Assembly (NCBI GenBank): GCA_045651945.1
Contig: JAZRTH010000049.1
Location: 1-36,220 of the forward strand
Reading direction: 5' to 3'
From: Thermoguttaceae bacterium
GTDB lineage: Bacteria; Planctomycetota; Planctomycetia; Pirellulales; Thermoguttaceae
Length of the DNA: 36,220 bases
The notes under the pieces are model-generated. The model was not told the DNA's origin, ran no database searches, and saw nothing but the letters and a program-made list of their open reading frames with translations. Position 1 is the first letter of the stretch; each line of letters opens with the position of its first letter. Shown one piece after another: positions 1 through 36,220 of the stretch. The translations under genes and the position numbers were made by a program.

Positions 1-1
1 T

Positions 2-706
2 CCCTTTGATAATCCCAGCCAGACAACGGCTGGCGCAGCTTCTGAAATGGAAGCTGCCGCGCCCATTGCAGACAACGCTCCTGTTACAACGCAAACTGCT
101 GAGTCAACGGCGCCAGTCGAGGATTCTGCCCAAATTGCAACGTCATCAAAAGACATCCCGCCAGGATACATGTACTACAATGGCGGCTTTTATAGAGGCA
201 ATCCAAGACAACTGTCTGTTGGCGACGTCCGCGTTACGTTTGAATACATTCCTGGCTCTGGAACAATAAGCCTCATTTCAGGTCAGCAGGGCGATACATT
301 CGCCCCGTATCAGACCAAAAACAACCCAATCGAACTGGTTGAAAGAGGCGTCGTTTCTCCTGAAGCCATGTTCAAACACGCTCACAACGCCAACTCGATG
401 ATTTGCTGGGCGCTGCGTCTGGTTGGATTCCTGATGATGTTCATCGGTTTGAAGATGATCCTTGAACCGCTGAAAGTTCTTGCCGACGTTGTACCATTCA
501 TCGGTACGATCGTTGGAATGGGAACCGGATTTATCGCCTTCATTTTGGCGGCGGGATTCAGCCTGTTGACAATTTCCATCGGCTGGCTGGCATATCGACC
601 GCTCATTGGCATTCCAATTTTGATAGCGGCGCTTTTCTTCCTGTTCATGCCGTTTTTCAAAGGCAAAAAGGCGACTCCACAGCCTGCAGCGCCATTTGAA
701 AAATAA
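2..706 (+). CDS. TMEM43/DUF1625-like integral membrane protein, 5' end outside the window
   Basis: The frame is open from nt 2, with no stop before the ATG at 47, so the gene probably starts upstream. A soluble N-part is followed by hydrophobic helices (WALRLVGFLMMFIGL, FIAFILAAGFSLLTISIGWLAY, IGIPILIAALFFLFMPFF). TAA at 704-706 is followed by a hairpin terminator. The family assignment is from memory of the motif pattern only. Confidence 0.55.
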   Translation, partial: PFDNPSQTTAGAASEMEAAAPIADNAPVTTQTAESTAPVEDSAQIATSSKDIPPGYMYYNGGFYRGNPRQLSVGDVRVTFEYIPGSGTISLISGQQGDTFAPYQTKNNPIELVERGVVSPEAMFKHAHNANSMICWALRLVGFLMMFIGLKMILEPLKVLADVVPFIGTIVGMGTGFIAFILAAGFSLLTISIGWLAYRPLIGIPILIAALFFLFMPFFKGKKATPQPAAPFEK

Positions 707-749
707 CAGATTAAATATTCTTCATTGAATAAACATCTGACAACTTGCA

Positions 750-780
750 CGGCTCGACTAACCAGTCGAGCCGTTTTTAT
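750..780 (+). terminator. Rho-independent terminator after the membrane-protein gene
   Basis: Perfect 10-bp stem CGGCTCGACT (750-759) / AGTCGAGCCG (764-773), loop AACC, then TTTTTAT (774-780). Confidence 0.75.
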
Positions 781-807
781 CGCCAGACCATTTTGAATAA
801 ACAAATT

Positions 808-2436
808 ATGACTTTTCCGACCAGACGCGACTTTCTGAAGGTTTCCGCATTAACACTGACTGAGTTGTTTTGTTTGCCCTCGTTGGCTGACGAGCCGATT
901 GAATTGGTCGTTCTTCATACAAACGACCATCACGGCGCAATCGTTCCTACAAACGGTCAGGGCGGCCTGGCGATTCGGTCAACGATAATCAACCGCGAAC
1001 GCGAGAAGTACAAAAACGTCCTGCTGGTCGATTCCGGCGATTACAACACCGGTCAGCCAATCTCAAACGAATTTTACGCCAAGCCGGATTTGATTGCCTA
1101 TAAACTCATGAAATACGACGTCATGACAATTGGCAATCACGAATTTGATCATTCCAAAGAAATCTATCAGGAGCAAGCAGATTTCTTAACGTCTAACGAC
1201 GAAGGTTCCTCAATTTCATTAGTTAACGCTAACGTTCATTTTAAATCCACCGGAGAACTCGTCCTGCCGCCGTACGTCGTCAAACAGATAGCTGGGCTTC
1301 GCATAGGCGTTTTTGGAATGTTAATCAATCAGCCCAGTCTCATGGACGGTTCAAGCTATATTACCATCGACAACGAAATCGAAACAGCGCGAAAAACTGT
1401 CAAGGCGCTTCGGGAAATCGAAAAGGCAGACGTCGTAATTGCTCTGACGCACATGGGCGACGTCAAACTCTTTGAAGGGCACGTTACGTCTGTCGATTTG
1501 GGAAACGCCGTTGAAGGAATCGACCTGATTGTAGACGGACACGCTCACTCGTATTTCACAGAACCAAAATCGACGCAAAACGCGCCGGTAGTTACAGCAA
1601 ACGCATACGGTCGTTACGTTGGCAAAGCGATTTTTAAAATTCAGAACGGGAAAGCGACATTGGACTCCTGGACGACAATTCCCGTTACATCCGATGTCGA
1701 GCCAGACCCTGATATCGCAAAGGCTCTGGAACCGTACATTCAAAAAGCGTCAGCCGATTTGAAGACCGTCATTGCTCATTCGTCAGCGCCGTTCCCGTTG
1801 GGCGAGAAAGAATCCCGCGTGGGCGAATGCGCAGTATGCAATCTCATCTGCGACGCAACATACGACTTTTTAGTTCAGAACAAAACGCCCGTCGATTTCG
1901 TTCTCAGCAACGGCGGCGTTTTTCGCACGGGCTTGCCAAAAGGCGACATAACAAAAGAGAATATCAAAGCCTGTCTGCCCTACGACAACACGCTGGTTTT
2001 GATTGACATGAAGGGTTCAGACGTTCTTGACCTGTTTAAGTTCGTCGCTTCCGTCTATCAAACCAACGGCGCGTTCGGACAGGTTTCCAAACAGGTGCGA
2101 TACACAATCACGTATAATAACGGCGTCAACGGCAAAATTTCAGATTTAACTATTGGCGGAAATCCTGTTGACCCGGACAGAGTTTATAAAATTGCCGTCA
2201 ACAGCTATATGTACAGCGGAGGCGACGGATACGACATTCTCAAGCAGCGAGCGGTAAAAGCCGCCGACATTAATATTCTTGTTACAGACGCTGTAATTGA
2301 AGCGCTCAAACAGTCCAGGCAGCCTCTTGTTCCCGTTCTCGACGGGCGAATTGTCATTCGCGGCGGTCTGGATAAATACAAGTATATCACCGAGTCAGGA
2401 ACGGAGCCTGCTGAAGAGAAATCCAATATCGAATAA
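808..2436 (+). CDS. Bifunctional metallophosphatase/5'-nucleotidase (UshA-like), Tat-exported
   Basis: The ATG at 808 gives MTFPTRRDFLKVSALTL, a twin-arginine signal. Calcineurin-like motifs are present: HTNDHHG, LLVDSGDYNTG, GNHEFD, THMG, GHAH. The C-terminal half resembles the 5'-nucleotidase substrate domain. The ORF-track start at 745 is a TTG that would include the upstream terminator, so 808 is preferred. Confidence 0.9.
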   Translation: MTFPTRRDFLKVSALTLTELFCLPSLADEPIELVVLHTNDHHGAIVPTNGQGGLAIRSTIINREREKYKNVLLVDSGDYNTGQPISNEFYAKPDLIAYKLMKYDVMTIGNHEFDHSKEIYQEQADFLTSNDEGSSISLVNANVHFKSTGELVLPPYVVKQIAGLRIGVFGMLINQPSLMDGSSYITIDNEIETARKTVKALREIEKADVVIALTHMGDVKLFEGHVTSVDLGNAVEGIDLIVDGHAHSYFTEPKSTQNAPVVTANAYGRYVGKAIFKIQNGKATLDSWTTIPVTSDVEPDPDIAKALEPYIQKASADLKTVIAHSSAPFPLGEKESRVGECAVCNLICDATYDFLVQNKTPVDFVLSNGGVFRTGLPKGDITKENIKACLPYDNTLVLIDMKGSDVLDLFKFVASVYQTNGAFGQVSKQVRYTITYNNGVNGKISDLTIGGNPVDPDRVYKIAVNSYMYSGGDGYDILKQRAVKAADINILVTDAVIEALKQSRQPLVPVLDGRIVIRGGLDKYKYITESGTEPAEEKSNIE

Positions 2437-2440
2437 CATC

Positions 2441-2498
2441 TGAAAAAATACGTCTAACGTCCCGACTAATGCGGGAAGCTAGACGTTATCAGTTTTTG
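2441..2498. terminator. Bidirectional hairpin terminator between convergent genes
   Basis: Interrupted stem ACGTCTA..TCCCG (2450-2465) / CGGGA..TAGACGT (2472-2486). It is flanked by an A-run (2443-2448, a T-run on the minus strand) and a T-run (2493-2497). Confidence 0.7.
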
Positions 2499-2538
2499 CC
2501 GTTTGGATCGTTACTCTGTTTTGAACGAAACGCTTGCT

Positions 2539-3453
2539 TTAATCCGGAGAAATCGTCAGGTCTTTTTTGAATTTGTATCGAGGGTTGCGATAATCAAAAT
2601 CAGCGTCTGTTACAGAAACGCCTGGAATTATGTTGGTATAAGTAAACTCTTCTCGAATAGTCGCAACTCCTGTAGAGTCCGGCCAGTTATAGCAAACAAA
2701 TCGAACTGGAACCTGAAACTGATTATCAATAAAAACCTGTCCTTTGTAGAACGGAAATATATCGGATTTCGGTTCGTGAATAATTTGAATCACGGTACAA
2801 GCGCGATTGTCAATTGAAGCGTTTTCGATAAATTCAATTTTACAATCCGGGAACTGCTCCGTTGAATACGCAACGTCCAAAAGCTGCTTCATCATGCTGG
2901 CAATTCCCAACTCCTTTAATGAATGATTGGATTCAGAACGAGCCATTTGGCTGTCCGGCTTGATAGCTCTGGTAATTCGAGCTAAAGTTGGACGATAGCC
3001 GCCCTTCGTTGCAATTATTTTTCCATAATTCTGTCCTTCAACATAGATCATCTCACGTCCGACAATGTCGTCCGGCGTGATGTATTTCATATAAACGCTG
3101 AACGGCTCCGCGCGGAAAATCATCTGCGCCCGGCGCATATCCTGCAATTCTCCGCGAACGGTTTCTCGCATTGTTACAATACAGGCGTAAGAGCCAAACT
3201 GACGGTTGATCGTTTCGTACCGTTCTTTGGCGTCAATAATCATTTGACGAAACGCCTGCCACTGATCTTCAGGTACAGGCAGACTCAGTGTTGAACTCGG
3301 CGGCTTTACAGTATCATTAGGAATCAGACGGTTGACGGTATGATCTACCGGTTTTGCTCTGTCCAATATGCTGTGCATCTGAGCAAACGATAATCCTGTA
3401 GTCGTAACAACAACAGATATAAAAGCGGCAATATATCTAAGGGGCTTTCTCAT
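2539..3453 (-). CDS. Secreted hypothetical protein (possibly DUF1571/LolA-like)
   Basis: Long ORF. The ATG at 3453 gives MRKPLRYIAAFISVVVTTTGLSFAQ, a signal peptide. The track start at 3495 is GTG. No catalytic motif was recognised and the family guess is weak. Confidence 0.6.
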   Translation of the reverse strand: MRKPLRYIAAFISVVVTTTGLSFAQMHSILDRAKPVDHTVNRLIPNDTVKPPSSTLSLPVPEDQWQAFRQMIIDAKERYETINRQFGSYACIVTMRETVRGELQDMRRAQMIFRAEPFSVYMKYITPDDIVGREMIYVEGQNYGKIIATKGGYRPTLARITRAIKPDSQMARSESNHSLKELGIASMMKQLLDVAYSTEQFPDCKIEFIENASIDNRACTVIQIIHEPKSDIFPFYKGQVFIDNQFQVPVRFVCYNWPDSTGVATIREEFTYTNIIPGVSVTDADFDYRNPRYKFKKDLTISPD

Positions 3454-3728
3454 GGCGTCTATCATTATATTCTTGTCGGGAAAATGATTTTTCACTTCGT
3501 ATTATTCATTTTAATACAATTTTTACGCAAGTAAAGGTTGAATCGATTATATTATAAAAATCGAATTAAACTTTTTTGCGGGTTTTGACGCTTTTAGCGG
3601 TTGTATGAAATCTAACGATTTTATCGATTATAACGATTCATGTCGTCTCGAAATCAAACCACTCATTGCAGTTGTGCTTTTATCCTATATTCCCCGCTTC
3701 CTGTTCCCCTCCCCTTTCTTGAATTCTG

Positions 3729-3737
3729 TGGTATAAT
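3729..3737 (+). promoter_or_regulatory. Candidate extended -10 element upstream of ftsH
   Basis: TGGTATAAT (TGnTATAAT) lies about 90 nt upstream of the ftsH ATG. No good -35 is present at 17-nt spacing. Confidence 0.3.
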
Positions 3738-3827
3738 ATCAAGTCAAATACACAACATAGGAATATTAGGCGAGGCGTTCTGCGTCAACCCCTCATTCCT
3801 CATTCCTTACTGTTTCCCCATACTGCC

Positions 3828-5819
3828 ATGCCAGACAAAAACAATAACGATTACCAAAATAACAACAATTCCAAAGACCCGAAAAAGGATTCGACGAAAT
3901 GGGGATACTATTCCCTTCCGATTTGGGTGTTTGTAATTATTATCGGAATCTCGATTGCCGCCTATTTTATTCAGTCTGACGCCCGAAGGACGTTTACCGT
4001 TCCATACATGGATTTCGTCAAGCTGGTTGAACAAGGCGCGCCGGAAAAGAACCCAAAGGCACAGCAGGTCTATACGGAAAAGCGGGGCGAGGTTACGTGT
4101 CAGTATCGCGTGTCCAACATTTCAGAACTGAAAGTCGGCTCAACGCGAATTACCGGAAAAGGCGATTTTATCAAGATTTCAGAAGACGGTCAGCCGGTTG
4201 AAGGAGAACTGTACAAAGACCGCAATTTTGTCAGCAATCGTCACGGATTTGCCGACGACGGGAACTATCTGTTCAATCTGCTTAAATCAAAAGGGTTCGA
4301 CAACGTCGACGGCGAGACGTCTGCTTCCCCCTGGGTTCATTCACTGCCGTCTGTAATTGTTACAATAGTTTTAATCGGATTGCTTATATTCTTTATCCGC
4401 ATGATGGGCAAAGGCGGCGCGTTTGCCTTTGGGCAGTCTCGCGGACGCTTTTATAAGCCAGACGAAATCAACGTTACGTTCAAAGACGTAGCGGGAATTG
4501 ACGAGGCGGTTGAGGAAGTCAAGGAAATTGTCGAGTTCCTCAAGACGCCGGAAAAGTACAAGAAAATCGGCGGGCGGATTCCCAAAGGCGTTCTTCTGGT
4601 CGGCCCTCCCGGAACCGGGAAGACGCTTCTTGCCAAAGCAATTGCCGGCGAGGCAGGCGTCCCGTTTGTGAGCATTTCCGGTTCGGACTTCGTCGAAATG
4701 TTCGTCGGCGTTGGCGCGGCGCGTGTTCGAGACATGTTTGAACAGGCGACTCAGTCCGCGCCGTGCATCGTCTTTATTGACGAGTTGGACGCGCTGGGGA
4801 AAACCCGTTCCGGAAACGTTACAGGCGGTCAGGACGAACGCGAACAGACGCTCAACGCCCTGCTGGTGGAAATGGACGGGTTCCCGGACAACAACGGCGT
4901 TATCGTATTGGGAGCGACAAACCGACCGGAAACGCTCGACCCGGCCTTGCTGCGTCCCGGACGTTTCGACCGTCACGTTTTGGTTGACCGTCCTGACCTG
5001 CTCGGTCGTATTGCGATACTGGAAATCTACGCCAAAAAGATCAAATTGGATCCGGAAGTCGACCTGAAAGAAATTGCGTCCATGACAAGCGGCTTTGCCG
5101 GCGCAGACCTGTCCAACCTGATTAACGAGGCGGCGCTGCTGGCAGCCAGAGCGGGCAAAGACTTCGTTACAAAAGAAGAACTCAACGAGGGCATTGAGCG
5201 CGTAACCGCTGGTTTGCAAAAGAAGCAGCGCGTTATGCACCCAGACGAAAAGCGGCGGGTTGCATATCACGAAAGCGCGCACGCGTTAGCGGCGCATTTG
5301 CTTCCCAATACCGATCCAGTTCATAAGGTTTCCATCATTCCCCGCGGTCTGGCGGCGTTGGGATACACGCTCCAGCGGCCGGACGAAGACCGATACCTCG
5401 TTACTCAATCCCAGTTGGAAAGCCGAATCATGGTCTATTTGGCTGGCACGATTGCAGAACAGATGATTTTCAACGACATCTCCACCGGGGCGCAAAATGA
5501 CCTTCAGCGGGCGACAGACGTTGCCCGAAGCATGGTCATGGACTACGGCATGAGCCGTCTGGGCCGCTTGAGCCTTCGGACAAAAGAGATGTCGTTTATC
5601 AACGGCGAAGAAACGGCGAAATCGTCCGCCCTGTCAGAAAACACCGCTGCGAAAATCGATGCCGAAGTCGAATATATCATGGAAACGGCGTTCAACGAAA
5701 CCAAAAAGGTTCTGGAGAATCATCAATTCAAACTGGAAGCCTTGGCAGAAGCGCTGCTATTAAAAGAAGTCATCGACTCGGAAGAACTGTCAAAGATTCT
5801 TGATGACGAGACGAATTAG
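3828..5819 (+). CDS. ftsH: ATP-dependent zinc metalloprotease FtsH
   Basis: Two N-terminal TM helices. AAA+ Walker A GPPGTGKT, Walker B IVFIDELD, second region of homology. Zinc site HESAHAL. 663 aa. Confidence 0.97.
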
Positions 5820-5927
5820 GAGTGGCGAGCCACGGGCGTATACCCGTGAATATGAAACGTGAACATAAAATTAAACAATCCGAGACGAGTTCGCCCCGGA
5901 TTCCTAAAATATCTATAACCGAAAAAC

Positions 5928-7268
5928 TCAAACTTCCGGCAGTTCATAGCCCTTTCGACGCTCTCGGTCAAGCAAGGCATTGGCGTCGGCGGAATCGAAC
6001 ATTTCCTTTTCCGGATCCCACTTGAGGGAATGTCCGACGTATCGGGCGATATTAAGCATGTGACACAGCGACGCGGTTCGATGTCCGTATTCGCAGTCGT
6101 CAAGGGGCGTTCCGCCAAACTTAATGCACTCAATCCAGTTGCGAATATGGGCGTTATGTCCCTTTCCGCGCTCCTTGTCCAACAGTTCCGGAACTTCGAT
6201 CTTTGTAGTTTCGTCTACCAGTTCGTTGGGATTAGCGGTAACTTTGTCGAACCAGACTTCCATTTTGCCCTTTTCTCCAAAGAAGATTCCGCCGCCGCGA
6301 TTGCCTTCTTTGCCGTCGTCGTCGCCCAGTTTGACGACAATGCCATTTGCGTACTTAAACGCCAGATGCGGCTGACAGCAAATCTTGTTGCCGCGCGTCG
6401 CAACTTCCGGCTTGTCGTACGTTGGCGCTTCGAGTTTGTCGCCTGTTACAATAATTTCAACCGGTCCGGTGTGCTGCATTCCCAACGCCCATTGAATTTT
6501 GTCCAGCCCATGAGTTCCCCAACCGGTCATTTCACCGCCGGAGAACGGTCGGAACGACAGCCAGCCCGGCTTGCCGCGCGGGATATAGAGTTCCGGGTGA
6601 TACGGAACCAGCGGCGCGGGACCGCACCAGCGTTCCCAATCCAGACCCGCCGGGACTTCTTCCCCTTCCATGTTATAGAACCAGGGAGACTCGTAATTGG
6701 CGGCAACGACTTTGGAAATCTTGCCCAGCCCACCATCGCGAATAAACTTGCAGCTGCGATAGTCGGTTTTTAAACTTCGCATCATCGAGCCTGCCTGGAA
6801 GACGACGCCCGCCTTTCGCGCCGCTTTAACCATCAGCCGTCCTTCAGCAATGGTCAGCGACATGGGCTTTTCCGCATAGATGTGTTTTCCCGCCTGGGCG
6901 GCGTGAATGCAAATCAGAGATCGCCACTGTTCCGGCGTTGCAGTAAGAATCGCGTCGACGTCTTTTCGATCAAGGATTTTTCGATAGTCTGAAACCGCGT
7001 CCGTATCGGGATTGCAGCCCCATTTCTTCGCTCTGTCCTGAGCGCGAGGCAGATAGACGTCCGCGCAGCCAACGACTTTTGCCGTTTCAATTTGGAACGC
7101 CTGATTCATGTCGTACGTTCCCTGACGTCCAACGCCGATGCCGGCAATATGAACCTTGTCGTTTGCGCCCGGCTTGCCGTCTTGCGCCAAAACGCTGCGC
7201 GGAATAAGCAGCGGAACGCCAAGAGCCGCTGCTGTCATTTCTAAAAATTCTCGTCGTGTTGATTTCAT
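5928..7268 (-). CDS. Gfo/Idh/MocA family oxidoreductase, Tat-exported
   Basis: Tat signal MKSTRREFLEMTAAALGVPLL. N-terminal Rossmann segment IAGIGVGRQG. EKP motif (YAEKPM) typical of this family. Confidence 0.88.
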   Translation of the reverse strand: MKSTRREFLEMTAAALGVPLLIPRSVLAQDGKPGANDKVHIAGIGVGRQGTYDMNQAFQIETAKVVGCADVYLPRAQDRAKKWGCNPDTDAVSDYRKILDRKDVDAILTATPEQWRSLICIHAAQAGKHIYAEKPMSLTIAEGRLMVKAARKAGVVFQAGSMMRSLKTDYRSCKFIRDGGLGKISKVVAANYESPWFYNMEGEEVPAGLDWERWCGPAPLVPYHPELYIPRGKPGWLSFRPFSGGEMTGWGTHGLDKIQWALGMQHTGPVEIIVTGDKLEAPTYDKPEVATRGNKICCQPHLAFKYANGIVVKLGDDDGKEGNRGGGIFFGEKGKMEVWFDKVTANPNELVDETTKIEVPELLDKERGKGHNAHIRNWIECIKFGGTPLDDCEYGHRTASLCHMLNIARYVGHSLKWDPEKEMFDSADANALLDRERRKGYELPEV

Positions 7269-7566
7269 ATTCTTGTCTCTCTGGTTGATTAAAAGGAATT
7301 GGATGACGAACGAATGTTGTATGTTACAGCTTTTTCACGTTTTATCTTTCCACGATATACTAATAAGAATAACAGATTCGTATACAAGAATCAATAGGTT
7401 AAATGAGAAAACATATTGACATTTTTCATCATTCTTCTGTCTTTTTTGGTTAGAATGCGTTAAAACCCCGATTGACGAGACGACAGACTGCCTTATAGAA
7501 AGAGCGCGTGGGCGCAATGCCGAACAGACATCGGCGCCCACGACTATACAAAACTCTTGATCAGCG

Positions 7567-8781
7567 TTATTTTTTGCTCTGCTTTATAAGCCACTGAGCA
7601 ACGTCCGGATTGTTATATTCAAGAGCACAGTCCGCGGCGGCATTTCCCCCAGCGCCTTTTGCGGAGACGTCTGCGCCGTGTTCAACCAGCCACTGAACCA
7701 TTTTCAGATTTCCGCTTACAGCGGCGTTATGTAACGGAGTGTATCCATTATTGTTTCTTTCGTTGACGTCAAGTCCTTGTTCAATTAGCCATTGAACCAG
7801 ATCAGGATTATCGCTCCTGGCGGCAAAATGAATGACAGAGTCTCCATCGTTGCTTTTTGCTTTGATATCCAGTCCTTGCTTGACCAGCCATTGAACCATT
7901 TCCAGATTCCCGCTTAAGGCGGCGAAATACACGGCTGTATAACCGGATTCTGAAACCGCGTTGAGGTCAGCGCCACGCTCGACGAGCCACTGAACCAGTT
8001 TCAGATTTCCGCTTTCAGCGGCAATATGAATAACCGTCATATCAAAAGCCAGTTTTGTGTTGAAGTCCAATCCTTTTTCCGCAAGCCACTGAACCAGTTC
8101 CAGATTTCCGCTTTCAGCGGCAAAATTCAAAGCGTTCCCAAAATTGGCTTTTTCTTTTATATTGACGCCCTGCTCAACAAGCCACTTAACCAGTTCCAAA
8201 TTCCCGCTTACTGCGGCGGGGTGCAGCGCCGATCCAAATGTTGCGCTCGCGTTGACGTCCATTCCCTGTTTAACCAGCCATTGAACCATCTCCAGGTTCC
8301 CGCTAACGGCGGCGGAATGTAACACCGTCCATTTAAATTCGGTTTTTGCGTTTATGTCTGCGCCCTGCTCTATGAGCCACTGTACCAATTCCTGATTCCC
8401 GCTTTCGGCAGCGTAATGCAGGACGGTCTGTTTGAAAGCGCCTGTTGCGTTTATATCAGCGCCTTTAGCGATAAGTTCCTTAACCCGTTTCAAATCGCCT
8501 TTCAGAGCGGCGTAGTGAAGAACGTTTCCGCCGAAGCAAAAAAATGGTTTTTCTTTTAAACAAAAATCAAAGTCGAATTCTCCCGTTTGGAACATCTGCT
8601 CAAAACGTTGAACGCTTTGTTTGTCAACGTGATTGTAAATCAGTAGGGATAACACCTTCGGACTGGTATGGCGGGACGATTCCGGCTCGTTTTTTTCCGC
8701 ACAGAAACCGCAGCTTGGCAAAAACAGAGAAACGACTAAAAGAGCGGCAAACAAAAGACAGTTGTTTTTTAACGTTTTCAT
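7567..8781 (-). CDS. Ankyrin-repeat protein 1 (10 repeats) with N-terminal signal peptide
   Basis: Ten 33-aa units of the form TVLHxAAxSGNLExVQWLVxQGADVNA. Hydrophobic N-terminus MKTLKNNCLLFAALLVVSLFLPSCG, a signal peptide with a possible lipid-modified Cys. AGGAG lies 9 nt before the ATG. Confidence 0.9.
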   Translation of the reverse strand: MKTLKNNCLLFAALLVVSLFLPSCGFCAEKNEPESSRHTSPKVLSLLIYNHVDKQSVQRFEQMFQTGEFDFDFCLKEKPFFCFGGNVLHYAALKGDLKRVKELIAKGADINATGAFKQTVLHYAAESGNQELVQWLIEQGADINAKTEFKWTVLHSAAVSGNLEMVQWLVKQGMDVNASATFGSALHPAAVSGNLELVKWLVEQGVNIKEKANFGNALNFAAESGNLELVQWLAEKGLDFNTKLAFDMTVIHIAAESGNLKLVQWLVERGADLNAVSESGYTAVYFAALSGNLEMVQWLVKQGLDIKAKSNDGDSVIHFAARSDNPDLVQWLIEQGLDVNERNNNGYTPLHNAAVSGNLKMVQWLVEHGADVSAKGAGGNAAADCALEYNNPDVAQWLIKQSKK

Positions 8782-8879
8782 GACAAACGCTCTCCTGTTA
8801 CAGAGTTAAAAGGAAATTCAGTATAAAACAGCCTAAGAATCCACGAAAAACACTATGCGAAGATAGATAACGTAGGAGT

Positions 8880-9131
8880 GTTACATCGCGTCCCGGAGGG
8901 ACGCAACTCTTGTAACCGGGTGGCTTTAGCCTCCGGAATAGTCGTGATAACCTCCCCCTATCGCTTTAACCGCTTTTCCTCCCGCGCCCCCATTGGGGGC
9001 GCGGGAGGAAAAGCGTATTCTTCGATATTCTTTTTATTCATGTTCTCCCTCCGGCGGTTGAAACCGCCGGTTATAGGAATATCGTCCCTTCGGGACTTCA
9101 GCGGACTATCGTCCGCTGTCGCTACCGCGAC
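8880..9131. repeat. Run of at least seven unrelated perfect GC-rich hairpins
   Basis: GTTACA..GCGTCCC GGA GGGACGC..TGTAAC (8880-8916). 21-bp perfect stem 8971-8991/8995-9015 with loop ATT, followed by a T-rich tract. CCGGCGGTT..AACCGCCGG (9051-9070). GTCCC TTC GGGAC (9084-9096). GCGGAC TATC GTCCGC (9101-9116). GTCGC TACC GCGAC (9118-9131). Confidence 0.8.
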
Positions 9132-9184
9132 GTTTCGTCTCTCATTCGGACAAAACTTCTATGCGCCGGAAAAATTTGCGTTCA

Positions 9185-9230
9185 CCCGCGTAGCGGTTGA
9201 ATGTTTCTAGCCGTGGGTTTCAACCCACGG
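9185..9230 (+). repeat. Double-hairpin REP/MITE-like element, copy A (slightly degenerate)
   Basis: CCCGCGTAGCGGTTGAATGTTTCTAGCCGTGGGTTTCAACCCACGG aligns along its length with copies B and C. It lies 10 nt from the stop of ankyrin gene 2. Confidence 0.75.
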
Positions 9231-9240
9231 GAAAAATATT

Positions 9241-10590
9241 TTACCAGCCAAAGAGTTTTTTTAGTAATTTGAAGCAAGACCACGTAGCCGTTGTACCAGG
9301 ATTATTCGCTCCATGATCTTTCAGCCATTGTATTTGTTCCAGATTCTTTTCTTTGACGGCATAATATAAAATCGTCCTTCCCTCGTTGTCTTTTACATTG
9401 ATGTTTGCTCCATGTTCAACCAGCCACCGGGCAAGCGTCCAAAAACTATAATAACCTGCCAAATGTAAGACAGATTCTCCATAATTGCTTTGGATGTTGA
9501 CGTCAGCGCCATGTTCAACCAGCAATTGAACAAACTCGAATGAATTATTATCATTAAGGACGGCATAATGTAAGGCGGTTTGCCCTACTTCATCTTGTGC
9601 GTTGATTTCAACGTCTTGCTCAACTAACCATTGAACTACTTCTACAGTACTGAAAAAAGCAGCTGAATGTAATGGCGTCCAGTTATCGAAGCCTTTAACG
9701 TTGACGTCTGCCCCATGTTCAACCAACCATTGCGCCAGTTTCAAATTGTCGCGATCGACGACATTAAAAATGGGAGTGTATCCATCAACATTGTCTTTAT
9801 TATTTACATCAGCGCCATGTTCAACCAGCCATTGAACCATTTCCAATGATCCACTTTGAACGGCGCTATCTAAAATAGTATCACCATCATTGTCTTTTTC
9901 GTTGACGTTCATGCCATGTGTAATCAACCATTGAACCAGTTCCCATTTTCTACTAAAGGTGGCTTCATGCAAGACCGTTCGTCCATTTATACCTTTAATG
10001 CTCACGTCTACGTCTCGGGCTCTTAACCATTGAATCAGTTCAAGATTGCCTTTCTCGGCGATATAATGTATAGCAGCAGCTCCATAAATGTCTTTTTCGT
10101 AAATGTCCAACCCGTATTCAACCAGACGCCGAATCAATTCACCGTTGTCTGAATCAGCAGCAAAATGCAAAAGCGTCCAATCCGTATAACCTTTTGCATT
10201 GATGTCTGCGCCATGTTCGACCAGCCATTGAACCTGTTCCCAATTCCCTTTCCACGCAACGTAATGCAATACAGTATTGTGAAAATCGTCTTTTTCGTTA
10301 ACGTCCGCTCCATATTCTGTCAACAGTTGAACTGTATCCCAATTTCCATATAAAGCGGCATAATGCAAAGCAGTCATTTCACGATTGTCTTTTGCATTTA
10401 TGTTCAATTTATAATTTAAAAGTTCTTTAATTCTGTTTAAATCGCCTGTCAAAACCGCATAGTGAAGAATGTTGCCGCCAAAATCAGGATGATATGAAAA
10501 ATTATATTTACCTTTCTGGAACATTCGTTCAAAACATGCAATGGATTGTTTTTTAAATAACCTTTCTCGATCAATTATTACGTCTTTCAT
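9241..10590 (-). CDS. Ankyrin-repeat protein 2 (12 repeats), no signal peptide, low G+C
   Basis: Twelve ANK units (VQWLVEHGADVN type). The N-terminal module QSIACFERMFQKGKYNFSY is shared with the other two paralogues. ATG at 10590. Confidence 0.9.
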   Translation of the reverse strand: MKDVIIDRERLFKKQSIACFERMFQKGKYNFSYHPDFGGNILHYAVLTGDLNRIKELLNYKLNINAKDNREMTALHYAALYGNWDTVQLLTEYGADVNEKDDFHNTVLHYVAWKGNWEQVQWLVEHGADINAKGYTDWTLLHFAADSDNGELIRRLVEYGLDIYEKDIYGAAAIHYIAEKGNLELIQWLRARDVDVSIKGINGRTVLHEATFSRKWELVQWLITHGMNVNEKDNDGDTILDSAVQSGSLEMVQWLVEHGADVNNKDNVDGYTPIFNVVDRDNLKLAQWLVEHGADVNVKGFDNWTPLHSAAFFSTVEVVQWLVEQDVEINAQDEVGQTALHYAVLNDNNSFEFVQLLVEHGADVNIQSNYGESVLHLAGYYSFWTLARWLVEHGANINVKDNEGRTILYYAVKEKNLEQIQWLKDHGANNPGTTATWSCFKLLKKLFGW

Positions 10591-10636
10591 TTTTTATCGG
10601 GTGGCAAAAATTGCTTTATAATAATAAACTAATAGA

Positions 10637-10665
10637 ATTATAATATTAAAGACTTTTTTGTGCAA
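10637..10665 (-). promoter_or_regulatory. Sigma70-type promoter for ankyrin gene 2
   Basis: The minus strand reads TTGCAC (10665-10660), a 17-nt spacer, then TATAAT (10642-10637). This is about 47 nt upstream of the ATG. Confidence 0.55.
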
Positions 10666-10729
10666 GAGGCTATCACATTTTTTATAACAGAATTTCTTTG
10701 GCGAATGTAACGGTTTCGTTTTTCTTTTT

Positions 10730-10780
10730 CCGTGGGTTAAAAACCACGGCTAGAAATATTGAACCGCTATGCGGTTCTAG
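10730..10780 (-). repeat. Double-hairpin REP/MITE-like element, copy B (inverted relative to A and C)
   Basis: The reverse complement reads CTAGAACCGCATAGCGGTTCAATATTTCTAGCCGTGGTTTTTAACCCACGG. By eye it matches copy C at about 45 of 51 positions. Confidence 0.8.
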
Positions 10781-11073
10781 TTGAACGCTTCGCGTCCGGC
10801 TTTTTCTTTGTGTTATATGTGTTCTTTGTGTTTAAATTTCTTCGGCGGCTGATACAGCCGCGATCCAGCGGGTCTGGCGGGTTTTGCTGCGAAAGAGATT
10901 TTGGGAGGCTACCGCCGCAAGCGTTCACCAATTAATAACTTTGCGGACTTCGCGAACTTTGCGTGAGGCTTCTTTTGCGGCAGAGGACTGCCGCGTGCCG
11001 GCTCATCCGTGTGCGTGAGCGGATCAAAACGTAACTACGTTCGCTAAAGCGAACTACGTTACCGCCTTTCATT

Positions 11074-11097
11074 TCTCCGCGTCTCCGCGTCTCCGCG
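11074..11097. repeat. Tandem octamer TCTCCGCG x3
   Basis: Three exact head-to-tail copies, followed by TGAGG. The same GCGTGAGG ending occurs near 10968. Confidence 0.85.
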
Positions 11098-11133
11098 TGA
11101 GGTTTGCCCGGACTGACCCGCTCATAACCATAA

Positions 11134-11475
11134 CTAATCGAACAATCCTCCGCCGTCGGACGGCGGGGCGTCGGCGTGGGTCTTTTTGTATCCGCGGCGG
11201 GCGGATCGCGCTTTGACTTTCTGCTCGTTGTCGAGAACTTCGTCTTCCATGGGCTGGGTTATCGCGTTGCCGTTCTCGTCCAAACCGGACAGAACTTCCA
11301 GCTTGCGTTTGACGAAATCCAGCTGCTGATGGCACGCGCGAATCAGAGCGACGCCCTTTTCGTACTGCTTGAGCGACTCGTCCAAGGTAATCGACCCGGA
11401 TTCCAGATTCTGAACAATCTTGTCCAGTTCCGTCATGTTTTGTTCAAAGGTTTTTGCGTTCTGTTTGTCTGCCAT
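11134..11475 (-). CDS. xseB: Exodeoxyribonuclease VII small subunit
   Basis: FEQNMTELDKIVQNLESGSITLDESLKQYEKGVALIRACHQQL matches the XseB helical-hairpin signature. The C-terminal tail is longer than usual (113 aa). Confidence 0.85.
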   Translation of the reverse strand: MADKQNAKTFEQNMTELDKIVQNLESGSITLDESLKQYEKGVALIRACHQQLDFVKRKLEVLSGLDENGNAITQPMEDEVLDNEQKVKARSARRGYKKTHADAPPSDGGGLFD

Positions 11476-11478
11476 AGT

Positions 11479-11533
11479 TAGGGAATGGGGAATAGGGAGT
11501 AGGGAGTAGTAAGCTACTAGCTATTAGCTTGTG
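11479..11533. repeat. Heptamer tandem array: TAGGGAA/TGGGGAA/TAGGGAG/TAGGGAG, then TAGCTNN units
   Basis: 7-nt periodicity read directly. It starts 3 nt beyond the xseB ATG, so it forms the xseB 5' leader on the minus strand. Confidence 0.85.
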
Positions 11534-11582
11534 CATTTGTAGAACTTAGCGTTAACATTTAACGCCTGAGCCTAAAATAACC

Positions 11583-11603
11583 AAGCTAGAAGCTAAAAGC
11601 TCA
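11583..11603. repeat. Heptamer tandem array AAGCTAG AAGCTAA AAGCTCA
   Basis: Three 7-nt units directly abutting the guaA stop codon (11604-11606). Confidence 0.8.
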
Positions 11604-13166
11604 TCACTCCCACTCAATTGTTGCTGGCGGTTTGGAACTGATGTCGTAGACGTCGCGGTTGACGCCTTTGACTTCGTTGATAATTCGGGTGGAAATGGAC
11701 GCTAAGACGTCGTAGGGAAGCCGGCTCCAGTCAGCGGTCATGAAATCTTCGGATGTAACGCTGCGAATAACAATCGCGTTTTCGTACGTTCGGGCGTCGC
11801 CCATAACGCCAACGGACTGCACCGGCAGGAGGACGGCAAACGTCTGTGACGTGGCGCGGTACAGGTTGGCTTTTCGGATTTCCTGAAGTAAAATGGCGTC
11901 GGCTTCGCGAATGACGCCCAGCTTTTCTTTGACGACCTCGCCCAGACAGCGCACCGCCAACCCGGGACCGGGGAACGGATGCCGCCAGACGATTTCTTCC
12001 GGAAGCCCGAGCTGCAGTCCCAGCCGCCGGACTTCGTCTTTGAACAAGTCCCGCAGCGGTTCGATCAGTTCAAACCCCAGTTCCGCCGGCAGACCGCCGA
12101 CGTTGTGATGCAGCTTGATTGTCGCCGCGGGACCGTCCGGTTCGCCGCCGGATTCGATTACGTCCGGATAGAGCGTTCCTTGAGCGAGGAACTCCGCCCC
12201 TTCGACGGTTTTCGCTTCCGCCTTGAAACATTCAATAAACTCAGCGCCGATAATCTTCCGCTTTTCCTGCGGAGCTGTTACGCCCTTGAGCCGTTCCAGA
12301 AACCGATCTTGAGCGTAAACGACGCGCAAGTCCGTTTTGAAATGGTTGGTAAACTCGTCAATGACAAGTTTCGCCTCGTTTTTGCGAAGCAGCCCATTGT
12401 CAACCAGAATACAGGTCAGTTTGTCGCCCAGGGCTTTGGACAGCAGCGCGGCAACGACGGCGGAATCGACCCCGCCGGAAAGACCGCAAATACCCCGCTT
12501 GTCCCCAACACGCTGTCGAACCTGTTCGATCGTCTGTCGGGCAAAATCTTCCAGCTTCCACGTTCCGGCGCACCCGCAAACGGTTCGAAGGAAATTCTTC
12601 AGCAGCAGCCCGCCCTCCGGCGTGTGCGTTACTTCCGGATGGAACTGCAAACCGTAAATCGGGCGCGTTTTGTGCTTGACAGCCGCGATCGGGCACGACC
12701 CGGCTTGCGCCAGAGTAACAAAGGCGTCAGCAATGTTCTCGACCCGGTCTCCGTGACTCATCCAGACTTGCGTAGAGGACGGGAACCCGGCAAACAGCCC
12801 ATCGCCGTCCGTCTGAGCGGCGGGGTTGACCGTCAGCTGAGCGCGGCCAAACTCTCGCGTCGAGACGTTGACGACCGTTCCGCCGAACGCTTTGCTGATA
12901 AGCTGCATTCCATAACAGATGCCCAGGATCGGCAAATCCAGCTTGAAGATGTCCGGATCGCATTGCGGCGCCCCGGCTTCGTAAACGCTCGACGGCCCAC
13001 CGGAAAGAATAATCCCCTTGGGAGAAAGCTCTTGAATTCGCTGGGCGGAAATATCGTATCGGACAATTCGGCAATATACGTTCTGCTCGCGCACCCGGCG
13101 CGCAATGAGTTGAGTGTACTGCGACCCAAAATCCAGTATGAGAATTTTCTCGTCGGATAAACTCAT
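11604..13166 (-). CDS. guaA: GMP synthase (glutamine-hydrolysing)
   Basis: N-terminal class-I amidotransferase ([31 protein letters not shown]). ATP-PPase P-loop SGGVDSAV. C-terminal PPATIEWE. The ATG at 13166 ([14 protein letters not shown]) is preferred over the track TTG at 13190. Confidence 0.97.
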
Positions 13167-13174
13167 GGTAGTTA

Positions 13175-13209
13175 AATTAGCAATTAGCAATTAGTAATTA
13201 GCAATTGAC
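13175..13209. repeat. Heptamer tandem array AATTAGC x5 (two variant units)
   Basis: AATTAGC AATTAGC AATTAGT AATTAGC AATTGAC, beginning 9 nt from the guaA ATG. Confidence 0.85.
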
Positions 13210-13222
13210 GCGAAGCGTTCCG

Positions 13223-13274
13223 CTAGAACCGCTTTAGCGGTTCAATATTAGTAGCCGTGGGTTTTAACCCACGG
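13223..13274 (+). repeat. Double-hairpin REP/MITE-like element, copy C
   Basis: CTAGAACCGCTTTAGCGGTTCAATATTAGTAGCCGTGGGTTTTAACCCACGG has two hairpins: GAACCGC/GCGGTTC and CCGTGGGTT/AACCCACGG. It is flanked by direct repeats AATTGACGCGAAGCGT and AATTGACGCAAAGCGT. Confidence 0.85.
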
Positions 13275-13417
13275 AATTGACGCAAAGCGTCTCAATAAAT
13301 GGGAATTATCAAAAATGATTCTCCCCCTATGGAATTAATTGCTAATTATACAACAAAAAAGATTTTTTACCAGAGGGCGGGGAGGTTAGACGGTTGATTC
13401 GGTGAGGCGCTTTGCGA

Positions 13418-13505
13418 AATTGCTAATTGCTAATTGACAATTGCTAATTCCCCTATTCCCTATTCCCTACTCCCTATTCCCTACTCCCTACTGCCTACTC
13501 CCTAT
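13418..13505. repeat. Compound heptamer array: (AATTGCT)x4-5 then (CTATTCC/CTACTCC)x7-8
   Basis: About 12.5 consecutive 7-nt units. The array runs into the stop codon of ankyrin gene 3 (13502-13504). Its units are the reverse complements of the arrays at 13175-13209 and at 11479/17095. Confidence 0.85.
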
Positions 13506-14986
13506 TTAGCGCCATGCGCTTTTAGCCATTTGACCAATCTTACGTTCCCTTTTACGGGGATAAGTTTCAAGATCGTCTGTCCGTATTCGTCTTTTGCGTT
13601 GACGTCTGCGCCTTGTTCGACGAGCCATTTAATCAAATTTAAATTCAAACGTCCGTGCTGGATGGCAAAATGCAAGACCGTCCAATTTGATTTATTTACT
13701 GCATTGACGTCAGCGCCGCGTTCAACGAGCCATTGAGCCAATTCTAAACGCCCGCCGTACATGGCATAATGTAAGACTGTATCCTTCCATTTGTTTTTAG
13801 CGTTGATATTAGCTCCGTGCTCAACAAGCCATTGGACCAATTCCAGATTCCCGTTCATAGCAGCCGAATGTAAAATCGAATCCCCATCTTTGTCTTTTTC
13901 GTTGACGTCAAATCCTTGGTCAATGAGCCATTGAACCAGTTCCAAATTCCCGCTATCAACGGCGGAATGCAAGGCTGTCCTGTTCCGTTTGTTTTTTGCT
14001 GTAACGTCCACGCCTTGTTTGACCAGCCATTGAACCAGTTCCAAATTTCCGCTTTCGGCGGCAGAATGTAAAACGGTTTCCTTCCATTGGTCTTTTACCT
14101 TGACGTCCAGTCCCTGTTTAACAAGCCATTGAACCAACTCCAGATTTCCGTTTTCGGCGGCAAGATGCAAGACGGTTTCCTTCCATTTATTTTCAGCATT
14201 GAGATTCGCGCCGCGGTCAACGAGCCATTGAATCAATTTCAGATTCCCCGTCATGGCGGCAAAATGTAACGCTGTTTCTTCATGCTCGTCTTTTACGCTG
14301 ATGTCAAGCCCTTGTGTAACCAGCCATTGAGCCAATTCTAAATTCTCACATGCTGCGACAGAAAACAAAAGATTTGCCGCGTCGTCATTTTCAAATGTCT
14401 TGACGTCAAGTCCCTGTTTAATGAGCCACTGAACCAGTTTCAAATTCTCGCTTTCGGCGGCGTAATGCAAAGCAGTCTTGCCATACCTGTCTTTTTTGTT
14501 GACGTTTACGTTCTGGTCAACGAGCCATTGAACCAGTTTCAAGTTCCCGCTTTCGGCGGCGTAAAGCAAGACGGTTCTGTCGTCAAAGTCTTTTGCGTTG
14601 ACGTCAAATCCTTGATCAACGAGCCATTGAACAAGTTTTATATTTCCACTTTGGGCGGCATAATGCAACGCTGTTCTTTTAAGTTCGTCTTTTTTGTTGA
14701 CGTTTAAGCCCTGTTCAACCAGCCACTGAACCAGTTTCAGATTCCCGCTTTGGGCGGCGTAATGCAAGACGGTTTTGTCATAACCGTCTTTTGTTTTAAT
14801 GTTTGCGCCACGTTTTAGAAGCTGCTTTATTCGACTTTGACTGCCTGACAGCGCGGCATAATGAATAACCGTACCGTCTATGTGACGGGAACGATATTTA
14901 AAATCAAAGTCCCCCGTTTGGAACATCTGTTCAAAACGTTCTATGCTCTGGCTGTCAAATTCTTTGTTGAGTATCGATTGAGTCAT
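13502..14986 (-). CDS. Ankyrin-repeat protein 3 (14 repeats), no signal peptide
   Basis: Fourteen ANK units (TVLHYAAESGNLKLVQWLVDQG type). N-terminal module SIERFEQMFQTGDFDFKY. Confidence 0.9.
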   Translation of the reverse strand: MTQSILNKEFDSQSIERFEQMFQTGDFDFKYRSRHIDGTVIHYAALSGSQSRIKQLLKRGANIKTKDGYDKTVLHYAAQSGNLKLVQWLVEQGLNVNKKDELKRTALHYAAQSGNIKLVQWLVDQGFDVNAKDFDDRTVLLYAAESGNLKLVQWLVDQNVNVNKKDRYGKTALHYAAESENLKLVQWLIKQGLDVKTFENDDAANLLFSVAACENLELAQWLVTQGLDISVKDEHEETALHFAAMTGNLKLIQWLVDRGANLNAENKWKETVLHLAAENGNLELVQWLVKQGLDVKVKDQWKETVLHSAAESGNLELVQWLVKQGVDVTAKNKRNRTALHSAVDSGNLELVQWLIDQGFDVNEKDKDGDSILHSAAMNGNLELVQWLVEHGANINAKNKWKDTVLHYAMYGGRLELAQWLVERGADVNAVNKSNWTVLHFAIQHGRLNLNLIKWLVEQGADVNAKDEYGQTILKLIPVKGNVRLVKWLKAHGAK

Positions 14987-14987
14987 G

Positions 14988-15008
14988 GTTGCGAGTTGCG
15001 AGTTGCGA
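14988..15008. repeat. Heptamer tandem array GTTGCGA x3
   Basis: Three exact units starting 2 nt from the ATG of ankyrin gene 3, followed by GGCGGCG. The 14-mer GTTGCGAGGCGGCG recurs at 16276-16289 next to the M48 ATG. Confidence 0.85.
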
Positions 15009-15040
15009 GGCGGCGAGAATTAAGTCAGCTTCTGACGGTT

Positions 15041-15104
15041 GGGTTCGCCTTCGGCGAACTGCGTAATTCCGTTCGCTTCGCTCACTCCATTACCGCCTTC
15101 CATC
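15041..15104 (-). repeat. Conserved ~65-nt 3'-end element, copy 1 (after the M48 gene)
   Basis: GGTTCGCC TTC GGCGAAC hairpin, then TGCGTAATTCCG ... TCCATTACCGCCTT. It aligns with 19684-19748. Confidence 0.7.
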
Positions 15105-15110
15105 TATTGT

Positions 15111-16271
15111 CTACTCCATAATTCCTCTTGGTTCCCGCGCCATAGCGATTCTCTCGCCAATTGGGGGATGAGAGTCAAACCAGATCACAGCCCAGCGGGG
15201 CGGGTTGGGGTCGGCTTTGTTGAGCGTCGCCAGACGGGAAAACGCACGGGTATAAGCGTCTGCGCCGCAATGTTCCAGGGCGTAAGCGTCCGCCTGACGT
15301 TCAAAGCGTCGGCTGATAGCGTTGTTGAACGGTTCGTAAAGGGAGAAAATCGTCATGAAAAAGAACTCTATCGGGACGATTATCCACGGTTGAAGCTCCA
15401 CATAGGAAAACGTTTCCATATCGTGACCCGCCAGGGCTCGAATAAACAAATCGCACAGCGCGAACGCAACGAGAGAAAAGACGAGGCTTAAGGGGATCAT
15501 TTTCCAAAGATGAGCGTGAACGTGATGTCCGATTTCGTGAGCGAAGACGGTTTCGATTTCGTCCTGTTCAAAGTTGGATAAAAGCGTGTCGCCCAAAATG
15601 ACGCGGCGCGTTTTGCCGAATCCGGTCAGCATGGCGTTTGCCTTAACCGTTTCGTCCGACATGTTCATCTTGTACACGCCTTCCAGAGTGAGCGTCGTCG
15701 GCTCCGTCAGCCGTTTCAGACCGGCGAGAAGGGTTTCGTTGTCAACGCGGTCAATCTTGTAAAACAGCGGCAAAATGAGAACCGGCAGCAGCATGCCGAG
15801 TACAAAGTTCAAGACGAAAAATACCAAAATGGACAGCGGAATCCACCAAACGCCGGTATAAACAATCAGCAGGAACAAACCGGTCATGAGGGCGCATTCC
15901 ATCAAGCCGGTAAGAATCCACATCTTGACTTTTTTCCACAGCCAACCGCCGAACGTCATCTTGCTGAGGTTGAATTTGTGTTCCAGGACGAACCCGCCGT
16001 AGAACGAAAGCGGCAGGGACACAATCACGTGCAGCGCGAAGACAATCGCGACGATCGCCAGCGCTTGAAGAGTTGCCGTACTCGCCCACGGCTGACCGGC
16101 GATCCAATCTCCCAGCGGTTTAGCGAATACAAACGCCATCACGCCTAAAAAGAGGAAATCAACCGCTTTGTCAATGAGCGTCAATTTGAGCTGCGCGCGA
16201 TCGTACTGCCGCGCTTCTTCGAGTTGCTCTGGAGTCTGTTCTGTTTGGCTGGTTTGTTCTGGTTCGGACAT
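15111..16271 (-). CDS. M48 family (Ste24/HtpX-like) membrane zinc metalloprotease
   Basis: Multiple N-terminal TM helices, HEIGHH zinc motif, downstream E in FERQADAYA and a C-terminal SHPP motif. Confidence 0.85.
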   Translation of the reverse strand: MSEPEQTSQTEQTPEQLEEARQYDRAQLKLTLIDKAVDFLFLGVMAFVFAKPLGDWIAGQPWASTATLQALAIVAIVFALHVIVSLPLSFYGGFVLEHKFNLSKMTFGGWLWKKVKMWILTGLMECALMTGLFLLIVYTGVWWIPLSILVFFVLNFVLGMLLPVLILPLFYKIDRVDNETLLAGLKRLTEPTTLTLEGVYKMNMSDETVKANAMLTGFGKTRRVILGDTLLSNFEQDEIETVFAHEIGHHVHAHLWKMIPLSLVFSLVAFALCDLFIRALAGHDMETFSYVELQPWIIVPIEFFFMTIFSLYEPFNNAISRRFERQADAYALEHCGADAYTRAFSRLATLNKADPNPPRWAVIWFDSHPPIGERIAMAREPRGIME

Positions 16272-16559
16272 AGTAGTTGCGAGGCGGCGTTCCCTGTCCG
16301 TGCACGGGTCAGTCCGTTCACGGATTTTACGGATTAAACGGATTTTCGGCGATTGGTTATTCTAATTCTAAATTTCTCTCCCTTACTAAAGTTTTTTGGA
16401 AAAGGGAGTTTGAGGGGAAGAACCTTTTTTTTCAAAAAAGGTTTTCCCCTCATAATTATTTACCTTGAAAAAACTTCCCTAAAAGGGAGCCAGCTTGCTG
16501 GCGACCGAAAGTTTTTTCAAGGCGGACGAAGTCTGCTAGAACCGTGTTAGCGGTTCAAT

Positions 16560-17087
16560 TTATTCAATTCTATACACGTAATTTTCTTTTCTCGGCGCGG
16601 GGGCGGGCAGAGGCGCGGCGGGGGATCCCAGGACGCAATGTCCGATGCCTTCGTAGTCGCCGGTAATGCCCAGCTGTTGAAGAATCTCTTTGCCTTCCGG
16701 ACGTTCAAATTCCTCTTTGGCGCGATGAATCCAGCAGGACGCCACGCCGCAGGCGGTTGCCGCCAGCATGAGGTTGCCGATTACCAGCGAGCCGTCGTAC
16801 AGATACGTTGGCTTGCTCTTGTCCGCCAGGACAATAACGACAGTTGGCGCGCCGTAGAACGGGTCGTTGGTCGTTCCGAGAATCTCGCCGTTGATTTTGG
16901 ACAACTTGTCTCGGAGTTCCTTGTTTGTAACAGCAATCATAATCGGCGACTGAAAACCGCGTCCAGTGGCGGCAAACGTCCCGGCTTTGAGAATCTTGTT
17001 GAGGACGTCTTCCGGAATCGGTTCCGGCTTGAAATTTCGGCAGCTTCGCCGAGCGGTAAACAGCGACAGGTCGTAGGGTTCGTTCAT
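16560..17087 (-). CDS. Nitroreductase family protein
   Basis: RRSCRNFKPEPIPEDVLNKILKAG N-terminal signature, 175 aa, typical size and motif layout of FMN nitroreductases. Confidence 0.8.
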   Translation of the reverse strand: MNEPYDLSLFTARRSCRNFKPEPIPEDVLNKILKAGTFAATGRGFQSPIMIAVTNKELRDKLSKINGEILGTTNDPFYGAPTVVIVLADKSKPTYLYDGSLVIGNLMLAATACGVASCWIHRAKEEFERPEGKEILQQLGITGDYEGIGHCVLGSPAAPLPAPAPRKENYVYRIE

Positions 17088-17094
17088 GGCAGTT

Positions 17095-17133
17095 TAGGGA
17101 ATAGGGAATAGGGAGTAGGGAATAGGGAGTAGG
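17095..17133. repeat. Heptamer tandem array TAGGGAA/TAGGGAG x5.5
   Basis: It fills essentially the whole 46-nt gap between the P-loop NTPase stop (17134) and the nitroreductase ATG (17087). Confidence 0.9.
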
Positions 17134-18606
17134 TTACTCTTTCAAAAAATGTTTCAGTGTTCCGTCGAATTCGCTGGTTGCGATTTTCCATTGCGGATTC
17201 TGGTCGGTAAACGACTGAGCGTGTTCGCACATCAACTCGTACAGGAATTTGAACACGCGGCGGGGCGTTCGGATTCGTTCCAGCGAGCTTGTCAGATGGT
17301 CAAAGGTCATGTTGTCGTCAAACCATTTGTCCAGCGTTTCGGGGACGTCAACCATCGTTTTGTCCGTACAGGCGGCAAGTCGGGCGTTGACCAAATCGTA
17401 AAGGGAATGTCCCGTCCACGTCAAAGACGGAACGAGGTTTTGTTTATCGAGTCGGCTTCGTTCGTTGAACTCATTGTTTTCTTTTTTAGCGTAGTCGTAC
17501 AGCTCTGCCGGCAAGAGCAGTTTGAAGGCAACGTCCGGATATTTGAGCAGTTTGTTATCCAGAAGCGGCCAGATGAAATCGCGCATCAGCGGCGCAGAGC
17601 CGGTAATCATGTACGGCTCATCGACTCTGTCGACAAGGACGACAATCGACTTGTATCCCAAAACCTTGGTCAGGTTCGAGAACTTTTCCAGCAGCGCGTA
17701 ACGGTCGTCAGACTGCGCGCGGGTCGGCAGCGGCTGGCCGGTCAGCTGTGACGTTGGCGTGTCCATCAGAATCTGACGCATGGGCGCTTTGTCGAAGTTG
17801 CGAACGCGAAGGTTCTTCCAGAGCTTTCGCGCTTCCCAATGCAGCGTTACAAATCGCCAAATCCATGGAACGAATCCGATAAACAGCGCCAGCCAGAAGT
17901 ATACGCTCAAAATGTGACTGCTCTTAAGAATCTCCATACGCCATAATCCAACGGCAATAAGGCAAAAGAGCAAAAGCCAGGCGGCGGCAACGGAAAACCA
18001 TTTCCACGCCGCCAGATTATAAACGCCCAGCTTTTTGCGAAGCTTCGTCCAGCGGCTGTACTGACCGCCGGAGGGCGACTGGTCGTACAGAGCCGCCAGG
18101 AGCAGAAAGTCGCGCTTTTGGTTGTTATCCAGCGCTTTGAGATTCAGTTCCGGGTCAACGTTCCCGTTGGCGTCTCGAACTTGCAGCGCCTGATCCGTCA
18201 GCTTTGTTACGCCCAGCGTTAAAATGGCGTCTATGTGATCCCACAATTTCCAATTCTTGAGAAGCGTTGCCGGTTTGCGCCACAACTTGGAAAAGCGTTC
18301 CTGAAACGCGTCCAGAAACGGATTGAAGTCGTCGTACTGAATCACGAAATCCCGTTTGTCCGGATTCTCTTGATTGTACTTGCCGATTTGACGATTCATT
18401 TGAATTTTCAGAGCGGTTTTGCCTGACCCCTTTTCGCCAAATACAATCGACGTGGACGGCAGCGCCGGATCGCCGAAAATTTTGTCCCAAGCCGGGTGGC
18501 GAGTTTCCAGACAGCCATTCTGAAAAACGATGTCAGACTGAGCGTCCTCTTCCGCAAACGGATTGGAAATGATTCCATGATGTTTTAAAAAGTCGGATAA
18601 CTTCAT
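17134..18606 (-). CDS. P-loop NTPase with two TM helices inserted between Walker A and Walker B (KAP-like topology)
   Basis: Walker A GEKGSGKT (aa 57-64). Hydrophobic helices at about aa 203-222 and 232-252. Walker B-like IVVLVDRVDE (aa 321-330). Its ATG overlaps the queG stop (ATGA at 18603-18606). Confidence 0.6.
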   Translation of the reverse strand: MKLSDFLKHHGIISNPFAEEDAQSDIVFQNGCLETRHPAWDKIFGDPALPSTSIVFGEKGSGKTALKIQMNRQIGKYNQENPDKRDFVIQYDDFNPFLDAFQERFSKLWRKPATLLKNWKLWDHIDAILTLGVTKLTDQALQVRDANGNVDPELNLKALDNNQKRDFLLLAALYDQSPSGGQYSRWTKLRKKLGVYNLAAWKWFSVAAAWLLLFCLIAVGLWRMEILKSSHILSVYFWLALFIGFVPWIWRFVTLHWEARKLWKNLRVRNFDKAPMRQILMDTPTSQLTGQPLPTRAQSDDRYALLEKFSNLTKVLGYKSIVVLVDRVDEPYMITGSAPLMRDFIWPLLDNKLLKYPDVAFKLLLPAELYDYAKKENNEFNERSRLDKQNLVPSLTWTGHSLYDLVNARLAACTDKTMVDVPETLDKWFDDNMTFDHLTSSLERIRTPRRVFKFLYELMCEHAQSFTDQNPQWKIATSEFDGTLKHFLKE

Positions 18607-19565
18607 TTTTTATCGGATTCCTGTCGCGTATGGTTTTGATTTCTTTGTAATACAATTTCCGCGTTTCGCTTCAGCCCGTCCAGACCGCAGCGGGAAACCG
18701 GCGTGGCGCCGAAGCGCGTCTGGAACTCGTCTTCTGTCATGCGAAGAACTTCGTTGACGTCTATATATACGGGCTTGACCGGTCGATTGTGCGGGCAGAC
18801 GTCCTGGCAAACGTCGCAACCGAATACCCGATTCCCAACGCGGCTGGCGATTTCGTCTGGAATTGGCCCGCGATGTTCGATCAGCCAGTAGCTTAAACAA
18901 CGCCGAGCGTCCAAGCCGGACTCGGACAACGCGCCCGTCGGGCAGGCGTCGATGCACCTGTTACAATTCCCGCAGGAAACGAACCGTCCGCCTTGACCGG
19001 GCGTTGGATGAAGGGGTTCTGTCGACAGCAAAACCGCCAAGTTGACTCGGCTCCCCCAATCGCCGCACTGCAAGAGCGTGTTTTTGCCGATGTATCCAAG
19101 TCCGGCAGTCAGAGCGGCGTCTTTTTCCAAAATCGGAGCGGTATCGACAACGCCCCGGCATTTGCCGTTGGGAAACAGTTCTCGGTGAGTTTGAGCAAGC
19201 TGCTTGAGCGTTCGGCGAATTCGGCTGTGGTAATCTTCGCTAACAGCATAAAACGCAATTCGACCTCGAACAGCGCCTGACGCTTCGCCCGTTTCGTCTT
19301 CCAGACTAGGGAAAGCGCTTTTTGCAAGCGATTCCGTCTCCTGCGGCATTGCCAGTACAACCATCGACCGGACGCCGGGCAGAACAGTGTTGGCGTCTGC
19401 GTACGCTTCGCGCCGAGCGGACAGGTACGTCATGTCGGCATTACAGCCGTCGTCCAGCCAGCGATAAAACCTGTCCAAGCCGTTCGGACGCCGCGCTTCA
19501 ATAATCCCGGCGGATACCGCCCCGAGTTCCTTCGCTCTCGACAGTAATACTTCCTCTGCGCTCAT
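18603..19565 (-). CDS. queG: Epoxyqueuosine reductase (tRNA queuosine biosynthesis)
   Basis: Two 4Fe-4S ferredoxin motifs, CGNCNRCIDACP and CDVCQDVCPHN, plus the N-terminal QueG-type region (DYHSRIRRTLKQL). Confidence 0.85.
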   Translation of the reverse strand: MSAEEVLLSRAKELGAVSAGIIEARRPNGLDRFYRWLDDGCNADMTYLSARREAYADANTVLPGVRSMVVLAMPQETESLAKSAFPSLEDETGEASGAVRGRIAFYAVSEDYHSRIRRTLKQLAQTHRELFPNGKCRGVVDTAPILEKDAALTAGLGYIGKNTLLQCGDWGSRVNLAVLLSTEPLHPTPGQGGRFVSCGNCNRCIDACPTGALSESGLDARRCLSYWLIEHRGPIPDEIASRVGNRVFGCDVCQDVCPHNRPVKPVYIDVNEVLRMTEDEFQTRFGATPVSRCGLDGLKRNAEIVLQRNQNHTRQESDKK

Positions 19566-19613
19566 ATATCATAGTATAATACGAATTGAACGCAAAAAGA
19601 AGGGGGGGAGCGA

Positions 19614-19641
19614 GTAATTCGGAATGCGGAATGCGGAATTG
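19614..19641. repeat. Heptamer tandem array GTAATTC GGAATGC GGAATGC GGAATTG
   Basis: 7-nt period, enclosed by an 8-bp stem GGGGAGCG (19605-19612) / CGCTCCCC (19650-19657), in the queG upstream leader. Confidence 0.8.
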
Positions 19642-19683
19642 GCGCAAAGCGCTCCCCTCGTGGTTTACTACTGCCTTATTATT

Positions 19684-19748
19684 AGGTTCGCCTAACGGCG
19701 AATGCGTAATTCCGCTCCCGTTGGTCGCTCCATTACCGCCTTTCAATC
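19684..19748 (-). repeat. Conserved ~65-nt 3'-end element, copy 2 (overlaps the stop codon of the DUF308 gene)
   Basis: AGGTTCGCC TAAC GGCGAA TGCGTAATTCCG ... TCCATTACCGCCTTT aligns with 15041-15104. Confidence 0.7.
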
Positions 19749-20372
19749 AACATTACCCTCAACTGCCTCTTTTTCACTCTGCGCCCGCTTGTGAATTCTC
19801 TTTATCGCAATGAATATCGACAGGAGCGTAATCCCGCCGACAAGCAGGTCGATTCCAAACAGCAGCCCGACAATCCAGGTTGAGTCCATCGGAATAATCC
19901 AGAGGATTAAAACACCTAAAATGACGGACATGATTCCGCTGAAGAGCGACATCCCGTAGGAAACGCCGCTAAGACGTCCGAAGCCGAAGATTTTCAAACC
20001 GCCTTCAACGAGGAAGTAGACGCCTAGCGTCAGGGAGAGCGCGTAAAGCCCCAGCAGCGGGTGCAAAAGCATAATCGCCCCGGAGATAATCGCCAAAATC
20101 GACAGCAGCCCTACCAGAATTCGCTGGCTGACCTTTTTCCAGGCGAAAATATGGAACGCAAACGTCAATCCCGTTCCGATCATCACGCAGCCCAGCACGA
20201 CGTTTATGATTTCACTGAAGAAAAACGGCGAGATAATCGCCACGATTCCCAAAACGCAAATCGTTGCTGCAGCGGCAATTAGGGAAATTGACGGTTTCGG
20301 CAGACGAAACGCCGACGGCTGAACCAACACGTCGTCGGTTTTATCGTTATAAATGGTTGTTGGATTTGTCAT
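19743..20372 (-). CDS. HdeD/DUF308 family membrane protein
   Basis: Six predicted TM helices with repeated G-rich helix pairs (HPLLGLYALSLTLGVYFLVEGGLKIFGF). The ATG at 20372 (MTNPTTIY) is preferred over the track TTG at 20465. Confidence 0.7.
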   Translation of the reverse strand: MTNPTTIYNDKTDDVLVQPSAFRLPKPSISLIAAAATICVLGIVAIISPFFFSEIINVVLGCVMIGTGLTFAFHIFAWKKVSQRILVGLLSILAIISGAIMLLHPLLGLYALSLTLGVYFLVEGGLKIFGFGRLSGVSYGMSLFSGIMSVILGVLILWIIPMDSTWIVGLLFGIDLLVGGITLLSIFIAIKRIHKRAQSEKEAVEGNVD

Positions 20373-20550
20373 TATAGCTCCTTGAAATGTTCTAAATAAC
20401 CGGGAAATTAACGCTTCTGAACGAATATTTTCTTTAAACTGCTTAAATTGTATCCCTGTCGGCAAAAATTTTTTCCGTTCCGCTCCTTGTCAATATTATT
20501 CTTTGATGTACAATAGACAGAAAATGCTTCTTCTGGCGAGTCCGAAAATG

Positions 20551-20678
20551 AGAAGCTTCTAGCTATTAGCCCCTAGCTGTTAGCTCGAGGGTTATAGTTC
20601 TTAGCGTTTAGCTTTTAAAGCTGGAAGCCAAGAGCAAAAAGCTAGAAGCTAAAAGCTGGGAGCTAGGAGCTATTTAGC
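20551..20678. repeat. Degenerate heptamer array NNNAGCT, about 18 units with one 9-nt slip
   Basis: AGAAGCT TCTAGCT ATTAGCC CCTAGCT GTTAGCT ... AAAAGCT AGAAGCT AAAAGCT GGGAGCT AGGAGCT. It lies in the divergent region between the DUF308 gene and prs. Confidence 0.8.
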
Positions 20679-20692
20679 AACGCACTTGAATT

Positions 20693-21664
20693 ATGTATAC
20701 CTACAACCTCATACCTGAAATGAAAATTTTTAGCGGTCGGTCGAATCCGGACCTTGCAACGCGGATGTGTGATTACCTGGGCGTCAAGTTGGGTAAAATC
20801 TCGATTGGCAACTTCCCAGACGGCGAAATTTTTTGCAAAATTGAAGAAGACGTTCGCGGACGCGACATTTTCATCGTTCAGTCAACCGGTCGAGACGTCA
20901 ACGAAGCGTTGATGGAACTGTTGATTATGATCGACTCGTTCCGTCGCGCCAGCGCCTCTCGCATTACCGCCGTTATTCCGTATTACGGATACGCACGACA
21001 AGACCGCAAAGACGAAGGCCGCGTTCCGATTACCGCCAAGCTGGTTGCGAATCTGCTCACCAAGGCGGGCGTTGACCGCGTTCTGTCCATCGACCTGCAT
21101 GCAGCTCAGATTCAGGGCTTTTTCGACATCCCCGTCGATCATCTGCACGCAACGCCAGTTCTGGACGAATTCATTATGAAGATGAATCTGCCGCAGGACA
21201 AGCTCATGGTCGTCAGCCCGGACGAAGGCAGCATCAAGCGCGCTCAGGCGCACGCAGACAACCTCAACTGCCCGCTTGCCGTGGTCGACAAACGCCGAAC
21301 CAGCGCAACGGAAACCCGTCAGGCAAACCTCATCGGTCCGTCGGTTGAAGGGAAAACCGTTATCCTCTTTGACGACATGATTTCCACCGCCGGATCAATC
21401 ACCGGAGCGGCGAAGATGGTCAAAGACGCCGGCGCGGAAAAGATTTATCTGTGCGCCACTCACGGCGTTTTCTGCGGCGACGCCCTCAACAAGCTCAACA
21501 ACGCGCCCATTGACGGCTTGGCTGTTACAAACACGATTTACATTCCGGAAGATCAGCGGCCCAACAACACCGTTGTCGTTGACGTTTCCGCCATGCTGGC
21601 AGAAGCCGTCAGACGAATTCACTACAACGAATCCGTCAGCATGCTGTTCAAATCCCGATACTAA
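20693..21664 (+). CDS. prs: Ribose-phosphate pyrophosphokinase (PRPP synthetase)
   Basis: MKIFSGRSNPDLA start region, YYGYARQDRK flexible loop, and PRPP-binding loop VILFDDMISTAGS. The alternative ATG at 20720 (MKIFSG) may be the true start. Confidence 0.95.
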   Translation: MYTYNLIPEMKIFSGRSNPDLATRMCDYLGVKLGKISIGNFPDGEIFCKIEEDVRGRDIFIVQSTGRDVNEALMELLIMIDSFRRASASRITAVIPYYGYARQDRKDEGRVPITAKLVANLLTKAGVDRVLSIDLHAAQIQGFFDIPVDHLHATPVLDEFIMKMNLPQDKLMVVSPDEGSIKRAQAHADNLNCPLAVVDKRRTSATETRQANLIGPSVEGKTVILFDDMISTAGSITGAAKMVKDAGAEKIYLCATHGVFCGDALNKLNNAPIDGLAVTNTIYIPEDQRPNNTVVVDVSAMLAEAVRRIHYNESVSMLFKSRY

Positions 21665-21700
21665 TAAGACACAATAGACCGTAGAGAATAAACGATATTT

Positions 21701-21740
21701 AGACGAGCCACAGGGTTAAATTTGTGGCTCGTCTTTTATT
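21701..21740 (+). terminator. Rho-independent terminator after prs
   Basis: 12-bp stem AGACGAGCCACA / TGTGGCTCGTCT (21701-21734) followed by TTTATT. Confidence 0.75.
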
Positions 21741-21750
21741 ATCAAGATTG

Positions 21751-24084
21751 TTACTTTACAACCTCGCTTGCAGCTTTGGCGGCGCGAAGCATAACGGCTT
21801 TGAAATTCTCTTGAGTTCGTTCCAGCGTCGGACGCTGATCTTTTAACGGCGTTGACAGCAATTCCGCTTTCTTCTCAGTTAAGACTTTCTTGAAGCTGCC
21901 CGGATACGTAAAGGCGGACTTGTCGTCTCGGTCCAGCCGATCGGTCGCCCAGTCGCAGATGGTTTTTATGCACGGCATATACCACGTCTGCATGAGTTCG
22001 TACTGATGAGACTGGCAATATTCGCACGAGGCGTTGTCGAGAATGACGCGGTCGAAGTCCGGGTTGACAATCGGCTCGACGGCGTTCATTCTCTCGACGG
22101 TTTCATAAATGGAATAGTCCGAATGTAATGCGAGCGTGTCTCGCATCGCCTCCGCCAGTTCGTAGTAAGCATTGACTTTCGCTCTTGCCTGTTCGGCTGT
22201 GATTTTCCCGTCGCGCCAGTCGTTCATGGCGGCAAAGAGTGTAACGCGGGCGCAGGTCAGCATACGGTCAAGCGTCGTTCGCGCCAGGTCGATGGAATCC
22301 CGATGAACGAACGGGGTTGACCATTCGACTTCCGCCAGACGCGTAAAGACCTGCGGGGCGTTTTGCAGCCGCGGAATCTGATCTCGGCTGGCGTTTCTCC
22401 AGACAGAGGCGTCTTGCGGTTTGACTTTGCCGTTCATCGTGTTGAACGTCTGAGACCAGAAGTTGCCACTCCAGTCGAGCATTTGAGAAATCGGGAGAAC
22501 GTCGCGCCAGATTGTCAGCATTTCGTCCGCCTGAGCGTCGTATCTGTCACGACAAAATTCGGTCAGCAGTTCGTCGGTTGTCTTGCCTGGCTTCCAGGAG
22601 TTGGCTGTAAAGAAATTCAGCATAAAAATATCAGAATGGGAGTTCTCCGGCCAGAGGATGTATCCGCGGCAGAACGGATCGTTGACGACCTTCGCCATGC
22701 GTTCTTCGATTCTCGGATAGTTCCCGCGGATGTCCATCGCCGATTCGTACGCCTGAAAGATTCCAAATGTGTACGGGAACTTGCCGATGACGTCCCAGTT
22801 GGTAATGTTGTGATCGGTTTTTGTGTCAACTTCGTAACACCACAAAATTGTGTTGTTCGGGTCAAGCTGACTGACGCATTCACGTACATCTTGTGGTTTC
22901 CAGAAAAGAAAATCCCAGCCAACTAAAAGCAGCTGACCGTTTGGATAACGGCTGCGAAGACTGTCTGTCAATCGACGAAATACGTATTTTTTCAGTTTCA
23001 CGTCGTCTCCTGGATCGTTATTAATGACAAGACGTTCCGCTGTAGCGATGGTATGAAACAGCTCCGGTTTGCCGTAGTTGTCGATATGCGCCTGAGTCAG
23101 CTGCCAGTAATAGTCCAGATACTTGTCCTCATGAATATCCCAAACCTGATTGGTTTGTTCCACTATTTTACCACTAAGATTAGTTATCTTATCCAGGAAC
23201 TCCGGTTTGACTTTGTCTAAAAACTGCTTGGGCGTGCGAGAATACCAGTGAGTCATCGTTCCGAAATCTTCCGGGTGCATCAAGTCGCGGTCGAAGGCGT
23301 ACTGTAACAAAGCCTTTCTCAGCTGACCGCGGTACTGCAGCGACCAGAACAGCGAACGGTTATTGTAGCCGGACAAGGCTTCCGGCAGAGGCTTGGACGG
23401 GTCGGGATAATCGACGACGTCAGGAAACGCCTTTTGGAACAAGTCGTCCATGCCGATTCGCAGCATAAATATGTTCTGACGCTTTTTGACAAGCCAGTCA
23501 ATCTCCTGTTTCCAGTCGTCCAAAGACCAATGCTCCGCCTGGAATCGATGAAGACCGCGATGGGCGAAATACCGCATTCCGCGATAATAGAACCGCGGCG
23601 ACTCTGTTACATCCAAGCCGGTAATATCGATAGCGTCCTGATGGGGAACGACGTCGCCGTCCCAGAACCATCGACACCCGCCGCGCGTTTCCAGAAAGCA
23701 GTAGACCGCGTACAGCGTAGAACGTCCTCGCCCGCCCGCCAGAATCAGGTGCGTTCTCGCCCCGTCTTTGACGGTCAGCAGACGGAACTCGTCAGACGCT
23801 GTTTTGAGCGGGAAATCGCGAATAACTTTCCGTTCAACCAGCTGACGAACAAACGGGTTGACCGCATCCGACCCGATAACAAGATAGCTGTCCTCGCCGT
23901 TGGATTGATTGACGATCTCGAGCGTCTGCCCGGTAATCTGATTCCAGTACTTTTGAAGTTCCTGCCCTGCGATCTGATACGCCTGACCGTGACAGTCTCC
24001 GGGAACCAGAATCTTCAACTCTGCCGCGCTGGCTGTCAAGCAGAGCAAGCTCAAAACAATACATAAAAAATATCGAGTTTTCAT
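21751..24084 (-). CDS. GH89-like alpha-N-acetylglucosaminidase, secreted
   Basis: The ATG at 24084 gives the signal peptide MKTRYFLCIVLSLLCLTASAAE. Segments resemble NAGLU-family motifs: WSLDDWKQEIDWLVKKRQNIFML, VGWDFLFW, ILWPENSHSDIF and a helical C-terminal domain. This is recall-based similarity, not a search. Confidence 0.55.
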   Translation of the reverse strand: MKTRYFLCIVLSLLCLTASAAELKILVPGDCHGQAYQIAGQELQKYWNQITGQTLEIVNQSNGEDSYLVIGSDAVNPFVRQLVERKVIRDFPLKTASDEFRLLTVKDGARTHLILAGGRGRSTLYAVYCFLETRGGCRWFWDGDVVPHQDAIDITGLDVTESPRFYYRGMRYFAHRGLHRFQAEHWSLDDWKQEIDWLVKKRQNIFMLRIGMDDLFQKAFPDVVDYPDPSKPLPEALSGYNNRSLFWSLQYRGQLRKALLQYAFDRDLMHPEDFGTMTHWYSRTPKQFLDKVKPEFLDKITNLSGKIVEQTNQVWDIHEDKYLDYYWQLTQAHIDNYGKPELFHTIATAERLVINNDPGDDVKLKKYVFRRLTDSLRSRYPNGQLLLVGWDFLFWKPQDVRECVSQLDPNNTILWCYEVDTKTDHNITNWDVIGKFPYTFGIFQAYESAMDIRGNYPRIEERMAKVVNDPFCRGYILWPENSHSDIFMLNFFTANSWKPGKTTDELLTEFCRDRYDAQADEMLTIWRDVLPISQMLDWSGNFWSQTFNTMNGKVKPQDASVWRNASRDQIPRLQNAPQVFTRLAEVEWSTPFVHRDSIDLARTTLDRMLTCARVTLFAAMNDWRDGKITAEQARAKVNAYYELAEAMRDTLALHSDYSIYETVERMNAVEPIVNPDFDRVILDNASCEYCQSHQYELMQTWYMPCIKTICDWATDRLDRDDKSAFTYPGSFKKVLTEKKAELLSTPLKDQRPTLERTQENFKAVMLRAAKAASEVVK

Positions 24085-24140
24085 GGCAGTATGGGGAGAG
24101 TAAATAAATGTTTTTCTGAGCGCGAGAGCTACGCTCTCGC

Positions 24141-24166
24141 TATAAAAGCGGGAGCTTTGCTCCCGC
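24141..24166 (-). terminator. Rho-independent terminator after the MBL-fold gene
   Basis: The minus strand reads GCGGGAGC AAA GCTCCCGC followed by TTTTATA. A second hairpin, GCGAGAGC TAC GCTCTCGC, lies at 24122-24140. Confidence 0.7.
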
Positions 24167-24187
24167 ACTCCGAAATGTCACTAATTC

Positions 24188-25534
24188 TCAACAGTCCCAC
24201 GGACCGTAAACGGCTTTGACGGTCATGGATTCGTCGTTGGCGGTGAGATAATAAACCTTGTACTTTGTTCCGCCGTCGTAGGCTTTGACGACAACGTGTC
24301 CGCCGCGTTTGACGATTTCGTTTGTCCATGGCTGTTGGTTGATGGTTTGAATTTCGTTTGGATTGTAAACCGTTGGGCAGATAAGGCGGTCGCCTTGATA
24401 CAGTTCCTGAGACGTCATGGAAGGCAGCGTTTTCATATTGACCTGGGAACGGCTCCAGACGTTTTGAACGTAGACGTGGGCTTGCAGTTCCTTGACGAAT
24501 TCCGGACGCATGGCGTCTTTAAATCCGTGATGGTTCGCCTTACAGACGTGAACTTTCCCAACGATCTTTCCCGTCATGGCTTCGTAGCCGATGTCTTTCC
24601 CGCCGTTGTCTTTTACAACGCCGCTATAGTCGCCGGCGGTGAAGAACCGGAACTTCCCGTAAGAAAGACGCAACCCGATGCTGAACAGGTTCTCGTTCGC
24701 GCCGGGTCTGTCGTTGTGCGGGTACTTGAGAAACAGGTTTTCCGTCGCCAGCTCAACGTCCGGATTGAACTCGTCTTCCGGCTTCGGGGCTTCCGTACAC
24801 AGCGTTCCGTTTCCGCAAACGTTAAGAATCTGAAACTGTCCCTTGAACTTGTCCGGCGACTTTTTGAGAACAATCTGATTCCCGCGTCCGACCACAAACG
24901 GGGTTCGTTTCAGCCCGTTCGTCTTTTCCTGATACTGGACGAACTTGAGCCAGTTGTGAATTTCGCCCTGACGCATCGCGGTAACAGGCGCGGTGTAATC
25001 TGGATACGAGCGGTCGAAGACCTCGTCAAAATGAATGAACTCCGCCACTTGAGCCAAGCCGGAAAGACGGTAATCTTCCCCGCGCCCGGACGTCATTTCA
25101 TTGTGTTCGTAATTGTTTCCGCAATGGTCGCCATGGAAATGCGAACACATCATATAATCGACGTGATCCCCAGCCGGATTGACGCGCTTGATATACCGCG
25201 CCACCCATTCCCCGGCGTGCCTGGTATTGTCTGGCAAGACAGGAATGCCTTGCCGCGGGGGAACGTCGCCGGTGTCGATAAGAATCGACGTGCCGTCCGG
25301 GAAAATATGATAGCACGATTCCGACAGCCCCGTATAGATGAAATGCAGATCGAGGTCGCCCTCTTTCCAGCCTGCGTACGGCTTGCCGGTTTCCGGACTT
25401 TCGGACGGCGTCGGCTCAGGAACGGCGTCTTCCGCCCGGCAAGACTCAACGCCTCCCAGCTGAGAAATAACAAACGGCGCGGCTATGCACTGACCCAAAA
25501 ACAAACGGCGGGATAATGATTTGCGTTTACGCAT
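24188..25534 (-). CDS. MBL-fold metallo-hydrolase, Tat-exported
   Basis: Tat signal SRRLFLGQCIAAPF. HxHxDH motif (SHFHGDHCG). Later His residues (ANHHG). Confidence 0.8.
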   Translation of the reverse strand: MRKRKSLSRRLFLGQCIAAPFVISQLGGVESCRAEDAVPEPTPSESPETGKPYAGWKEGDLDLHFIYTGLSESCYHIFPDGTSILIDTGDVPPRQGIPVLPDNTRHAGEWVARYIKRVNPAGDHVDYMMCSHFHGDHCGNNYEHNEMTSGRGEDYRLSGLAQVAEFIHFDEVFDRSYPDYTAPVTAMRQGEIHNWLKFVQYQEKTNGLKRTPFVVGRGNQIVLKKSPDKFKGQFQILNVCGNGTLCTEAPKPEDEFNPDVELATENLFLKYPHNDRPGANENLFSIGLRLSYGKFRFFTAGDYSGVVKDNGGKDIGYEAMTGKIVGKVHVCKANHHGFKDAMRPEFVKELQAHVYVQNVWSRSQVNMKTLPSMTSQELYQGDRLICPTVYNPNEIQTINQQPWTNEIVKRGGHVVVKAYDGGTKYKVYYLTANDESMTVKAVYGPWDC

Positions 25535-25723
25535 GACTTTTAACTCCTGTTATGATTTACCAAAGGTCGTTTTTCTTATTATAACCACTATGAAATGAAA
25601 AGTCAAGAATCGTTAAGAAGAATAAAACAGCAAAGAGGAATAATCTTTTCACGTTCGATTCCACAAATGTTACATTTACTTTTTGATCACCCGTCGATAA
25701 CGTCTACGCTAAAGGGCGTTCTG

Positions 25724-26023
25724 TCATTTGATCTCGGCGCGATTGATAATTATCGTTTCTTCAATGGGCGCGCCCATCGTCCAGTACTTCCAGCCGTCAA
25801 TTATCAGATAAGGAAAGTTGTAGCTCCCCCAGCGCATAGGCGTCCCGAATTCTCTTTGCAGGCGGACAAACCTGTCGAATTCTTCGTTGTTGAGAGTGCA
25901 GCGATTGCGGACAATATAGAAATGCGGAATCTTCGGCATCGTCTTGGCAAACGTCCAACTATTCCGAGCAATGCAGTCGCGGACAAACGCTAAGTCTTCA
26001 GGAGAAAGCGGGCTGTTATCCAT
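25724..26023 (-). CDS. Small conserved hypothetical protein (100 aa)
   Basis: ATG at 26023 (MDNSPLSPEDL). Motifs WTFAKTMPKIPHFYIV and DGWKYWTMG look like a conserved small-domain family that I cannot name. The 132-aa track version would overlap the pfp stop. Confidence 0.55.
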   Translation of the reverse strand: MDNSPLSPEDLAFVRDCIARNSWTFAKTMPKIPHFYIVRNRCTLNNEEFDRFVRLQREFGTPMRWGSYNFPYLIIDGWKYWTMGAPIEETIIINRAEIK

Positions 26024-26118
26024 GTTCAAAGAAAACAGAAAAAAAGAGCGTATACAGAAACCGGGATTCGGAACAGGCGCCAGTAAGGCGTTGTTCCGAA
26101 TCCCGTATTGCTTATTTA

Positions 26119-27321
26119 TCATTCAACGTTTCCGCCCTGAAAACGAACGTACTTCGGCAGTTCGCCAATCAGCGGACGCAGATATTCGATGCAGGCGTCT
26201 GTAACAAACAGATTTTCGTCGTCGATGAATTCGTCGGGCATGGGCTTGGCGCCGATAGCGACGTCTTTCAGCGGGGCGGTTCCCAGCGAGTACTTGTAGG
26301 GGCTGGTCGAATCGCGTTCGATGGTAACCATGACGCCCGTCGTGCCTTCAACCGCCAGTTCGACAGCGCGCTTTCCGCAAGCGTACGCTTCGTCGATGTC
26401 AGACTGGTTGGCTCTGTCGGCAGCGCACATCTGGAGAGATTCCGTAACCTGGAATTCGCCGCGCCAGCCGAATTCTTCCTTGATCATCTGATGCAGCATC
26501 ATGGCGGCAGAGGTTCCGCCCATGGCGCCGAATTCGATATTTGAGAACTTGTCAGCCGTCTTGGACGCGCTGACCGGTGTTCCGTCAGCGTAGCAGACGC
26601 CTTCGCCGCAGACGATGCTCACCCAGCCGAACTGATCGTAAACCTTTTTGACCTGTCCGAGGAACTTGTCTCTGTCAAAGGCGCGTTCCGGAACGAGAAT
26701 AATATGCGGAGCGTCGTCACAGGCGTCTTTTGCCAAAGCCGCGGCGGCGGGAAGCCAACCGGCGGATCTGCCAACCGTCTGGAAAATGACATACTGGTCA
26801 ACGCGCTTCATGTCGCGAGCGAGCATGCCAGCCTGCTTGACCGACATGGCGACGTAACGTCCGGCAGAGCCGAATCCCGGCGTGTGGTCGGTGCAGCAAA
26901 GGTCGTTGTCGACGGTTTTCGGAACGCCAACGCCGCGCAGTTCCCAGCCCTGTTCTTTGCAGTACTGTTCCATACGGCAAATCGTGTCCATCGTGTCGTT
27001 GCCGCCAGCCAGGAAGTAGTAACGAATGTTGTACTTCTTGAACATCTCCAAGGCGGGAGCGAAATCGCCTTCCTGGAGCTTGTGTCGGCAAGAACCAAGA
27101 GCGCTGGAGGGCGTGTACTTCAGACCTTCGATAATCGCGGGATCTTCTTTGCCCAGATCGATAACTTCATTTTTCATGAACCCTTCGATGCCGTAGCGCA
27201 TGCCGTAGACATGTTCGATGGCTTCCTGTTTGAGGGCTTCCTGAATAACGCCGCACAGCGACGAGTTAATAACCGAGGTCGGACCGCCGGACTGACCGAC
27301 AATAGCGTTTCCTTTAAGCAT
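26119..27321 (-). CDS. pfp: Phosphofructokinase, predicted PPi-dependent
   Basis: PFK family motifs GQSGGPTSVINS, GGNDTMDT and PKTVDNDL. Asp and Lys occupy the positions equivalent to E. coli PfkA Gly104 and Gly124, the classical PPi-specificity signature. Confidence 0.85.
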   Translation of the reverse strand: MLKGNAIVGQSGGPTSVINSSLCGVIQEALKQEAIEHVYGMRYGIEGFMKNEVIDLGKEDPAIIEGLKYTPSSALGSCRHKLQEGDFAPALEMFKKYNIRYYFLAGGNDTMDTICRMEQYCKEQGWELRGVGVPKTVDNDLCCTDHTPGFGSAGRYVAMSVKQAGMLARDMKRVDQYVIFQTVGRSAGWLPAAAALAKDACDDAPHIILVPERAFDRDKFLGQVKKVYDQFGWVSIVCGEGVCYADGTPVSASKTADKFSNIEFGAMGGTSAAMMLHQMIKEEFGWRGEFQVTESLQMCAADRANQSDIDEAYACGKRAVELAVEGTTGVMVTIERDSTSPYKYSLGTAPLKDVAIGAKPMPDEFIDDENLFVTDACIEYLRPLIGELPKYVRFQGGNVE

Positions 27322-27500
27322 TTGAAAATACTCCTTGGTAAAATATAAGGGTAAATGAGTTTATACTTCTACGTGAACTCTTATGTTCAATTATACCCAC
27401 AAAAAATTTTTTTGGAATACCCTTGTCAGAAATTATACAATAATATTCTGTTTACTTTGGAAAAATGAAGGCAAAAGACGTCTGACGCCAACGAAACGCC

Positions 27501-28088
27501 TTATCGGTTGTAGACGACATTGTTCAGTCCGTAAATAAATCCGTAGTTTTTTCCATTGATAACATTGCTTATTCCGCTAACCGTTCCGTTGTTATTGCCG
27601 GTTATAACGTTTCCGGTCCCTTCGACTACCCCGTAGTTATGCCCTTCCAAGACATTATTCACCCCGCAAATTCTGCCGTAATTGTTGCCAACAATCCGAT
27701 TGCAGCTGCCATTTACACATTCATTAGGAGCGCCAGAAAGGCGGATATTAGCGCTGCAGACATTGTAAACGGCGGGATATACCACCGGAATGACGGGAAT
27801 GACAGGAACCACGGGGATCACCGGAACGACAGGAACGACCCGTCTTACCGGTCTGGAAACGCTGCGGGTTACGCTGGTTCTGGTTTGGCGCGGACGGCTG
27901 ACAGGACGGCTCCCGGATGACGCTGGACGCGGCTGTGCCGGACGAGGCGGAGTCGGATAAGGAGTCGCTTGACGCGGCGGAGCTGGAGGCGGCGTTGTTT
28001 TCGGTTTGAGCGTAATTCTGCCGTCTGGGTGAACCTGATATTCGCCATTCCCGGAAGAGCTGCTGTTTTGATTTGAATAGTTAGTCAT
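27501..28088 (-). CDS. Pro/Arg-rich protein with (V/I)PV triplet run and 4-5 x 15-aa Asn/Gly repeat (predicted beta-solenoid)
   Basis: Last gene of the operon. Its ATG overlaps the upstream stop by 8 nt (ATGACTAA). aa 31-83 are Pro/Arg/Ser-rich. aa 84-104 read VVPVVPVIPVVPVIPVIPVVY. aa 119-193 are repeats of the form G-x-N-x-G-x-[VI]-x-G-x-x-N-V-[IL]-x. Confidence 0.75.
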   Translation of the reverse strand: MTNYSNQNSSSSGNGEYQVHPDGRITLKPKTTPPPAPPRQATPYPTPPRPAQPRPASSGSRPVSRPRQTRTSVTRSVSRPVRRVVPVVPVIPVVPVIPVIPVVYPAVYNVCSANIRLSGAPNECVNGSCNRIVGNNYGRICGVNNVLEGHNYGVVEGTGNVITGNNNGTVSGISNVINGKNYGFIYGLNNVVYNR

Positions 28089-28368
28089 TGGATTGATTTT
28101 GTTGTTTCACAGGATTTTCAATAACCGGCAATTGTTCCTGCAATTCCTGAATTTGCTGTTGAAGCTCGATTTTATCGGAATACAGTTTACATGTAAAATA
28201 CAGGGAAACAAATAACCCTATTGCAAATAGAGCTGTTAAAATGCCCAGCGCCCATGTAAGACACAAATGTTCTGCCATATCTTGACAAAAGTCTTTTTGT
28301 TCGCGAGACATTTCTCCCCAATTGTCTCCCGCCATATACATGGCAATCATTCGATATAAACGTTCCAT
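28081..28368 (-). CDS. Small single-pass membrane protein with C-terminal coiled coil (95 aa)
   Basis: TM helix LTWALGILTALFAIGLFVSLYF followed by KIELQQQIQELQEQL. It starts 2 nt after the JAB-E1 stop and overlaps the next gene by 8 nt. Confidence 0.7.
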   Translation of the reverse strand: MERLYRMIAMYMAGDNWGEMSREQKDFCQDMAEHLCLTWALGILTALFAIGLFVSLYFTCKLYSDKIELQQQIQELQEQLPVIENPVKQQNQSND

Positions 28369-28370
28369 TT

Positions 28371-30245
28371 CTATTCCTCCTCGGTTGACATATCTTTACT
28401 TTCTGACGTCTGAGCGTTTTCCGTACTGATATGGATATTTGTCGTAATCGTCAGCGGATGGTTAAACCACAGATCGTCTTCTGTACAAGTGTTGCAAATC
28501 AGCGTAAGCTGGGTCAAACGGTTGAGCGCGCGCGGCGTGTAATTGGGATTGTCCCGATTGAGAATGTCCAGCGCCAGCTTGACCGCAATTATCGTAATAA
28601 AGTCGATGTCGGCTGCAATTCCCGGCTCAAACGAGACTTTTTCCAGCTCGGCTTCCGTCGTGTAAAAGCGTCTGTTTTGAGTTACTCTTTGAGAAACGGG
28701 AGCAATGCACTTCAGATAGTCAGCGTAGTCCGGCATGCCCGTTGGAAGACAATAGAAAATCTCGCCGGCGTGAGCGCGCTCCCAACAACCGACCGAAATA
28801 AAGGCTGAATTCAGCTCTTTCGCCAGCTGGCAGGCGTACAAGTCGCCTTCCCGATTGTCCGCCCCGCCGATAAAGACCGTGTTCTCGTCACAGAAGTCGT
28901 TAAGAAGCTGCAGCGGGGCGCGTTCAATGGCGTCGTGAACTGTCAGAACTTCCGCATACGGATTGATTTGCTCAATTCGATCTTTCAGACAATCCGTTTT
29001 ATATCTGCCAACGTCCAGCGCCCCGCACTGATGGCGGCAAAGATTATGATAACCCAGAATATCAGAGTCAATCAGAAGAAAGCGCCCAACTCCAGATCGG
29101 GCAAGCTCCAGCGCCGCCAAAGAACCTACAGAACCGCAGCCAATCAAAACCGCCTTTTTAGACAGCATGACGTCCGATTCCAAAATGCCGACGTTTCGAG
29201 AAAACACGTCCAGTTTAAGACTATAGCGATCCAAGACGCACTCTTTGAGATCCAACAAAGAAACAAGAACCAGGCCATTCTCGTTACGATAGCCCAGAAC
29301 AGAGCGTTCCGTCAACCCTTCTTCCTGGAAAATCGCTTGAGCGGGTTCTGTCAACATGGAAACGTTAAACCGGGGACGACCCTGCTGTGACGTCAACGCC
29401 TGCTTGAGCAGTTTTAGATTTAATGCTCCGTTTTCGATTCCAGAAGCGTCGTTCTGGAACTGAATCGCCGATGCGTCCTTAAAAGGCGATTCTTCAAAGA
29501 CGCATCCGATTTTTTCCACCTTTTGAATCAAACCGGAATCCGGCGCCACGACGTTGAAGTAGTTCGTTTCCGGAGAATAAATCCCGTAAAGCGGTCCGAC
29601 GTAATTCTCTTCAAGACTCGTCGGAAACGCAGCCGTCGGATTTCGTCGATAGACGTTATCCGCCGCTTCGTCAGAGTCGTCTTCGGATTCCGTGAGCTCG
29701 TCGTCCTGCGGTTCTTCTTCAGAATCAGAGGGTTCCTCCGGGCGATAATACCGCAACTGAAAATACTTTTCCGGAATGACTTCGTCGCCCGTCAAAAACG
29801 GAACTTTTTCATAAACCGGAAGCCCTGTTTCGTCAATCGTTACACGATAAACCGTCAGTCGGAATTTCGGATCGAAATTGACCAGGCAGGAAATCGCTCC
29901 GTATTCGCCGTTGAGGGCTGCAAACTTCAGATTCGTCCCGTCGTCTACGGCGGAAAAGACGTCCATGCTGCCGGGATGGCGGTGCCACAATCCCAACACG
30001 CGCGGCGGAATCTGGTACTGTTTCGCCGTTACATTGGCTGTGTAATTGACATAGAACTCATCGTATTCAAAATACGCCCATTTATTGATGGATTTGCCGC
30101 CCGGCGGAACGACGTCTGTTACAACCCACGTCCCGTTAGGGAAAAGATGCCCCAGCAGAATCCCGCCGGTTTCAACGGGATCTTTGTCAATTGCTTCGGC
30201 AACGATGGCGTTATACGCGCGGCTGGAAAAAACAACTGCGTTCAT
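28371..30245 (-). CDS. JAB/JAMM metallopeptidase fused to E1-like (ThiF/MoeB-type) adenylation domain
   Basis: N-terminus: ETGG (E25) and WHRHPGSMDVFSAVD, a complete H-x-H-x7-S-x2-D JAMM motif (aa 88-101). Acidic linker at aa 169-196. C-terminus: VLIGCGSVGSLAALELARSGVGRFLLIDSDILGYHNLCRHQ, DVGRYKTD and GGADNREG, typical of the E1/ThiF Rossmann fold. Confidence 0.88.
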   Translation of the reverse strand: MNAVVFSSRAYNAIVAEAIDKDPVETGGILLGHLFPNGTWVVTDVVPPGGKSINKWAYFEYDEFYVNYTANVTAKQYQIPPRVLGLWHRHPGSMDVFSAVDDGTNLKFAALNGEYGAISCLVNFDPKFRLTVYRVTIDETGLPVYEKVPFLTGDEVIPEKYFQLRYYRPEEPSDSEEEPQDDELTESEDDSDEAADNVYRRNPTAAFPTSLEENYVGPLYGIYSPETNYFNVVAPDSGLIQKVEKIGCVFEESPFKDASAIQFQNDASGIENGALNLKLLKQALTSQQGRPRFNVSMLTEPAQAIFQEEGLTERSVLGYRNENGLVLVSLLDLKECVLDRYSLKLDVFSRNVGILESDVMLSKKAVLIGCGSVGSLAALELARSGVGRFLLIDSDILGYHNLCRHQCGALDVGRYKTDCLKDRIEQINPYAEVLTVHDAIERAPLQLLNDFCDENTVFIGGADNREGDLYACQLAKELNSAFISVGCWERAHAGEIFYCLPTGMPDYADYLKCIAPVSQRVTQNRRFYTTEAELEKVSFEPGIAADIDFITIIAVKLALDILNRDNPNYTPRALNRLTQLTLICNTCTEDDLWFNHPLTITTNIHISTENAQTSESKDMSTEEE

Positions 30246-30310
30246 TGACGGATAAATGAAAAGGTTGCCTTGAAAACGTTAGAACTGCTTAAATCGAACC
30301 GCCGGATTAA

Positions 30311-31183
30311 TCACATGTGGTCGAATTCGCTTCGTGACATTTCTCCGGACAGCGCCAGTTCATAGCACATCAGCCATTTAACAGCCCAAAGCAAAACCGA
30401 CGCTGCAGACGTCTCCGCACGACCGCGACCGATACTGTAATCTTGTTGACGCGACGTACACAAAGACGTACCGTCTCCACTTCCAATAAGATGATGAGGC
30501 CGCCAGCCGCTCATGGAAATCAGCTGATCGATAGACGGCTTGCGGAGATACACGTGAACAGAGCCTCCCCAATTGCTGTTGCTGGGATGGTTGTTATCGT
30601 ATATCGCTTCCAGAGTCCAGTCCCATCCGTTGTCTCCTAAAACGCCGGGACGCACCTTCCCTGTCCACGACATCCGACCGTCAGGCAAAAAACGATACGT
30701 AAACTGCGGAAACGCCATCTTCATCGCAGCCACCTCCGCATGATACCGATCCGGCTCTCTTTGGTACCACTGAATTAAAGCCGCCAGTTTGCCCTTTGGA
30801 ATAACCAACGGCTGATTCGAGTCGTTAACTCTCTCGCCATTTTGATTGACGACCGTTCCGCCCGGATTGAGCCGAATCGGCTCGTCGTTGAGCATCATCT
30901 GCTTGATTTTCTGACGCAATTCTTCGTTCTTTTTCTTCTCACGGTCGCTAACGTTCGCCAGCTTGCCCCGTGGAATGACCAACGGCTCATTCGCGCCATT
31001 AATGGTTTCGCCGTTCTGGTCGATAACGCGCCCGCCAGGAACAAGGCGAATTGGCTCATCTTTCAACAACGCTTTTTTGAGCGCCTGGGGCGACGGAACC
31101 GGAAGGGTAACGTTACCGTTGTTGAGGATCGTGAACTCCGCGTCGATAATGTCGCAATCGTCGTTTTCTGATGACATTCCCAT
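30311..31183 (-). CDS. Two N-terminal tandem repeats plus a C-terminal E2/UBC-like domain (candidate)
   Basis: First gene of the operon. aa 35-75 and 93-135 are ~70 percent identical repeats (DEPIRLxPGGxVxxQNGE...PLVIPxGKLA). aa 140-290 show a helix, four strands, an HP motif, then a helix. The motifs are NNHPSNSNWGGSVHVYL and RPHHLIGSGDGTSLC. The E2 assignment is pattern-based. Confidence 0.5.
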   Translation of the reverse strand: MGMSSENDDCDIIDAEFTILNNGNVTLPVPSPQALKKALLKDEPIRLVPGGRVIDQNGETINGANEPLVIPRGKLANVSDREKKKNEELRQKIKQMMLNDEPIRLNPGGTVVNQNGERVNDSNQPLVIPKGKLAALIQWYQREPDRYHAEVAAMKMAFPQFTYRFLPDGRMSWTGKVRPGVLGDNGWDWTLEAIYDNNHPSNSNWGGSVHVYLRKPSIDQLISMSGWRPHHLIGSGDGTSLCTSRQQDYSIGRGRAETSAASVLLWAVKWLMCYELALSGEMSRSEFDHM

Positions 31184-31338
31184 TGATTTTTGCCCTTTCT
31201 AAACAGGTTGTTAAAAAATTGACAAAACCCAATATTTGTTTTCAACTACTAAATACGAAATTTCAAGGTTGTTCGTTACCAAAATAATTCATTTTTTCTA
31301 AAAAAATAATTTTTTCCTCAAAAATGCCATTGGGGGGC

Positions 31339-31366
31339 TTGATAATCGACAACTTCAGACTATAAT
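31339..31366 (+). promoter_or_regulatory. Sigma70-type promoter for the plus-strand secreted-protein pair
   Basis: TTGATA (31339-31344), 16-nt spacer, TATAAT (31361-31366), about 190 nt upstream of the ATG at 31559. GAAGGA lies 8-13 nt before that ATG. Confidence 0.5.
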
Positions 31367-31558
31367 ATTAGTAATAAAACTATAAGGCGTCAATCCTTGT
31401 AAGCGTTATTGGTTTTTGAGGTTTCTTTATATTGTGCGTGGATAATCTCCGATTAAATCGTACTTTAAAGAAAGTACTCCTTTTTTCAGCTTTCTCTGTA
31501 AGCCTTTTCATGCTCCTCAGAGAACGAACGTTACCGATTAAAAGAAGGAAACAGAATT

Positions 31559-33448
31559 ATGTTGTCGCTAAACCGCAAGAACATTGGATTTTTGTTGAGC
31601 GTTGCAGCTCTTTTGACTGCCGTTTCGTTTACTACTGCTGTTAATGCAGACAGTAAAACTTCCAAAACGCGCGATAATAAGACCGTAGTCGTCGGCGCCC
31701 CATCTACAAATCTGACGCCGGCTCAAAAGTTCTTCGAGAACATGTCTCCAGATGAGTTCAGAGATCCCGTTGCAATGGACGACTTTATCACCCGGTTCCC
31801 GGATTCTCCCGAAGCGAATGCCGTGTTTGCAATTCGTTTTTCACTTTTGGAAAGATTCCCTACCATCGAAGGCTATAACGATTTTATTAAAAAGTACCCC
31901 GGCAGACTTCAAACGCAAATTGCCATTCAGAAAGTCTTCGACCTGTATTGCAATCAGAACTGCGCTGCCGGATACTACGAGTTTATTAAATTATACCCTG
32001 ATACCGAACAATCTCTGGTTGCCATGCTCTACATTCAAGAGATTATGTTCCAGTACGCTTGTCAGCAGGACAAGGTTGAAGAATACGACGCTTTCATTGA
32101 AGCGTTCCCCAATGCGATACAAGTTAACGAAGCGAGAGAGCGGGCAATTTTAAAAGCTAAAAAGCTGGAAACCGCAGAGTTGGAAAAGCTGTTTAACGAA
32201 GATAAAGATTTGGAACGAAAAAATGTTGAAAAGTCTTTGTACGAAAAAAAACAGAAGTTTGAAAATGATTGTTATAAATATTCTGGATTGCCAGCTTCGT
32301 CTAATGTCAGCGAGACTCAAAAAGTTTTGCAGCTTTTCAGCTTAGATCGCACCTACCAGGTATTGCGAGACGTTTACGGTAAATACAATCGCGATAATTA
32401 TCCAGAGGACGACAAAAAGAAAGATAAAATCGAAGAATACCTTAAAGATATTCAAAACAGCATTGATAAGGTCGTACTGAATAATACGATAGAGAAGGCT
32501 ATCAGTCAGGTTATCGATACGATTAACGCAAATCATCAGGCGCTTATTAATGAATTGGAAAAAGTGTCTAATGACATCGGCGCCAAGCTGGATAACATTG
32601 CCAACAAATTGGACAACATTGCCAGCGTTCAAAAAGAAGTGTTGGCAAATCTTAAAAATGGTTTCAATGAGCTTCATAGAGATTTAAGAAAAATCAACAG
32701 CTCAATTAAAGAAGCCAATAAACGCCTGGAGGTTTTGCATACTTTAAATAAACGTCTTGACAATATCGCTGTTCAAATGCAAAGCATGGTTTTGTCAAAT
32801 AACTCTGTGCCAATGCCGAGCTTGGAAAGAATCAACAAATACGCGGAAAAATTTAAACCGGATATGCCCTTTGTTGAATTTCGCGGCCAATCCGCAACAC
32901 CCATGGATCAATTGGAAAATATTGCCCGACGCGGTTGTGGACTTCTTAAGGACGTCAGCTTCAGCTTTGGCAACATTAAAAATAAGATAATCGAAACGAT
33001 AACGATATGGAAAACCGATTATCCAAACAACAGCACGTCAGTTGGCAGATTTCTTGGAAAGCTTGTGGAAGGAACCGTTCGTCTCGTTCCTGTTGTCGGA
33101 CCATATATTGCCCCGGTAGCCGGCAATTTGACGCAGTATTTCATTGACGACCTGTTTATCCCTTACATTTCAGAATTGATTGACATTGTTAAGGACGACA
33201 TTCAATTGTGCATTGAAATCTTTGAAGAATACAAAGAAAAGCTTATAAGATTCGTCAAGGACATGTCAGACGGAAAACTTCCCCCTGCTTTGCAGGAGAT
33301 TTTTAACAAAAAAATGGAAACCCTCAAAGACATGAAAGAGGCCGTAACTGTCATTCGAGATAATTTTATCAGGCTGCTTAAAGACGTTGCCGAATTCTTT
33401 GATCTTGATCCCACAGTAATTTTGTATGAGATTTGTTACCTTGACTGA
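31559..33448 (+). CDS. Secreted protein: four xxFIxxYP helical repeats, long coiled coil, unknown C-terminal domain
   Basis: Signal peptide MLSLNRKNIGFLLSVAALLTAVSFTTAVNA. Repeats DDFITRFPDSPEA, NDFIKKYPGRLQT, YEFIKLYPDTEQS and DAFIEAFPNAIQV. Heptad-like Asn/Lys/Leu-rich centre (KLDNIANKLDNIASVQKEV). AT-rich codon usage. Confidence 0.7.
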   Translation: MLSLNRKNIGFLLSVAALLTAVSFTTAVNADSKTSKTRDNKTVVVGAPSTNLTPAQKFFENMSPDEFRDPVAMDDFITRFPDSPEANAVFAIRFSLLERFPTIEGYNDFIKKYPGRLQTQIAIQKVFDLYCNQNCAAGYYEFIKLYPDTEQSLVAMLYIQEIMFQYACQQDKVEEYDAFIEAFPNAIQVNEARERAILKAKKLETAELEKLFNEDKDLERKNVEKSLYEKKQKFENDCYKYSGLPASSNVSETQKVLQLFSLDRTYQVLRDVYGKYNRDNYPEDDKKKDKIEEYLKDIQNSIDKVVLNNTIEKAISQVIDTINANHQALINELEKVSNDIGAKLDNIANKLDNIASVQKEVLANLKNGFNELHRDLRKINSSIKEANKRLEVLHTLNKRLDNIAVQMQSMVLSNNSVPMPSLERINKYAEKFKPDMPFVEFRGQSATPMDQLENIARRGCGLLKDVSFSFGNIKNKIIETITIWKTDYPNNSTSVGRFLGKLVEGTVRLVPVVGPYIAPVAGNLTQYFIDDLFIPYISELIDIVKDDIQLCIEIFEEYKEKLIRFVKDMSDGKLPPALQEIFNKKMETLKDMKEAVTVIRDNFIRLLKDVAEFFDLDPTVILYEICYLD

Positions 33449-33499
33449 TTTCGTTCCTTTGTCGTAATAGTTTAAGCATTTGCACTATTAAACAATATC

Positions 33500-35215
33500 A
33501 TGATGAATCGATTTTTACCAACCATTTTACTCATCGCGCTGTTGGGAGCCGGTAGCGCTTTTGCCCAACAATCCCCAGATGAAGCGTCTGGCAAATTGTT
33601 AGGTTACATGAGCGCATCGGCATCGTCAGGAGAACTGAAAAGCGCTACTATGACGTGTACACGGGACGGAGGAACGTTTGAAAAATTGGAGAATGACGAC
33701 TCTGTTCTTAAACTGTCTCGAGGCGATTTTATAGAATTTGGCTTCACGCTTCCTGCAACGGCATATAACGTTGACGTTACAATTAAATATCTCGATGAAA
33801 ACGAGGGGAATCCTTGTTTCATTCGCTGGAACAACGTCAATCCTCCAGAAGAAAAAGCTGTGGTTAAACCGCCCAAGAAAATAGAGAATCTGTGTTACAA
33901 AACCTACACAATTATTGAACCGCCCCGTTTTAATACAATCCGAGTTGTCGGCGAAGGAAACAATGGGCTGAAATTTTATAATATTCAGGTTAAATTTAAT
34001 TATGACAAACCGGCGTCACAGCCCACCAAAGATAACTTTAAAATTACGCTTGACTCGCCAGACCCGACCAAATCCATTGACAATGTCGATTTAACATTCA
34101 AGTGGACTGGAACAGGCAAACCTCCTGTCGACGGCGGATTTATTGAGCTGCAATATCGAGACAAAGACGATTGGAAAACTGTACCAGGAGCTGAATATAT
34201 CGATATTGAGCCTGAGGGTTCTGCTAATGGCGAATTTGTCTGGAAAAAACATGGATTAACTGAAATGCCGGATTTCAAAGTTATCTTTACTGCCGGACCG
34301 TCGCCGATTAAAAATTCTAACGCTGCGTTTGATAAAGGCGTTTACAACGAATCTTTGTATTGGATTCAACAGGCGCTGCAGAGTTTTCCTGACAAGAAGG
34401 AATATAAAGACCGAAGAATCGAATGTCTCAGAGCGTTAAATCCGTTTAATACAGAATGTCGCAAAATGGGAGATGTAATATCCGTTGAAATCGACGGGGT
34501 TGAGTTTAAATTTGTCTATATCGCGAATGATAAGGATGATTTTTTTATGGGTCCCTTATCGAATGACAATAAAAAGAACAGCGACGCTTTTCGACATCCC
34601 GTCAAGTTATCCAGAGGATATTGGATTTTGAATCAGGAAGTTTCCCGGAAACAATGGGATATAATCATGTCAAGTAATCCGAGTTTTCTTTTTTCAAAAG
34701 AAACCAACCCCGAAAAGCTTCCTGTTCAGAATGTTTCATGGGAAGATTGTAATGAATTCTGTAAACAATTCTACGACAGATTCCGGGATTACTATAAGGA
34801 TGATAAAATCAAATTGACAACGACGGTTTCGCTTCCCACTGAGGCGCAATGGGAATTCGCTTGTCGAAAAGGGGGACCGCTTTCATCAAAAGCCATCCAT
34901 TACAATACAAATAAATTACTTGGCGCGCCTCCCACAATTGGCGTTACGGATAAAAGCGCCAACTCGTTAGGCGTTTTTGGCATGCAGGGCAACGTTGCAG
35001 AATGGTGCTATGACGGTTACGCTCCATACCAAAAAACCACTCAAAATGATCCCAAAGGAAATGAAAAAACTTCATTGAAAGTTGTCCGAGGCGGAAGCTG
35101 CAACTCAAGTCAGGACGATTGTCGAGCTACCGCAAGAGACAAAAAAAATAAAGACGAAAAAGACAAGTATATTGGCTTCCGCTTTGTTGTAAACTTCGAC
35201 AATATTCAACAATAA
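33500..35215 (+). CDS. Secreted protein with C-terminal FGE-sulfatase (SUMF1/EgtB/PvdO-type) domain
   Basis: Signal peptide MMNRFLPTILLIALLGAGSAFAQ. C-terminal motifs VSWEDCNEFCKQF, GVFGMQGNVAEWCYDGY, VVRGGSCNSSQDDCRATARD and IGFRFVV. The N-terminal ~330 aa are beta-rich and unassigned. Confidence 0.8.
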   Translation: MMNRFLPTILLIALLGAGSAFAQQSPDEASGKLLGYMSASASSGELKSATMTCTRDGGTFEKLENDDSVLKLSRGDFIEFGFTLPATAYNVDVTIKYLDENEGNPCFIRWNNVNPPEEKAVVKPPKKIENLCYKTYTIIEPPRFNTIRVVGEGNNGLKFYNIQVKFNYDKPASQPTKDNFKITLDSPDPTKSIDNVDLTFKWTGTGKPPVDGGFIELQYRDKDDWKTVPGAEYIDIEPEGSANGEFVWKKHGLTEMPDFKVIFTAGPSPIKNSNAAFDKGVYNESLYWIQQALQSFPDKKEYKDRRIECLRALNPFNTECRKMGDVISVEIDGVEFKFVYIANDKDDFFMGPLSNDNKKNSDAFRHPVKLSRGYWILNQEVSRKQWDIIMSSNPSFLFSKETNPEKLPVQNVSWEDCNEFCKQFYDRFRDYYKDDKIKLTTTVSLPTEAQWEFACRKGGPLSSKAIHYNTNKLLGAPPTIGVTDKSANSLGVFGMQGNVAEWCYDGYAPYQKTTQNDPKGNEKTSLKVVRGGSCNSSQDDCRATARDKKNKDEKDKYIGFRFVVNFDNIQQ

Positions 35216-35223
35216 GCAGTCCA

Positions 35224-35264
35224 TAAAAAACGCGTTGACGGCTTGATTACTCAAACCGTCAACG
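35224..35264 (-). terminator. Rho-independent terminator for cysS
   Basis: The minus strand reads CGTTGACGG, a 14-nt loop, CCGTCAACG, then CGTTTTTTAT. Confidence 0.65.
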
Positions 35265-35284
35265 ATAGTCGTTATTCATGCCAG

Positions 35285-35321
35285 GCGTCAGCGCATATCA
35301 AAACGCTGACGCTTGTTTTTT
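35285..35321 (+). terminator. Rho-independent terminator for the FGE-sulfatase-domain gene
   Basis: GCGTCAGCG (35285-35293) / CGCTGACGC (35304-35312) followed by TTGTTTTTT. Confidence 0.7.
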
Positions 35322-35342
35322 AGACGTTGCTTCTTAGCGGGA

Positions 35343-36220
35343 CTACGCTTTTTCCCAGGTTGTCGTTTTGTCCGGGCGGTCTTCCAGTTTGACGCCCAGT
35401 TCTTTCAGCGCGTCGCGAATCAGGTCGCTTGTCGCCCAGTCTTTGTTCTGTCGGGCGTTGGCGCGAATCCGAATAATCAGGTTCATCAAGCCGTCAACGA
35501 GCGAGTTGTCTTCGGCGCTGTCGTCCTGACCGGCTTTCTTGGGCGGTTCGAGGAACAGACCCAAAGCCCCCGCCAGTTCGCGGAACGTCTTGACGCCCTG
35601 AACGAGCTGCGCGACGGCTTCCGGCGTTGGAGCGGTTTCCAGTTTCTGGTCGTCGATGAACTTGTTGAGCTTCTTGAGCAGGTCGAACAGCTCGGCGATT
35701 CCCGCGCCGGTGTTGAAGTCGTCGTCCATGGCGTCGAGGAACGTCTTTCGGCTTTGCGCGACCGCTTGCAACAGTTCCGACTGACCCGGATCGAACTCGC
35801 CGGCGTCGCGGGTTTTGGCGAATTCCGTCTGATAGAATTTCGTTCCCGTAACGCGGTCAAAGCGTTTGAAGAATCGATAGAACGCTTCCAAGCCGGTTTG
35901 GACTTCTTCGATGCGTCTGACGGAATAGTCAATCGGACGTCTATAATGAGTTGACAGCAGGAAGAAACGAATCGTTTCGCCGGCAAACGTCTTGAGCATG
36001 TCGCGGAACGGAACAGAGCCTTTGGACTTGCTGATTTTACCGGCTTCCTGCGAGGCGATGTCGCCTTCTTTGGCTTCCGGAGCGTCTGCCGCCTTGGTCT
36101 TGCGTCCGCCGACTTTTCCGATTTCGTCCGACGCCTGCATCAGACCGTTGTGCATCCAGTATTTGACGTACGGTTTGCCGCTGCGCGCTTCCGACTGGGC
36201 GATTTCGTTTTCGTGGTGCG
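35343..36220 (-). CDS. cysS: Cysteine--tRNA ligase, C-terminal part (5' end outside the window)
   Basis: The reading frame is open to the window edge. It contains HHENEIAQSEA, the KMSKS-type loop KISKSKG and LRFFLLSTHYRRPIDYS, characteristic of class I CysRS. Confidence 0.9.
   Translation of the reverse strand, partial: HHENEIAQSEARSGKPYVKYWMHNGLMQASDEIGKVGGRKTKAADAPEAKEGDIASQEAGKISKSKGSVPFRDMLKTFAGETIRFFLLSTHYRRPIDYSVRRIEEVQTGLEAFYRFFKRFDRVTGTKFYQTEFAKTRDAGEFDPGQSELLQAVAQSRKTFLDAMDDDFNTGAGIAELFDLLKKLNKFIDDQKLETAPTPEAVAQLVQGVKTFRELAGALGLFLEPPKKAGQDDSAEDNSLVDGLMNLIIRIRANARQNKDWATSDLIRDALKELGVKLEDRPDKTTTWEKA

Follow-up and report, generated by a model that had tools for sequence, protein, structure and literature searches.

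Organization of the locus

The window, that is, the whole 36,220-nt stretch of Thermoguttaceae DNA that was analyzed, contains four successive ORFs on the minus strand. These are gene 1 (g1; 31183..30311, 290 aa), gene 2 (g2; 30245..28371, 624 aa), gene 3 (g3; 28368..28081, 95 aa as the longest ORF), and gene 4 (g4; 28088..27501, 195 aa). A preliminary description of this DNA had placed them at the same positions, and the ORF listing agrees, as it does on the 65-nt gap between g1 and g2 and on the 8-nt overlap between g3 and g4 (ATGACTAA). The reported 2-nt gap between g2 and g3, on the other hand, is probably spurious, a product of choosing the longest ORF, since the near-identical DNA of the sister genome (L009) has a TGA at the codon for Trp17 of g3, and since a GGAG stands 5 nt before the ATG of M20. 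The true start of g3 is probably this ATG (28309..28311), giving a protein of 76 aa, a g2-g3 gap of ~59 nt, and a conserved 57-nt leader before the start.

Upstream of g1 lies the 375-nt AT-rich region described earlier, with a measured GC content of 0.315. Promoter-like -35/-10 matches lie within it at 31393..31365 and 31214..31186 (minus strand); the consensus scan found 12 such sites versus 4.4 expected over the scanned region, all of them pattern matches only. On the 3' side of the operon, a 179-nt AT-rich spacer (GC 0.318) leads to a PFK-family gene (Pfam PF00365, 2.3e-42), in agreement with the pfp reported there. The same scan places a terminator-like hairpin (27489..27477, minus strand) directly after the g4 stop and before pfp, which is suggestive of the end of the operon, with the caveat that terminator-like sites in the region are no commoner than in shuffled sequence. 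Within this Thermoguttaceae lineage, the cassette lies on the chromosome and is syntenic.

Genes 3 and 4 can be dealt with briefly. The g3 product is a small single-pass membrane/coiled-coil protein with weak, LapA/DUF2304-like Pfam matches, and homologues were found in the sister genome only. Gene 4 (27501..28088, minus strand) has four parts, namely a 'YQVHPDGRITLKP' segment at the N-terminus, a linker rich in Pro and Arg, a hydrophobic PV(I/V) repeat, and a C-terminal, beta-roll-like Asn/Gly domain that contains Cys; it includes a 9/27-nt tandem repeat at 27781-27840, and its Pfam match to LbR_Ice_bind (6e-6) is below the cut-off. A single g4 homologue, that of the sister genome, was found among 5.8 billion proteins. 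The g4 N-terminus resembles the 'YxINDDGxIxR' tag found on partner proteins in Bacteroidales, but not to a statistically significant degree. Judged by their distribution, with homologues in one sister genome only, g3 and g4 are therefore lineage-specific passengers that belong to no conserved effector class, and the earlier idea that the membrane protein serves as effector or anchor gains no support. They are the sole candidate local partners of the cassette in this lineage.

The E2 and JAB-E1 proteins

The C-terminal part of g1 (residues 135-290; 30311..30781, minus strand) is a UBC-like E2 domain of the CBASS-E2 type. PADLOC E2 models match residues 147-278 at 1.8e-9, homologues of g1 carry PF26395 (E2-CBASS), and AlphaFold2 models residues 140-290 with confidence (pLDDT 85-94) as an alpha/beta, UBC-like fold, as had been supposed for the C-terminal half of this 290-aa protein. 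Its best Foldseek matches are UEV, Ube2W, UbcH7, RWD, and a bacterial E2, with weak E-values. In an alignment of 39 E2s, H199, P200, H231, and C242 are invariant. The g1 E2 is of the Cys type, and its proposed catalytic residue, Cys242, has its codon at 30458..30460 (minus strand).

Gene 2 combines an intact JAMM motif and an intact E1/ThiF core in one polypeptide, as was noticed at the outset. The JAB/JAMM metallopeptidase domain (residues 1-165; 29751..30245, minus strand) has the complete motif (E25, H88, H90, S98, and D101) and is matched by Pfam Prok-JAB (1.5e-5) and by Cap3 and 6A-MBL models; we propose it as both processing enzyme and deconjugase. The ThiF/MoeB-type E1 adenylation domain (residues 344-624; 28371..29216, minus strand) also has a complete core (G369xG371xxG374, R404 and D463, with NLC403RHQC407G) and is matched by Pfam ThiF at 9.4e-22 and by the PADLOC CBASS E1-E2 models at 5e-26. 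Its structural matches include Cap2, MccB, PaaA, Uba5, and ThiF. In the homologue alignment C499 is nearly invariant and Y528 invariant, making either a candidate E1 relay residue, in or near the predicted flexible crossover loop (519-542).

The acidic disordered linker (168-199) is separated from the E1 core by a conserved alpha/beta domain (residues 200-343; 29217..29648, minus strand), confidently modeled by AlphaFold2, in which G221, N231, and G247 are invariant and P208 is nearly so. The Foldseek alignment of g2 to Cap2 (7to3_A) extends over 436 columns, longer than the E1 core alone, and this domain may be equivalent to the linker domain by which the E2 is positioned in Cap2. The closest structure to the g2 model is that of the JAB-E1 fusion BubCD (9ea4, E 5e-15, ~609 aligned columns).

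Modifier-like units in gene 1

The N-terminus of g1 encodes two modifier-like units. The first, which is N-terminally divergent, covers residues 1-76 (30956..31183, minus strand) and ends in LVIPRGKLA (G73, A76). The second is canonical and is our proposed modifier; it covers residues 77-134 (30782..30955, minus strand) and consists of a helix and short strands followed by the tail PLVIPKGKLA (G131, A134). A unit HMM trained without the window and sister-genome sequences matched the second unit over the full model (residues 68-134, 41.3 bits, E 1.4e-11) and the first at residues 33-61 (12.9 bits), with a junction motif at 68-76; the first unit is without the N-terminal half of the module consensus. 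DNA identity between the two is ~71%, and their predicted released masses are 8.1 kDa and 6.6 kDa, respectively.

Both junctions lie in low-confidence AlphaFold2 linkers (pLDDT <50 at residues 71-77 and 130-135), and these residues are the most conserved part of the module. The module itself is modeled with a confidence of only 57-70, has a strand order unlike that of beta-grasp proteins, and shows no detectable similarity to ubiquitin, ThiS, or any solved structure. As far as known folds go, the locus indeed has no recognizable Ubl, but gene 1 itself contains a candidate modifier.

Across the family, the module is ~45-60 aa (~55) long, with the consensus IxIPxGKLA-helix-hairpin-IsIPxGKLA and an almost invariant tail, PxGKLA (G is conserved at 99-100%, L at 99%, and A at 96%). 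Of the 73 loci with an E2, 71 have the module, and in both exceptions the E2 is interrupted by a contig end. It takes three forms: one to three near-identical tandem copies joined to the E2, a separate gene immediately upstream of a repeat-less E2, and the C-terminal end of a larger protein. Median identity is 94% between copies inside one protein versus 36% between proteins, a pattern also seen in polyubiquitin. In loci of Clostridia, Blautia, and Solirubrobacterales, free-standing genes ending ...GKLA* or ...GKLAF* sit immediately upstream of an E2 gene without repeats. A module profile search of a 1.84-billion-protein library returned 208 cluster representatives, and 148 were examined; 27 stop right at GKLA, 17 go one to four residues beyond it, and 68 have longer extensions, most being fused to an E2 or another unit. 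Some module proteins run on into other sequence past GKLA. For two library proteins (one of 65 aa, the other of 195 aa with the module at its C-terminus), the gene order is module-E2-JAB-E1.

The arrangement resembles eukaryotic polyubiquitin and ubiquitin-fusion precursors, which likewise have head-to-tail near-identical copies, variants with a few additional C-terminal residues, and fusions needing removal by a protease. There is, however, no homology, the tails differ (LRLRGG versus PxGKLA), and the module precursor is joined to its own E2.

Could these units instead serve the E2 as adaptors or docking modules, binding the E1, the membrane, or a target, and sometimes be split off? The real E1 substrate would then be another C-terminus: the conserved tail of the E2, a Gly-ended WXG100-like partner, or a protein encoded elsewhere, as the CD-NTase in CBASS. 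We consider this unlikely, if still worth serious attention. Most E2s of the family do end in a conserved FNxHGG(I/V/L), which is left unexplained if the module is the modifier, but the E2 in the window ends ...EFDHM, without Gly, and no other protein in the window has a Gly or Ala terminus. Similarly, WXG100-like partners in 20 loci end ...GIG, ...GLGR, or ...GHGG, but such partners occur in only about a quarter of the loci, whereas the module is universal. Proteins ending at GKLA could also come from simple gene fission at a domain boundary, and the module models as a small alpha/beta unit without Ubl similarity; against this, it is C-terminal in every free-standing and N-domain-plus-module form, and its conservation peaks in a predicted flexible tail and not on a folded surface. 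A dedicated JAB peptidase and near-identical tandem copies also suit a precursor better than an adaptor.

Gene neighborhoods and comparison with known systems

We found 1,587 relatives of the E1 and 176 genome matches, and fetched 80 loci, mostly from gut Bacteroidales but also from other phyla, for the neighborhood survey. The core gene order in them is always E2-JAB-E1, with variable flanking genes, and the E2 and JAB-E1 pair is kept in every complete locus; joint conservation, which had been considered for all four genes, thus extends to this pair but not to g3 and g4. The JAB protein is membrane-anchored in most relatives, and partners include WXG100, FtsK, PrsW, dynamin, and DnaJ. Neither a CD-NTase nor a beta-grasp ORF is found in the operon or among the recurrent partners across the 80 loci, and no DUF6527 or MBL partner is present with the operon. 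With matching E2 and JAB-E1 profiles, this bears out the initial view of ubiquitin-type machinery that lacks a cyclase, beta-grasp Ubl, and known effector. No model for this family exists in Pfam, NCBIfam (June 2026), or PADLOC, and we found no description of it in the searchable literature.

Bub type I (6E.1; BubAB, BubCD, and BubE) is similar to g1 and g2 in having the modifier (in g1, the proposed one) N-terminal on the E2 and the JAB N-terminal on a homodimer-type E1. It differs in that Bub intermediates are oxyesters, with Ser used by the E2 and Tyr by the E1, whereas our E2 has an invariant Cys; in that BubE is a DUF6527 serine protease; in that our module is not recognizably beta-grasp; and in that g2 has an extra ~140-aa domain between JAB and E1. 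In Bil systems (BilABCD; 6c/6d), the order bilA-B-C-D is comparable to modifier-E2-JAB-E1 where the module is free-standing, but BilA is an ISG15-like beta-grasp Ubl, and no relationship to BilA or BilD was seen at the sequence level.

Cap2 (E2-E1) and Cap3 (JAB) of type II CBASS are closest in sequence to the E2, E1, and JAB. There, however, the substrate is an enzyme, whereas our candidate is a dedicated small module; none of the 80 loci has a CD-NTase or cyclic-nucleotide effector; our E2 is a separate protein and our JAB is fused to the E1. The best NCBIfam match of g2 and of the family JAB proteins is 6A-MBL cap2_3 (NF058523), from an anti-phage system in which an E2-E1-JAB triple fusion is encoded with a metallo-beta-lactamase, but no NCBIfam match of g2 reaches its cut-off (here 101.7 versus 320), the domains are ordered and fused differently, and no MBL gene is linked.

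These matches, together with an MBL-fold gene 2 kb downstream, might point to a decayed, non-functional remnant of type II CBASS or 6A-MBL that has lost its cyclase or MBL partner. We regard this as very improbable: every catalytic motif is intact, the cyclase-less architecture is kept across 80 loci from several phyla at 40-64% identity, and the product of the MBL-fold gene has a Tat-type signal peptide, with pfp and one more ORF standing between it and the operon.

Another explanation is that the E1 performs MccB/PaaA- or MoeB-like chemistry (maturation or sulfur transfer) on the C-terminus of a GKLA peptide, with the E2-like protein as a scaffold only. The E1 domain does match MccB, PaaA, TcdA, MoeB, and ThiF by sequence and structure, and the substrates would be short peptides with a conserved C-terminus. 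A mere scaffold fits poorly with an invariant Cys242 flanked by His residues, with CBASS Cap2/Cap3 and 6A-MBL components as the nearest profile relatives of all three enzymes, and with a JAB-E1 fusion plus E2 partner, which is the layout of the proven conjugation system Bub. MoaD/ThiS-type genes, which had been mentioned as possible neighbors of JAB-E1 homologues, do not recur among the partners in the 80 loci, and neither do MoaE, ThiG, export, or immunity genes. We therefore think this chemistry improbable.

Proposed conjugation cycle and role

The JAB domain of BubCD cuts BubAB, a fusion of Ubl and E2, immediately behind a conserved Gly, exposing the C-terminus of the modifier (PMC11601596). 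Cap2 substrates are not beta-grasp proteins and are recognized via a short tail at the C-terminus, and the cut made by Cap3 lies exactly behind the final residue of the Cap2 substrate (bioRxiv 10.1101/2022.03.31.486616). By analogy with BubAB/BubCD and Cap2/Cap3, the module would be the conjugated modifier. An earlier proposal had left the conjugated moiety as either a cargo protein or a repeat of gene 1; the evidence favors the repeat. On balance, we lean toward a complete, self-contained ubiquitin-like conjugation cassette of a distinct family, whose modifier is the module that stands in two copies at the front of the E2 pre-protein.

Given the domains, catalytic motifs, module distribution, and gene order seen here, we infer a cycle of cleavage, activation, and transfer to targets. 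First, the JAB domain of g2 would cut g1 at both GKLA junctions, most likely after Ala76 and Ala134 and less likely after Gly73 and Gly131, yielding a 17.8-kDa E2 and two small modifiers. The freed C-terminus of the modifier would then be adenylated by the Cap2-like E1 domain of g2, and the modifier would move, possibly via C499 or Y528, to Cys242 of the E2 and from there to amino groups of target proteins. Finally, the JAB domain would undo the modification.

The module defines a widespread family of ubiquitin-type systems. Very variable partner genes, a sparse distribution, and integrase-linked islands in other phyla suggest a function in conflict or defense; membrane-anchored JAB proteins and the WXG100, FtsK, PrsW, dynamin, and DnaJ partners suggest that such systems may control membrane or secretion proteins.

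Organization of the operon and its surroundings

The operon comprises four minus-strand ORFs, and an ORF listing places them where the preliminary description had put them: g1 (31183..30311, 290 aa), g2 (30245..28371, 624 aa), g3 (28368..28081, 95 aa as the longest ORF), and g4 (28088..27501, 195 aa). The 65-nt gap between g1 and g2, the overlap of g3 and g4 (ATGACTAA), the AT-rich 375-nt region upstream of the operon (GC 0.315), and the PFK-family gene (pfp) downstream of it were also found as described. Between g4 and the PFK-family gene lies a 179-nt AT-rich spacer containing a terminator-like hairpin. What did not hold was the idea of g1-g4 as a conserved four-gene set: no homologues of g3 and g4 were found beyond the sister genome, a goat-gut assembly of Thermoguttaceae (Planctomycetota) whose locus (L009) has 92% amino-acid identity to the window.

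The comparison with this sister genome also bears on the start of g3. Judging from the sequence, codons 1-19 are probably not translated as part of g3; the sister DNA is near-identical here, but its codon 17 is TGA, and the ATG of Met20 has a GGAG ahead of it. Directly ahead of this probable start, a 57-nt stretch (window 28312-28368, minus strand) is almost identical in the sister genome, where it holds a 16-codon mini-ORF (MESLYRMIAMYMAGDN, then stop) followed by GGAG and ATG. This stretch may be a conserved leader or an upstream ORF between g2 and g3. Within g4, a 9/27-nt tandem repeat (window 27781-27840) encodes a hydrophobic Pro-Val/Ile stretch (VVPVVPVIPVVPVIPVIPVV), which is located between a Pro/Arg-rich linker and an Asn/Gly beta-roll-like domain.

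Two plus-strand genes (window 31559-35215) separate the operon from cysS (35343..36155, cut by the window end). They encode a 629-aa coiled-coil protein with no Pfam match and a 571-aa FGE-sulfatase-domain protein, and have a GC content of 0.39-0.43 versus ~0.50 in the surroundings. The pair looks like a ~4-kb low-GC insertion, because in the sister locus cysS is directly upstream of the E2 gene.

The predicted conjugation enzymes

The JAMM motif previously noted in g2 is complete (E25, H88, H90, S98, and D101), as is the ThiF-type adenylation core (GxGxxG at 369-374, R404, and D463). Pfam returns ThiF (9.4e-22) and Prok-JAB (1.5e-5), and the E1 part matches the CBASS Cap2 "E1-E2" models of PADLOC (5e-26). 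The best NCBIfam match is the 6A-MBL cap2_3 model NF058523, at 101.7 bits versus a cut-off of 320, and the NCBIfam ThiF and MoeB models all score far under their cut-offs. In the AlphaFold2 model of g2, residues 1-165 form the JAB domain and residues 357-605 the E1 core; between them are a disordered acidic linker (168-199) and a conserved domain of alpha/beta type (200-343). The structure that matches this model best is Citrobacter BubCD, itself a JAB-E1 fusion (E 5e-15), followed by Cap2 and then by MccB, PaaA, Uba5, and ThiF.

Residues 147-278 of g1 match the CBASS E2 models (1.8e-9, PADLOC), and the precomputed Pfam family PF26395 (E2-CBASS) is found on homologues of g1. The C-terminal half models as UBC-like, as had been proposed, with a pLDDT of 85-94 for the E2 core (AlphaFold2). 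The top Foldseek matches of full-length g1 are UEV, E2, and RWD folds, but with E-values of 0.1-1, so the E2 assignment comes mainly from the profile matches. H199, P200, H231, and C242 are invariant among 39 E2 homologues; among 71 E1 homologues, the same is true of NxCRHQCG, W488xR490A, and Y528, the latter in a flexible crossover region, and C499 is nearly invariant.

The E2s of most related loci have a conserved C-terminal tail, FNxHGG(I/V/L) or, in some lineages, HxF. In the window (30311-30340) and in the sister genome the C-terminus is shorter and reads EFDHM; ending without Gly, this tail was rejected as the modifier in the window.

The GKLA module

In the E2 proteins, the N-terminal half is built from a ~45-60-residue unit that is present in one to three, rarely four, copies, with the consensus IxIPxGKLA - helix (..KReeLkkKLleG) - KkIxLxxxGxVT - loop - IsIPxGKLA, for which no Pfam or NCBIfam model was found. 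In the tail of the unit, the final Gly is conserved in 99-100% of copies, Leu in 99%, and Ala in 96%. Copies in one protein share a median identity of 94%, versus 36% between proteins. A unit HMM built with the window and sister sequences left out recognizes one complete unit in g1 (residues 68-134; 41.3 bits, E 1.4e-11) and one partial unit (residues 33-61). The junction residues of g1 are G73/A76 and G131/A134, and residues 71-77 and 130-135 have a pLDDT <50 (AlphaFold2); the strongest conservation thus falls within linkers predicted to be flexible, the behavior of a short linear motif for recognition or cleavage.

The unit also exists as a gene of its own. Three loci of different phyla possess a repeat-less E2, with a one-unit gene directly upstream that stops right after the motif: 66 aa ending ...KAPEGKLA (L082), 77 aa ending ...KAPEGKLA (L088), and 85 aa ending ...IPAGKLAF (L083). 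Fused or free-standing, at least one unit is present in 71 of the 73 loci with an E2, and in the two others the E2 is cut by the contig end.

A search of 1.84 billion cluster representatives with the unit profile yielded 208 proteins at E ≤0.001 (63 at ≤1e-10), and the termini of 148 of the best matches were classified. Of these, 27 end exactly at ...GKLA and 17 run one to four residues beyond it; 68 have a longer extension, mostly an E2 (GKLA-xx-WYE) or a further unit; and the rest have 5-30-residue extensions or no recognisable terminal motif. A few of the matches that end at or near GKLA have an unrelated N-terminal domain before a C-terminal unit. Two matches (one of 65 aa, the other of 195 aa with a C-terminal unit) are found in the context of a unit followed by E2-CBASS, Prok-JAB, and ThiF.

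Neither ubiquitin nor ThiS nor any PDB chain showed similarity to the module, the hhalign probabilities for the first two being ≤0.3. Fused to the E2, the module is predicted by AlphaFold2 to form a helix and then strands, at a moderate pLDDT of 57-70.

Distribution and gene neighborhoods

Among the scored candidates, 1,587 E1 relatives were found at E ≤1e-5, and a scan of 185,579 species genomes gave 176 relatives. From these, 80 loci were fetched and analyzed, with genes taken as simple ORF picks and clustered by BLAST. Besides the sister locus, most are from gut Bacteroidales, including the cultured Bacteroides nordii, B. congonensis, Dysgonomonas, and Prolixibacter; further carriers are Clostridia, Blautia, Solirubrobacterales, Anaerolineae, Victivallis, and Thiomargarita. 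Carriage by phages or plasmids was considered and rejected: the tblastn matches were a JAB-only one on Gloeothece plasmids, where no E1 is annotated alongside, and a single faecal "phage" contig that is unverified; PLSDB contains no plasmid with the system, and 4 of 2.9 million viral contigs have a relative.

The core order E2, JAB, E1 is kept in essentially all of the 80 loci. The JAB is usually a separate gene, its fusion to the E1 being confined to a few loci, and the separate protein has C-terminal transmembrane segments in 40/67 loci. Variation among the flanking genes is extreme, the operon neighbors falling into 271 clusters. Recurrent partners include PrsW intramembrane proteases, dynamin-like GTPases, pairs of WXG100-like proteins, a ~1100-aa FtsK/SpoIIIE ATPase carrying GYF_2 domains, DnaJ, HSP70, and AAA+ proteins, and SH3_3, DUF4234, and CD225 membrane proteins.

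The reported lack of a CD-NTase in the window operon was confirmed and extends to the 55 recurrent partner families of the 80 loci (Pfam and PADLOC); similarly, no beta-grasp Ubl gene is present in the operon or recurrent among the partners. DUF6527 and MBL proteins are absent from the recurrent partners of the same loci. One concern had been that the E1 homologues might sit beside MoaD/ThiS genes, as in sulfur-carrier biosynthesis, and among the operon partners in the 80 loci we found no MoaD, ThiS, MoaE, ThiG, or other cofactor families.

In four phyla, WXG100-like pairs (~90-98 aa) and/or the ~1100-aa FtsK/SpoIIIE ATPase accompany the module, E2, JAB, and E1 (loci L015, L024, L026, L030-L033, L038, L040, L042, L049, L050, L052, L053, L056, L058, L061, L064, L073, and L077; also L082, L083, L086, L088, L091, and L094). 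The second protein of the pair often ends in ...GIG, ...GLGR, or ...GHGG. This linkage gives the loci a type-VII-secretion-like flavor, and we found no description of such genes together with E1/E2/JAB genes.

In Bacteroidales, the genes downstream of the E1 encode many small membrane proteins that are unrelated but share a short motif, YxINDDGxIxR, which we call the tag. It is present in 83/312 downstream proteins (27%) versus 16/863 elsewhere (1.9%), and in none of the reversed sequences. The tag is hairpin-like, stands at the start or occasionally the end of the partner protein, is sometimes repeated in two or three tandem copies, and is found in 37 of the 80 loci (e.g., L026 13034-15482, L055 12170-15344, and L058 11700-17600). 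Although g4 scored 12.2 bits with the first tag HMM, it was among the seeds of that HMM; when Thermoguttaceae sequences are excluded from the HMMs, its scores are -1.7 and -2.4 bits, in the background range, and g4 was rejected as a tagged partner. Equating the hairpin of the E2 with the partner tag was rejected as well, the tag HMM scoring E2 units at ≤2.9 bits.

A third Thermoguttaceae genome, GCA_045586185.1 (L003 / L013 4322-14457), possesses an expanded cassette adjoining PFK. Two E2 genes are present, and one of them encodes two units; the E1 is separate from the JAB, which is 618 aa long and contains low-complexity regions and a TM segment. The cassette also encodes a tagged TM peptide, a protein of 268 aa, an AAA+ ATPase of the SpoVK/CbbX-like kind, and a large protein with ankyrin repeats.

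Comparison with characterized systems

We define the family by a Cys-type CBASS-like E2 that has at least one PxGKLA-ended module fused to it or encoded immediately upstream, and that is followed by a JAB and by a Cap2-like E1 bearing NLCRHQCG and CWERAxAG motifs. The window operon belongs here by its unit HMM match, the invariant residues of its E2 and E1, and its gene order. An E1/E2/JAB conjugation operon is an already known kind of system; this family departs in defining features from type II CBASS, Bil, Bub, and 6A-MBL, and it has a new modifier candidate.

In type II CBASS, Cap2 joins E2 and E1 in one polypeptide and the Cap3 JAB is separate, whereas here g1 is a separate E2, g2 combines the JAB with the E1, and there is no CD-NTase. 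As far as sequence comparison goes, Cap2 and Cap3 are nonetheless the closest relatives, in a relationship that is real but at sub-family level. Among systems studied by experiment, type I Bub (6E.1) comes closest, with its beta-grasp Ubl fused to an E2, a catalytic Ser in that E2, and a DUF6527 protease (BubE). Here, in contrast, the E2 has the invariant Cys242, and DUF6527 is found in no locus of the 80; the Bub E1 crossover loop has an invariant Tyr and no Cys, whereas our E1s have the nearly invariant C499 together with the invariant Y528. In Bil systems (types I/II), BilA is a beta-grasp protein of its own and the BilD E1 is multidomain, whereas here there is no beta-grasp gene and the E1 is a single ThiF-type adenylation domain, although the Bil order Ubl-E2-JAB-E1 matches the unit-E2-JAB-E1 order of loci with a free-standing unit.

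The 6A-MBL systems are recognized by an E2-E1-JAB triple-module protein reaching the NF058523 cut-off and by an adjacent MBL gene, neither of which is seen here. An MBL-fold protein is encoded nearby (window 24188-25534, minus strand, 448 aa, with HFHGDH), but it has a twin-arginine-type signal peptide, pfp and a 132-aa ORF intervene, and NF058523 is far under its cut-off. We therefore rejected it as a 6A-MBL partner, and a relationship to those systems is unlikely.

Proposed mechanism

In Bub, the JAB domain of BubCD cuts BubAB, the Ubl-E2 fusion, immediately after a conserved Gly, and the released Ubl is subsequently activated and then transferred (PMC11601596). The substrate of Cap2/Cap3 is not a beta-grasp protein and is recognized via a short C-terminal tail, Cap3 cutting exactly after its last residue (bioRxiv 10.1101/2022.03.31.486616). 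Combining the two, we infer that the 32.4-kDa g1 is a poly-precursor, from which the JAB domain of g2 would free an E2 of 17.8 kDa and a pair of small modifiers, of 8.1 and 6.6 kDa. The ...GKLA terminus would be adenylated by the E1 of g2, and the modifier handed to Cys242 and then to targets, for which g3, g4, and membrane proteins would be the foremost candidates. We favor a cut after Ala, because so many free-standing forms end at this residue; a cut after Gly is possible.

Biological role and significance

The sparse distribution of the family (176 of ~185,000 species genomes), the very rapid turnover of partner genes, and the integrase and HTH genes that adjoin some Bacillota loci (one of which also has an Endonuclease_NS gene) argue for a role in conflict or defense. 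The membrane-anchored JABs, together with the WXG100/FtsK, PrsW, dynamin, and chaperone partners, suggest action at the membrane or at a secretion apparatus. The Thermoguttaceae cassette looks more like a case of vertical inheritance, given its stable position between cysS and pfp in two genomes and the PFK-adjoining, more elaborate version in the third.

The literature that we found on such architectures is limited to work on 6a-6e, CBASS, Bil, Bub, and 6A-MBL; we found this one described in neither searchable literature nor curated libraries, though an earlier bioinformatic mention is possible. An apparent mention of JAB in Bacteroides fragilis papers turned out to be the name of an author. 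It is quite conceivable, if somewhat short of probable, that the ~55-residue PxGKLA-tailed module is an unrecognized modifier, not detectably beta-grasp and made as a poly-precursor on its own E2 or from a small gene, and that it defines a widespread conjugation family (gut Bacteroidales, Bacillota, Planctomycetota, Actinomycetota, and Chloroflexota) acting on membrane/secretion proteins or in conflict and coupled in several phyla to WXG100/FtsK type-VII-like genes. The idea is directly testable, as there are cultured carriers (Bacteroides nordii, B. congonensis, Dysgonomonas sp. 216, and Prolixibacter bellariivorans) and a predicted mass-spectrometric signature, a Leu-Ala remnant on lysine (+184.121 Da).

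The characterized bacterial E1/E2/JAB systems (type II CBASS, Bil, and Bub) each conjugate something different. Were the GKLA module the modifier, it would be a new small protein tag for a Cap2/ATG7-like E1 and an ATG3-like E2; ubiquitin-like chemistry would extend past beta-grasp proteins, and a missing component would be found for the hundreds of E2-JAB-E1 operons that stand as "orphans" in gut bacteria. The recurrent WXG100/FtsK genes and membrane-anchored JABs hint at an unexplored tie of ubiquitin-like tagging to secretion or membrane defense.

Follow-up and report, generated by a model that had tools for sequence, protein, structure and literature searches.

The 624-aa protein encoded by a JAB–E1 fusion gene in the window, the 36,220-nucleotide stretch of DNA analysed here, may be the central enzyme of a ubiquitination-like conjugation operon, in which the N-terminal units of the neighbouring E2 would be processed by its JAB domain and activated by its E1 domain. 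This reading was drawn from sequence features and from analogy with characterised systems, and we hold it with about even confidence. The fusion gene and its motifs were confirmed as genuine, far beyond chance. The operon family to which they belong is widespread and apparently undescribed, and it fits no described bacterial ubiquitination-like pathway (CBASS/Pycsar/MBL type II, Bil, Bub). The features are collected in Table 1.

Table 1. Positions of the operon features in the window.
Feature	Position	Strand	Remarks
JAB–(N-domain)–E1 fusion gene	28371..30245	minus	ATG-to-stop ORF, 624 aa
JAB/JAMM metallopeptidase domain, aa 1-165	29751..30245	minus	E25, H88, H90, S98, D101
Acidic disordered linker, aa 166-199	29649..29750	minus	pLDDT <50 at 170-199
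"Middle domain", family-specific E1 N-terminal domain, aa 200-352	29190..29648	minus	From AlphaFold2 model and unfused relatives
E1-like adenylation domain, aa 353-606	28428..29189	minus	GCGSVGS G-loop, D393, N401-C407 (NLCRHQC), K416, D463
E1 crossover region, aa ~500-540	within E1 domain	minus	Includes Y507 and NRRFYT motif (Y528)
Cognate E2-like gene, 290 aa	30311..31183	minus	UBC-like core aa 135-290; H199-P200; catalytic-type C242
Two tandem E2 N-terminal units, aa 29-76 and 77-134	30782..31099	minus	Each ends ...VIP(R/K)GKLA
95-aa single-pass membrane protein gene	28081..28368	minus	Abuts JAB-E1 stop; hydrophobic segment aa ~40-60
195-aa protein gene	27501..28088	minus	8-nt overlap with 95-aa gene
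Promoter-like site	31365..31393	minus	Upstream of E2 gene; weak match to consensus; Planctomycetota may not follow σ70-type rules
Terminator-like hairpin	27477..27489	minus	Just downstream of 195-aa gene; weak, such sites being no commoner than in shuffled sequence

Read on the plus strand, the interval 28371..30245 gave a translation riddled with stops. The 624-aa product, for which 1587 database homologs were found, matched Pfam ThiF at residues 359-580 (E 9.4e-22) and Prok-JAB at a borderline level (E 1.5e-5, 25.3 bits, cut-off 25). The earlier note, made from the sequence alone, had listed the catalytic residues of both modules. A script check located all of its JAMM residues (E25, H88, H90, S98, and D101) and confirmed its E1 residues GCGSVG 369-374, D393, D395, N401/R404/Q406 of the NLCRHQ motif, R414, and K416. 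The DNREG motif was also present, at 463-467 instead of 462-466 as first given, and the acidic stretch EEPSDSEEEPQDDELTESEDDSDEAAD was found to span 170-196 and not 169-196. The JAMM and ATP-binding residues aligned correctly in real profiles, which answered the concern that they might be misaligned, and the two catalytic modules were indeed both intact on one chain. In the AlphaFold2 model of the protein the mean pLDDT was 74, and the pTM of 0.47 made the domain-to-domain geometry unreliable. The linker of the fused homologs varied in both sequence and length.

The JAMM residues followed the pattern E...HxHx7Sx2D and were 100% conserved in 78 family JABs. Taken alone, the JAB domain was matched by the PADLOC CBASS "JAB" (Cap3-type) models (7.5e-10) and by the C-terminal JAB of the PADLOC E2-E1-JAB models. 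It was also matched by NCBIfam TIGR02256 (ICE_VC0181; 6.7e-4).

The E1 domain scored 77.7 bits with PF00899 (ThiF; gathering threshold 28.1), and G369, C370, G371, D393, D395, N401, R404, H405, Q406, C407, K416, and D463 were conserved in 100% of 198 E1s. These supply the Gly-rich loop (G369-G374), the ribose-binding Asp (D393), the Arg finger NLxRQ (N401/R404/Q406), the Lys (K416), and the Mg-binding Asp (D463) of the superfamily. It was matched by the PADLOC Cap2 "E1-E2" model (5e-26) and by the NCBIfam 6A-MBL cap2_3 model NF058523 (E 4e-29, 101.7 bits, which did not reach the cut-off of 320). The PDB sequences matched by the domain were MccB (2.8e-12), TcdA, UBA5, Cap2, and PaaA, with MccB and TcdA, neither of them a conjugating enzyme, as the best. 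Of the two cysteines that had been put forward as crossover-loop candidates, C499 at the base of the loop was conserved in 89% of the 198 E1s and so was not universal, while C513 was present in 5 of them (2.5%) and was ruled out as the catalytic cysteine. No universally conserved crossover-loop cysteine was found among the 198 E1s, and for this reason a thioester relay is uncertain. Tyrosines were more constant, with Y498 present in 198/198 and Y507 and Y528 each in 197/198, and Y528 or Y507 may be the counterpart of Y370 of BubCD, the solved JAB–E1 fusion discussed below.

Residues ~200-352 had been described as carrying no assignable motif, and our searches agreed. Pfam (19 members) and PADLOC gave no match to this middle domain, a PDB profile search returned noise alone (E>0.6), with neither MccB nor PaaA matched in sequence, and no Cap2 HMM matched the isolated domain at E≤1. 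When 1.84 billion representative proteins were searched exhaustively with a profile of the domain, 82 matched, all of them from the same family. In the model, the domain consisted of four β-strands, a helical insert, and three β-strands, unlike an alternating β-α-β arrangement, and the insert (aa ~255-315) was variable and partly disordered. The domain belongs to the E1, of which it forms the N-terminal part, instead of being inserted between two enzymes, and all of the unfused E1 relatives carried it at their N-terminus. The suggestion that it is just the remnant of an inactive adenylation domain was rejected, since hhalign gave a probability of 0.2% against the E1 domain, the ThiF match was confined to 359-580, and the layout was not Rossmann-like; a degenerate E2 or JAB was rejected likewise (0.1-0.3%), so that no hhalign comparison with the three enzyme domains exceeded 0.3%. 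In the Foldseek search, Cap2 (7to3_A) aligned with the 624-aa model over 459 columns (TMq 0.39), compared with ~240 for the E1-only Cap2 chains. The middle domain may, on this structural comparison, correspond to the E2-positioning linker of Cap2. It is plausible by analogy that it docks a substrate or an E2 like the Cap2 linker or the ATG7 N-terminal domain, the basis of this idea being one long Foldseek alignment made with the full-length model.

The gene next to the fusion gene encodes the cognate E2. Its residues 147-278 were matched by the PADLOC CBASS "E2" models (1.8e-9), most E2 homologs carried the precomputed annotation PF26395 (E2-CBASS), and H199, P200, C242, and T243 were invariant across 44 homologs. 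The HP...C active site was kept in the E2s and lost in clearly accessory paralogs alone. The core was modelled with a pLDDT of ~90, and its Foldseek matches to UEV/UBC folds were weak. Ahead of the core are the two N-terminal units (~49-58 aa), which are 57% identical to each other and end in GKLA at positions 73-76 and 131-134; the GKLA motif lies 5-6 residues ahead of the core, and L133 and A134 were invariant. The presence of GKLA was coupled to that of the E2 catalytic cysteine (67/6/0/22, p=1.8e-16). GKLA was absent from 6 of the 73 Cys-containing E2s and from all Cys-less paralogs. The homologs contained from one to four units. In one locus (L003) two of the tandem units were identical, resembling polyubiquitin. 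In another (L084) a unit was encoded by a stand-alone gene ending in GKLAF-stop. Small ORFs matched by the E2 HMM were considered as free modifiers, and proved to be mostly frameshifted or split genes, with one clean case (L084_8). The units showed no recognisable β-grasp and no Foldseek match (pLDDT 63-73), and their assignment as β-grasp domains was unsupported by both the model and Foldseek. At residues 73-77, around the GKLA between the two units, the pLDDT was <50, as might be expected of a linker that is accessible. A C-terminal Gly is found in characterised Ubls and in V. cholerae cGAS, whereas the GKLA units end in Ala. The E2 N-terminal units are candidate modifier or pro-peptide modules, and sequence features suggest the GKLA units as the likeliest modifier to be processed by the JAB and activated by the E1.

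Four genes that abut or overlap form the operon: the E2, the JAB–E1 fusion, a small membrane protein, and a hairpin-tagged protein. The gene of the 95-aa membrane protein was conserved as a 76-aa form in two related loci (L009 and L012). In the 195-aa product, a "YQVHPDGRITLKP" hairpin motif at the N-terminus is accompanied by a Pro-rich region and, at the C-terminus, by a repeat resembling a β-roll; the product weakly matched Pfam LbR_Ice_bind (6e-6). The hairpin motif was common to the downstream genes of related operons, in which the N-terminal pattern Φ.Φ..(D/Y)G.Φ.R was 5.5-fold enriched (p=1e-17). An example of the hairpin peptide is EYQVHPDGRITLKP. Across the related loci, no universal downstream gene family was found, and the C-termini of the downstream proteins were unconserved. 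Neither was there a β-grasp Ubl encoded in the operon, nor, besides the E2 units, a universally conserved small gene in the related loci able to serve as a Ubl. Pfam and PADLOC revealed no cyclase/CD-NTase, effector, or signalling enzyme among the neighbours; the sole "Cyclase" match (E 0.047) fell on the E2 domain. BubE (DUF6527/PF20137) had no Pfam match in the flanking proteins and did not recur in the related loci, and no RiPP-type tailoring or export genes recurred there. An MBL-fold gene at 24188..25534, three genes away, was considered as a part of a 6A-MBL-like system and rejected on account of its non-adjacent position, its Tat-like signal peptide, and its non-recurrence in related loci.

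The JAB–E1 fusion architecture itself did not prove to be new. It was described in 2006 as operon type 6e (Iyer et al. 2006), and structures of such a fusion have been solved for BubCD from a type I Bub ("6E.1") system of Citrobacter (PDB 9ea4/9ea5/9eav; Ye et al. 2024, PMC11601596), in which the JAB cuts the adjacent Ubl–E2 precursor and exposes the C-terminus of the modifier for activation by the E1 (PMC11601596). BubCD (9ea4) was the top Foldseek match of the 624-aa model (E 3e-13, ~613 columns), and the rmsd between the two was ~25 Å. As in BubCD, the JAB is N-terminal and the E1 C-terminal on one chain, the JAMM numbering is nearly identical (E28/H91/H93/D104 in BubCD and E25/H88/H90/D101 here), and an E2 whose N-terminal extension is a possible JAB substrate is encoded next door. 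The crossover region, with its invariant or near-invariant tyrosines and no universal Cys, may be a further resemblance. Sequence similarity to BubCD was marginal (E 5.8e-4), weaker than that to MccB, UBA5, and Cap2. BubCD has ~456 aa with the JAB docked rigidly on the E1 and no domain between them, whereas the fusion here has an acidic linker of ~35 aa and an extra domain of ~150 aa. The Bub E2 has a Ser/His active site (oxyester) in place of the invariant Cys242 and HP, the Bub modifier consists of one to three β-grasp domains ending in Gly, unlike the units here, which are ~50 aa long, are not β-grasp domains, and end in GKLA, and the BubE/DUF6527 gene of type I Bub is missing here.

In type II CBASS, to whose Cap2/Cap3 models the E1, E2, and JAB showed their strongest HMM affinities, a β-grasp Ubl is likewise absent and a non-catalytic domain lies directly ahead of the E1 fold. 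However, CBASS fuses E2, linker, and E1 in Cap2 and keeps the JAB (Cap3) separate, whereas here the JAB and E1 are fused and the E2 is separate; the CD-NTase and effector are missing, the middle domain shares no sequence similarity with the Cap2 linker, and no conserved crossover-loop cysteine equivalent to Cap2 C548 was found. The 6A or "6A-MBL" cap2_3 triple fusion (Iyer et al. 2006, row 6a; NF058523), the best NCBIfam match, also has the JAB and E1 on one chain, but in the order E2–E1–JAB with the JAB C-terminal, while the JAB here is N-terminal and the E2 unfused, and the adjoining specialised metallo-β-lactamase is lacking. Membership of Bub, type II CBASS, and 6A-MBL was rejected, since defining features fail in each, and none of the 2006 operon types 6a-6e fits. 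Outside bacteria, ATG7 is a eukaryotic non-canonical E1 whose N-terminal domain recruits the E2. Its accessory N-terminal domain is followed by a homodimer-type E1 without an α-helical Cys domain, as here, although the sequence matches to the ATG7 E1 domain were weak (E ~3e-3). The Cap2 linker shares the fold of the ATG7 N-terminal domain and contains a variable loop or insert (10.1101/2022.03.31.486616), and the middle domain has a variable insert too. Unlike the canonical IAD-AAD E1s BilD and UBA1, the protein contains no second degenerate Rossmann-type adenylation domain.

The earlier note had proposed a cycle of processing followed by activation. The intact modules and a candidate precursor next door are in keeping with it, but the fusion, being rare, adds little mechanistic weight. 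According to the mechanism we propose, the JAB domain would cut the E2 pre-protein after GKLA (at A134 and possibly at A76), freeing one or two units of ~50 aa, each a helix plus hairpin whose ...GKLA carboxyl end is exposed. The E1 domain, probably a homodimer like its relatives, would adenylate this terminus with ATP, and the unit would then move to Cys242 of the E2, either directly or via an E1 nucleophile, which might be C499 in most members or an invariant Tyr as in Bub. The E2 would ligate the unit to a target, the middle domain would hold the E2 or the substrate in position in the manner of the Cap2 linker and of the N-terminal domain of ATG7, and the JAB may also reverse the conjugation. 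The assignment of the modifier to the GKLA units is purely contextual, and the likely targets or partners are the downstream-encoded membrane proteins with the N-terminal hairpin motif. The most specific form of this proposal, that a ~50-aa helix-plus-hairpin peptide repeated head to tail one to four times at the N-terminus of its E2 is freed after GKLA and put on hairpin-tagged membrane proteins, in about one third of the loci within clusters resembling type VII secretion systems (T7SS), is tentative, and we would call it unlikely in all its details.

The affinity of the JAB, E1, and E2 for CBASS Cap3/Cap2 and E2-CBASS models also fits a CBASS-like arrangement, in which the conjugated C-terminus would be that of another operon protein (for instance a membrane protein or effector encoded downstream) or the ...GI end of the E2, the JAB would mainly take conjugates off again, like Cap3, and not process a precursor, and the GKLA units would serve the E2 in docking or autoinhibition. 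Cap2 provides a precedent by activating a protein that is not a Ubl at its disordered C-terminus (10.1101/2022.03.31.486616), the GKLA units are not β-grasp domains, and in 44 of 96 E2s the last residues are exactly ...GI. However, the E2 of the window lacks this end, the downstream families are not universal and have unconserved C-termini, signalling enzymes, cyclases included, are absent, and a precursor better explains both the coupling of GKLA to the catalytic cysteine and the identical tandem units. We consider a CBASS-like arrangement unlikely.

The E1's best PDB sequence matches, MccB (with its E of 2.8e-12) and TcdA, and its match to PaaA bring in enzymes of peptide modification, and in MccB and PaaA the E1 fold is preceded by an N-terminal domain that binds peptides. 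The E1 might therefore adenylate a peptide C-terminus for cyclisation or for sulfur or amide chemistry, with the N-terminal domain as a clamp, the E2 as a scaffold, and the JAB as a leader peptidase. The missing invariant crossover-loop cysteine and a candidate substrate that is short and peptide-like would agree with this. Yet the E2 keeps an invariant HP...C whose loss is restricted to the accessory paralogs, the HMM affinity of the E1 was 90-102 bits to Cap2/6A versus ~50 bits to MccB, the middle domain did not match those of MccB and PaaA in sequence, and the operons lack recurrent RiPP-type genes. We consider peptide modification improbable, and conjugation of the E2-borne units remains the preferred reading.

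The fusion was found in 4 of 81 loci (80 related ones and the window), and in the other 77 the JAB and E1 were separate ORFs; the usual layout in the related loci was three separate genes in the order E2→JAB→E1, a set present in all 80 bar a few truncated contigs. That a frameshift, mis-assembly, chimeric contig, or decaying gene produced the fusion, as the separate ORFs in most loci might suggest, is highly improbable, given that the same 624-aa architecture recurred with 92% identity in independent assemblies and samples (P0001, L009-L012), that ~19 fused clusters occurred in other lineages, and that the catalytic residues are all intact and the linker is in frame and stop-free. The operon cassette was likewise conserved in a relative with 92% identity. 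The fusion is a rare, recurrent, polyphyletic variant of adjacent separate JAB and E1 genes, and it therefore adds little on mechanism beyond the operon itself. A search of 185,579 species-representative genomes detected the E2→JAB→E1 operon in 152 genome stretches or more. The hosts were mostly gut and rumen Bacteroidales, along with Planctomycetota, Clostridia, Lentisphaerae, and others, and the spread of the operon beyond Bacteroidales is horizontal; carriage by phages or plasmids was essentially nil in the collections searched. In about one third of the related loci, from gut Bacteroidales, the machinery lay inside a T7SS-like cluster with an EssC-like ATPase and paired WXG100-like proteins. 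To our knowledge, T7SS are not known from the phylum of these bacteria, and we know of no T7SS that uses real E1/E2/JAB enzymes. A literature search found nothing on this operon family or on T7SS combined with E1/E2/JAB in Bacteroidota.

A JAB–E1 fusion being an established theme, the value of the present one lies in the family to which it points. This family combines enzymes of the Cap2/Cap3 type with a layout like that of Bub, in which the precursor is fused to the E2, its E1 N-terminal domain was found nowhere outside the family, and a β-grasp modifier appears to be missing. The four-gene system of the window is small, so its reconstitution should be easy, and the links to T7SS-like clusters and to hairpin-tagged membrane proteins provide concrete, testable targets. 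Should the GKLA units prove to be the modifier, Ubl-type conjugation would be extended to a peptide without the ubiquitin fold, and the arrangement of a precursor fused to its E2 would have arisen twice.

The earlier note described a JAB deconjugase and an E1 activator joined in one chain, and this observation was confirmed for the 624-aa protein. The plus-strand translation of its interval was riddled with stops. A script check of the residues found the JAMM residues E25, H88, H90, S98, and D101, which were 100% conserved in the JABs of the E2>JAB>E1 operon family, as well as the E1 elements GCGSVG at 369-374, D393, D395, NLCRHQ at 401-406, R414, and K416. The DNREG motif was also present, at 463-467 rather than at 462-466 as first noted, and the acidic run was located at 170-196. 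Pfam ThiF matched residues 359-580 (E 9.4e-22), and Prok-JAB matched residues 9-103 barely at the gathering score (E 1.5e-5). The isolated JAB domain matched the PADLOC models of CBASS Cap3-type JABs at 7.5e-10, and the E1 part matched the PADLOC Cap2 "E1-E2" models down to E 5e-26. The top NCBIfam match, "6A-MBL cap2_3", scored 101.7 bits, far under the cut-off of 320. The AlphaFold2 model, built with an alignment of 75 homologs, had a mean pLDDT of 74 and was confident in the JAB domain, the E1 domain, and most of the middle region; the segments modelled as disordered were 170-199 (the acidic linker), 267-288 (an insert), and 521-541 (within the crossover region).

Features of the JAB–E1 operon and its surroundings in the window
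Feature	Position	Strand	Description
Metallo-β-lactamase-fold gene	24188-25534	minus	448 aa; HFHGDH motif; Tat-like signal peptide (SRRLFLG)
Hairpin-motif protein gene	27501-28088	minus	195 aa; N-terminal "YQVHPDGRITLKP" motif, Pro-rich region, β-roll-like C-terminus
Single-pass membrane protein gene			95 aa; downstream of JAB–E1; this gene and the 195-aa gene each abut or overlap the gene before
JAB–E1 fusion gene	28371..30245	minus	ATG-to-stop ORF, 624 aa
E2-like gene	30311..31183	minus	290 aa, UBC-like C-terminal half; upstream of JAB–E1 after a 65-nt gap
Two genes between cysS and the E2 gene	31559-35215	plus	coiled-coil and lipoprotein-like products
cysS	35343-36155		cut off at the window end

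The middle domain (residues ~200-352) had no match in sequence searches of Pfam, PADLOC, and PDB. Unfused relatives of 375-450 aa span ~65% of the 624-aa query and start with this same region, so it belongs to the E1 module as its N-terminal domain and is not a spacer made by the fusion. Its conserved core of ~90 residues consists of two β-rich parts around a helical insert that varies, is partly disordered, and is missing from the homolog P0054. When 1.84 billion representatives were searched exhaustively with a profile of the middle domain, only 82 proteins were hit, all inside the JAB–E1 family. A degenerate adenylation domain, an E2, and a JAB were each rejected as its identity by hhalign (<=0.3% probability each). 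The Cap2–substrate complex 7to3_A aligned with the full-length model over 459 columns (TMq 0.39), and E1-only Cap2 chains aligned over ~240 columns. The "linker domain" of Cap2 directly precedes the E1 fold and serves to position the E2; it is folded like the N-terminal domain of ATG7, with a disordered loop at the site of an ATG7 insert (10.1101/2022.03.31.486616). Because of this alignment and the placement and function of the Cap2 linker, a similar role of the middle domain in positioning the E2 or the substrate is plausible.

Two crossover-loop cysteines had been put forward as the E1 nucleophile. C513 was dropped, being present in 5 of 198 family E1s, while C499 was conserved in 176 of them (89%) and was thus widespread without being universal. 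C487 was found in 172. Three tyrosines were near-invariant, namely Y498 (198), Y507 (197), and Y528 (197), the last of which belongs to N-R-R-F-Y-T, a crossover-region motif that is conserved and disordered. The nucleotide site also contained cysteines that were invariant in the 198 E1s, C370 in the "GCGS" G-loop and C403 and C407 in "N-x-C-R-H-Q-C-G". E1s ordinarily have an Arg-finger motif, NLxRQ, that is free of cysteines. Possible roles of C370, C403, and C407 are metal binding, redox sensing, and service as an alternative nucleophile. The family E1s share no universal crossover cysteine, and the Bub E1s have none and use an invariant tyrosine (PMC11601596). In the window E1, the relay may run through C499, through a tyrosine, or by direct hand-over of the adenylate to the E2.

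The fusion itself is not novel. E1-like proteins with a JAB fused at either end were described by Iyer, Burroughs, and Aravind in 2006, including type 6e with the JAB N-terminal to the E1 (PMC1779556). Type 6e is the present-day Bub, and the structures of Citrobacter BubCD, a JAB–E1 fusion, have been solved; in this system, the adjacent Ubl–E2 fusion BubAB is cut by the JAB behind a conserved Gly, which bares a C-terminus for activation by the E1 (PMC11601596). BubCD (9ea4) was the top Foldseek match of the full-length model (E 3e-13), but the rmsd of ~25 Å indicated a different domain arrangement. Across the 81 loci (80 related loci and the window), the usual layout was three separate genes, E2>JAB>E1, and a fused JAB-E1 ORF was found in only 4; a large protein collection contained ~19 fused clusters. 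The middle and E1 regions of the window protein were 64-65% identical to unfused Thermoguttaceae E1s versus 41-53% to fused Bacteroidales proteins, which argues that adjacent JAB and E1 genes fused more than once. An artefact was ruled out by the same 624-aa protein in independent assemblies (92% identity). The fused form is a variant of the adjacent-gene layout that has arisen repeatedly.

The partner E2 matched the PADLOC "E2" models at 1.8e-9, and PF26395 (E2-CBASS) was recorded for most of its homologs. H199-P200 and C242-T243 were invariant in the E2 homologs, and the modelled core (pLDDT ~90) gave weak UEV/UBC fold matches. The N-terminal half consists of two units of ~49-58 aa, 57% identical to each other, each of which terminates in VIP(R/K)GKLA, with GKLA at residues 73-76 and 131-134; homologs contained 1-4 units. 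The final GKLA lies 5-6 residues ahead of the E2 core, with L133 and A134 invariant, and the inter-unit GKLA was the sole low-confidence segment within the N-terminal region of the model. The motif was coupled to the catalytic Cys (p=1.8e-16), as both were present in 67 cases and both absent in 22, with the Cys alone in 6 and the motif alone in 0. The units gave no β-grasp fold match and end in Ala. A C-terminal ...GI is conserved in most E2s as well and is absent from the window E2. No other small gene was universal in the related loci.

Units were also observed in other arrangements. In L084, a locus of a Solirubrobacterales MAG, a separate 85-aa single-unit gene (6140-6397) ending in ...IEIPAGKLAF-stop precedes the E2 gene by 3 nt, the only clean instance found of the unit as a separate polypeptide. 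In another Thermoguttaceae locus (L003/L016, GCA_045586185.1), an E2 paralog (5176-5982 in L003) has two tandem 49-aa units, STNPAALTEAQRRIREALQNGRPIPLNSNGDVTGRTGQPTLTIPPGKLA, without a single difference between them, a pattern suggestive of polyubiquitin-like concerted evolution. This locus, likewise just upstream of pfk, is expanded: it codes for a JAB of 615 aa that has low-complexity and TM regions, for an AAA+ ATPase, and for an ankyrin-repeat protein of 678 aa. Many loci (L022, L029, L032-L035, L037, L042, L043, L086, and others) contained extra E2-like paralogs without GKLA and without the catalytic Cys, now D, E, S, or a gap. Often fused to the JAB N-terminus or encoded in the interval between the JAB and E1 genes, they resemble accessory subunits of the UEV type.

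The tandem or identical copies, the position of GKLA, its coupling to the Cys, the low-confidence linker, the separate L084 gene, and the lack of another universal small gene make the units a candidate modifier precursor. In the most economical reading, by analogy with BubAB and BubCD, the JAB would free the unit or units by cleavage after GKLA, the E1 would adenylate the newly exposed C-terminus, and the E2 would hold the unit on C242. The missing β-grasp match, the terminal Ala, and the ...GI end of most E2s are caveats to this reading. The process-then-activate idea of the earlier note is reasonable, with a published precedent in Bub and a concrete candidate substrate encoded by the adjacent gene.

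In the related loci, the genes that follow the E1 encoded mostly membrane proteins (64% with a predicted TM segment). Within the N-terminal 60 residues, the hairpin motif Φ.Φ..(D/Y)G.Φ.R occurred in 30% of the downstream proteins and in 7% of the other neighbouring proteins (odds ratio 5.5, p=1e-17). It was seen near the N-terminus of otherwise unrelated downstream proteins in loci L012-L091, as "YQVHPDGRITLKP" in the window and as "MAIDQYGRIIRR", "YHISDDGKIYRV", and "YTVNPDGSVTRD"; the N-terminus of the window E2, "FTILNNGNVTL", likewise fits. The motif may tag these proteins for docking or as targets.

The housekeeping genes cysS and pfk lie on either side of the window operon, and a close relative carries the same four-gene cassette there. 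The cysS gene directly adjoins E2 in the close relatives L009-L011 and, by ORF calls, in L012, so the gene pair at 31559-35215 is an insertion or deletion difference. Its 629-aa coiled-coil protein had weak matches only (ZorA-like, 1.5e-4), and its 571-aa lipoprotein-like protein had an FGE-sulfatase/GldK-like domain (9.2e-29). The MBL-fold gene is probably unrelated to the operon despite the NCBIfam "6A-MBL" lead, since it is three genes away, non-adjacent, and not recurrent in the related loci. In L009, an 839-aa PATR-repeat gene, absent from the window, lies between pfk and the MBL-fold gene.

The window belongs to a gut MAG of the Thermoguttaceae (Planctomycetota; L012), and the family is mainly found in Bacteroidales, with scattered members in Clostridia, Victivallis, Thiomargarita, Anaerolineae, and Actinomycetota. 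In one subtype, seen in 16 loci, the downstream genes include one for a multi-pass SH3_3 protein, with a DnaJ-domain protein upstream in both contexts with Pfam-annotated gene calls (L001/L002 and L006-L008). In L014, L020, L039, and L050, a ~305-aa protein (gene cluster c12) directly upstream of E2 resembles a tyrosine recombinase in its motif ...RHTWA...LGH...RIY, which hints that some Bacteroidales versions are carried on integrative elements. An E1 homolog (49.6% identity over aa 331-607) was found at 827-1678 of MT836827.1, a 10.4-kb unannotated "Bacteriophage sp." contig from human faeces; no other record of the phage collection had a family E1 homolog, and the contig may be a bacterial fragment assigned to phage by mistake. 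JAB-only homologs (41-46% identity) were present on the Gloeothece plasmids NC_014534 and NC_011737.

Of the 80 related loci, 29 encoded an FtsK/EssC-like ATPase (~900-1450 aa; Pfam FtsK_SpoIIIE 9.5e-27). These loci, mostly of Bacteroidales, a group in which type VII secretion (T7SS) is not described, include L018, L027, L029, L033, L040, L041, L045, L052-L059, and L067. Their E2>JAB>E1 genes lie inside a T7SS-like cluster, which also contained two tandem ~95-aa WXG100-like proteins (Pfam WXG100 1.3e-4, under the cut-off) and conserved helical proteins (clusters c4, c8, and c10). The WXG100-like genes were paired in 20 loci, all 20 of which had the ATPase. Published T7SS variants are confined to Actinomycetota and Bacillota and are without E1, E2, or JAB enzymes (PMC11217815). 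A literature search for the E2>JAB>E1 operon family found no describing paper, although one may have escaped it. Assignment of the 624-aa protein to Bub, CBASS type II, or 6A-MBL was rejected; the enzymes of the operon resemble Cap2/Cap3 of CBASS, whereas its layout resembles Bub. A more novel reading would be a non-β-grasp modifier fused to its own E2, together with a link of the family to T7SS-like clusters.
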